From assembly GCA_043228905.1 (NCBI GenBank), contig JBHGNT010000011.1, forward strand, positions 5,518,001-5,582,000: 64,000 nucleotides of DNA, in the 5' to 3' direction. A program made the translations under genes and the position numbers. Shown here piece after piece: positions 1 to 64,000 of this stretch. The stretch is from Azolla caroliniana. Lineage: Eukaryota; Plantae; Polypodiophyta. Each line of letters starts with the position of its first letter. Positions within the stretch are counted from its first letter, which is position 1. The notes below the pieces were generated by a model. The model searched no databases. It was given only the letters and a program-made list of their open reading frames with translations, and had not been told where the DNA came from.

Positions 1-276
1 AAAAGCGAAGTGACCAACGGGGATGTCAACAAAAAAGATTGTTGAAAAAAGGATGGTGACTACGCCATTCTCACAAAAATGTGAGGACGGCCACCAAGAT
101 CCGTTCCCCGAAAAGGACAACATTCGATATAGAAATTACGTTATAACTAACATACACATATGTATATTTATCACATACATATGATCAAATACATATACAT
201 GTGACCACATATGTGTATATTAAAAAAATTCGTAACATCAAATAGCCAACATATGATGAAATTGAGACACGTAATC

Positions 277-530
277 GAGGCATATTGCCTCTACACACAC
301 GAAACATAAAAAAAAAAGGGTTAATCATAATACGCAATTGAGGTAATGACCTCTTACGTATACAACACCAAATGCATATCATTTACATAAAAATTGAGGT
401 ATTGACCTCATACGCATACGTAACATATGTATGTGAATGTGATACACAATTGAGGTATTAACCTCGTACGCATACGACATGAATCACATATCAAATATAT
501 GTCAAATGAGGTATTGACCTCATACACATA
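277..530. repeat. Array of GAGGTAWTRACCTC hairpin repeats with exact 56-bp period
   Basis: Cores start at 340, 396, 452 and 508, with a variant GAGGCATATTGCCTC at 277. Intervening sequences are divergent. Confidence 0.8.
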
Positions 531-1170
531 TGTAAACGTTTTATACAACCAATTAATTACCACTACAATATCATTGAGTCGATGAAAGAAAACACATATT
601 GACTATACATGATTAGATTGGGAGAAGAAAGAATAGAAAAAAAACAAGAAAGAGTTACTGAAGTTCGTTTGTTGATTGCTATCTGGATCAAGGTCAACCG
701 CACATCGATTGATCACCATCCATCAAGAAGACAAAAACCAACAAAAGAAACATTAGAAACAATAGCTCTGATACCAATTGTTAGAGCGATGGTCTAATGT
801 AAGCATATGATAAAGATAAAAGATATAAGAAATAAGAAAGGTGAGAGAGAAAGAAGGGTGTTGATCCACCCGACCACCCCCGAACGAAGGGATCGAGATG
901 GACTCGAGCCTCGATCGGTGTCCCATACCACTGCCGTGGCATCAAGTCGTGCCTGTTGTTGGCACGCACGCTACAAGAGTTGACCCACCACAAGAATAGA
1001 GTCTCGACATAGTCAAGAGATGATGAAATGAGGGTAGCTAGGCCTCATATTTATAGTGATACCCAAGGCCCCCAGACAAGTTCACACTTGGCCTAATGGG
1101 TTGTCTCAATCCCTAGGATTAAAAGTAATCCTCCCCTTCTTTACACTCTTGTTTAACCCTCACACTTATC

Positions 1171-1865
1171 TGATGAAAACTCGACGTTCCTTATGTTTGA
1201 CGCTCGGCCACAACCAAGATTCTTTTTATACACAGAAAAACAGGTAATGAAAAACGCGACACAAAAGGGAGAAATAGTACACAGGAGGTTTACGTGGAAA
1301 ACACCAAAATAGGGGAAAAACCACGGCAGCCCACAGGCTGCAAACTGTCACTATGTAGCAATATACAACAGTGAGTACACTGAGGCAACGACCTTGCACT
1401 CTCAGATCTTCGCCACAGGCGGCGGTTACAACAGAGGCAACGACCTCGTCTCTCTCTCTCTCTCTCTCTGTACAGTTGCGCGCTCTCACTATCTTCTTGC
1501 ACCAACAAGGAGAAAAATAACAACAAAAATGACAACGACACATAAAAGTTTGCCCTAAGTCATATTTATACTAATATGACTTTTCGGCTATTTACAAATG
1601 TAGCCTCAATGGGCTCTCAGAAACATATTCACAAATATGTCTCTTCCTCCGGTTCATACCGGGCCTGCACCATCCGTCTCTCCGCAGTCGGGTACTCCCC
1701 ATCCGGTTCATACCGGGCCTACACCATCCGGCTCTCCGCAGTCGGGTACTCCCCATTCGGTTCGTACCATTTCCGGAGGGACCTGTCTCCCTTCCCAGTT
1801 TGTACCAGTTTGTTCGTCGGCACTGTTCTTCTCCCTTCCCATCCGGAGGGACCTGTCTCCCAACA
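1171..1865 (-). mobile_element. Solo LTR (Tork/Tnt1-like copia family) inserted in the LTR of the host element
   Basis: TG...CA ends, exact TSD TTATC (1166-70 / 1866-70), empty site visible at ~3373. Homologous to 22102-22884 and related to LTRs 36025-36582 and 45051-45373. Confidence 0.92.
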
Positions 1866-2730
1866 TTATCCACGTGTATAGAATACTACGGTAAATTCTC
1901 ATCACTGGATATTATATGGTCATGCCCGGAACAAGAGTTTTGTCTCCCTTCGATGTCATTAGCCTTGAGTCTGGACCATGTATACTCTTTTCGTGGTGAA
2001 CCGGGAGAAAGTGGTTGTCAAGCACCTCCGAGCTACTTTGTCAATTAGTGCTCTCTGTCTCTCTGTCTCTCTCTTTGACAAACAACAAGAATGTAAGGAC
2101 AAAGAAGATATATTATTAAACATCACTTCTTGTTACAAAGAGGTTTAACAACATACAAGAGGTGGTGATTAGGGTTTTGGCTTACTTAGCTCTAATGAAG
2201 GCTTAAGGGGGATAAAAGAGGAGCTCTAATACACTAATAGGAAGATAAACCTAAGATAGCCCCCATAGCTGCTTTTCTAAGGAGATTTGCTGAAGATCCC
2301 CCAGCAACCGTTGGTTTTCTTGTTCCAAAGCATGGAACTTCTCCTTCAAGCATTGAAATTCCGAGAAAACAGATTGATATTCTTCAGCGCTAACAGTGGC
2401 CATGGGATGAAAGAAAAGAGGAATAAAAGATTAGTAGGAAATGAGAGAGACAGAAGGTAGGAAAATTGGTTCAAACTGTCATGAATAGTACTGAGACAGA
2501 GAAGGAATTAGTACTAAACGAAGGATTAGTACTACGAGAGGTGTGAACTTCTTCGAGAGAAGGGAGAAGTGAGTGAGACAGAGAGAGAGTGAGTGAGTGA
2601 TGATAAGAAAGATATTTATTATATGAAGAGAATATACAACGGTGGCTAAAAGGCTTAAGACTGGCGTTGAACCAATTTGGTTCAACATAATGCCTAGTGC
2701 CCTCTTTTATAGTGTTTTCAGGAGTAATCC

Positions 2731-2750
2731 TGAAGCTTCTAGAATGTTCC
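2731..2750. promoter_or_regulatory. Heat-shock element (4 phased nGAAn/nTTCn units) in chromovirus U3
   Basis: tGAAgcTTCtaGAAtgTTCc lies ~20 bp upstream of the minus-strand TATAAAA (2711-2705). The same motif is at 25679-25698. Confidence 0.7.
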
Positions 2751-2825
2751 AGAGAAATCTGGAATATACACTAATTTCCTATAATAAAATGTACATGAAA
2801 ATAATATCCTACGTATTACAATAGA

Positions 2826-2885
2826 TGGTCTAATGGTCAAGAGCTCGACCCATATAACCTAAGGTCATGGGTTCGAGTCTTGCCA
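2826..2885 (+). other. tRNA-like Pol III A-box/B-box cassette, antisense in LTR U3 terminus
   Basis: A box TGGTCTAATGG 2826-2836 and B box GGTTCGAGTCT 2870-2880, with AAGGTC before the T-arm-like segment. It does not fold as a complete tRNA. Confidence 0.6.
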
Positions 2886-2895
2886 TATCATGACA

Positions 2896-3764
2896 CTATC
2901 TGGATCAAGGTCGACCGCACATCGATTGATCACCATCCATCAAGAAGACAAAAGAAATATTAGAAACAATAGCTCTGATACCGATTGTTAGAGCGATGGT
3001 CTAACCTAAGCATATGATAAAGATAAAAGATATAAGAAATAAGAAAGGTGAGAGAGAAAGAAGGGTGTTGATCCACCCGACCACCCCCGAACGAAGGGAT
3101 CGAGATGGACTCGAGCCTTGATCGGCATCCCATACCACCGTCGTGGCGTCAAGTCGTGCCTGTTGCTGGCACGCTCGCTACAAGAGTTGACCCATCACAA
3201 GAATAGAGTCTCGACATAGTCAAGAGATGATGAAATGAGGGTAGCTAGGCCTCATATTTATAGTGATACCCAAGGCCCCTAGACAAGTTCACACTTGGCC
3301 TAATGGGTTGTCTCAATCCCTAGGATTAAAAGTAATCCTCCCCTTCTTTACACTCTTGTTTAACCCTCACACTTATCCACGTGTATAGAATACTACGGTA
3401 AATTCTCATCACTGGATATTATATGGTCATGCCCGGAACAAGAGTTTTGTCTCCCTTTGATGTCATTAGCCTTGAGTCTGGACCATGTATACTCTTTTCG
3501 TGGTGAACCGGGAGAAAGTGGTTGTCAAGCACCTCCGAGCTACTTTGTCAATTAGTGCTCTCTGTCTCTCTGTCTCTCTCTTTGACAAACAACAAGAATG
3601 TAAGGACAAAGAAGATATATTATTAAACATCACTTCTTGTTACAAAGAGGTTTAACAACATACAAGAGGTGGTGATTAGGGTTTTGGCTTACTTAGCTCT
3701 AATGAAGGCTTAAGGGAGATAAAAGAGGAGCTCTAATACACTAATAGGAAGATAAACCTAAGAT
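2896..3764. repeat. Second copy of an ~870-bp direct duplication (copy 1 = 679-2257 minus the solo LTR), including LTR 2986-3440
   Basis: Near-identical sequence from CTATCTGGATCAAGG to GATAAACCTAAGAT, extending ~320 bp beyond the LTR into flanking DNA. Confidence 0.92.
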
Positions 3765-5360
3765 CAGAGAAGTGCGACAAAAGACACAAAAAGCTGGAAT
3801 TTATAGCTTTTTACAATTAAAGTATTTATCTTCCACACTAGGTTTGCCCATTGGCTTACATTGGTTAACTGAGCTCATTATCCTTCATCGGTGCTGCAAT
3901 CTCCACGACCAATGTGCCAAGTGCAAGATACATACTTAACATCCCCCCTAACCTAATGGAGTGCATACTCATGGGTGAAATGGTTAATGCGAAGGAAGAG
4001 GGTCAAGGGTGAAGAGAATGGAAGAGAATGTAGGTGATATGGGGGTGACCACTATACCTTGAGAATGTTTTGCATTGCTAAAATCACCAAGAAGAGGCCC
4101 AATCAGATCAAGAATCGGGTCAAATTACGCAACTAGAAATATATTTGATTCAGAACGAATTTTGATGTGGATAAGAGATGTCATTTGAGACTTTTTTTCT
4201 GTTTTGATTACTTTTTGGCATAGACTGAAATGCTTTTGGAAGAGTTAAAAATTGGTTTAGTTTGAAGAAAAAAACAAAGTTCTTGGTACAATCACTGTTT
4301 ATTATTTTTATTTTATTTTATTTTGTAACTTTTGATTTGTGTGTTCTATAGGGTCATTGGTCACCATTTTATTTTGGCACCACATACCACCCCTTGTTTC
4401 TCCAAAACGCGTTATAGTTTGTTTTCTTGGGTGGCACGCAATTTTTGTTTGACTTTTTAGGGGTGCTGCAATGGAATATGTGTTTCTTCTAAACATTGGT
4501 TATATATTGTGGTGTACCTTTTCATAATATGCCATATACATGTACATATATATGTATGTATGTATGTGTATGTAATTTCTACATAGTATCAATATAATGT
4601 TGTTTGACTCTTCACTTCCACCATGTTCTTTGGCATATTAAAAGTGCGTGTCTTTAGATTGTAACATCAAACACCATCGATTTGAGGTTTACCGTAAGTC
4701 CATTTATTGTAACAAGTGATTCGGCATTTGAGAGAAAGAAAGAAAGAAAGAAAGATATATTAACGTCTTCTAAGGCCAAAATTGGCCCATGAGACAAATG
4801 GTGTACAACAAAAATGGGATATTTACCCATTCATCGAAAGTAAAAATAAAAATAAGATAAAATAGAGTTTAAGCTAAATAGTTCTAAGAAAACAACAAAC
4901 ATGTTCTATATAAAAAACATGTTCTACAATGAGAATGATTCTATACTAGGCCTAATTTCATTTCCATCCAAGTCTCTCGAAGAGAAGCGGGGGGTCAAAG
5001 GGTTGCCATGATGTGGATGTGGCCCGTGGTCCCCATGTAAGAGGTACCCCAACCATAGCTTCGAGTCGGCGTAGCTCACGTTCCCTTATCTTCTTAATCT
5101 TTTCTACTCCACGTTGACTTGTGTTGAAGCCCAACATCCGAGGACGTTTGGTTGCTCTTTGTATTTCTGCTTCCTCAAGGGAGAGGCCGAGCGGCATAAG
5201 TGTATCCACATTCATCGTCTCCCCATGTTCCTGAAAAATTACACTAGGTACATGTTGATGAGTAGTAAAAGGGTTATGATTAACACTTTGTAATTTATCC
5301 TCCCTATGTTGTTTTAGCTCTAAGATATACCTACCTAGTCTCTTTACACTCGGGAGAGAG

Positions 5361-5585
5361 ATGGCTCGAGGTTTTGTGGTGGGTGACATAGAGGCAAATC
5401 ATGAGGCATTGGGAATGCTTTTCCATATGATACCTACACTTATGGTTGTAATGGGGATCCTCTCCCTAGTTATTGCCATGTGTGCTGGTAAATCAAGCTA
5501 TGGTGGTCGTGGTGGCGGCGGTTGTGGCGGCGGTGGTGGCGGTGGTGGTTGTGGTGGCGGTGGTTGTGGTGGTGGCGGGGGGTAA
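5361..5585 (+). CDS. Small single-pass membrane protein with Gly/Cys-rich C-terminal tail (74 aa), putative
   Basis: Hydrophobic segment LFHMIPTLMVVMGILSLVIAMC followed by a GGGGCGG tail. The architecture resembles small uncharacterised plant TM proteins ending in GGCGGG. No expression evidence. Confidence 0.55.
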   Translation: MARGFVVGDIEANHEALGMLFHMIPTLMVVMGILSLVIAMCAGKSSYGGRGGGGCGGGGGGGGCGGGGCGGGGG

Positions 5586-5589
5586 TTAG

Positions 5590-6250
5590 CATGAACTTGC
5601 ACATTACCTATTTTTATGAAATCCTTGGTGTGTGTCCATGGCTACACAATGTTGAACCTCTAATAAACACGGAGACCATCTACACTTTGTTTGGATCTGC
5701 TATTTTGGAGGGTTTATTGCAAATTCTAGACGATTCCTTCCAATCCTCACCCAGCTTTCATTGTCATTTTAATCATTGTTTGCATTATAGATGAAATTGT
5801 TTGGTTTCTATTGGACTTAAACTTTGTAAATGACACTATTCTTGGAAAACTTAATTCAATGAATGTTTGCTTTTGCTTAGAGTGACTATTATGTATGTAG
5901 CTATGTGTTTAACACAGAGTGTATTCACATCTTATAATGGTCAGATCTGAACCAGACATATTGAACCTAATTTTCTAGTTTACATAGCATAGATATAATT
6001 GTTGTAACTTTAGAAGTTACGTAACCCCACATACTCCCATCTATTGTCTTGGTCAATCACACCATCTCTTGTAGCTAATTCCTCGCCCCAAAGTTCTCTA
6101 ATTATTCTCGCATTTGCCGAATTCCTTATACACTCTTATCCTATATTCTGTTGACACGTCCTTGTACCACCATATTAATCATGTTTTGAGGCTTGCTTAT
6201 ATTAAAGAAGAGATGGAAATTTTAATGGTCTTAGTCAACTACCTAGTTTC
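5590..6250. repeat. Degenerate dispersed repeat (probable old LINE fragment), second copy at ~46915-47460
   Basis: Colinear shared blocks such as CATTGTCATTTT, AACTTTGTAAATGA, GATATAATTGTTGTAACTTTAG, CCACATACTCCCAT and TCTTGGTCAATCACACCAT. LINE identity is a guess. Confidence 0.65.
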
Positions 6251-6399
6251 GCAAACTTTATTTATATTGGTAATGTTTACAAGGATTGGCTGAGTGCTTG
6301 CAACATGTTACTTATTGTTCTTGGTGCAATCTCCAACAAAAAAATGCGACAAAAATTACGTGCCAAATAATTTTATTGCAAGATATCGAAATGTGATTA

Positions 6400-7077
6400 A
6401 ACTTTGGTTACTCTTGACGATTTGCCATCCAAACCTCATAAGCCAAAAATAATTCTCATTTAAAAAACTAAATGTTTACTTTCTAAGCATATTCAAGAGT
6501 TTAAAATTAAATGGATGGATGGTTCTATTGAAGATGTTACTTGGGAGCGAGAATATGCTCTTAAAAACATACTCACTAACTTTTCATTGTAAGAGTACGA
6601 TATTTTAGAAAGCGGAGTAAGTTATGAGTATAATTGTAACCGTAGTTTTGGGCTAATTCATAAGGAATGAAGGGTGAGGATCGAGGTATCTCAATCCTAT
6701 AGAGGGAGATCAATTTAGAGTGTTTCATCACTTGCCTACATTTTCTATAAAAAAAAGCAACCAAGTGTGAAACACAACAAGGGCCTAGGGTTTCAGCCTA
6801 TGTCAAAAGGCTAGCTTAGCTATCTTCACGAAGGGTGATCTCTTTTCTTCAATCGGTTTTGAGATAGAGACTTTGAAAGTGAAAGTGTGGCAAAGCTTTA
6901 GCTTCATAAACGTATGCCTCCTTCTTCAAACCCAAGGTACGATCCATGTTCGTAGATGGTGGTATGGGACATCGGTTGATGACTTAGATTCGTCCGTCAC
7001 CTTTGCTAAGGGGTGGTTAGGTGTACTGCCACCCTTTCTTTCTTTAATTTTGATTAATATTAATTAAGATTCTAACA
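6400..7077 (+). mobile_element. 3' end of a degenerate Reina-like chromovirus: chromodomain remnant, PPT, LTR (~6620-7077)
   Basis: 6490-6590 translates to IQEFKIKWMDGSIEDVTWEREYALKN (KW...TWE chromodomain). A purine tract follows, then an LTR ending TCTAACA that is homologous to 28367-28835. Confidence 0.65.
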
Positions 7078-7323
7078 ACCAAGTAGTCGCAAATCTGTGA
7101 GATGCGATCTTTGCAAGTATAGTATACATCAAACTCCATGAACGGAATAAAAAAGAGCATATTGCTGTGACTAATCAATATTTGTAATTACACTTTCCAA
7201 GCTTGTTAGATGCTTGACTATAGATGGAAACATGGTTTCAAAACCATTTTCTTTGAGATATGTCATAAAAAATTGAAGGTTTTTCTAAATGAAGCTTAAA
7301 TAAGACGCACAACTTTTCATCAA

Positions 7324-7703
7324 TGTTGAGCGAGCAAGCTCAATTGGATCCAAATCGGCTAAATAAGCCATAACTGGATCGGTAACCGGAACGGAGAACC
7401 GGTAGGCCATTGGAGCCTACGGTTTGAGTCTAGTACGTAGGCATATTCCTTGGAGTTAGTGTCAGTCGCTCGTATGAGCATTGAAGTACATGTCAGTCCT
7501 TTTAAGGACTTGTATAAAAAGTGTTCTGTAGGACATTTGTATGTACAAAGTGTTATTATTTTGAATTGAGTTTATGTTATTCTGCTCTCTCTATCTGTCC
7601 CACTCTCTGTCTGTGTTTTATGAAGCTTCCATTAAACTTGTACTCTTTCAGTTGCTATCCAGGTGAACTGGTTTGTCAAAGCTTCCGCATATTAACTTTT
7701 GCA
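7324..7703 (+). mobile_element. Solo LTR
   Basis: TGTTGAGCGAGC...TTTTGCA with exact TSD ATCAA. Same family as 26483-26872. Confidence 0.9.
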
Positions 7704-8702
7704 ATCAATTTCAATGCGAGAACACTTCTATGCTTGAAGATTTCTATATGTTGAGTCTAATTGAGCACCTACATTTTTCATCTCCTTCTTTAGCTCCACT
7801 TTTAAAAGTTCACTTGTTGAATTTTCAACTATTGAGGCAATCCAATCATATGTTGTTGAAATGGAAGAGAATTTCTTGTCTATCACAATTTTTCCTACGG
7901 TAGCTACTTCCATTTACATTTTAGGTGGGTTGAAATGACATTAGCTTCATATTTGAGGTTTCAAGGTGAGAGGTATCCTCTAATTGTAAGCATGTGTTTA
8001 TACTTGAGGAGCCTCTATGATATATTGAACAATGATTGGTGAAGTCTTCCCAGTCGACCTGTATGCTCCCTTGAGCTTCACATGCAAATCCGCATGCAAA
8101 AAACTCTCTCCACTTCATTGTTTAAGGCATGTGTATCATAAACTCTTTCATATAGCTTCTTGGAGAAGTTTTATAGCTCCTTCTTTAAGTTTCTTATGTG
8201 AAATCTTCTCCTTGTTTTTTAATGTGATGAGCCCTTTGTTTTAATCATCCATTCTCTCATTTCTTTGTATATGTCAGAACAGGCACAAAGGAAATAGACC
8301 CACCATAATTTTGTCCCTTGAATAACCCTATAGCTAATATTTTTAGTTTCTTTTGTGGGAAACTTTTTTGTGGGTGTCTTCTTTACCATTGTGGTGAGTA
8401 TCGCTTCCTCTTTCTACTAGGCTTTCATAAAACATCAAAAAAGAAAAATAGTAATTTGCTTTTTAGCATAGATACAAACATAAAACTTAGAGACAACAAA
8501 ACTTAGATTTCAATCTCTGTTGCTTTGTCGAATGCCCAAACACATACAAATAATAGAAACAAAAAGAAAATATACATAAAGTTGGGTACAAAGAGAACAA
8601 ACAACAACTAGGTTCAACTGCCTCTTCCGAAGCTAGTTGCTAACCATGGTGGGTAACAAGAAAGAAACCTTTTAGTATGCCCAAGCACAAGCAACACATA
8701 AA

Positions 8703-8860
8703 TAGAGCACATTTATGATCATAAATATGCAAGGTATGAATATACAAGGCACGCATAGAGCACATTTATGATCACAAATATGTAGGGTACAAATATATAA
8801 GGCACACACATAGCACATTTCTAATCACGAATATGCAAGGCACAAATATGCAGGGCGCCC
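8703..8860. repeat. Degenerate tandem repeat, ~53-bp unit x3
   Basis: AGCACATTT at 8706, 8759 and 8812, each followed by related AATATGCAAGG sub-repeats. Confidence 0.7.
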
Positions 8861-9229
8861 ATACATGAGGTAAATAATTTACATTCGCACACAATATTAA
8901 TGATCACATGTGCCCTACTTACACACACACATAAATATATAAACATATTAATACGTAAACTTGAACATATCCATGCACGTTAATTTATTACATTATCATC
9001 TATGGGTTTAGGGTTTAGCATAATGCTTATATTCATCTATAAACTTGTTTTTTTACATTCACCTACATTACTTATTATCATCTCTACTAATTTCTTTTTC
9101 ACTTATTAATGATTAATGTGACTAAATGGCATCATTATCAAGTTATCAACAAATATGAGTGACAAAATTCCTACTTACTAGTGAATTTTTTGTTAATTTT
9201 TGTATTATTGAGCACTAGAAACAACCTTG

Positions 9230-9525
9230 CACATAGGCCCAATCGACCAACCTTAGTTTGATGGACTAATAGAACAAGTGTTCAAATTAATGAGGATATA
9301 CTTCAAGCATATAGGAACAAAACTTTCTATTATGGAGTTTCCTCAATATATATAACAATTAGGTATAGTCGTTTGATGTTGATGTATTATTTTAGCCATG
9401 AACCTTGATTGATATTTAACATTTATCTTCATGAGATATATATTGTATAAACAATTTGAGGGATATACAAATATAGCTTGCACGTTGCATGAGACAAGTT
9501 ACTATTTCTCAATAAAGTATGATTT
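9230..9525 (+). pseudogene. Ancient Ty3/gypsy integrase remnant (host of Copia-1 and Copia-2); continues at 19935-20163 and 28340-28835
   Basis: QP*FDGLIEQV...EDILQAY resembles [20 protein letters not shown]. 20010-20100 gives TGKCIKLAPQACRYVTILKHFG (GPF/Y region). Confidence 0.55.
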
Positions 9526-12500
9526 TATGTTGTAACGAATCAAGAGATGGATTCTTGTGAAGCGGAAGAGATGTGAGTTATGTGTGTGTGTAAGAGAGAG
9601 AGAGAGAGAGTGAGTGAGTGAAACACAGAGAATACGCAAGGTAAAAGTATATTGACAAAGGAGAAAGACTCAACATTATACAAGGTGGGAGGAGGGTGCT
9701 TTATGTAGTCACCCTCTCTCTTCATTAACTACAAGAGTCATGGAGCATGGGGAATGTGAAAGTTCATAAGATATGTGTCATAGAATATGATTGTATGACT
9801 CATACTAAATGCGAGAATACAAAGTGGTAACATAATGGTGACTCTTGACCGTTGGAATGTCTCTTCACTTTCAAGGTGAGTTCACACACTAGACCAAGTT
9901 GAGCTTGATTCTCAACACGCCCCCTCAAGCTCAAGTCGGGTCGGTTTCAGATGGTATCCGAAATCCGCTTCAACTCGCGTTCCGGAGTTCGCATCGACTC
10001 GCTTTATGCGGAGTTGCGGAATCCGTGCTCTAGCTTGCGTTGTGCATAGTTACGAAATCTGTGCTTCGGCTTGCGTCTTTCTTCGCGGCTTTGCGCGGTA
10101 GATCGGCTCTTTGCTGCTTATTGCGTAGTGCGTGGTTGTGGAATCTACGCATTATTGCGTAGTGTCTTCAGTACTCCCCCTCAAGCTTGGCAGGTCAGGG
10201 ATCGTCAATCCGAGATCAGTCATGAATTGCCATAGCTTGTCGGCTCCTAAGGCTTTAGTGAAGATGTCGGCCGTTTGAAGATTGGTGCTAATGTGTTGTA
10301 GGTCGACATCGCCAGCTAGAACGCGCTCTCAGATGAAGTGATAGTGCACTTCGATGTGCTTTGTCCGCGCATGGAACACCGGGTTCCGAGCCAGATAGAT
10401 ATTGCTCATGTTGTCGCAGTAAAGGGAAGTCGGATCCTTGATGGGTACACCCAGATCCTTCAAAATCCTCTTGAGCCATACGGCTTCACACACAGCTACG
10501 AGTGCACCCCTGTATTCCGCCTCCGTACTCGAAAGAGCGACGGTAGGCTGCTTCTTGCTACTCCAGGATATTGCTCTGTTGCCGAGGGAGAAAACAAATC
10601 CGGAGGTTGATCTTCTATCAGCTTTGTAACCGGCCCAATCGGCGTCTGTGTACCCCTCGAGTCGTATTGGCATCGCGGTCTTATAGAGGATGCCACAATC
10701 CATTGTGTTGCTGACGTAGCATAGAACTCGCTTAGCGCAATCCAAGTGAGTATCACGCGGTGTTTGCATGAATTGGCTAAGGAGACCGACCGGATAACTG
10801 AGATTGGGTCGTGTGATTGTGAGGTAGATGAGACTCCTGATGAGTTGCCGATACTGAGTCGGCTCACACGCTTTCGTGCCGGAGTTCGCATCTAGTTTGA
10901 GATTGCGATCGAGCGGGGTTGCCACGGATTTGCACTCAGCCATCCCGAACTTGTATAACAAGTTGAGGATGTAGTGCCATTGAGAGATCATGATTCCGGC
11001 TGGAGTCCGAATTACCTCAATGCCAAGGAAGTAGTGGAGCTCCTTCATGTCCGTCATCTCGAACTTGTCGGAAAGGAGGGATTTGACTCTATTGATTTCA
11101 ACGAGATGCTCACCTCCAATGACTAGGTCATCCACATATAAAATGATGATGATCGGACTTGCGGAATCGCTTCGTATGTAGAGGGAGTTGTCTGATTTTG
11201 ACATACAGAAGCCGATTTGATGAAGATATTGCATTATCTTCGAATGCCAAGCACGCGGTGCTTGCTTGAGGCCGTAGAGTGGCTTCTTGAGTTGGCAAAC
11301 AACTTTCGGATGGGTGCTCGAGTTGAAGCCGGGTGGTTGGATCATGTACACCTCCTCTTCTAATTCGCCTTGTAGAAAGGCGTTCTTGACGTCCATTTGA
11401 TGGAGGTGCCACCCTTTCGCCTCGGCAATCACAATTACGGTCCGCACCGTCGTCATCTTTGCCACCAAGGCAAAGGTCTCTGCGTAGTCGACGCCATGCG
11501 TCTGAACGTATCCTTTCACTACGAGTTGAGCTTTGTAGCGGTTTACGGAGCCATCGACGTTATACTTCACCTTGTAGATCCATCTGCATCCGATCGCCTT
11601 CTTGTGTGGTGAGGTGGGAACGAGATCCCACGTCTCGTTCTTCCGTAGTGCTTGCATCTCCTCTGTTAACTCTTAGGTCCGGACGATGGCCTAACACAGG
11701 GTGTCTACGGAAGACACTTCACCAAAGGGTGTTACGGCAACCAGATTAGACTCAACGCTTAATCCGATTTAATTCAGTTACTTAGCATGATCGTCTTTCA
11801 TAATCACACGCGTAAGATATAACAATTATCTTATTGTACATCGTTGATCAGCTTTTCCTGGGTGGATCAGGTATTCCCTCAGCCTAGAAAGCGATGGTTT
11901 GCCTGTCCCTACCCGCGCCTCTACCTGGGGAGATGCTTTCTCCTCCTCAGACAGAACCCTTCGATCGCGTGATCAATAACTTTTTGATATTGAAATCTTT
12001 TTAGAGAGAGAAAACAACTACTCTCCATCTTCCGACTTACAGGCGAAAAAGTGGACATTCGTTGTCGACACTGTTTGGTACCATTCGTATACGTCTTACT
12101 GAGTAACTCCCATTGGTAGTAATAACAACTTGACCTCCCCAAGCTCCCGTGGTAAAATCTTATTCCCACGGAACCTGGATTTCTGATCCGGTCCACGGGG
12201 GGGGAAATAGGACGCAGGCCTCGACTCAGTGGCTCGTCACGGAACAAGCTGGCTAAGCCAGAATCACCGAGACGAATAACCTCTCTTTTCGTACATACCC
12301 CCGGTTTCCTCTCTCATTGCTGCTTCAGCATCATCGCTACTAGCAGGCCTCGAGCAGTCATCGGATCCTATCCCATAAAGATACGTATCTTTACTCACCT
12401 ACTTATTAGGTAGCTAGGTTACCGAATCCCTCTCAGGTAGCCTCGTTGGAACGAAAGAAAGAACGAAAGTCAGATATCGAAGCTGTCTCCATAAAATAAA

Positions 12501-12789
12501 ATAAAATTCCTTATCGAAGCGTATTTAATGATAACAACGCTAAAATTTTATTAATTAACCGCTCCCCATTACATTGTATCCGGGCCTTTAAATAGGTTTC
12601 CGGTCTGTATTACAAAACGGTGCCATCCGCACCTGTTCGGGATCGGTCCGGATCCGGAACGGCTTACCGATTCCAATCCGTCTGTCCACACTCATAGCTT
12701 AATTACAACCACATTCCTACTACTTAAATAACTCTCCGTTTCCCACTCTGGACTCCTTTGCCGGCAAGTAACACATGGCACGCCCGTGG

Positions 12790-13712
12790 GACAGTACCTT
12801 GTACGTCGAATCCACAACCGACCCTTGCTATTCTTCGTCCAAAATATCCAGAATGCTTTGTTCGAGAGTCTCCAATGGTTCATCTGGAATTGGTTGTTGT
12901 TGTTGTTGTTGCTGCTCTGTTGATGTCTGCTGCGACGGGTCCGTTGATGGCTACTGCGGCTGCTCCTCCGTTTGTTGCTCTAACACCGGCGTCTCCGTCG
13001 TTGCTCCCTTCGTCGTAGTGGTCTCCGGTTGACTGGTTCCAGGCTGGGACTCAGCCGGCAATGGTTCCTCATCACTAAGGTTAACCGTTGCCGCTTCCCG
13101 TGCTTTTTCTTCCCGAACCCGGGACCGCTCGTAGCTTTCAAACTGGATTTGAGCGTCCAACCTATCATCGTCTAGCTGAGCTACGAGCTGCCTGACCTGC
13201 GCCAGCTGTTCATCCGCCAGGACTTGGAAGTCGTCGGCCAGCTCGTCCCGTATGGCGGTGAAGTCCTCAGAAATCAACGTATAACAATCATCTCCTTCCT
13301 TCCGCCGGTTTGCCACGTCTGCCCATAGCAACTGGAGTTCCGTCGCGTTTTGTGCCCACTTTGTCCACCATTTTACGGAGCTTTCATTAATCAAGTGTTT
13401 TGTCTTATTCAGCCATGCCCGGAGGATGGACTGAATCCACGCCGTTCCCAATTGCGATTTGGTTTCCGCCGCTTGCTGTTCCTCCTTCAGTTGCTTGATG
13501 ATTTTGACGTTGTCTTCCGCCTGCGCCTTGTAATGCGTCAATTGCTTTTGATATGTGCTTTGTAATTTCTGCAATACTGTTGACGCTCTCTCTTTTTCTT
13601 CTTGTTGCTGCCTCTAGAGCTCCATCCGGACCTTCTCCGCCTCGTCCAAGCGTCTTGTATTTTCCGCACGTTCGTCGGCGATCGCCGTCGCAGCCCGATC
13701 AACTTCCTGCTA
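12790..13712 (-). pseudogene. Accessory coiled-coil ORF of the gypsy element (core 12951-13574), N-terminally truncated
   Basis: Q/E/A/L-rich helical sequence with an acidic Gln/Thr tail. It continues in frame through stops up to the 3' LTR and is not RT, RH or INT. Confidence 0.6.
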
Positions 13713-13716
13713 GAGC

Positions 13717-16058
13717 TCGGCCATCTGCAACCAGAACGGACACGGCACCCACTCGTGGATTCCTAGGGCATCACACGTTTGGAGGCTTATTACATTCACC
13801 CCAGAGCCTCTGTCTATAACTGTGCCGGGGAGTTCTTTCCCTTTTACAATGGAAGTGATTACCAGACTGCTGGTGTCCACCACCGTTGGTCCCTCCTCCG
13901 GATTCGAGAAGAGTACCGGTGCCGGTGATGGTTCTCTTGCCGTCATGGCCGTCTTCAGTCCTTCCGTGAATCTTGGCACGAGTTGTAGGAGTCTTCCTAG
14001 TGGCAACGTAATCTAGCATTCTTGCAACGCCTGCCATGTCTCGTTCTCGGAGTGACTACCGCCAGCAAGCCCTACGGTGTTCTCCTTTTGCCGCTGTAAG
14101 TCTGTGACATTCTGCTCGTTTGCTTTCTTTACCCATTCCGTTGCTTGTTTCCGGATGGTCTCCTGCGTCTCCCATTCCTTGGCCATGCCCTTCGACCTTG
14201 TGGTCACCTGCTGTAGATCTGCCGCCTCAGGGACTACCATATTTACCGCCGGTCGTTTTTCATAGCTCTTCACCGGACATTGGTTACTATAATGGCCTTC
14301 CTGTCGGCAATAGTAACAGTAGGCTTTCCGGGTATTGCTAGATTCGGCATTGTTTGTTGTACCCGGGGCAGGTCATGTGGTACGCGTGGGGTTTTGGATC
14401 GGTTGGCTGCTTGGAGCTCCTTGTTCCGGATCCCGGGGGTAGCCACCTTTTTTAAAATGCCATTTTTTGTTATAGCTCTTCTTATTGCGGTACTCTTGAC
14501 GGGGTTGCCCGTTATATCTGCCGTATTCCTCCCGTTGCTGATGATACCCGGGGGAGTGCTCCCGGTCGTAATGTTCGTATCGTCTATTGTAATCCCGGTA
14601 CTGATCATGCCGATCATAGTTATCCCGCCGATCACCGTACCGAACATCATTCTCCCGTCGATCGCCATACCGGACATCCTGTGTCGGTCGGTCGCGGTCC
14701 ATTCGCCGCCAGCGTTCCTCTTCTTCATCCTGGCTGCTGCGTGGCTCAATTTGTCGGACGGGTGGTGCTTGCCGGTTCAATAGATTATACTCGCACCTAT
14801 CCGTCGTATGGCTCTTGGATTGACAGATTACACATTGCGTCCTCATAGTGCATTCTAGAGCTGAGTGTCCGGAATTCAAGCAGGTTGTGCATTGTATTGC
14901 TTGCCGAAATCGGAGGTCTTCATCGGACGGTAACGCCCGTTGGAGTGCTCCCAGTGTGAGCCAGGAGCTTGTCTTTTCCATCTCTCTCACCCGGTCAATG
15001 ACCTGGTCGATGGTACTTGTGTGGAAGTCAATTACCGTGCAAACCGTGCATAGGGGTTCCCGGAGCGCGTTTAGGAATATAGTCCGTAATTCTTCCTCCA
15101 GGGGTGCGCGGGCAAGCTGACTATGCATCCGTTGAAACCGGATGACAAATTGGGGAATGCTCTCCCCTGCCTCCTGTCGGATGGTATAAAATAAGCCTAC
15201 CATTACGGTCTGGTCCACCTCCTTTTGAAAAAAATGCAAGAATTTAGCTTTTAAATCTGCAAAGGTGTTGATCGTAGACGGGTCATGCGTCTGGCGCCAT
15301 CTTGCTGCCGGTCCCTCCAATGTGATGCCAAATTCCGCTATCTTAGAGCGTTCTGCTTCATCCGGGGTCAATCGCTGGGACACATGGTTGGCTTCCCATG
15401 TCTGTTCAAAGGCGTGCACATGAGCTTCCGCGTCCGGATCATCTCTATACTTGGAGTACTGGAACGGCATGTCGTCGTCCGGTATCGGTGTGGAGGCTGG
15501 CAGTGTTGGTGCTCGTTCCGGAATTTTCTCCGGCGTCGGTGGTTTTCCCCGATTTGTTTCCGGCGTCGGTGGTTTTTCCTCTTCTTTTGGTGACGGAGGC
15601 CTCTCCTCTTCGACTTCCGGTGTCGGAGGTCGCTCTTCCTCTGCTAGTTCCGGGGGTTCCAGCGTTAGCATTTCCGGTTCCGATGTCGGTAAGGTATCCG
15701 ATCCTTCGTCCTCCGGTCCGCCCGGGGTTTCGTTGCTGTTACGGTAGTTCGTGTGCACGCTGTATTCCCCGTCGGAGTCCGATTCATATGTTGAAAAGGC
15801 TTCTGCTTCGCCTTCTCCGTTTGCCAACGCGTGGAGAAGGGATTCGGTTTCCCGAAGGTTGCTTAGGCTGCTGCCGTCGTCCGGGTGCGATGTTTGCTGT
15901 AACCAGAGGGAGTCCTCCGCTACTCTCCGGATTACGTTGGAAAACGAGCAATCCGCTCTAATTTCCTGCGCCGCTTGCTGGAAAGCCTCGCGTCTCCTTT
16001 GCCTTTCGGCAAGGCATCGAGTTCGATCTGTAACCAGGTCGTGCGTTGATCTAGACAT
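13717..16058 (-). pseudogene. Gypsy gag-protease, single frame with nonsense codons at 14373 and 14013
   Basis: Retrotrans-gag motifs (LEGPAARW, IRQEAGESIPQFVIRF), three zinc knuckles (CTTCLNSGHSALEC, CVICQSKSHTTDRC, CYYCRQEGHYSNQC) and protease VIDRGSGVNVIS. Truncated at WLQMA. Confidence 0.88.
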
Positions 16059-19000
16059 CCATTCGTGCCGTCGTTCGCTGCAAAAACAGGAATCGTGGTC
16101 GCCAAAAACTGTGTTAACTCTTAGGGCCGGACGATGGCCTAACACAGGGTGTCTACGGAAGACACTTCACCAAAGGGTGTTACGGCAACCGGATTAGCCT
16201 CAACGCTTAATCCAACTTAATTCAGTTACTTAGCATGATCGTCTTTCATAATCACACGCGTAAGATATAACAATTAAGACAGAACGGCAATTAACACAGA
16301 GAGATAACAACGCTAAACTTTTATTAATTAACCGCTCCCCATTACATTGTATCCGGGCCTTTAAATAGGTTTCCAGTCTGTATTACAAAACGGTGCCATC
16401 CGCACCTGTTCGGGATCGGTCCGGATCCGGAACGGCATACTGATTCCAGTCCGTCCGTCCACACTCATAGCTTAATTACAACCACATTCCTACTACTTAA
16501 ATAACTCTCCGTTTCCCACTTTGGACTCCTTTGCCGGCCGGTAACATCCTCGTTCATTGCTTCGATCCATCACGGGTCCTTCGCGGTTTCCGAAAAGGTT
16601 TCCGGCTCCCGTACTATCGCTACCTTCATCATAAAGGCGTAATAGTATGCCATATAATCATTTCAGCTGAATCGGCTTATGAGGCTCTTCTCACGAGTGG
16701 ATCGGCGGAGCTTTTCATTTGCAGAGATGACGGCTTTCTTAGCACGGATTGGTACATCGAAGCCGCCGACCTCACTATCGAGTGAGTGAGTCGATTCATC
16801 GTCATCGAAGCGACCGTCTTCTTATTCCGCCATTTTCGCCTTGCCTTTGTCCATCTTCGGGCTAGGCCGTGATGTGCTTTGATCTCTCAAAGGCTCTTGT
16901 GGTCCGCTCAGTCGGGTCGTGATCGGACTTTCTTCGATCATGCGCGTAGGGCAATCTTCATCCTCGATCTCCTGTTTGGCAAACTCCGGGTCGAGCGGAG
17001 GCGAAGTTGTCTCTAGTGCGTACCAGGATGCGGACTCCTCAAAAACGACGTCTCGACTTACTCGAGATTTTCGAGTTGAGGGGTTGTAGCACTTGTACCC
17101 CTTTTGCTCCAATGAGTATCCTACGAGGATACATTTCTCCGACTTCGGGTCAAGCTTTTGACGCTTCTCGTCGGGGATGTGCATGTACGCTATCGCGCCG
17201 AATATCCGGATATGCGATAAGTTCGGCTTCTTCCCGAAGAATTTTTCGTGCGGAGTGACCTCGTGCACGCCAGATGTTGTGCACCGGTTCATTAGGTAGA
17301 CGGCCGTATTTGTAGCTTTGGCCCAATATGACTTGGGCATATGCTTCTCGTTCATTATGGCCCGCGCTACTTCGAGGATGTGCCAATTTTTGCGCTCGGC
17401 TACTCCGTTTTGTTGTGGAGTGTGTCGGCAAGTGAATTCTCGCCGAATTCCTTCCTTTCGGAGATACGTTGTGAATTCGTCCGAAAAGTATTCCTTGCCG
17501 CCATCCGATCGAAGGCATCATACATGTCGGCCCATGGCTTTCTCGATTTCTTTCTTGAAATTTTGGAAGTGTCCGAACACTTCGCTCTTTTGCCGCATCT
17601 GGTAGATCCAAGTGTGCCTAGTGAAGTCGTCGATAAAGAGCACGTAATATCGGCATCCACCGAATGTAACTGTCTGCGTTGGTCCCCATACGTCGGAATG
17701 GACTACGTCGAGTAGACCTTTGCTCATGTTCCGCTCTTTCGGGAATGGGTGTCGGTGTTGCTTGCCGAATTGGCACGCTTCGCATACACCTTCAATCTCC
17801 TTCTCTTTGAATGTCGGGAGTCCAATGACGACTCCTTTCGATTTCATTGCTTTGAGTTTGTTGAAATTGATGTGGCCGATTCGCTTGTGCCATAGCTCTA
17901 TGTCGGAGTCGGCTTTCGTGTTTTTCGCGAACATGGCGGATTTCATCTCGCGTGAATCGAGAATGAACATCCAGCCCTCTCTTCATCCGCGTGCGATGAG
18001 TCGGCCCTCTTTTTCGATGAAGCAACCGCCTTGATTAAATCGAACTTGCATCCCTTGCTCTACAATTTGGCTGACGGAGACCAAATTCTTCGTAATGGTC
18101 GGTACATGCAAGACATTTTTAATGTAATTTTGCTTACCCTCTTTTCCGAACGGAACATTGCCAATGTGTCGAATCGAGTGCGTAGTATTGTCTCCAGTTT
18201 CGACATAGCCGGGTCGGTCTGGCTCTTGAAGTTCTCGGAACCATTCTTGATGCGATGTCATATGGTTCGAGGCACCGGAATCGACGAACCATACGTCTTC
18301 CGGACCGGAGGCACTAGTTGAGGTAGCAGCCGACATAGAGTTTGCTCTATGTTTCATCATGAACATTCCGCCACGGTCGGAGTTGTGCGCATACATTCCG
18401 CCACAATCTTCGTAGTCGGAGTTGTACATGTACATTTCACCACGGTCAGAGTTGTGCGCATACATTCCGCCACGATCTTTGTAGTCGGAGTTGTGTGCGT
18501 AATTCGTGAGCTGTCGGCTTGTGGTAGCCGATTCACGCATCTTCTTTGGGTACTCTTCTTCGTGGTGGCCGAGCTTTCCGCAATATCCGCATTCGGTTGT
18601 GTTTTGACGACTCGGGCCGGAGTGGAAGCTCCCCCTTCTTGCGAAGGTTCCTCGTTGTCCTCCATTTTGCGGCCGAAATTGGGAGTTGTTGTCGTAGGTC
18701 GAACCTCGTCCACCTTGTCCTTGGCCGAATCGGCATCTCGCTCGTCCGCGTCCTCTTCCTCCATTAGAGTGCGTGTAGAGCATGTGACCTTCCGACTCAT
18801 TGCTCCTTGTACGCACGTGGTTTTCTTCGACCAATAACATTGATTGGAGCTCGAAGAAGGAGGGAGATTTCTCCCGTGCTAGAACGTCGGTTCGCATCGC
18901 GCTGAACTGTGATGCGAGGCCACCGAGGAATATTTGCACCATCTCATCATCATCTATACTTACGCTTATTGATCCGTGCGAGTTGCAAAGCTCCTTGATC

Positions 19001-20417
19001 TTCAAGGTGTATGTCGTGATGGACATGTCCCTTTGTTGAATGTTGTTCAACTCTTGGCGGAGTTGAAGCTTCCTCGCGGTCGTGTTGGCAGCAAAAATCT
19101 TTCGTAGATTTCCCCACGCTTCCTTCGGCGTCTTGGCTTCTCGAATGTAATCGAGCATGTGGTCGTGAACACATGTCGCCAAACAATACATCACGCGGCT
19201 TGCGGTTTGCTCCCATGTCGCGTATCCGGGAGCCGCTTCGGCGGGTCGGTCTTCATGTGCTCCTTTAATGTAGCTCCAATAGCCCTGTCCGACAAGGTAT
19301 TGGTGCATCTTGTACTCCCAAGATGCAAAGTTGTTTCAATCCAACTTCTCGGTAGGGAGAGCGCTCCCCATTTGAGTATTCATTATGTCGATTCTTCTTC
19401 TTCTTCTTCTCTCTTCGAATGCGAGCTATGTAGCGAAGCTACGATAGCTATGAGCCAGTTCTTGGTCGTCGGCGTAGAGCACAACACACGATCACGATGA
19501 GGCGAAGGGGCTAGATCGAGCTACCAAATTGCTCTGATACCATGTAAAGAATCAAGAGATGGATTCTTGTGAATTGGAAGAGATGTGAGTTATGTGTGTG
19601 TGTAAGAGAGAGAGAGAGAGAGAGAGAGAGTGAAACACAGAGAATACGCAAGGTAAAAGTATATTGACAAAGGAGAAAGACTCAACATTATACAAGGTGG
19701 GAGGAGGGTGCTTTATGTAGTCACCCTCTCTCTTCATTAACTACAAGAGTCATGGAGCATGGGGAATGTGAAAGTTCATAAGTTATGTGTCATAGAATAT
19801 GATTGTATGACTCATACTAAATGCTAGAATACAAAGTGGTGACATAATGGTGACTCTTGACCGTTGGAGTGTCTCTTCACTTTAAAGGTGAGTTCACACA
19901 CTAGACCAAGTTGAGCTTGATTCTCAACATATGCCAACAAACATTGGTAACCTCATGTATTTAACTGTAGATAGATGGTATTTTTATGTGTAATTTTAAA
20001 CTCGTAAGACTTTGTCTACGGGTAAGTGCATTAAATTAGCCCCACAAGCTTGTCGATATGTCACAATTCTCAAACATTTTGGTTTATTTGCATAAGTCAT
20101 CCATCTTTTAGTTGTCAAAACACATCAAAACACACTTCCCTCAAATCGTCATTGCAAACAAACTGTTTAGAATCAAGCTCAACATAGTGCAACTTGTGAA
20201 CACACCTTTTGAGAATCTATGATTACTCAAAGGTCAAGAGTCACACCACTACCCTCTACACATTAACTATGTGTCATAGAATCATATTCTATGACACATA
20301 ACTAATGATTTACATATTCCCCATGACTATGGGTCTTCACATTCCCCACGAGAGAGTGGTTGTTGTAGTTAGTTAATGAACAGAGAGGGTGACTATATAT
20401 AAAGCACCCTTGTAATG

Positions 20418-21543
20418 TATTAGAGATTAAGTACTAAAGTAAGCATAAAATAAGGATATATCAATGATAGATCTAGAAAGAATAGAGAGAAAAGAGAGAA
20501 AGAAGGGTGCCGATCCACCCGACCACCCCCGAGCGAAGGGATCGAGACGGACTCGAGCCTCGATCGGCGTCCCATACCACCGCCTTGGCGTCGAGTCGTA
20601 CCTGGACGATAGCGCGCTTGCTACAAGAGTCGTTCCACTCACGGACAGAGTCTCGACGTAGTCAATGCATGCCCCAAATGAGGGTAGCTAGGCCTCTTAT
20701 TTATAGTAATTCTCAAGGCCCCCAGCCATGTTCACACTTGGCCTCATGGGTTGTCTCAATCCCGAGGATTAAAAGTAATCCTCCCCTTCTTTAGACTCTT
20801 TGTTTAACCCTCACACTTATCCACGTGTATAGAATATTACGACAATTCTCACCACGAGATATTATATGGTCATGCCCGTAACATAAAACTACATATTAAG
20901 TATACACATGTATAGAAGGGAGAAGAAAAATTAGATAAAAAATTAAGGAAAATTTACCGAAGTTCTTTCGCTAATCCTTGTCTGCATGAAGGCGACCGCA
21001 CAACGATCAATCGCCATCCCACGCGAAGACAAAAAGAAAACCAAAAGAAACGTTAGTACATAGGCTCTGATACCAAATATTAGAGATTAGGTACTAAAGT
21101 AAGCATAAAATAAGGATATATCAATGATAGATCTAGAAAGAATAGAGAGAAAAGAGAGAAAGAAGGGTGCCGATCCACCCGACCACCCCCGAGCGAAGGG
21201 ATCGAGACGGACTCGAGCCTCGATCGGCGTCCCATACCACCGCCTTGGCGTCGAGTCGTACCTGGACGATAGCGCGCTTGCTACAAGAGTCGTTCCACTC
21301 ACGGACAGAGTCTCGACGTAGTCAATGCATGCCCCAAATGAGGGTAGCTAGGCCTCTTATTTATAGTAATTCTCAAGGCCCCCGGCCATGTTCACACTTG
21401 GCCTCATGGGTTGTCTCAATCCCGAGGATTAAAAGTAATCCTCCCCTTCTTTAGACTCTTTGTTTAACCCTCACACTTATCCACGTGTATAGAATACTAC
21501 GACAATTCTCACCACGAGATATTATATGGTCATGCCCGTAACA
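20418..21543 (-). mobile_element. TRIM-like element (466-bp LTRs, 194-bp internal region)
   Basis: LTRs 20418-20883 and 21078-21543 differ at 3 sites. PBS tRNA-iMet 21064-21075, exact TSD TAATG, LTR ends TG...TA, no PPT. Confidence 0.93.
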
Positions 21544-22101
21544 TAATGCTACATTTTTGTATCTCTTATTCTACTTGTGAATATACATCTTCTTCTTGAG
21601 CACTTCATTATGTTCCCATTCTATCTAATCTATCTTGTGTTTCTCTTCTCTTCTCTCTTTCCTCTCACACATACACATAACACACATCTCTTCCGCTACA
21701 CAAGAATCATACCCGATTCTTTACATGTTATCAGAGCGGTTTGGTATCTCGATCTAGCCCATTCGCGTGTGTTGTGTTCTACGCCGACGTTCAAGAAGTA
21801 CCGGTCCATCGCTATCATAGTGCGACTACATAGCTCGTATTCGAGAGAGAAGGAAAAGAAAAGAAGGAAGAAATCTTCTTCGACAATGAATACTCAAGTG
21901 GGGAGTGCTCTCCCTAGCGAGACGCTAGATCGAAACAACTTTGCATCTTGGGAGTACAAGATGCACCAATACCTTGTCGACCAAGGCTATTGGGTTACAT
22001 CAAAGGAGCACAAGAAAACCGACCCGACCCAAAAGACATCGACTACGCAACATGGGCGCAAGCGGCAAGCCGAGTGATGTATTGCTTGGCGACATGTGTT
22101 C

Positions 22102-22884
22102 TGTTGGGAGACAGGTCCCTCCGGATGGGAAGGGAAACCGGATGAGGAGTACCCGGCTACGGAGAGCCGGATGGTGCAGACCCGGCGAGAATCGGATGAG
22201 GAGTACCCGGCTATGGAGAGCCGGATAGTGCAGACCCGGCGAGAACCGGATGAGGAGTACCCGGCTACGGAGAGCCGGATGACGCAGACCCGGTGAGAAC
22301 CGGATGAGGAGTACCCGGCTACGGAGAGCCGGATGGTGCAGACCCGGTGAGATCCGGATGAGGAGTACCCGGCTACGGAGAGCCGGATGGTGCAGACCCG
22401 GTGAGAACCGGATGAAGAGACATATTCATAAATATGTTTCTGAGAGTCCATCGAGGCTATATTTGTAAATAGCCGAAAAGTCATATTAGTATAAATATGA
22501 CTTAGGGCAAACTTTTAGTTACTGTAGTTGTCGTTGACATTTCTTGTTGGTGCAAGAAGAAGAGAGAGCACGTAACAGTGTACAGAGAGAGAGAGAGAGG
22601 AAGAGGTCATAGCCTCTATTGTAACCGCCGCCTGTGGCGAGGATCGTGAGCACGAGGTCGTTGCCTCCGTGAACTCACTGTTGTACATTCTAACATAGCG
22701 ATAGTTTGCAGCCTGTGTGCTGCCGTGGTTTTTTTCTCTTAGTTTGGGTTTTCCACGTAAACATCCTGTGTACATTTTTCTTCTCCTTTGTGTCGCATGT
22801 TTTCCGTTTCCTGTTTTTTCTGTGTATGATTCTAAGCTCGGTTGTGGCCGAGCGTTGTGCATAAGGAGCGTTGAGCTCCCGTCA
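22102..22884 (+). mobile_element. Solo LTR (Tork/Tnt1-like family) in Copia-2 gag, with 5 x 54-bp U3 repeats
   Basis: TGTTGGGAG...CCCGTCA, exact TSD TGTTC. The 54-bp unit CCGGATGAGGAGTACCCGGCTACGGAGAGCCGGATGGTGCAGACCCGGYGAGAA spans ~22138-22410. Confidence 0.93.
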
Positions 22885-25400
22885 TGTTCACGACCACATG
22901 CTCGTCTACATTTGAGAAGTCGAGACGCCAAAGGAAGTGTGGGAGAATTTATGAAAGATTTTCGCCGGCAACACAACTGCAAGAAAGCTTCAACTCCGCC
23001 AAGAGTTGAACAACATCCAACAAAGGGATATGTCCATCACGAGCTACTTGAAGATCAAGGAGCTTTGCGACTCGATCAGTTTGATAACCGTAAATGTGGA
23101 CGATGATGAGATGGTTCATATATGCCTCAACCGTCCTTGCACCACGATTTGACGCGATGAGGACTGCCATATTAGCACGGGAGAATCTGCCCTCCTTCTT
23201 CGATCTTCAATCCATGTTGTTGGTCAAAGAAAACCATGTTCGTACAAGGAGCAACGCCTCAGAAGGCCATATCCTTTACTCACACTCTGACGGAGGAAGA
23301 GGACACGGTCGTGCAAGAAGAGGCCGATTCAGCCAAGGACGAGACGGACAAGGCCCGACTTACGAAAACAACTCGTAATTTCGGCATCAAGACGGAAGCC
23401 ATCGAGGAACCTTCGGAAGAAGGGGGAGCTTCCATTCCGGTCTGAGCCGACAAAACTCGGTCGAATGCGGATATTGTAGAAAAATTGATCACCACGAAGA
23501 AGAGTGCCGTAAGAAGATGCGCGAGTCGGCTTCAACTAGCTGACAACTCACCAATTACTCCACCAACTCCAACTATCATGATCGTGGTGGAATGTTCGTG
23601 ATGAGACATAGAGCAAATTCTATGTCGGCTTCTACTTCAACTAGTGCCTCCGGTCCGGAAGACGTATGGTTCGTCGACTCTGGTGCCTCGAACCGTATGA
23701 TGTCTCATCAAGAATGATTCCGAGAACTTCGAGAGTCGGAACGACCTGACTATGTCGAAACTAGAGACGACACGACACATTTTATTCAACACATCAGCAA
23801 TGTCCCATTTGGCAAAGAAGGTAACCAAAATTTTATTAACAATGTCTTGCATGTACCAACCATTATGAAGAATTTGGTCTCCGTCGGCCAAATTGTTGAG
23901 CAAGGGATGCAAGTACGATTTAATCAAGGTGGTTGCTTCATCGAAAAAGAAGGCCAATTGATCACTCGCGAACGAAAAGAGGGCTGAATGTTCATTCTCG
24001 ACTCGCATGAGATGAAATCGACCATGTTCACAAAGGGCACGAAAGCCGATTCTGACATAGAGTTATGGCACACACCGATTGGCCATATCAACCTCCAAAA
24101 GCTCAAGGCAATGCAATCGAAAGGAGTCACATCGGGCTACCGAAATTCACGGAGAAAGAGATTGAAGGTGTGTGTGTCGCTTGCCAATTCGGTAGGCAAC
24201 ATCGGCATCCATTTCCGAAGGAGCGGAACGTGAGCAAAGGCATACTCGACGTAGTTCATTGCGATATATGAGGTCTGGCTCAAACAGCTACATTCAGCGG
24301 ATACCGATACTATGTGGCCTTCATCAACGACTTCTCCAGGCACACCTAGATCTACCCCATGCGGCAAAAGAGCGAAGTGTTCGAACACTTCCAAAAATTT
24401 AAGAATGAAATCGAGAAAGCCACAGGCCAACATGTATGATGTCTTCGATCGGATGGAGGAAAAGAGTACTTCTCCGACGAATTTACGGCGTATCTCTGAA
24501 ACAAAGGAATCCGACGAGAATTCTCGTGCCAATACACACCTCAACAAAACGATGTAGCTAAACGAAAGATTCGGCACATCCTCGAAGTATAAGGGGCCAT
24601 GATGAATGAAAACAATCTACCGAAATCGTATTGGGCAGAAGCGGCTAAGACGGCCGTATACCTCATGAATCCGTGTATGACATCGGGTGGCCATGAACTT
24701 ACTCCGCACGAGAAGTTTTTTGGGAAGAAGCCGGATCTATCACATGTTCAGATATTCGGCTCCATTGCATACGTGTACATCCCCGGCGAGAAGCGACAAA
24801 AGCTCGACCCGAAATCAGAGAAATTTATCCTTGTAGGATACTCACTAGAGCAAAAAGGGTACAAGTGCTATAACCCCTCAACTCGAAAATATCAAGTAAG
24901 TCGAGACGTTGTTTTCGACGAGTCTGCATCTTGGTACGCACTAGAGACAACTTCGACTCTGATTCCGCTTGACCCGAAATCCGCCGAAATAGAGATAGAA
25001 GCCGGAGATCGGCTGACGCACAAATTCGAAGAAAGCCTGATTACGACAATGCTTAGTGGGCCACAAGAGCCTCCGAGCGATCAAAGCACATCTCGGCCGA
25101 GTCCGAAGCTGGACAAAGGGAAGGCGAAAATGTCGGAGTATGAAGACGATCACTTCGACGGCAATGAATCGATTCACTCCCTCGATAGTGAGTTCGAAGG
25201 CCTTGACATGCAGACAAATGGAGCGAAGAAAGCCCTCGATAGTATCCGCAAACAAGAAGCTCCACCGATCCACCTGTGAAAAGAACCTCGTAAACCGATT
25301 CGGCTACAACGATTATATGGCGTACCATTACGCCTTTATGATGAAGGTAGCGATAGTATGGGAGCCGGAATCGTTTTCCGAAGCCGCGAAGGACCCCAGA

Positions 25401-25843
25401 TGTCAGGAATAGTACTAAAGTAGAGAGGGAATTAGTACTAAAGAAGAGAAGTACTATTAGTACTAAGAGGACGGGACTGCGTAAGATTCCCGAGAGAGAG
25501 AGAGAGAGAGTAGAGAAAAGAGAGATAGCGAGGAAGAGAGAGAGAGATGATGATAACAGCTAATATATTATATGAAGGATAAGTACAAAATGGCTAAGAG
25601 GCTTAAGACTAGCGTTGAACCAATTTGGTTCAACATAATGCCTAGTGCCTTCTTTTATAGTGTTCTCAAGAGTAATCCTGAAGCTTCTAGAATGTTCCAG
25701 AGAAATCTAGAATATACATTAATTTCCTATAATAAAACTTAAATGAAAATAATATCCTACGTATTACAATAGATGGTATAATGGTCAAGAGCTCGACCCA
25801 TATAACATAAGGTCATGGGTTCGAGTCTTGCCATATCATGACA
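25401..25843 (-). mobile_element. Solo LTR of Tcn1/Tf1-like chromovirus
   Basis: TGTCA...TGACA, exact TSD CCAGA. Closely related to 2477-2895. Contains an HSE (25679-98) and A/B boxes (25774-84, 25818-28). Confidence 0.93.
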
Positions 25844-26482
25844 CCAGATGGGTTGAAGCGATGAATGAATGGAGGAGATGCAAGCACTCTCCAAAAACAA
25901 TACATGGGATCTTGTCCCCCACTCACCGCACAAGAAGGCGATCGGCTACAGATGGATCTATATGGTGAAATATAATGTTGACGGCTCTGTAAACCACTAC
26001 AAAGCTCGAGTCGTAGCAAAAGGATACGCACAGACACATGGAGTTGACTATGAAGAGACATTTTCCTGGTGGCAAAGATGACGACTGTGCGGACCCTGAT
26101 CGCACTCGCAAAGGAAAAAGGGTGGCACCTCCACCAAATGGATTGCAAGAACGCCTTTCTTCAAGTCGAATTAGAAGGGGGGGTGTACATGGTACAACCA
26201 CCCGGCTTCGAATCTGGGATTCATCCGAAAGCCGTATGCCAACTCAAGAAGCCTCAAGCAAGCACCGCGTGCTTGGCATTCGAAGATTACGCAATATCTT
26301 CATCAAATTGGCTTTCTAATGTCGAAGTCCGACAACTCCCTCGACCTATGAAACAACTCTAGAAGCTCGATTGTCATCATCCTATACTTGGACGATCTGG
26401 TCATTGGAGGAGAAAGTTTAGTCGACATCAACAAGGTGAAATCCCTCCTCTCCAACAAATTCGAGATGACAGACATGAAGGA

Positions 26483-26872
26483 TGTTGAGCGAGCAAGTTC
26501 AACCGAATCCGGATCGGCTGAATAAGCCAGACCCGGATCGGATTGAAACCGGTAGGCCGTTAGAGGCCTACGGATCCAGCCTAGTAAGTAGGCATATTTT
26601 TGGGAATCAGTGATAGTCACTCATGTGAGCATTGAAGTACATGTCAGTACTTCTGTCAGTCCTTTATGGACTTGTATAAAAGTGCTCTCTGTGCACATTC
26701 TATGTATAGAGATTTTTCAGGGTGTTATTTTTTAAATTGAGTTCATGCTCTACTCTCTCTGTCTCTCCCACGTGTATTCTCTATGTTAAGTTCTCCATTA
26801 AACCTTTTCTCATTTTCTGCTGCTATTCAGCTGAGCTGGTTTGTCGAACGCTTCCACACACTAACTTTCACA
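26483..26872 (+). mobile_element. Solo LTR in Copia-2 RT
   Basis: TGTTGAGCGAGC...TTTCACA, exact TSD AAGGA, splitting TDMK|ELHYFLG. Family of 7324-7703. Confidence 0.93.
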
Positions 26873-28366
26873 AAGGAACTTCATTACTTCCTAGGCATCG
26901 AAGTAATTCGGATTCCGACTGGCATTATGATCTCTCAACGACACTACATTCTCAACTTATTATACAAGTTCAGGATGAGAATGTGCAAATCTGTGGCAAC
27001 CCCTCTCGCTCGAAACCTCAAACTAGATGCCAACTCCGGCACAAACAAGTGCGAGCCAACTCAATATCGACAACTGATCGGGAGCCTCATCTATCTCATG
27101 ATCACTCGACCCGACCTCGACTATCTGGTTGGCCTCCTTAGCCAATTCATGCAAACTCCGCGAGATATCTATTTCGATTGCTCTAAGCGGGTATTAGGAT
27201 ACGTGAGCGGCGCAATGGATTACAACATCCTTTACGCATCGGCCACACCATTCGACTCGAAGGGTACACGTATGCCGATTGGGTCGGATACAAAGTTGAT
27301 CGATGATCGACCTCTGGATTTGTCTTGTCGCTTGGTAGCGGCGCAATATCTTGGAGTAGTAAGAAGTAGCCTACCATCGCACTTTCGGGTACGAAGGCCG
27401 AATATAGGGGCGCAATCATAGCTGCATGTGAAGCCATATGGCTCAAGAGGATTTTGAAGGATCTAGGCATTCCCATCAAGGATCCGACTCCCATTTACTG
27501 CAACAACATGAGCAGTATATATCTCGCTTGGAACCCAGTGTTCCACGCACGCACAAAGCATATCGAAGTGCACTACCTCTTCATTCAAGAGTGTGTTCAG
27601 GCTGGAGATGTCGATCTTCTACACATCAACATGAATCTTCAAACAACCGATATCTTCACCAAGGCCCTAGGAGCCGACAAGCTTCGGCAATTTATGTCAG
27701 ATCTTGGATTGATGATCCCTGACTTGCCAAGCTTGAGTGGAAGTACAAGGGAGAATCGGATACCGTTCGAACCGGGTACGAGCCGAAGCGGACACCAGAG
27801 ATCGTCCGAACCGGATACCAGCCGAAGCGGACATCAATCGAAAGGAACCAACCCGAGTTGAGCTTGAGGGGGCATGTTGAGAATCAAGCTCAACATAGTG
27901 CAACGTGTGAACACACCTTTTGAGAATCTATGATTACTCAAAGGTCAAGAGTCACACCACTACTCTCTAAACATTAACTATGTGTCATAGAATCATATTC
28001 TATGACACATAACTAATGATTTACATATTCCCCATGACTATGAGTCTTCACATTCCCCACGAGAGAGTGGTTGTTGTAGTTAGTTAATGAAGAGAGAGGG
28101 TGACTATATATAAAGCACCCTCCTTATACTTCATACTAAGTCAATTGTGACTCCTTGTAATGCTACATTTTTGTATCTCTTATTCTACTTGTGAATATAC
28201 ATCTTCTTCTTGAGTACTTCATTGTATTCCCATTCTATCTAATCTATCTTGTGTTTCTCTTCTCTCCTCTCTTTCCTCTCACATATACACATAACACACA
28301 TCTATTCCGCTACACAAGAATCATACCTAATTCTTTACAAGAACAATCTTTTAAAGTGAGGCAGTA

Positions 28367-28835
28367 TGTTACGTGTTTAACCAAAAGTGATCCTGAGATA
28401 GGTTTTTCTTAGTTTTCCCTAATCTTATGAAGAGTAAGTGCGGGGTAATTTGGAAAGGAATGAGGTTATGGATCGTAATATACAGTGCTATGGTGTGGGA
28501 TAACTTTTAAGTGTGTTATTGCTTAACCACTTCACGTAAAGTAGTCGTGTGAATACACTAGAGCATAGGGTTTCTACCTATATAGAAGGCTAACTAACTA
28601 CCTTCTTATCAAGGGAGGCTTGACTTATGTTAAGACTATGACAATGTGACTACGGCTCTTGTTAGCTAAGCATGCGCAATCCTCGTAGAACCCAAAGTAC
28701 GACTCACATGAAGATTGAGTCCATCTCACACTGTTGTTAGGGGGTGGTTGGGTGGTTTTAAACCCTAAACCCCGTTGTCATTTATTGGTCTATAATTCTT
28801 TATGATTTGATTAATTAATTAGTTAGACTCTAACA
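28367..28835 (+). mobile_element. 3' LTR of the ancient Reina-like chromovirus hosting Copia-1/2
   Basis: Purine tract AAAGTGAGGCAGTA then TGTTAC...CTCTAACA. Shares motifs with 6620-7077 (TAGGGTTTC, AACCCAARGTACGA, GGGGTGGTT). Confidence 0.65.
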
Positions 28836-28975
28836 CGGTCACATCAAACTCAAGAGATCCATTTGAATCGATAACTAAGGAAAAAAGAAGTGAGTGGGAG
28901 AAGAAAGAAGATGATGAACCCAACCTAAGCATGACATGTGCACGCATTGCACGTGAAGTTACTTCCCCACATGAC

Positions 28976-31900
28976 TGTTACGAAGGCGCTACGGCTCTTC
29001 TGTGTGCACAGCGGATCGTGATGTGCTGGATTGTTTAGCGCTCAAGACAGAAAGAAAGGGGGAAGGAGACTTACCTCTGCACAGTCCAAAAGCTTCTACT
29101 ATTTCATTACACGTAGAGCTCAACTTGTTCTCGTTTGTTTTCTGTTCTCTGTTCTTTTTCTTTTTCTTTGCACACTCTCACTCTTCTCTTCTACTACTTA
29201 CTATACTTACTTTTTACCTAAGTTATTAGTGACTTATATATGCAGCTAATTAGCTGCCAATAGCTAATTAGCTGTTGTAGCTAAATAGTTGTTAGTAGCT
29301 AAATAGTTGTTTCACCTTTATGTCCACTAGTAGCTAATTAGCTAATAGCTACTATAGCTTATTTCTCAATAAGCATCACATACCTTTGTTGAGCTTGTTT
29401 CTCAACTATTTTTGCAACATATATATACCACTTTCAGATCTGATAATCTCAATATTGAGAAAGTATCTCAACTCTCCCAAGTCTTTCATATGAAATTGCA
29501 TTTCAAGATTTTTTTTCAGCTTGCTTATTTCATCCATGGAATCACCTCCAATGATTAAATCATCAACATAAATCAAAATAACAACAATGTAATCATTTAT
29601 CCTTTTTACATACAATGATGGATCTGCCTTTGACATTTTGAAAGCAAATTTTTCCAAAGATTTTGAAAGTTCTTTATGCCATGCCCTTGGTGCTTGTTTC
29701 AATCCATAAAGAGCCTTTTTCAGCTTGCATACATATTCTGGATGCTTCTTATCTTCAAAACCTGGTGGTTGACACATATACACTTCTTCTTCCAAGTTAC
29801 CATGTAAAAAAGCATTTTTTACATCCATATGGTGCAAAACCCATCTTTTGGCTGCACTCACAGCAAGTAGTGTTCTCAATGTTGCCATCTTTGCAACCAG
29901 TGCAAATGTTTCATAATAATAAATACCTTGCATCTGGGCATATCCCTTTGCCACAAGTCTTGCTTTATGTCTACTAACATTTCCATTGGAATCATGCTTT
30001 GTCTTGTAGACCCATTTGCAACCTACAATATTTTTCCCTTTTGGTAACTTTACCAAATCCCATGTTTTGTTTTCAGCCAATGCATCTATTTCTTCTTGCA
30101 TTGCATTCACCCATTTTTTCTCAGCTTTTGCTTCATCAAAGTTGTTTGGATCAGGGACTTGTACCACTTTATGCATAATGCATAGCCATATATGTGTCAT
30201 AACCAAATCTTTCAACGATCTTTTTCTCTCTATCTGATCTTCTCAGTTTGCATCCTTCATTTCCCTTTCCATACCAAGGATTTTCAGGGATCCTATACCA
30301 AGCTCATCATCCAATGATGTATCTGAATCTACATCTTCCATGTTTCTAGATCCATCATCAAGCATTTCATACTCTGGCATCTTCTGTTTTCCCTTTTTAT
30401 CATCATATTTTTTGTGTCTTCCATGTTTTCCACTCCATGCATTAGATTCAGATTTACTACCTAAGCTTCTCGATGGTCCAGTACATTCCATTGATGTTGA
30501 ACTTTGTTGTCCAACATTGCTTCCATCTCTTTGGTTATCTCTTACATTTTCAGATTTATCCGTGTCTTCATTTTCAGTCTTCATCAGTTTCTACATTTTG
30601 TTTTGGGTTGTACCAACTGCCTAACTCATCAAATATTACATCCCGACTTACCACAATCTTTTTTGTCAAAGGGTTATAGCATCTATACCCTTTTTGCTCC
30701 TTTGAATATCCAACAAAAATACATTTTTCAGCTTTTGGATCAAGCTTACTTCTCATCTCAGCAGGTACATGAACATAGGCAAGGCATCCAAACACTTTTA
30801 AGTGTTCTAAACTAGGCTTCCTGCCATAGAAACATTCTTCAGGAGTTACTTCATGTACTCCAGATGTTATACATCTATTTAGAATGTAGTTTGTTGTGTT
30901 TACAACTTCTGCCCAATAATACAATAGCATACTTTTTTCTGTCATTACCGCCCTTGATATGTTCATCAAAGTTCTGTTTTTTCTCTCAGCAACTCCATTT
31001 TGTTGTGGAGTACATCTACATGTAAATTGTCTCCTTATCCCTTGATTACATAGAAAATCAGAAAATTCATTTGAGAAATACTCTCCTACATCAGATCTTA
31101 AGCATTTTATCCTAGTTCCAGCCTGCTTTTCCACCATACATTTAAACTTACGGAAACAATCAAATACTTCACTTTTTTCTTTCATGAAGTAAACCCACAT
31201 TTGTCTTGAGCAATCATCAATGAAAGTTACATAAAACTTACGTCCACTAATTGATGCATTTTTTGTTGGTCCCCATACATCCGTATGTACCAAATCCAAC
31301 AAATTTTTGCTTACATGTCTTTCATGAGGGAAAGGCAACATGTTTTGCTTTCCATATTGACATGCTTCACATACTTTTCCCATCTCATAGTCTTTGAGCT
31401 TAGGCAGTCCAACCACTACATCTTTCCTCAACATATTTTTCAATGTTTGCATACTTATGTGACCGATTCTTTTATGCCACATTTCCACATCTAAGATTAC
31501 ACTCATTCCTTCTGCAAACATGGTTGTAATCTGTTTAGGCATATCCACATCTAACACAAACATGTTTCCTTGTCGTTTTCCTTTTGCAATGAGCTTTCCA
31601 TTTTTCTCTATGAAACATCCACTTTGCTTAAACTTAACTTGCATTCCTTGCTCTACTATCTATCCAACAGAAATCAAATTTTTTGCAAGGTTTGGCACAT
31701 GCATAACATTCAACATATATTTTGTTTTTCCTTTTTCTTCCCACAAAGGGATATCTCCAACATGCTCTATTTGGTGAGTAGTATTATCACATGTTTGTAC
31801 ATAACCAGGAATCTCTGGTTCTCTTAGACTTTTAAACCAGTTTGCATGTCCTGTCATATGATTAGATGCCCCATAATCTACATACCACGTAAACTCTTCA

Positions 31901-33462
31901 TTGCATCTCTATGAACATTCAACCATTGTTGTTGTTTCATGTTGCACCACAAATACACCATCTTTATAACAATCTTCACTAGTTAAGGCATAATTATTTT
32001 GCTGTCTCTTCCCTCTTTTCTCATCATTTTGCTTTTTGTAGCATTCAGCCTATGTATGGCCTAGTTTTCCACAATACCAACAGCCATCATCATTCAAATG
32101 AGTTTGCTTACCTCTTCCTCGATTGCTCCCCCTACCTTTGATGTTGTTTCTTCCGCATGTAACCTGTTGTCCTCTTCCTTGATAACTATTGTTGTTGGTT
32201 CTAGCTGAACCAAATCTTCCATGGCCTCTTCCAGCACTATTGTAGAGGGCTTGCCCCTCAGTCTCAGAGTTTCCTTTGTTTACATCATGAATTTGATTTT
32301 TTTCTCCTACTACAAGCATTGAAACTAGATCTGGAAAACTTGGGATACTATCCCTTGTGAGAATAGATGTTTTGAAACTCTTGTATTGAGGTCCTAACCC
32401 TCTTAAGCATATTTCCACCTTATCATCATCTTCTATCTTCACATTAATAGAAGCAAGTGATTGACATATGCTCTTTATTTTCAGAGCATACTCATTCACT
32501 GACATCTTAACTTTTTCCAAGGTATTTAACTCAGTCTTCAACTAAAGCTTTCTTGCCTTTGTATTCACTGCAAATAGTTTTACCAAACTGTCCCAAGTTC
32601 TTTTGGGAGTATAGCATCTTGTATATGTCCAAGCATCGAATCTGAGATGCTAAGTGACAACCAATGCAATACCTTTCTTGCCCCTTGGTTCCATTCTTTA
32701 AATGCTTTAATCTATGCAGCAGTTGCATTTTCTTCTGGAATCTCTGGAGCCTCTTCTAGTTCTCCTTCAATATAATCCCAGTATCCTTTCCCCATAAGGA
32801 AGTTTGTCATTCTAAATTTCCACGCCGCGAAATTGTTTTTATCCAGTTTTTCTGTAACTATTTGGCTTGCATTCTCTGCAACCATTTTCTCTTTCAATTA
32901 GGGTTAACTTCACAAACAAGTCTCTCTTATTCAGATCAGCAACCAAAAATAAACTTCTCAGATCTCTATACTATTCTAATCTTCTTTACGAGCAACTCTG
33001 CTCTGATACCATGTTACAAAGGCACTACGGCTCTTCTGTGTGCACAACGGATCGTGATGTGATGGATCGTTTAGTGCTCAAGACAGAAAGAAAGGGGGAA
33101 GGAGACTTACCTTTGCATAGTCCAAAAGCTTCTACTATTTCATTACACGTAGAGCTCAACTTGCTCTCGTTTGTTTTCTATTCTCTGTTCTTCTTCTTTT
33201 TCTCTGCACACTCTCACTCTTCTCTTCTACTACTTACTATACTTACTTTTTACCTAAGTTATTAGTGACTTATATATGCAGCTAATTAGCTGCCAGTAGC
33301 TAATTAGTTGTCTGTAGCTAAATAGTTGTCATTAGCTAAATAGTTGTGCGTAGCTAAATAGTTATTTCACCTTTATGTCCACTAGTAGCTAATTAGCTAA
33401 TAGCTACTATAGCTTATTTCTCAATAAGCATCACATGCCTTTGTTGAGCTTGTTTCTCAACA
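28976..33462 (-). mobile_element. Ty1/copia element (Copia-3, AT-rich) with RT C-terminus, RNase H and PPT deleted
   Basis: LTRs 28976-29406 and 33012-33462, exact TSD ATGAC, PBS 33000-33011, gag ATG 32885, INT 30574-31644. RT 29406-30215 is fused directly to the 3' LTR. Confidence 0.95.
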
Positions 33463-33923
33463 ATGACAACAAGAGAACTTTGAAACATTATATTGCTAGG
33501 ACAAATACAAAAGGAAGATACCGAAGAGATTGAACCCAATGAAGCGGAGGATTTCATAAATGTATTTAGGTTGGCGCCTAAATGAATGCCAATACAACTA
33601 CAAATCCACACACCTAATTTGGTATGGAGAGATGTGTAATTAATAGGATTTGTCGAAGATGACAAAGTTTATGGGCTGAGGTTAGAGTCAAACTCTAGGA
33701 ATGTGACAATCCCTCATGAGATCCTCCCCTTGAAATATGTTTCTTAAATAAGTACAACAAGTCTTGGTGGTCTAAGTAAAACAGAAAAGTGACAAGTGAA
33801 GAGGTATTTTCTAAAATTCTTGACACCATATATCGTTGCCAACAACTCTCACTCGATTTTGGAATAATTTTTTTCCATTGCATTAAGTTCAGAACTAACA
33901 GATGTTACAACGAACTCTAGTTT

Positions 33924-34394
33924 TGTTTACTCTGGGTTGGACATAGCCACAAACACAGGGGTGTCCGTTCAGGACACTTCACCAAAGGGTGGTTAAGGGA
34001 ATGATGATATCGGTCATAGATCCGATTCCAATCCGGGTATTTTCCGGATACTCTCCGGATGATTGATACACAACTAATTAATGAAAACATGTGCAAGATT
34101 ATGAATGGAAGCATAGAATAGGAAGTAAGAAAGACACACAATAGAATTAAAGTAGAACGCTCAAACTTGTATTACTTCCGCCCTCAATTACATCGATTCC
34201 CGGATCCTTTTATAAGCATCCGGTTGGAAATACAAAACGATGCCTTACCGGCTACGAATCGGTCCGGATCCGGATCAGTACAACTATTCCGGATCCGTTC
34301 GTTCCAATAATATTCCTAATTAATAATTAATCTAATTATAATATCAAAGTCGTCCCTTTCCACATTTATCCTCCGGATCATACTCCGTTCAACA
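33924..34394 (-). mobile_element. Solo LTR related to the 11664-16546 gypsy family
   Basis: TG...CA, exact TSD AGTTT. Shares GACACTTCACCAAAGGGT and ATCGGTCCGGATCCGGA with 16112-16546. Confidence 0.88.
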
Positions 34395-34399
34395 AGTTT

Positions 34400-34800
34400 A
34401 TCATCCCTTGGTTGAGCTAGTTTGCAGTCCCGAAACTACGCCAAACGCAAAGGTAGAGAGGCATTTGTGTGGACATGGAATTCCTTGTCTCAAGTGGGTG
34501 ATTTCAAGTTAAGTGCATGTGCCAAGTACTCTTTGAGGATCACCTTTGTGTATCCATTTGTAAGTTTGAGTTCTTTAAGCAATGCGTAGAGGCCTCTTGC
34601 TTTCTTATTAATCTTTCTAATGAACTTCTTATAGCACCCGTAGTATCCCATAAATATTTCTAGTTGTCTCATTGGTTGGCAGGGATATCTCTAGTCTTTG
34701 TTTGACTTTGGTTTCATTGGTTAATATCTCATCGTGTGACACTAATTTCCCTAGAATAGGCCATGTTTAATCAAGAATTAGTATTTTGGTGGGTTTAGGA
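34400..34800 (-). pseudogene. Old Ty3/gypsy RT-RNase H remnant
   Basis: QLEIFMGYYGCYKKFI...LYALLK...LKEYLAHALNLKSPT*DKEFHVHTNAS resembles the RT connection and RH TDAS motif. Confidence 0.55.
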
Positions 34801-36024
34801 AGAACTAGTATTGTTGACTTCTTTCAAAGGTCAGGGGTTAGAATCTTATTGCTCTTTTTCAGGATGAACACTATACAAGATCTATAAAAGTATATTATGC
34901 CCACAATGAGCATCTTCTTGATATCAGCCTTCACTTGTGCACTGTAGTTACATAGCTAGATAGATGTTTTTAACCTCCATAGAGAGGTCAATATTGACTC
35001 ATAGTTATCTTGATGTGTGTCTCCTTCCTATGAAGGGATATTCATACTTTGAGGCATCAAGTCTCGATGTGTGAATAAGGAATAAACATATGAGCTCAAC
35101 CTTCTAGGTGTTCTCTTTAGTGTGATACTTAAAGTCATCACCCCCTCTTAATATATCATCATAGCTTTCACGAATTGCAGTTAGAAATGAAGAGCATGTA
35201 TTTAAATCAAGTGATATTCATCCTCTACTAGCCCATCCTTGCGCTTTCGGCGTAGGGTGAAAATCTTGTACTTTATGGGCTTTGGCTCATTGGCTTTCAG
35301 CTCGCTTCAGCTCACGATTTGGTGGCTTTCAACCGCGTCAGCCTCTAGCTCACATTGGCTTTCAGTTTGGCGGCTTCCAACCATGTCAATATTCGACTCG
35401 CCTACGATGTTAGGGTTTGGTTGAATAGCATGACTTAAGTGATGATTCGTGATGCTCGATTTGGGGACTATATGCGAGATTAAGACAAAATTCCAGCTAA
35501 AATGTACATGATATATATTACATAAAAAAAACTAGTTTCTACAACAAAACGGCTCAATGCCATGACTCTGGTTGCTTTTACAAGAAAATCATCAAAGATA
35601 AACGAAAGGCTAACTGATGAAGGTGATTCAAGTGAGCCGTCGAGACAACGACTACCACTATCGGCCAACCCCCGAAGACAATGTAATGTTCCCATGTCAT
35701 ATTGTCCTCCCTTCAATGATCGACTGTCATGTTAGCCCGCTTTTCCTGAAACCACCGCAACATGGAGCACTCTCTATCGTGGAGAGGATGTCCAGACCAT
35801 TGAGAAGCCCGCCACCAGAGTGTTGAAAAGAGTCATCGTTGTAGAAAACACCCAAACCAAACCAAAACCTCTCGAATAACGAAGAGAGAAGAAACCTCGA
35901 ACACTAACAAGAAAGAACCCTCACAAAACTCACACCCACAAGAAGAACCAAAGAGACCATATACGAAGAAGCCCTAACTCTAATTCCTTTCATAGGAGAA
36001 CATGAAACCCTAAACTCAAAGAAG

Positions 36025-39000
36025 TGTTGGGAATTCGGTCCCTCCGGATGGGATCTGAATGAGAACCATACAAGCCGGATCAAATGAGCCGAGGAAGGAA
36101 CCGAACCGGATGGACCTGGAAAATATCTGAAAATTGGGTCGGATGGATCCGGTTGGTATCCGGCCAGACATTAGTATATGGATATGGTCGATGTGACTAT
36201 TTGAGGTCATATTTGTAAACAACCCTAAAGTTATATAAGTAGGGAAATGTTGTTAAGTGGTTGTTGGCTGAGAGTTGTTATCGTTGTACAGAGAGAGATA
36301 GAGAAGGAGAGAGACACATAAAGCTCTTCGGTTGTAACCACCGGTTGGTGAAGATATGGAGCTCGAGGTCGTTGCCTCTGAGTCTCGTATTGTACCCTTC
36401 ACCTCTCATAGTGATAGTTGGAGTCTGTGGGCTCCCATGGTTTTACCCGATTAGGGTTTTCCATGTTAACATCCTACGTAGTCTTGTCTTAACTTTGTAA
36501 GTGCATTCTCTCTTTTGTTTCACCTTTTATTTCTTCCATAGAGTGATTGAGACTCAGTTGTGACCGAGCACTATTCCGCACAATTTGGTATCAGAGCATG
36601 GAAGATCCATTCGACGGCATGTTCAAGCTCACCGGCGCCAACTACCCAATGTGGAAGTCGAAGATGAGGGACATGTTGGTGGTCAAAGATCTCTGGTTTT
36701 CGGTACAGTTTGGAGACAAAAGACAAGATAAAATCGATGTCGCAAACTAGGAGGTGATGCATATGAAGACGATGGCATACATTCGATGCTTCATCGACAT
36801 GAGCCTATTCAACAATTTTAATGAAGAGAGTAAGGCTCATGTGCTCTAGGAAAAAATCAATACCATGCTAGAGAGCAAAGATGTTGTGAATCGGGTCTCA
36901 GTATTCCGGAAGTTAGTGAGACTCTGATACCAAGACGGATCCAATATGGCAGAACACATGAATGCCTTCCAGGGCCTATAAATCAAGCAACCTCATTGGA
37001 AGTACCTCTAGCTGATGAGGTACTCCCGTTGTTGTTGCTCGGTTCCCTCCCGAATAGTTGGGAGACGGTAGTTGTCACTTTGGGCAATGCCGGGCCGGAA
37101 GGAAAACATCTATCCCTAACAAGGGTAAAATCAAGCTTTTTGGACGAAGAAGATCGCCAAAAGGATCGAGAGTCCAGAACCGATCCAAAGGCCTTGGTTA
37201 CGGAAGAAGACCATAATTGGGGAAGAGGTCAGAATCGGAGTCCTCAGAACCACGACAAATCGGGGACGAGGTCGAAGTCAAGGGGGAGGCCCACTTGCTT
37301 TTATTGCGGAACGCCGGGGCACTTCTAGAAGAATTGCCGACACTTCCGAAAAGCCAAAGGGGGAGCCGACATTCCGGAACCAAAGAAGATTTTGGAAAGG
37401 AGAGGAACGTTGGAAATCGTGACAAGTGAAGAAGAGTTGTTGCTTATAACCGAGGAGAGTGAGCTGCATCTTGTCAGTGACGAGACGACATGGGTGGTTG
37501 ACTCGGGAGCGTTCTCCCATCTGACTCCTGACCGGAAATGCTTCTCATCCTATAGAGCCGGAGATCACGGTTGTGTCCGGATGGGAAATGAAGGTGCATG
37601 TTGGATCGTCGGCATGGGAGATGTGTGGTTGATGACGTTAATCGGGTGCAAGTTGCTACTGAAAGATGTCTAACACGTTCCGGAGGTTCGGTTGAACCTG
37701 CTATCAGTCGGTCGGCTGGATGATGAAGGCTACACAGGTAGCATCTTGAACAGAGTCATGAAATTCAGCAAAGGAAGCTTGATCATGGCCCGAGCCCGGA
37801 AGATCAACACGTTATACCTGATGCATGCCCAGATATGCCGTGAAGAAGTGAACGTGGTATCCGACACTGCCGGTGAGTTGTGGCACAAGAGGTTGTGTCA
37901 CATGAGCCAGAAAGGGATGTGCAAATTTGTCGAGGATAACCTCATTCCGGAGGTGAAAGACGTCTAGCTCGAGAAGTGCACCAACTGTTTGGCCGACAAG
38001 CAAAACCGAACCTCTTTCTGAACAAGACCACCGTTGAAACAGAGTGCACCGCTGGAGCTTGTGCATACCGATGTATGCCAAGTGGACACGAAGTCACATG
38101 TTGGGTCGCAGTACTTCGTGACGTTCATCGATGACCACAACCGGAAGCTGTGGGTCTCACCGCTGAAGACGAAGGATCATGTATTGTCCGTTTTCAAGGA
38201 ATTCCATGTGAGAGCGGAAAGAGAATCCAGTCGGAAGCTGAAGGCAGTTCGAGTAGACAACGGAGGAGAACACCGGGGGAAATTCAAGGAGTATTGTCGA
38301 TCGAAGGGAATCCAACTCGAATTCATCGTGTAGAAGACGCCGGAGTTGAACGGACTTGTGATGGAGAGAGTCTAGAGTATGCTAGCACATGCTAAATTGT
38401 CCAAAACGTTTTGGGCTGAGGCACTAATGACGGTGACATACGTGATAAAAAGATCACCCTCGACACCCTTGGACGGAGACACACCACCAAGAGTATGGAC
38501 CGGTAAAGACATGTCTTACCGGCATCTAAAGGTGTTCGGTTGTCTCGCCTACATGCATGTAGCAAAGGACAAGAGAGAGAAATTAGATCCGAAGTTCCGG
38601 CCATGAATATTCCTTGGATATGGCTATGATGAGTTCGGTTATCGAGTATGGGACTTGGTCGACAAGAAAGTTTTCCGGAGTCGAGACATAGTCTTCATGG
38701 AAGGCAAGACCATTGCCGACTGGGAGTCGGAGAAGAAGATAGTGGACTCTGGGTCGACCGACAGAGATCGGGTGGAAGATGCTAGATCACATCCGGTCGG
38801 AAGCCGGATGTCAACCGAAGACCATGATGAACCGGCCAGATTCAGACAGAGAACCGAATCGACCGAAGAAGAATAATCGGACACCAAAACCGGACAAGAC
38901 CCTGAATCAGATTCGGATGAAGAACAGATGCCGGAACCGGTTGTCGAAAACCAAGGACGGAGATACCCTCTAAGAGAGAGAAGGGTCCCTCAGAGATTTC

Positions 39001-40568
39001 CGGATGTAGAGCATGTTTTATTGACCGACAGGGGGGGGGAGCCGGAAAGCTTCGAAGAAGCAAAGAAAGACACCCACAGTCGCAAGTGGTTAAGTGCCAT
39101 GCAGGAAGAGATGGATTCCCTACATGAGAACCACACACATGAATTAACAGAGTTGTCGAAAGGAAAGAGAGCGCTCTGGAAAAAGTGGGTGTACAAGTTA
39201 ATATTGGGAGACATCAGAAATCCACCGAGATACAAAGTCGGCATTGTGGTGAAGGGCTTCCAACAGAAGGAAGGAGTGGATTTCTATGAGATCTTTGCCC
39301 CGGTAGTAAAGATGACATCCATCCAGACTGTATTGAGCATTGCAGCAACCATGAACCTCGAGGTAGAGCAACTCAAGATGACGTTCCTACATGGCAACCT
39401 CGAAGAAGAGATCTACATGCAACAGTTGGAAGGATTCGTCAAGAAAGGAAAGGAGAACCTGGTGTGTCTGTTGAAGAAGAGCTTATACAGACTGACTCAA
39501 GCTCCCCAATAATGGTACCAGAAGTTCAACTCCTTCATGATTGATCAGGGATACCACAAGACACAGGCCGAACATTGCGTATTCGTGAAGAAATTTGACG
39601 GAGGCGACTTCCGTATACTCCTGTTGTATGTGGATGACATGTTGATCGTCAAACCGGACCAGATCAAAATCGAAAATCTGAAGAAGGCCTTGAACCGGAC
39701 CTTCTCAATGAAAGATTTGGGTCTGGAGAGGCATATATTGGGGATGCACATAGTCTCAAACCGGTCAAAGAAACAGTTGTGGTTGTCACAGGAGAAGTAT
39801 GTAACAAAGGTGCTTAACAGGTTCAACATGTCGGATGCTAAGCCGGTCGGGTCGACACTTCTAGCAAACTGCAAGCTGTCCGGGAAGTAGAGCCCGAAGG
39901 CAGAAGCAGAGAAGTCAAACATGATGAAGATACCATATGCCTCTGTCATTGGAATCTTGATGTACGCAATGGTGTGTACCCGGCCAGATATCAGATATGT
40001 AGTCGAAGTGGTCAGTTGGTTCATGAGAAATTCGGGAAGAGAACGCTGGACCGCGGTCCAGTGGATACTCTGATACTTGAAAGGCACCTTGAGTATGTGC
40101 CTCCAGTTCGGCACCGACAAACCCCTATTGGAAGGCTTCACCGATTCGGACATGTCGGCTGATGCAAATACCAGCCGATCTACATCCGGATATGTCATGA
40201 CATACGCCGGGGGGGCATATCGTGGTAGTCGAGGCTGGAGAAGTCTGTTGCACTGTCGACAACGGAAGCGGAGTACATGGCAGTCGTGGAAGCCAGCAAA
40301 GAGGTAATCTGGATGAAGGACTTCATAGGAGAGCTAGGGATCCAACATGAGGATTTCTTGTACTACTACGACAGTCAAAGTGCCATCCACCTTGCGAAGA
40401 ACGTGGCGTACCATTTCCGGACCAAGCACATCTAGAGGAGATACCACTGGCTCCGGGAGAAAGTAGAAGATAAAGAGTTTTCACTGATAAAGATCCACAT
40501 GGAGGAGCATGGGTCGGACATACTGACCAAGTTGTTGTCAGCAAAGAAGTTAGACATGTGCCAGAAAC
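36025..40568 (+). mobile_element. Tork/Tnt1-like Ty1/copia element (Copia-4), 3' end lost
   Basis: 5' LTR 36025-36582, PBS TGGTATCAGAGC 36586-97 immediately followed by ATG 36598. Motifs: CFYCGTPGH, WVVDSGA, LWHKRLCH, LELVHTDV, LLYVDDML, GFTDSDM. Interrupted near the pol end by a chromovirus LTR. Confidence 0.93.
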
Positions 40569-40590
40569 TGTCATGAACACATGACCATTA

Positions 40591-40656
40591 TGGCGTCACC
40601 CGGACTTGAACCTCGATCCTTGTAATCCATAATTGAAAACCACAACCATTAAGATA
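40591..40656 (-). other. tRNA-like Pol III A-box/B-box cassette, antisense in LTR U3 terminus
   Basis: Minus strand: A box TATCTTAATGG (40656-40646), B box GGTTCAAGTCC (40612-40602), then GGGTGACGCCA. Confidence 0.55.
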
Positions 40657-40725
40657 GTTTATTGTCATATGAGAGGATAAAAGCTACTTTTTGTATTACA
40701 TTGATTATTGTAAAAACTCTAGATC

Positions 40726-40775
40726 ATTCTAGAATGTTCTAGAATTTCCTAGAACATTCTAGAACATTATAGAAA
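40726..40775. promoter_or_regulatory. Extended heat-shock element (10 phased pentamers, 8 perfect) upstream of TATA 40800
   Basis: aTTCtaGAAtgTTCtaGAAtttcctaGAAcaTTCtaGAAcattataGAAa in exact 5-bp phase. Confidence 0.75.
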
Positions 40776-43700
40776 TCTCTAAGCTATTCTATAGGAACCT
40801 ATAAATAAGGGCATACATGTATTCTCAAATCAATTCGAATCAACACCAATCTTTATTTGTCATTACATATCTTGTATCCATTCTCTTTCTTTCTATATCT
40901 TAATACGCCCATTCTTCTCTTAGCATTTCGTTCCTTTCTTCTCGTGTTCTCTTATATCCTTCTTCCATCACTCTATCTTTTATTCTTGGTTGTGACAGTT
41001 TGATTCGAATTCTCTCTCTCTCTCTCTCATCCTCCTCTATAACCATCATGAAACCATGGTCACCATTAACTCAAAAGAATATCTCACCCTTGTTGCAGAA
41101 ATGGAGAATCTTAAATCCAAGTTAGCATCTCTTGAAGTAGAGAATCAACGTCTACTAGGGGATCTACAAAAGGTTACTATAGAGAAGCAACAACAAGAAG
41201 AGAAGTTCACGCGACGGGTTCAACAGTTAGAGTCGACAATTGTAATGTTACAACAACAAAGGGTCGAAGGTCAAGGACTTATCAAGGAGCCCAAAATTAG
41301 CCTCCCAGCTAAATTTGATTGTTCGAGGGCTCATTTCCGAGGTTTCTTGAATCAAGTACGGTTGGTGATTCAAATGCATCCCACGCGTTATCTGACAGAT
41401 GCATCACGAGTCGGGTTAGTGGGCACCTTATTGATTGGCATAGCGTTTTCGTGGTTTGCTCCATTGCTAGAGACAAATTCTCCTCTATTGAATAATTTCG
41501 AGGAATTTACCAAAGAATTTAAGGCTTGTTTCGGAGATACTGATGGGGCAAGAACAGCTATCAACAAGATTTGTACACTACGTCAAGGTGATCAACCAGC
41601 TTCGACATATGCAACCAATTTCCGTCTCATCGCAAGCGATATTCCTTGGGATGAACAAGCCCTAATGGAGCAATTCCGTTCAAGCCTTCGAAGTGATGTC
41701 AAAGACTTACTTCTTACCTTCCCCGAGGATCCAATGTCACTTACAGAAGCTATTAGTCGAGCAATACGGTGTGATAATCGCCTTTTTGAGTGTCGATGTG
41801 AGTGACTACAACAAATAACAAGATCAAGATTCACACCAACTTATGCATCAGTAATGGCCCAATCATCCCCTATTCAAACATATAGCCCTGCTCCAACTCC
41901 ACGCCAAACACGTAGTCCAGTCCCAATGGATAGTCCTACACCCATGGAGATCGATATGAATCAATGACAAGGACCGTTGTCGGACGAAGAGAAGCAACAA
42001 CGCCGAGCAAACCTTCTATGCTTATATTCCAGAGGTCCAGGACATATAGCCATTCATTGCTCCAGTAGGCCGAGACGTGGTAAATCAAATTCACTATGAC
42101 AATAAAAATGAGTACAACATTTTAGAAGCAGTTAGTGAATCTAATATTATGAATAATCCACCCTTGTCCAATAAGTTTGATGTCCTAAGCCAATTAGAAG
42201 AGGAGTCAAACGAATAAATCCGGCCAAAATAGGAGCCATTTGGTTGGACAACCCTAGATATGTACAACCTAGTGTGGGTTCCATTTCTTCCAAGCATGTG
42301 AGTAGAGTCTTCTCAGCCCAAGTACAAGTTAGGACACCGATTTTTCAACTTCAAGTCCAAGCCCTCTTAGATACTGGAGCCAATTCTTGTTTCATGGATA
42401 GAGAATTTGCCCAAAAACACCAAATATCCTTGCATACACTTCCTTGTCCAGTTTCGGTAGTAGTGATTTATGGATGTCCCATAGCTTCCGAGAAGATACT
42501 CGAAGAGTCTGAGCCAATACACATACTCTTAGGTGATTTAGGATGTGTAGTTTCCTTTAACATAATCCGTAGTCCTAAGCATCCAATTGCCCTTGGTTTG
42601 CCATGGTTCGAGCTACATAACCCTAGAATCAATAGGAGGAAGCGAGAAATTTGGTGCCCTTTAGTAGAAAATATCATTGCCAAGGATCGAACTCAGGATT
42701 ATTCTCTTGAAGAATATAGTTCTACCAATGCATCGTTTCCTTTTCATCAAACTTCATCTATCACATTGCAACAATTGCACCAAGTGGGAGGCAAGGAGAA
42801 CCTTTTCTTATTTGCAGTATTAGTGACACCTTCTAGTGCCACTCAAGGGAATTCAGACATCCAAATTCCCAAAAAATATCAAGACTATGTTGATGTTTTC
42901 GACAAAGTCAAAGCTAGTGTTCTTCCAAAGCATCGGTCGTACGACTGTCCTATTGATCTCCAACCAGGAAAAGAGTCACCGTGGGGTCCGATTTACAATT
43001 TATCTTCCACTCAGCTTGAGGTTCTTCGAGAATACATCAAGGAAAATCTTGCACATGGGTTTATTCGACATTCAAAGTCTCCAGTTGGTGCTCCTATCTT
43101 TTTTGTGAAGAAAAAGGACAGCTCCCTTCGTTTGGTCGTGGACTATCGAGGCTTAAATAAAGTCACCATAAGGAATATGTATGCTCTACCTTTAATCTCC
43201 AATTTCTTAGAAGGCATTGGTGGGGCAAAGAATTTTACCAAAATTGATCTAAGGGGTGCATATAATCTTGTTCAAATTTGATCGAGAGATGAGTGGAAAA
43301 CTGCATTTCGTACTCCGAATGGTCATTTCGAGTATATAGTCATGCCTTTCGGGCTCACAAATGCACCCACAATATTTCAACATATGGCAAATGACATTTT
43401 CCAAGATTTCTTGGATATCTTTCTCATCATCTACCTAGTTGATATGTTGATTTACTCTAAAACACAGGAGGAGCATGATATACATGTGCGGAAAGTACTT
43501 GAATGCCTAAGAAAGTATGGTCTTTATGCCAAACTTGAGAAATGCAGTTTTGATTGCAAACAAGTCGAATTTTTGGGATACACTATTTCATCCAAGGGTA
43601 TTTTCATGGATCCGACAAAAGTCCAAACAATATTGGAATGGAAACCCCCATGCTCAGTTCGGGACGTCTAGTGTTTCCTTGGATTTGCGAACTTCTATCG

Positions 43701-45050
43701 CAAATTCATACGTAATTATTCAAGCACTGTGTTGCCCCTCACCCAACTCACCAAGAAAAATCAAGCATTATTTTGGAGTATCGAAGTGGACAAGGTTTTT
43801 ACTTAGCTGAAACAAGCATTCACATCAGCACCTATCCTAGGGAATATTGATCCCGAAAAGCCATTTACTATTGAGGCGGATGTGTCAGACTTCGCATTGG
43901 GGAGTATCCTATCGCAACCAGGCAAGGACGGGCAAACAAGACGACAAGCTCGAGTATTAAATAGACGACAAGCTCGGTGGACCCAATTTCTAACGCGTTT
44001 CGATTTCAATATCATTTTTCGCCCCGGAAAACAACAAGGGAAACCAAATGCTTTGTCTCGGCTTTGTCTCGGCGTTCGTATCTAGATCTTTGACCTAGAG
44101 ATCCAACCTTTGACAATCAAAAGTATATTCTCCTCGGGCCATCAAAGCTACAGGCAACAACAATTTATGCCACGCCACTTGATTCTAGCCTTCTTGACAC
44201 TATTCGGCCACAACTTCACTCTGATGATTTCACTAAGGATGTCTTAGCCCACATTGGTTCAAGTCGTCCATCTTGCTCCACATTGCAAGGGTCATCTCAA
44301 CATAATCAGGACTTCAAGTGGCAAGATGGCTTACTCTTCTACAAGAATCTCCTTTACGTCCCTGATGGATCACCCCGACTTCAAGTGTTAGAACATTGTC
44401 ATGATGCCCCCATGGCTGGACATTTTGGTATTGCCAAGACCATTGAGTTTGTGAAACATTCATTTTGGTGGCCCCACTTGCAAAAATTTGTCAAAGATTA
44501 CTTTCGCACATGTGACACCTGTTGTCGCGCCAAAATACCCAGCCTGCATCATCCTTATGGCTTACTACAACCTCCCAGCAAGCCACGGCCGTCTATTTCT
44601 ATGGATTTCATTACAGATCTGCCACCTTCCAAAGGCTTTGATAGTATTTTAACATTAGTGGATCGGCTCACAAAGATGACACATTTTGTATCGTGTGTAA
44701 AGACCATTAGTAGTGAAGAAACTGCAGATCTCATTATGCGTTAGGTGTTTCGCCATCATGGTCTCCCAAATGATATTATTAACGATCGAGGTCCTCAATT
44801 TATCTCACACTTTTGGAAGCACCTATGGGCAGGCCTCAAAATCTCCTGCAAACTCTCTTCGGCTTATCATCCACAAACTGACGGACAAACAGAGTGCACA
44901 AATCAAACGCTCGAGCAGTATCTTCGATGCTTCATGAGTTATCAACAAGATGATTGGAGTAATATTTTACATCTTGCCAAGTTTCAATACAACAACATGG
45001 TACACTCTTCTACCAAAGAGTTTGCATACAACAACATGGTACACTCAACT

Positions 45051-45790
45051 AGAAGCTCTGAGGCAACAACGTCAAGATTCTACTTCGTCAACAGACGGCT
45101 ACACAGTTACACACTCTCTCACTCTCACTCACTTACTGTTACACAGTTTCACAACGACCTTCTGAGTAACTTTAAACAATAGCTCCTCACAATCATCATG
45201 ATTGCCCTAAGTACTTATACTAGTACACCTTTTGGGTTATTTACAAGTGTAGCCCATAAGGGCATATTTAGACTATTTACAAGTATAGTCTTCCGAGTTG
45301 GTTGTCTACACGATTTCGGTTTCTCATCAACTCGGCTCTTCTCTTCCCATCCGAAGGGACCCGTTTCCTAACAAACTCCCCCTTCACTCCAGCATGGGGT
45401 ATTGCACCAATCCGATCTTCCGTCGGCAAGCGCACAGCTTTTCAGTTGGTAACACTTTAATCAACATATCTGATCCATTTTCGGCCATGTGAACCTTCAC
45501 TAGAGGGAACTCCCTTTCTCCTACCCTCTCCCGGAGCCAATGATACCTCCGTTGGATGTGCTTTTTCCTCGAGTGGTAGGCGGCATTTTTTGCAAGGTGG
45601 ATGGCACTCTGATTATCACAATAGAGTCGGAATTCTTCCTGCCGAATTCCCAGCTCACTGATAAACTCCTCCATCCATACAATTTTCCTTGCCGGCTTCC
45701 GTTGCGGCCATGTACTCGGCTTCCGTGGTCGACAACGCCACGGCCTTCTGCAACCTCGATTGCCACGAGACAGCTCCCCCCGGAAGCCGA
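45051..45790 (-). mobile_element. Fragment of a second Tork/Tnt1-like copia: RNase H end, PPT and partial 3' LTR
   Basis: ORF 45384-45674 YCDNQSAIHLAKNAAYHSRKKHI, PPT AAGGGGGAG at ~45376-84, LTR begins at 45373 (minus). Confidence 0.85.
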
Positions 45791-46914
45791 TTCATTCAAA
45801 TCGAAGTATTTTGAAGACCTTTCGTTGCACAGAATCACTCTTGATTCTTTACACCTTCAAACCCTAATGGTGCACCTCAAGCTACAAAAATGAGGGACCC
45901 AAAATAAGCCCTCCTCCCCCCTTTTAATAGAAGAAGCGGAGCCTATGTTCGGAATTTTCCAAAATTATTCCCTCTCTTTCTTCAAAATAAAGGGGAATAA
46001 AAGACTCTTGATTCACGCTAGGTCCTAGCCAATAGGTCATTAATACTTCTTTGTTTTTTATTTCTTTTCATATTTACACGACCTTGTGAAATGTGCGCCC
46101 AACGTCTTTTTCTTACTTTTTCTCACAGTTGACACGCCACATCACGACAACGATATGGGGGTTTAGGGTTCGTAGCACATCACAAATCAGAATTTTAATT
46201 TTAGATGATGAAAAAGCATTACCTCCATAAGCTTTCCCAGGTCAAACTCTCAATCCGATTGGGCCTCTTCTTGGTGAGATCAATGCAAAACATTCTCAAG
46301 GTATTGTCGTCTCAGTAGCCTTCACGTCAACATGAGCTTCAATACCTAAGAGATTGCCACTTGCTAACAAGGGATCGAAGCTTGTCTGTAGAGAAATCCA
46401 TACCCCTAGAACAAGAAAACGCAACTAGAGTTCACTACAAGCGAGATCAAACTAAACAATATGCAAAGAGAAAGAGAAATCATACACAGCTTTGCAGAAC
46501 ATGCTCCCCCACTCACCCACAATGGGATTCAAAGCCTGCACCTTATCATTCCCACCATTATGTACAGATTGTGCTAGTTGAGCTATCTTTATCAGTTGGT
46601 TCCATTATGTACAGATTTTGCTCATTCAGGTGGTTTCATTTTGCTAGTTGAGCTATCAACTTTTCCTTAAACGGTTTGGTTTCGGTTAGGTTAGGTTTTT
46701 TTGCCTTGAAACTGAACCGAACTGAAACCGAACCGTGCCTATTGCTAGTTCCATACACCCCATTAACTATCTCTATATCAGTCAGAGCTACGATCAAACA
46801 GATTCAGGTGATAACAATTGAAATGGATGGATATTGTGATCCATAACCCTATACTGTTTTAGAAAAACATAACGTCAAAATCTATTACTAAGTAAATTAA
46901 TTGTTTTTCTAATT

Positions 46915-47460
46915 CAATTGAACTTCCATATACCTATTTTCTTACAGCCTTGGCGTGTCCACCAGTGCTATACAATCATTTTGAACCTGTAATAAAAATG
47001 CCTTGTATACCTTTTTGTTGGGATATGCTATTTCAGAGGGGTTTCCATTCTAGACTATCCGTTACCCAATCCTCCTCCAAGCTATCATTGTCATTTTGAC
47101 CATTGTTGAATAGAAGATGAAATTGCTCCATTTCCATCTAATAACTTTGTAAATGATACTATTCTTGAAAGACTTAATTCAACCATTGTTTGCTTTTGAT
47201 TTACCTGACTATTATGTACAACTATGAGTTGATGCGTATTCACACCTTATAATGTTGACCTGAACCTAACATTGTAGATTAAATAGCAGAGATATAATTG
47301 TTGTAACTTTAGCGGTTGGGTAATCCCACATACTCCCATATGTTATCTTGGTCAATCACACCATTTCAAAGGTTGTGAGATTCCCTGTAGCTTCTATCCT
47401 ATTAATCCTTGCACCATCATATTAATCATTCTCTTTAATGGTCTTATTCAACTCAGTTTT
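46915..47460. repeat. Second copy of the dispersed degenerate repeat at 5590-6250
   Basis: Colinear shared blocks in the same orientation. Confidence 0.65.
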
Positions 47461-48424
47461 TCTTATAAACTGTGAACAATGCCAAGTTCTTGGCTTGGAC
47501 CAAGAATGCAAACAGTCGTCACATGTTGATGTATGAGGAGTGCATGAGGGAGGGATATAAGTGCCGACATCAGGATCATCATCAACACCACGGGAGGTGG
47601 TTAAAGCCCTTTTTTCATTTTAAATAATCTCTATGAAGCACTGCATATGGCATATATTCAACATATGCATCGGCTAAAAACATGACACTGAAACTTTTCA
47701 ATGAGAGTTGGAACAATTTCCTTCATTGAGGCATTTATTGGTTTACATTGGGTACCACCCTAAATCCTAGTGAAATTTCTATACCGCTATCTTTTATAAT
47801 GCTTGCTTTTCGTGTCGACACCCATGCCTTCAGTTGACATAAATCTAAAAATATGGGAATCTCTAGCTGTGTTTTGTGACAAGGGAAAATAATTCTACAA
47901 CTATGTAAATATTTAGCTAATCTACATTATGAAACCCCTTGTAAGTGTACTAAAAGCAACCCAGGCTTTGAGTATGGCAATGAAATCAATTATTTCACTA
48001 AAATGACGAAAATTTCTTCATCACCAAATTTTATTTCCCTATTGCAAATACTTCAGCAATCTACTTTCTATCTAAAACTAGTCAGAGCTGAGACGAAAAG
48101 AAAACATTGTGACGACGCAAACTGCAAGAGGAAGTGATGAAAACTCTCTTGAGATATACTGTAAGTAAAACAATGTAACAATCAATTCAGTGTGTGCCAA
48201 CCCAAGTGGCTTAAGCTAGAATTGGTGTCTGGATTTCAATAGTCTTGCATGGTGAGTAGTCTGAGTAGTCTGCTAGATATAATTTTGCCAACACCAAAAA
48301 CCCATACAACATGCTCTCTGGCCACACTCTATTTTTGCTGCCAATGATTTTTTCACATATTGGGCCAATGGATATTCTCATCCAGGCACACCAAGTCTAA
48401 ACCTGGCCTTACTGTGAAGAGGTT

Positions 48425-51400
48425 TCAACTAAATATCAAATGAGTACAAAGAACCAAACAGGGAAAATGCACAAGAAACAAGTAGAGATATGTGGCACTG
48501 CCCCAATTCCACATGCATTCAACCCATTCCCATGTAATCATGAGGCTTGATTCTGAGGGTTTGGTAAATCCTATAAGGATAAGGAAGATGAGTGGGGAAG
48601 AGGCTATCAAGGTAAATATCAATGCCAACAAAGCTATAGCAAATGAACCCACTTTCTTTGTTTTATGCTTGATTGGATATACAATCAAGCACATAGGTAC
48701 AAGCATAACAGCTCCAACAAGAGCTGCGGCAAAATTAATCAGTGACATAATGCCGATGCCGATAGTTGCTGCTCCAAGCGTAGCAGCTTTTACAGCAATC
48801 CAATCAGTCCCCACATATTGCATCCCTAAGAAACTTTTCGCATATAGCGAAATAATGACGAGCATTGGTATACTTATGATGAAGAATGCAACCCAAATAC
48901 CTGCTTTAAGATTCGGGTATTCAACGACATAGTCAATAAGTGGTGGACTGATGCCGACAATGAATGACCAGAACTCCACAAAGCATACAATTGGAACCGC
49001 TGATGACCATCGAATAAAGCTCGGAACACCATCTCCTGAAAGAGCTTCTGGTGATAATGATCCTTCTTGCAACTTATCTGAGTCTTGTGAGGGCCTTTTG
49101 CCACATGATAGAACATTTTCCGTAGCACATACAGCTGCAGCTTTGAGAGGCAGTGTTATCAGCAGCAACAATAATGGGACAATATACACACCAACTGATA
49201 CAAATTTGTTTGGTCCAGTCAGAAAGTACAGGAAAAAGGATTGGTGAAACTTCTCGAGTAAATTATTCACTGACCGTATTGTTCCCTCCAGCAGTCTGAA
49301 AGCAGAAGTTAAAAAACATCACAGTTGCAACAAACTAGATTGGTGAATGAGTAAAAGTTATGATGCCTCATAAGTTCATAATGAATGCATACCTGCCAAA
49401 TTTGATCAATGAACCAATATGAACAGCATTATCTTGGGATGAAGCTGACATGGCCATGGTAACTGCATCAATTTGATAATCTCCAAATGCCCCATGTGCA
49501 CCAGTAGGAACCCCTAAAGCCTACAAAAAATGCTCTGACTAAGAAAAATATTACTAAGCTTTAATACTGTTTAAATATCAGGATAGAGCTGATATTCAGG
49601 TATATGAGAAACACATGAGTACCAGTAAACCAAGACGTCTAATATCTCATTCAGATGCCATTAGGAGGTATACCTTACCTGAAGAGTCAATGACCGCGAT
49701 AAAGTTGCAGCACCCTGAACATATTCAGAAGCAGGAGGGCTAAATTTCCACCCCACATTTAACATCGCTGCCATTTGTCCCAATTTCTCCAGAAAATCAC
49801 CAACAACATGAAGCCATTTCCATTCAAGCATGTTGTCCAAAATATCCAACTTCATTTGTAATCCTTCTCTGTAAACAGCCAGATTGTTGACAACATTTAT
49901 GAGGTCCAGATTTGGCATCTGTCCATTTGATCCTTCGGCGTACAATTTTATTGAATCACCCAGCCCCGGTCCCTGCGATGCCTGAAATTTAAATATTATA
50001 CCTGCCGCAATAACACCTGCCCTTTTAAAATCTCTCATATTGGTTTTCTCGAGTAAAGAAGCACCATTTTCATCGAGTGTTTCATATATATGATCATATG
50101 ATCCATTGTCAGAATTCAGAGAAGGCTCATGATAATCCCTCAACCATGCAGCAACACCAGTATGAAAACCAAATTCTGTATCCGCAGCAAGCCAAATAAT
50201 GTCCTTTGCCAACCATTGTGCTTCCTTGAGAAGATGAAACAAGGACAAACCAAGCCCCAAAGAAAACGCATCTGCATCTGTAAGGGATCGTGTGCTAAAT
50301 GGAGTGACAAGAACAATCGCTTCATTCCCTTCTCCGCGGGGTGCACGAACTATCCCAATTACATTGACACCCAGTACTTCTGAAATGTTTGCATTATTAT
50401 TCCCAGAAACCATTTCCTTTAAACCACTTTGCGAGGAAGACTGCGAGGAGAAAAAACACATTGGTGAAAATGGAGAGCCAGGAGCAGCGAATGGGTGCAA
50501 GTAGAAATCTGCACCCATAGCAATAAGATGCTTGACCAAGACATTTCTGACAACCCTGGCAAAACAAAGCTAGAATGTATCACATAAAGCTAATGGATAT
50601 AAAAAGCTTTAGAATGTCTCCTTAACCCCTTTTTTTCAAATTCTTATTGCACAAATTTGTGGATATTTATCCGAACATTTAGGATGTACCCATCCATGTT
50701 CTTTTCTCTTAGCATTTGCAGCTCCTTGGCTATTCGAGATGCATCCAGTGAATGTTGGAGAACAAATTTCGGACTGGCAGAACCTGTAATAAGTTTTAGA
50801 ATTTCGATAATTTCACTTGGATATCAATGGTTACTTAGATTCAAAGAGTGACACTATCTTGCAAAATCAACAAATGTCTATTAACATCTACTTATTGCCA
50901 AGTTTGGCCTATGAGACAAATCACAATTACAAGTATGGGTGAATTCATCATAGCTATTTCAAACAAACATAAAAGCCCTAGTCTAGGTTAATGATCTTAA
51001 CGCATGGGGAGGACTGATTCTTGAGATGGTTTACGAGAATAAAGTCTGAAGCTAATACGTATTGGATTAGTGTCAGGGGACATGGTATCCAAAGGTTGGT
51101 TGGTGTATCCTCAACAGAGTCTTGCATGACATTGATGTTAACTAGTTCCACTCCAGAAAAGGACGCTAGAATAGTAAGAAAAGTAAGGTTGTAATAGTAC
51201 TAAGCAAACATTTGGGTGAAGAGCAGTAATATGAAAGAAATGTAATAGGATTAGGAAATGCCTTTTAAGGTTGGATCCTCATTGCTGTGAGAAATGGAAA
51301 AGAAAGTGTTTTGTACACAGATCAAGCCTGGATAAATTTCTTATAGAGATTCTTAATGGTGATTTAGCTATACATAAATGATAGTAGAAAGAGCAGTAGT

Positions 51401-54400
51401 ATGAAAGAAATGTAACAGGATTAGGAAATGCCCTTAAACAACTGAAAGTAGAAAGCATGTTATCAGTAAGTAATACAGCAAATAGACCCGTTTTTTCTCC
51501 TGAAAATCAGGTTTTTTAACAATAGTATGATAAGAAAGGATCCTCAATTTATGTGTGAAAGGGAAAAGAAAGTGTTTTGCACATAGATCAAGCCTGGATA
51601 AATTTCTTAAGGATGATTTAGCTTTAAACAACTGACAGTAGAAAGCATGTTATCAGTAAGTAATACAGCAAATAGACCCGTTTTTTCTCCTGAAAATCAG
51701 GTTTTTTAACAATAGTATGATAAGAAGTGTGTGCCAGATGTATATGATATGGAAAGACTTGGTAGCCAAGTGTAGAGCAGATAACTGCTGAAAGCATCTA
51801 AGTAGGAAGCCCAGCTCAGGATGAGTGTCTCCTACTCGTACTTAAGAAGTCTCTAATTTGGGAACCCGAGATAAGGTCACGGCAAGACTAGCTGTTTATA
51901 ACCTGGTCTGCCCCCCATGCTCACCAGGGAAGGAACAAGTTGAGGATTTAGTATATCTGTGTGTTTAAGGGCTGTGGCTGATACTAGTAATTGTTGGTTG
52001 TGGGGGCTGGCTCGTACCATCAAGCAAGCTGATTCTCAATCTATTCTTCTTTGAAGAAGAATCGATCAACCTCCAATCATATTAGGATGTCATTTGAAAT
52101 CACGGCCATGATTAGGAAGAGCCAAGTTGTTTTTAACCTGGTCTGCCCCCATGCTCACCAGGGAAGGGACAAGTTGAGGATTTAGTATATCTGTGTGTTT
52201 GAGGGCTGTGGCTGATACTAGTAATTGTTGGTTGTGGGGGCTGGCTCGTACCATCAAGCAAGCTGATTCTCAATCTATTCTTCTTTGAAGAAGAATCGAT
52301 CAACCTCCAATCATATTAGGATGTCATTTGAAATCATGGCCATGATTAGGAAGAGACGAGGGTGGTGCTGATGCTGATACTAATGAGTGGCAGTGGTGGT
52401 GGCGCATTGATGATGAGGATGAGGATAATGAAGGAATGTTTATCGAGAGTTGGGAATTTCCACTGATGTTTGACATTATCATCTATATACTGCTTTGTTG
52501 TTTTAATTTGGTCCAGGATTCAGCCTTCAATAGTCCACTCTGTGCTTTTGGTCATGTTTATGTAGATTGTTTAAGTTTCGACAACAGGATTATTTAATTT
52601 GTTCTTTTTCAGTAGATATTTGTATGAAGTTTGGATCTGTGTGCATTAAATTTGATCCTTTCTTATTTCTTATCTAACATACTCCTTTTAGATTTATTAT
52701 TTAGGTTTCCATGTGATTTACCTTGTATGGTATGCCCACGGAGCCTCTCTTATTTCATACACATCATATTCCATCGATATCATGATGGTGGTGGATGATA
52801 AAACATATGGAATTTCACAGAGTTTGAGCCATACTTTAATTTCATTTCCATTCCATTATAACTTTGGAGAAACTATAGCAGCAAGTGAGAGCGAGAGATC
52901 TTTTATGAAATAAATATAATATGCAAAAGCCTATATACAATAATGTACATGGTTAGAGTCACATTAAGCCAATGTTGTACCACGCAGACTCCAATTGGTT
53001 CATATTATTTCTCAGAAAGTTCTGGGTTCTTAACTCCAGCTGCATGGACTTCATTCTCTGCCTTTAAAACAAGTTCAATGCTGCTGGTTTAGCATAATTG
53101 TTGTGTACCAATGACAATTTTCAATAAGAGTCGATGAAGGCTACAGATGGTTGTTAGAATCTAATTGTCACAGGATGGTTAATACAAACCAATGACTCAG
53201 TCGAGGTTGCCTTAAGGCTTCTCTTACACAGACGTCTCTTCCAGTGCATCGGTGAAGGCTATCCATGACTTAATACAAGACTCACCTGGTGCAACGGTAA
53301 GGCTTGTAAACTACTTGGCAAAAGCTATTTCATGTTCTAGACCTTTGACTCTGACCCTTCACTAATCCCCCTGAACCCCATAACAAATGTGCAGCTATAC
53401 CAGTATACATCTGTACAATAGACTAGGTGTCGAACACCTCATGATAGTTATACCAGGAACATTCCGACTGGCTTGAGATGTCAACATCACACTTTACAAT
53501 GCTAGCTGCAGTCTGAAACACAACGATTTGGAATGGATATATAAAGGGCTGGATTCTCTATTCTATGATGTACACTTTTCTACTTCTAGGAATTTCCTCA
53601 GAGAATGCCTCCTCCATCATATCAGAGATAGTTGCTTGAGCAATCATGTATACATATGTGTATCCAAGGTAAGTACTAGAAGCATCTACTCATGGTATGG
53701 ACGAAGTTTAAGCATCTAGCATACTGAAGAGCTAAGCCTTAATTTCCATGATCATCCAAGAGACCATGAACATGGTGCAGTCAGAATCATGTTCTATTAG
53801 ATTCGAATGTTAGTTAGGATATTTATATGGTGTGAGAAGCAATTATGAAACTTGCATGAATTCATTAAATAAATAAAATGAGTGTCTCCCAGAGCATCTT
53901 TATCATCCTCTGGATTCAAGTCCATGGTCTATCCTGGAGTTACTCAGCGCCTTAGCAAGCACCAACAGTGTTATTATGTATATGCATCCATTTGCGGGAG
54001 ATATAGCACCCCTCTCTTTAGGCCTATGCTTGATCTTATACATCATGCTTGTATGGCAGCCCAATGTTACATGAGAATTTAGTTACAAAGGACGTCATGC
54101 CAAAGTGGTACAAATTAGAGCTTCACTACAATTTTGTCTTGTTTATCATCTTGGAGGTTATGTCTCGTCAAGCCTTATCCTGAGCTTGTTTTATTTCATT
54201 TTGGCAGTTGTGGTAGAGATCAGCTCCATTCTGCACTGTAAAGGGATTGAAATTATAAATTCCTGGGGAATCCCTTTCTAAAGGTCCTTATTCTGTTAGA
54301 AGTTTCCGGTTATGGTATGCTTAAGCATCAAGCGATAATAATGAGCCTTGGCTGGATAAGAGAATTAATACTCTAGCCATCAATTGCCTTGATAGTCTAT

Positions 54401-54960
54401 TTTTTGTTTTGTTTTGTTTTATTAGGATGTCAAAGATTAGGCTCTTGATCTTTCCAACATAACAACACGCAAATATACACAATTTCCTTTCCAATATCGA
54501 AGGAGGACCACATTGTATGCTTCAATTATAAAGATAATCATGTTTACTTCATTTGATTAGTATGATAAATGAATATCTTGATCCTCACAGTAAGTAAAGG
54601 CACAATTATACACAAACCAATAACATCAAAAGTCAATGAAGAAACACCAAGAATACCTGGAATGAGAGCATTTTCAGAAATGTAAGTGTTCTTTGCTAAT
54701 GCAGGAAGCAAGAGTAGAGCGACAAGACCAACAATACAGCAGGTTACACTGTAATCGAAAATCACAAAGATAGATCCAATTTTAGGGATTTTCAGAAAGG
54801 AAAACCAAAAAAATATCGAGATAAGGGGCATTATTCCGAGAGGAGAAGGGGACGCTTACACAAGGAAATCGGCGTGTCGGATCGCAAGGGACGCGAGCTT
54901 CGGAAGGAGTCGAGATCCCTTCCTCTGTCTCCCGTCACAGATGTTCTTTTCTTCTGCCAT
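48425..54960 (-). CDS. GPAA1: GPI transamidase component Gaa1/GPAA1 (~720 aa); exons 54960-54860, 54748-54657, 50783-50690, 50555-49679, 49520-49393, 49295-48425
   Basis: Motifs KNTYISENAL, RAPRGEGNEAIVLV, WLAKDIIWL, NGQMPNLDLIN, GVPTGAHGAF, RSVNNLLEKFHQSFFLY, and a multi-TM C-terminus. All introns are GT-AG and phases join into one 2163-nt frame. Confidence 0.95.
51220..52355. repeat. Patchwork and tandem duplications in GPAA1 intron 2
   Basis: Blocks repeated at 51221/51391, 51297/51563 and 51441/51631, plus an ~235-bp tandem pair at ~51893/52128. Confidence 0.85.
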
Positions 54961-55041
54961 GGATTGGTGATCCCTCGAGATTTCGTCTCCTTACATACAC
55001 ACGCACAAGCACGCAATCTGTGTCTCTGTGTCTCTGTGCCA

Positions 55042-55060
55042 AAACCCTAGGAAACCCTAG
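55042..55060. promoter_or_regulatory. Two telo-boxes (AAACCCTAG) near the GPAA1 start
   Basis: AAACCCTAG at 55042 and 55052, ~80-100 bp upstream of the ATG. Confidence 0.55.
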
Positions 55061-56188
55061 AAACAAAACACAGGCAGAAAACTATTGTCTGTTGTGAAAA
55101 CTGTGCATGAAAGAGAAGACAAATGAGAGAAGACATTTATGTAAATATCAAAAACACTACACCTCAATTTTTCTTCATCTTTTTTGGTTCTTTACCTCAA
55201 TTATTTTTCCTCATCTTTTTGGTCCTTCCTAGGTTTCTTCTTAGAGCAGCAGGTCAGGTCTCCTGGACTGTATTATTTCGGTAAATCTTTTGCGAGTTTC
55301 AGTCAAGTGCTTGCAGTAGCATGTTCCTTATTGTTCTTGGTGTGATCTCAATTTAACATAAAAACATACACAAAACAGTGGGACAATGTGTCGAAGTCCA
55401 CTTTTTGTTTCGAAGAAAAAAAATTTGATACAACTACTACATTGGACACTAGAAACACTCAAGAATAAAGGCCGATGTCAAAGATTCACGCATCACAACA
55501 ATCTGTTTTTTTTTCGTGAGTATCACATTTCGATTTGGTTCAGGACGAGATGGAGTCCACAATGCAGAAGCTTTCTCGACTATCTTTGAACATCATGTGG
55601 CATCAATAGGAAAGATTATGGAAAACGGTGACTATGGTAAAGTTATGGGCATTATGGAAATGTAGATGTAACTCAATTTATGATGCAGCAAATCTTGGTC
55701 TCTCAGATGTATTGCTCGAGATATGTTAGAAATTGATGGTAGTAGTCCATAGTCAATCTGATGATATGCATGATTCTCCAGAAAATGTTACTAAGAGAAG
55801 GAAGAAGCTTCTTCAGTTCTGGAGAAAGTTGCCCCTCTTCGTAGTGTTGGATCAGTACACCATGGTAGTGTGCCTCATCAAGTTTCAAAACCTCTTTATA
55901 AGTTCCTATATTTGGCGTTACGATAATTGTGCATAAAACATTGTAAGCCCCTAGGCAAATAACTTCAAGTTGTAGCATTCGGGCGTTTTTTCTTAATACT
56001 ACTGAAGAAAATCTTTGAAGGAAAAAAAGGAAAAAATATAGGAAAGATTGTACAAAATATCCAAGAAGCTTCATCTATTGGTGACCACTTTCTTTTAGCA
56101 TTGTTATTGCCAAGTAAGGGATTATTATGTGTCCTTGCAACCAAACCAACAAGTAAATTACCAACTATTGGTGTAACAATTTAAAGCA

Positions 56189-57900
56189 ATGCATATTCTT
56201 CATTGCAATGCGACGAAAGTGTGGGAGGAACTCTTTCGTTTATTAATGTCATTAACAATGAAGTATGTTGATGATGAGAGGGCGTATACTAACCAATGGA
56301 CTACATGGGTTCGACTTCATGGTGGAACCAAGGATGAATGGTTCAAGTTAGATCACCTCAAATTGGGATTAAGCCCACATTTTGAATTTGAGGCAACTCT
56401 AAAGAATCCCACAACTTTCCAAGCACTTCGAAAATCTTGTGAAGCTTAAGTAGACAGTTAGAGGTAATCTAATTTCATCTCCTACTCTTCAACAACCATC
56501 AATCATAAACGGAGAGCAAGTCTTCCTCAATGTCTTTTTGGCCTCGCTGATGACATATCAAGCTAATATCCTAATGATGCTAGAAGCTACTCAACCTATG
56601 TAATGGAAGGAGGCCTCTCAAGACAATTAATTTTGGCATCTCCATGAAGTTACTCCACAAAGCCATCACATGGAAGTGAATTTTAATGCAAGTCAAACTC
56701 AAGATGTTCCAAGGGAACAGACATTGATTGTGTGCTACACATGTTGTGTTAAGGGACACATGTCCACTATGATTTTCTTAATGAAAAGGTAGTTGGGGTG
56801 GACGCATGTATCAACTTCAAAGAAATCAAAACAATACTAATACAAATATTAACAAACTCAACAAGCAATTTGTAGAAAGGGGAAAGTACATTGGTACAAA
56901 TTCCAACAATTCTCCTTGATGTATATATATATATAGAGAGAGAGATTATATCATCATCTTCAGAGGTCAACTATAACCTACAAGACAAAACAATTAACAT
57001 TTTCATGCTATAATATGAGAGTAACAACTCTCAATGTTCAAGAACTTTACTAAGGAATATTGTAATTGAGGGATTTGGTTTAGTCAAACATGTCAAACAT
57101 AGTTGAATATGATTAATGTTTGATACTCAAACTCTCAAACTTGTTTGCGGAAAAATGTACCCCTAATGTCCCGTCTCACATCATAATGAGTGTGAACTAA
57201 GTCATATAGAAGCAATAGTTCAGATGACATGCAATGGGATGGGCTCTAACATGCATTGACGTGTGTAGTTTATGCATTTGACAAAGAATATGGTTTCATA
57301 ATTAGGTGTAACAGATGTACTATAACGTGTTAAGAGAGGCGTTTATGAACCTTAACCTTATATTCAACAACCTTTTCCATGGCCATAATCTCAATGGAAA
57401 GTGATATTGTCTCAAAAAGTAAGAGGATGTATAGCTTTTGGTTCTTGACTTAAAGAAACTTGGTAAGAAAATGCTTTTGGACATTTTCAAACTCTTTCCA
57501 AGTAGATTTAAGGATGCTACTAGCCCATACTTCCACCCCATAGAGAAGCATCAGAGTCACCAAAGTGTCGAAAAGGTATTTCTAAAGGACCCAACATTTA
57601 AATTCTCCACTATTGGAAGCTTTCTCAAATGCATTAACTACTCTCTTTCCCGCCTCTAAGCGACGGGTAGCATATTCGTTCCATCTATGCTTTGAGGGAA
57701 CCACACATCTCTATAATGTATTTAAAGTTTCCCACAATTTCAAATGGCTTATTATTGTAGATAATGCATGGTTTATCCTTATTTCTTCAATACCTTCTTC
57801 CTTTACAAACTTGGAGCAAGAGAGCAAAAAAGTCAAGAGATCCTTGATGATGCACTTTGCTCAACTACTAAGGTTGTAGTGTAACAAAGGTGTGAAAGTC
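56189..57900 (+). mobile_element. Highly degenerate Ty3/gypsy remnant
   Basis: Gag-like GL..F...LKNPTTF, zinc-knuckle relic IVCYTCCVKGHM (~56728), and integrase C-terminal relic KRRVAYSFHL...LYNVFKVS (~57660-57740). Confidence 0.5.
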
Positions 57901-59231
57901 GAATGTAGAACCCAAAGCTAACTACAATGAGAGAGAGATCATTCTATTGAAATAGGACTTGCAAGACCAAATGTAAACAATTTTATCTAGAATGTGTGTC
58001 ATATAGTGACTCTTGATGTTCAAGCATTCTACCAATGAACATTACAATTGAGAGCACAAGATCCGACTAAAAGAGGAATGTGTTTAGGGAATGAATCGGG
58101 TTGACTACGCATGGAAAGCAAACTAAAATGTGGACGGTGAGAGATCATTGTGCTCATAAATCATGGATTATTTGTACTTATGAGTTTTCATAAGCATAAC
58201 TTTTGTTTAAGAGCTATCGTTCATTCATTTTACTATGTATGAGAAAATTTTATAAAATGTTCATATGCTTTTAGGCACCACACCATCTTTATGTGACAAA
58301 ATCGCAATTGCCACATTCCCAATGGCAGCTTCCCTCAATGGCTTGTTGATTTACAAACTTGTCAATCAAAAAAATGAAGGAAAAATGAATCCAATTAACC
58401 TCAATTTACCGCAAGGCAGTCTTAACACAATCACCTACCTACACATGACTTTCTTTAAATGCTGAAAAATGTTTTCCAGCATAATAACCTTTAAATGCCA
58501 AACAATGTTTTTCAGCATAGTCCCAAAGCAGACTCTGATTTCATTGTTGGTTCCCCGACATGAAACTGTTTCGGCTTAAATTGGTCCCTGAAAGTAGCAA
58601 CATAAATATGGAATCCGCAATAACTATTTGAAGATGGTGGGCATCAAAACAGATCATTGTCGCAAACAATAAATCAATGGCTGAAAAGACGCACAAATTT
58701 TCGGTTACACGTATCATCTTATTTATCATTTATTATCACTCATCAATGATTCCCTTCAATCATAGGGTGTCCCTGCTGCGGCTTTTATTTTTCCAAAAGT
58801 TAAAAGCAAACACTCTCGCTTTTCTTTCTCGATTGATTAATTGAAAGAGGTGGGGTAGAATGATGATCTAGTCACACTAACCAATTAAGCCAATCACATT
58901 ATGCAATCCCAAAATATAGAAGGAAGCTTCATTTTCACCGACCAACAGCAATACAACAAGATCTCTCCCACACGTATTAGATGAGAAGAAAGAGAGATGG
59001 AAGTAATGAAGGTGCAAAAGGGCATTATCAGACTTCTCAGCCCCTTTTTGCTTTTTCATTGGATTAAGAACAATATCAAACAAAAACAAAAGAAAAAAGA
59101 AACAAAGGGAAAAAAGGGATGGGCATTAAGACATGAAATTTCAAAGGATTGCCCCAAAATGCTCGGCAGCTCTCATTCATCGAGACACAAAACACTTTGG
59201 AGAATTAGTGTAGTGGTGTGACTAGAATCAT

Positions 59232-61320
59232 CTAATAAACAAGACCACATGAGAGGTGCATTAGTAGCACTGCAGCTTCTTCTTCATCTTCAGCAAACAC
59301 TCGTCTTACACTTTGATGCTCAATGTCAATGTTTGATAGGCTCTTCAGCCTCGACGGAAAAGGATAGCCATAAATACTCTTTAAGGGAGTAGACCCGAGA
59401 TGGTGGTGCCATTTCCTCTTCCTCTGTTGTTTAAGGCTCAGCTCAGAGCTCCGATTCGGCTTCACCATCGTATCGGACATAATAACATCACTTTGGCTGG
59501 GGTAGGATCTGTACTTCTTGTACCTTATCCCGCATGCATTGCACAATGACTACAAGCAAAAACAAAAGAAAACAAATGTGTTCATAGACCCATAATTTGG
59601 AAAGTCACAAGAATTGAATTGAACCACACTTTGATTTTCTATATATGCCTGCCTGCTTATTTTGGAAAACAGAGAACATATACTAATTAGTACCTTGGGT
59701 CCTTGAGGGCCACTTCTCCACATGGGTGTCTTTGTTGCTCCACACAAAGCGCACTCTTTAAGACTAGGGTTGAGGTAACTCTTATTGGGGGATCGATTTC
59801 GGCTTTCTTGAAGACTAGCGGCATTCGAAACTCGAGCTACTTCTAGAACTTTGGCAAAGTCCGAGAATTCTGGAAGTAAATCAAACTTGGAAGGTTGAGG
59901 AATGATTAACCGAACTTCATCTGACTCCGAAACTTGAGTAGCTAACTCCGAATTTCCATTTACTTCATTGTTGACACGAATAGCTAGCCTCGGAGATAGT
60001 TTCTTACCACCCGGATTCTCGGGTTCTTCTCCACATACCGCCTCCATGATGCTTGTTGGGCTACTGTAATGTGTCTCATTGGCATTACTTCTCCCACATG
60101 GAGAAATAAGAGAATCCTGCAAACAGGAGGAGAAGAAATGTAAAGAACGGTTTGATATAAGCATGAACACCATCATCAAAACTTGTTACATGTTCACAAT
60201 TGTTCTATTCAACATACAAGCTCATCAAAGAAATCTAGGAAGCCTTATTATATACATTAAACGATATGTTCTCCACATACCCTGATGGAAATATATCCAC
60301 CCACACAACCTGACGGAAAGGCATTAACTATTACCCAAGACTACATTTGTTGTTTGCGTTGCTCCAGGCTATCTATTTTTCTTCGACTTAAGCTCTGCTA
60401 AGTTATGATCATACTTCTCGTGCCTAATGATAAGGATCGCCATTACGGTTTTAGTTAAGTTTTTTAATGTTTATGCTTGGGTTTATAATGTGTGATAGAT
60501 AATACTCATTAAAAGATGCTCCGCCACGGAAAAAAGAAAACCTAATAACAGTTAAGAATTAAGGGTTCGCCCTCCATCCATCCAGTCATGCATAGCCATG
60601 ATGAGGGTTAAGATTCAGCTTGCTATCAATCCCCCACAATTTCCCTTTAAACCCTAAATTTCCTATAACCTTAAGGTTTAGAATTATCTTCTTATGCAAA
60701 CCATACGGAGAAGAATACTGGTAAATTAAACTAACCTGATGAAAATGACGATTGACATATCCAATGCCAAGAGTTTCCTCTTCTTCTTCTTCTTCTTCTT
60801 CTTCCTCTTCCACCGGGGATGATTCAGAACAACCAAATCCATCTCTCGTCACAGAAACACAGTATTTGTTCTCTTCTTCAACCTCAGAAGCTACATTAGA
60901 GCAATAACTTGACCTTAATGAAGAACCAAAATCACAAGATGAAGTCGAAGAAGAAGAAGAAATGTTTGAGGGAATTATATCTATGGAGCTTTTCTTCTTC
61001 TTTCTCTTATGCAAATTCGATGCATTCTCCACAGTGCCCAATTCACCTTCTACATCATCATCATCATCATCATCCTCACTAGAGAAAGCTGAAGCAAAAT
61101 CTTTTCTCTCCGTATTTCCTGCATTATCTCCATAGCTTTGCGAGCTCCTTCTCGAAAGCTCTGTGTGTGAGCTTAATTCTGAAGGTGAAACAGGAGATTT
61201 CCTAACATCGTCCTCAATGATTCGGTTCTCACATGTCTTGCTCTCTTTCTGCGTTTGCAAAAGCCAGAACTTCTTGATGTGGCCGTGGCCACACACTCGG
61301 GAGAGCTGAGAAGAATCCAT
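59232..61320 (-). CDS. LLM-domain B-class GATA transcription factor (GNC/GNL-like, ~441 aa); exons 61320-60736, 60116-59694, 59549-59232
   Basis: CALCGATKTPMWRSGPQGPK|SLCNACGIRYKK (C-X2-C-X18-C-X2-C, with an intron in the finger as in class B) and C-terminal EEEAAVLLMHLSCG. GT-AG phase-0 introns. Confidence 0.92.
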
Positions 61321-61769
61321 TAAACTAGATCTAGCCTATCTTGCCAGACTATGATGGAAAGGCAGTATGTCAGGTGAAGAAAGGTCGAAATTCAAGCAGG
61401 AGCCATAGCTCAAAGAAGCAAAGAAAAACAAAATTGATGCAGGCACAGAAGATGGGAATGGGAGGAAATCAGGGTTTTGAGCTAGAAAAACGAGGAGATC
61501 CGGGATTTGAGCTGCGCAGAGAGCTTCAAGGAGGAGGCGCGAGTTTGGGAGTTGGAGCTGTCTGGAGGCCTTCAAGGAGAGACGAATTTTTCAGAGAGTT
61601 TTGAGCTGCACAGAGAGATGACTCACAGAGACGAAGAATGTTAAAGAGTTTTGAGCTCGCAGAGAGCTTCAAGAAGAGGATGATACAGTTTTGAGCAAGT
61701 GGTGAGAGCTTAAAGGAGAGGAGAGCTGAGGCAGTTTCAGGACCGAAAAGGGGGGGGGGGGGGGAAGGA

Positions 61770-62207
61770 TTAGGGTTTTAGGATGCAGAGAGAAAGAGAG
61801 AGAGGGGGGTGTCGAGAGTTAGGGTTAGGGTTAGGGTTAGGGTTAGGGATTGTGGAGAGCGAGAAGAGCAGAGAGGGAATTAGGGTTTCCGGCTGCCGAG
61901 TGCCGAGGTGAGCGGAGAGTTTCACAGAGGCGGAGGAGGAAGAGGAGCAGCAGAAGGATTTAGGGTTTAGGGCTGCGGGGATGAACACAGAGAGAGAGAG
62001 AGAGAGAGAGGGTTGGGAAAGGGCGGGGAGAGTTAGGGTTTGGGGGCGCCGTCAGGCAACTGACTGACGGACGGACGGACTGACTGACGGCCTTCTTTCC
62101 TCCGCCGTCCGATCCTTGCCTTGCGTGGCCTCATCTTCACCGTCCGATCTCTAAGTTCTAACCAAGAGGGGAGTAGGGAACAATGAATGAATGAAAATGA
62201 GAGAGAT

Positions 62208-62252
<45 letters not shown>
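61770..62252. promoter_or_regulatory. Telo-box/(TTAGGG)5 and (GA)n-rich upstream region of the GATA gene
   Basis: TAGGGTTT at ~61771, 61881, 61961 and 62034; TTAGGG x5 at 61819-61848; GA tracts at ~61989-62010 and 62210-62252. Confidence 0.6.
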
Positions 62253-62256
<4 letters not shown>

Positions 62257-62766
62257 AGAAGAAGAGTCTTGCCCAGATGGATGTAGCTCATTTGGTAAGG
62301 TTGGCCAATGGAGACCAGGTGGTTATGGGTTTAACCAGAGAGAGAGAAGAAGAGTCTTGTCCAGGTGGATGTAGCCCAGTCAGTAAGGTTGGTCAATGGA
62401 GACCAGGTGGTTATGGGTTTAACTAGAGAGAGAGAAGAAGAGTCTTGCCCAGATGGATGTAGCTTAGTCGGTAAGGTTGGCCAATGGAGACCAAGTGGTT
62501 ATGGTTTTAACCAGAGAGAGAGAAGAAGAGTCTTGCCCAGATGGATGTAGCTTAGTCGGTAAGGTTGGCCAATGGAGACCAGTGGTTATGGTTTTAACCA
62601 GAGAGAGAGAAGAAGAGTCTTGCCTAGATGGATGTAGCTTAGTTGGTAAGGTTGGCCAATGGAGACCATGTGGTTATGGTTTTAACCAGAGAGAGAGAAG
62701 AAGAGTCTTGCCTAGATGGATGTAGCTTAGTGGGTAAGGTTGGCCAATGGAGACCAGGTGGTTATG
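62250..62766 (+). repeat. Tandem array 6 x 88 bp with tRNA/SINE-head-like unit
   Basis: Unit anchors at 62273, 62361, 62449, 62537, 62624 and 62712. Each has GGATGTAGCTYAGTYGGTAAG (A box) and GGTTTAACC-like sequence 44 nt later. Confidence 0.9.
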
Positions 62767-64000
62767 CCATTAGTTTTTTATTTTGCAATGCTGAGATGCA
62801 AATGACAATTCACGTAGGCCAAGCAAACCATCTCAATTCTCACAATTCCTACTTTGTTAACTACTTGTTTCTTCTATGACATTATGTTATGCATATTCGT
62901 ATGTGTAGAGCCACACCCCCAAACATTTCACTAGAGTGGTTCCTTCTCTTTAAATTTCACAAAAAGATTGTCCTTTATATATCGAGATATCGTTAAGGTG
63001 TATAAGCTAGAGCCACATGCAAGCAGAAGCCTTTTATACTTTAATGTTGCTTGAATGTTGCGGTTTGATATTTATCAAGGACAACATGTTCATTACAATG
63101 TTGCCAACCCATATCATTGTAAACATTGTCACCCTTTTAGATATAAAATAGTTTCGCGCGCTTCGAAACCTATGCTTACAATAAAGCTGCATTTAAATTG
63201 TATGGCCAAGCTCATTTTCAACCAAAGGGGATTGACTAGCTCTATATGGTATGGCGATTGGGAAAAGGTACATTAAGGATCAACCATGGGGTAGTGATTG
63301 CAAGTTATTATTATTCAAGTTCAAGCTTTACCAATACTTTAAAGTAAACTACTTTTGAATTGTATAGACATTTTATTTGTCAATGTAATCTCTAGTTCTC
63401 ATCCTCGAAAAAGAGGGAGATCACTTTTGAAAGAGTATCCTTTTTTGAGATATGTTTTCGCATGGTTTTTTATATTGTAGCTCTCAAACACATGAAATTT
63501 TAACCTCATTAATTGACAATTCAAGGTGAAGGGGCTTTTCTACAGACGATTGGTTTGACCTCTCGTTGGTAGCGCACTTGCATATGATGCCAACTGCGGT
63601 TTTGTTGCCCCATTCATTCAATGGTCACAATATATTCAAATAGTTTGTACATGGTCCCTAGCTTTTCTCATGGGAAATCTGGTGTTTGGTTCTCGAGTAA
63701 ATTATTAGGTTTGTATAGTTCAGAGCACATAAGTTTTGGTCAAAGAGCTTGACTTGGAATCGTACTTGAATTACAAGTTGGTTAAGGATTGGAAGCTACT
63801 CGATGTGCTCAAACTAGGTCTACATTCATGATTCTTTATGGGCAAGTGATACATGCAAAAGGAACTTCTAGGACGTGTACTAATTTATTTCTTTCCCCCA
63901 ACTCTAGCTATTATAATTCCTCTCCCCAACTCTAAGTTCTAACAATACATCATGGCAATTGCTCTTTAGATGAACAACTTAGATAAATTATCGGCTCCCT

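Follow-up and report, generated by a model that had tools for sequence, protein, structure and literature searches.

Why should the long terminal repeat (LTR) of a retrotransposon carry, near its outer edge and facing away from the element, what looks like the internal promoter of a tRNA gene? The question arises from a window of 64,000 nucleotides of the fern Azolla caroliniana, where retrotransposons lie nested in one another and two host genes occupy the far end (exons of the GPI transamidase GAA1 and of a GATA zinc-finger protein, window positions 48425-50569 and 59550-60185, minus strand). The relatives of the elements likewise suggest a non-seed land plant. An earlier note on this DNA had described an A box and a B box in the U3 of two LTR families, antisense to the element and 44 nt apart, at 2826/2870 in family 1 and at 40656/40612 in family 2; coordinates, spacing and orientation agreed when we checked them. 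The note had also placed the pair at 25774/25818 in a second family-1 copy, where the cassette is indeed present and antisense in U3, with an A box one base off from the sequence implied there. The features of the three LTRs are collected in Table 1.

Table 1. Features of the three cassette-bearing LTRs, in window coordinates
Feature	Position	Strand	Remarks
Family-1 5' LTR	2477..2895	-	419 bp, TG...CA
Family-1 A box	2826..2836	+	tRNA positions 8-19; antisense to element
Family-1 B box	2870..2880	+	tRNA positions 52-62; 15 nt inside LTR end
Family-1 GAA/TTC alternating array	2731..2749	-	between cassette and TATA
Family-1 TATA-like box	2705..2711	-	LTR Pol II promoter; 114 nt from A box
Family-1 R-start sequence complementary to PBS	2666..2677	-	self-primer
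Family-1 PBS	2464..2476	-	self-priming type
Family-1 solo LTR	25401..25843	-	5-bp target site duplication; within a Copia element
A+B cassette of the family-1 solo LTR	25774..25828	+	
Family-2 5' LTR	40569..40997	+	429 bp; within Copia RT/RNase H sequence
A+B cassette of family 2	40602..40656	-	T4 in spacer; B box 33 nt from LTR start
Family-2 GAA/TTC array	40727..40765	+	
Family-2 TATA-like box and self-primer at R start	40800..40844	+	
Family-2 PBS	40998..41011	+	self-priming type
Family-2 broken gag-PR-RT-IN frames	40996..45182	+	Gypsy order

The assignment of both families to the chromoviruses, made in the earlier note, was confirmed by a chromodomain on the family-1 integrase (Chromo PF00385, E 1.2e-14), to which the ends of the family-2 integrase align. 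Family-1 gag starts at 2403, after the primer-binding site (PBS), and is interrupted by another insertion; no 3' LTR of the family-2 element was found within the window. The elements had been thought to do without a tRNA primer, and in most junctions of these Tcn1-type LTRs the PBS does have an 11-nt complement at the R start, a layout of the self-priming type, as predicted for Tcn1 (PMC6317226). Tcn1-type elements of this genome are autonomous, with LTR pairs about 5.2 kb apart enclosing gag-pol, and their reverse transcriptase (RT) is 62% identical to a Cryptococcus protein, the nearest named matches being fungal, amphibian and algal. One Tcn1 element (L248:4049-5111) contains its chromodomain-coding segment as three tandem copies.

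A weight matrix for the A and B boxes, built from the nuclear tRNA genes of the host, ranked the three window cassettes as the top three sites in the 64 kb (scores 26.6, 23.5 and 21.0; next 15.6), real tRNAs scoring 28.6-35.5 under the same matrix. Eight further LTR pairs of the window scored at most 7 and had no cassette. Identity as tRNA genes was rejected: ARAGORN predicted none, the low-threshold search suggested in the earlier note gave no Rfam tRNA match at E<=10, and the cloverleaf stems are lost (1-4 of 7 acceptor pairs and 0-3 of 5 anticodon pairs). With regard to a source, the family-1 cassette is closest to tRNA-Arg(TCT), with an exact run of 12 nt, but the spacer does not single out one tRNA, its similarity to tRNA-Asn, -Thr and -Arg being equal (14.2-14.6, compared with about 9.5 for shuffled sequence).

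The cassette is a general property of these elements. LTRs were gathered genome-wide with a pattern of LTR end plus primer site that is blind to the boxes (3,471 raw matches, overlaps included, vs 116 in the control); 70 loci from this list reduced to 58 distinct ones, 42 of which had a placeable LTR start, the remaining 16 being dropped. An antisense cassette was found in 41 of the 42, with an A-B spacing of 43-44 nt (43-45 in host tRNAs) and the B box 10-62 nt from the LTR end, and the only LTR without it has a deletion in the spacer. Forty of the 42 scored above all of 20 shuffles, the best score in sense orientation being 7.6. A genome-wide pattern combining the LTR start with the box cores gave 3,639 matches vs 1 in the control. 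Thus the expectation of the earlier note that family members share the cassette held.

When metagenomes were scanned with the integrase end, 59 loci were retrieved; 45 were examined and 29 of them had a usable automatic 3' LTR start. The cassette was present in 26 of these 29 LTRs, down to 63% integrase identity, and two of the three LTRs without it belong to distant relatives (55% integrase identity). A tree built from 25 integrase-end segments separated five distant rows from the others at 100/100. Another 100/100 branch has the two families of the window on its opposite sides, implying that the cassette predates their split. By eye, neither the published LTR of Selaginella SM-Tcn1 nor the first 400 nt of the moss element RLG1 contains the cassette; therefore, it appears to be a lineage-limited gain.

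If the boxes matter, they should have outlasted their surroundings. Twelve hand-picked lineage representatives were aligned without knowledge of the motifs; copies with deletions or duplications and outgroups were excluded, and near-identical copies from top-hit DNA searches were kept out of the analysis. Mean pair identity was 0.77 in the B box, 0.70 in the A box, 0.52-0.53 in the spacer and 0.40-0.42 in the next 40 nt of upstream flank, in keeping with the prediction of the earlier note that the boxes would exceed both spacer and flank (boxes vs spacer p=0.002, which is only indicative, as are the other p-values, because the 12 lineages are related and hand-picked). Positions 8, 14, 16, 45, 54, 55, 56 and 58 of the tRNA numbering are invariant in 12/12 lineages, including the B-box C needed by yeast TFIIIC (PMC4228148), and positions 9, 11, 57 and 60 are fixed as purine or pyrimidine; neighbouring positions 10 and 12 vary, leaving a degenerate A box beside a near-canonical B box. 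In box consensus and A-B spacing the cassette agrees with a type 2 Pol III promoter. These results indicate that the cassette is, very probably, a tRNA-type promoter kept by selection for some function.

The cassette occupies a constant place in the layout of U3, which reads from the outside in as terminal dinucleotide, B box, A box, AT-rich stretch (47-77 nt, with one outlier of 141), GAA/TTC array, TATA and self-primer. Given this order, the cassette and the Pol II promoter point away from each other, with the cassette on the side of the flanking DNA. The GAA/TTC array was present in its three-unit form in 36 of the 42 Tcn1-type LTRs, compared with 0.02 occurrences per kb of random sequence. 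We take these alternating units to be heat-shock-element-like arrays, which suggests that the elements may be heat-inducible. The surroundings of young family-1 copies are rich in other elements: with a set of only ten query proteins, element proteins were matched in the flanks of 15 of 27 copies and in 85 of 333 random bins (p=0.0016). These counts fit the insertion into element-rich DNA proposed for chromodomain elements (PMC7466625).

A second lineage has the same arrangement. During the search for host tRNA genes we found a dispersed tRNA-like repeat that sits in the U3 of another Gypsy element, with 770-bp LTRs, an FLDD-type RT only 27% identical to that of Tcn1, a tRNA-Trp primer site, liverwort homologues and CG-centred 4-bp duplications (by eye in several copies). 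A preference for NCGN targets is a feature of Phygy, and by the features given in PMC6317226 this lineage is a Phygy-like, short, non-chromovirus Gypsy element. Among 30 Phygy-like LTRs sampled by their primer site, 18 contained an antisense cassette, 400-565 nt upstream of the primer site, and 12 had none; a sense cassette was found in one of the 30, and the background was 7 and 10 of 200 one-kb bins on the two strands (4-5%). Scores reached 33.2, level with real tRNA genes. In one family the distance from cassette to LTR end ranges over 167-346 nt and the distance to TATA stays at about 206 nt. The cassette is thus not always within the outermost 70-90 bp, where the earlier note had placed it: it is 10-62 nt from the LTR end in the Tcn1 lineages and 167-346 nt from it in this second lineage. 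Since this lineage is primed by a tRNA, the cassette has no special link to tRNA-free priming, another connection that had been drawn. The spacers of the Tcn1 and Phygy-like lineages resemble each other in 11.8-14.8 of 33 positions, about as much as either resembles host tRNAs, and for this reason convergence and an old exchange look the same.

Other tRNA-like pairs were seen as well. In some Phygy-like LTRs a putative A/B-like pair, in sense and perhaps a chance match, lies downstream of TATA (L391:4467, minus; L392:5382, minus; L393:4013, plus; scores 19.5-26.1). A putative host gene has a cassette resembling the Phygy type (L358:4865, minus) some 140 nt upstream of its TATA, pointing away from the gene, and a second copy of this cassette is about 53 kb away.

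We propose that the cassette is a predicted landing site for TFIIIC and TFIIIB, which, placed outside the Pol II promoter, would act as a boundary or open the chromatin, a reading to which we assign a probability of about one half. An A and B box pair would have been captured from a tRNA gene or a tRNA-derived SINE, and selection on active elements would keep the boxes. TFIIIC would bind the cassette and place TFIIIB on its inner side, and the resulting boundary or nucleosome-clearing effect would shield the Pol II promoter of the element from silenced DNA at the insertion site; a Pol III transcript, if there is one, would be incidental. The TFIIIC sites of yeast serve as barriers and insulators; they also phase nucleosomes and block Pol II transcription nearby (PMC4228148). 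This proposal is favoured by the place of the cassette outside the enhancer-like array and TATA, by its presence in two unrelated lineages and by the enrichment of young insertions inside other elements. Against it, the conserved A at position 14 is lost in seven of 25 family-1 copies, a successful subfamily with a shared change, and the within-family test of shared variants, given below, is not significant. A DNA-binding model also fails to account for the good conservation of positions 23 and 43-48, which lie outside the textbook boxes, and tRNA-like relics occur elsewhere in this genome too. The LTRs that lack the cassette (the 12 Phygy-like ones and, by eye, SM-Tcn1 and RLG1) imply that it is dispensable for the clades. 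Our literature search found no paper demonstrating boundary activity of a TFIIIC site in plants. More tentatively, the two Gypsy lineages may have independently captured, or swapped, an outward tRNA promoter in U3 as a TFIIIC boundary of their own, which would make a heat-inducible promoter usable in heterochromatin and scatter thousands of extra TFIIIC sites.

The foremost alternative is an active Pol III promoter in the cassette, whose antisense transcript would run from the 3' LTR across the polypurine tract (PPT) into the integrase end, or end as a short RNA, and would tune element expression or feed small-RNA pathways. Both boxes and their spacing are kept, as this would require, the scores of Phygy-like copies reach those of real tRNA genes, and the AT-rich upstream stretch and, in family 1, a CAA just before the A box are features of plant tRNA promoters (PMC13437025). 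Moreover, foamy-virus LTRs produce Pol III RNAs from A and B boxes (PMC3993851). However, no common product is apparent. The T4 which the earlier note had seen inside family 2 is present, at position 25 in the spacer; two other lineages have their first T4 just past the B box, and in further ones it comes 94-1088 nt downstream (25, 62, 94, 109, 287 and up to 1088 by lineage), so that no terminator position is kept, weakening the antisense-transcript idea of that note. Nor is a fold conserved, since stem pairing was not above shuffles (acceptor 0.38, anticodon 0.35; p 0.085-0.76). Because promoter positions and spacing are kept while the fold is lost and the terminator unfixed, and because the relation to the Pol II promoter is fixed, we favour a protein landing site over an RNA product and consider the latter unlikely.

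A second alternative places the function in the genomic RNA, where the boxes, being complementary to the D and T loops of tRNAs, would anneal a host tRNA like the 3' half of the bipartite primer site of Ty3 and aid dimerisation, circularisation or strand transfer. In Ty3, U3 segments of 12 and 11 nt are complementary to the T and D arms, respectively, of the tRNA that primes the element (PMC5371799, PMC11381356). In a comparison covering 11 host isotypes, 12/12 lineages could pair (G-U allowed) with 9-18 nt in the T-arm half of the host's tRNA-Arg(TCT), with predicted duplexes of -42 to -63 kcal/mol vs tRNA self-folds of -22 to -33, and the conservation of positions 45-48 would be accounted for; no initiator tRNA was found among the host tRNAs with a motif pattern. 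Nevertheless, the Ty3 segments fit its own primer, whereas the Tcn1 lineages self-prime and the Phygy-like elements use a tRNA that the cassette mismatches, the fit to tRNA-Trp being poor (-26 to -30, with exact runs of 5-8 nt) in three of the four Phygy-like families. The best partner tRNA differs between lineages, the isolated T8 is invariant among variable neighbours, and no wobble-tolerated change occurs at positions 8, 16, 54 or 55. Taken together, these observations make tRNA annealing quite improbable.

It is also very unlikely, and largely refuted by the pattern, that the cassette represents the neutral remains of an inserted SINE or tRNA, inherited by descent. Descent does contribute, because spacer identity (about 0.52) exceeds that of the upstream flank (about 0.40), and similar relics lie outside LTR ends. 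Furthermore, the shared variants of 25 family-1 copies avoid the invariant set only weakly (1/14 vs 21/64, p=0.097). However, conservation peaks on promoter positions in LTRs that have diverged to 48-80% identity over 130 nt (38-57% for unrelated outgroups), spacer indels never exceed one base in the 12 lineages whereas flank lengths change freely, and two unrelated lineages have the cassette in the same orientation and place. Least probable of all is a role of TFIIIC/TFIIIB at the cassette in integration, as a tether of the cDNA end or a landing pad drawing new copies beside old ones, since, although Pol III complexes guide Ty1 and Ty3 integration in yeast and the B box is never less than 10 nt from the LTR end, young family-1 copies lie mostly within Copia coding sequence (11 of 15 matches) and were not found adjoining tRNA genes or cassettes, and the Phygy-like cassette tracks TATA instead of the end.

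A tRNA-like sequence is present in the U3-R region of HIV. Among plant elements, the Helenus TRIMs are a closer precedent for tRNA-like LTRs than the Cassandra elements cited in the earlier note: their LTRs contain tRNA-derived sequence conserved at boxes A and B, encode no functional tRNA, and have been proposed to originate from a SINE insertion (PMC10886601). Helenus elements are non-autonomous, about 0.3-1.3 kb long and tRNA-primed, whereas the Azolla elements are autonomous, of 5-7 kb, with a TATA promoter; and in Helenus the tRNA-like sequence is in sense (by eye, in the LTRs of the supplement, including those of Selaginella) and transcribes the element (PMC10886601), whereas here it is antisense. 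Being autonomous and antisense, the cassette elements do not belong to Helenus/TRIMp3, with which they share the tRNA-like LTR sequence. Other Repbase LTRs are also stated to resemble tRNAs, but that study analysed only TRIMs (PMC10886601). Cassandra and Ajax likewise have an internal Pol III promoter inside the LTR, but it is of the 5S type and drives the RNA of the non-autonomous element itself (PMC10886601). Foamy viruses are autonomous retroelements with A/B-box promoters in the LTR beside the Pol II promoter, and differ in that their product is a miRNA hairpin with a fixed terminator (PMC3993851), neither fold nor terminator being kept here.

With regard to function, the barriers formed by yeast tRNA genes and ETC sites also consist of tRNA-type promoter elements near Pol II promoters, with no need for the product (PMC4228148), and B2 SINEs use such elements as boundaries, although tied to CTCF (PMC8136502). 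These sites are host-encoded or dispersed rather than built into an LTR, and the boundary role is only predicted in our case. As for Tcn1 itself, the chromodomain integrase and the self-priming PBS are common to all, and by eye the PBS and R start are the same as in SM-Tcn1 (PMC2864245, PMC6317226). By eye as well, SM-Tcn1, which was reported to have no primer site, has a PBS complementary to its R start, a self-priming layout (PMC2864245). The U3 of SM-Tcn1 (by eye) and three distant relatives (55% integrase identity) differ in lacking the cassette. In our literature search, to which subscription papers and Repbase entries were mostly closed, no description of tRNA boxes in Tcn1 or Phygy LTRs was found. 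Pol III promoters in short non-autonomous LTR elements were thus known; the outward, antisense cassette in autonomous elements appears to be new and, as judged from the sequences, real and well supported.

Chromoviruses are thought to target heterochromatin, which raises the question of how their promoters stay usable there. If our reading is true, a portable site for Pol III factors on the outer side of U3 would be a concrete answer, and a plant case of TFIIIC boundary function; it would also extend tRNA-promoter capture to autonomous elements, with a new orientation and purpose, and would raise the number of potential TFIIIC sites in this genome by at least 3,600. Natural B-box mutants among the thousands of copies provide built-in controls.

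It is worth pointing out that the cassette also occurs outside complete LTRs. A DNA element with long inverted repeats (L242, L243) contains an LTR remnant without TATA and self-primer and, in addition, 3-6 tandem copies of the cassette unit alone (about 100 bp), each followed by T runs; 42 pattern matches placed this type of element at about two dozen loci. Two integrated units (L240:388-770 and L241:366-1022, the latter with a 5-bp duplication) have a U3 end at both sides, inverted, so that their cassettes point outward on both flanks; these units are possibly aberrant cDNA products of self-priming. Finally, genes for tRNA-Arg, -Lys, -Ile, -Asp and -Trp form large tandem arrays in this genome, in which many of the copies have decayed (L149, L177, L179, L304-L324 and L332-L354).
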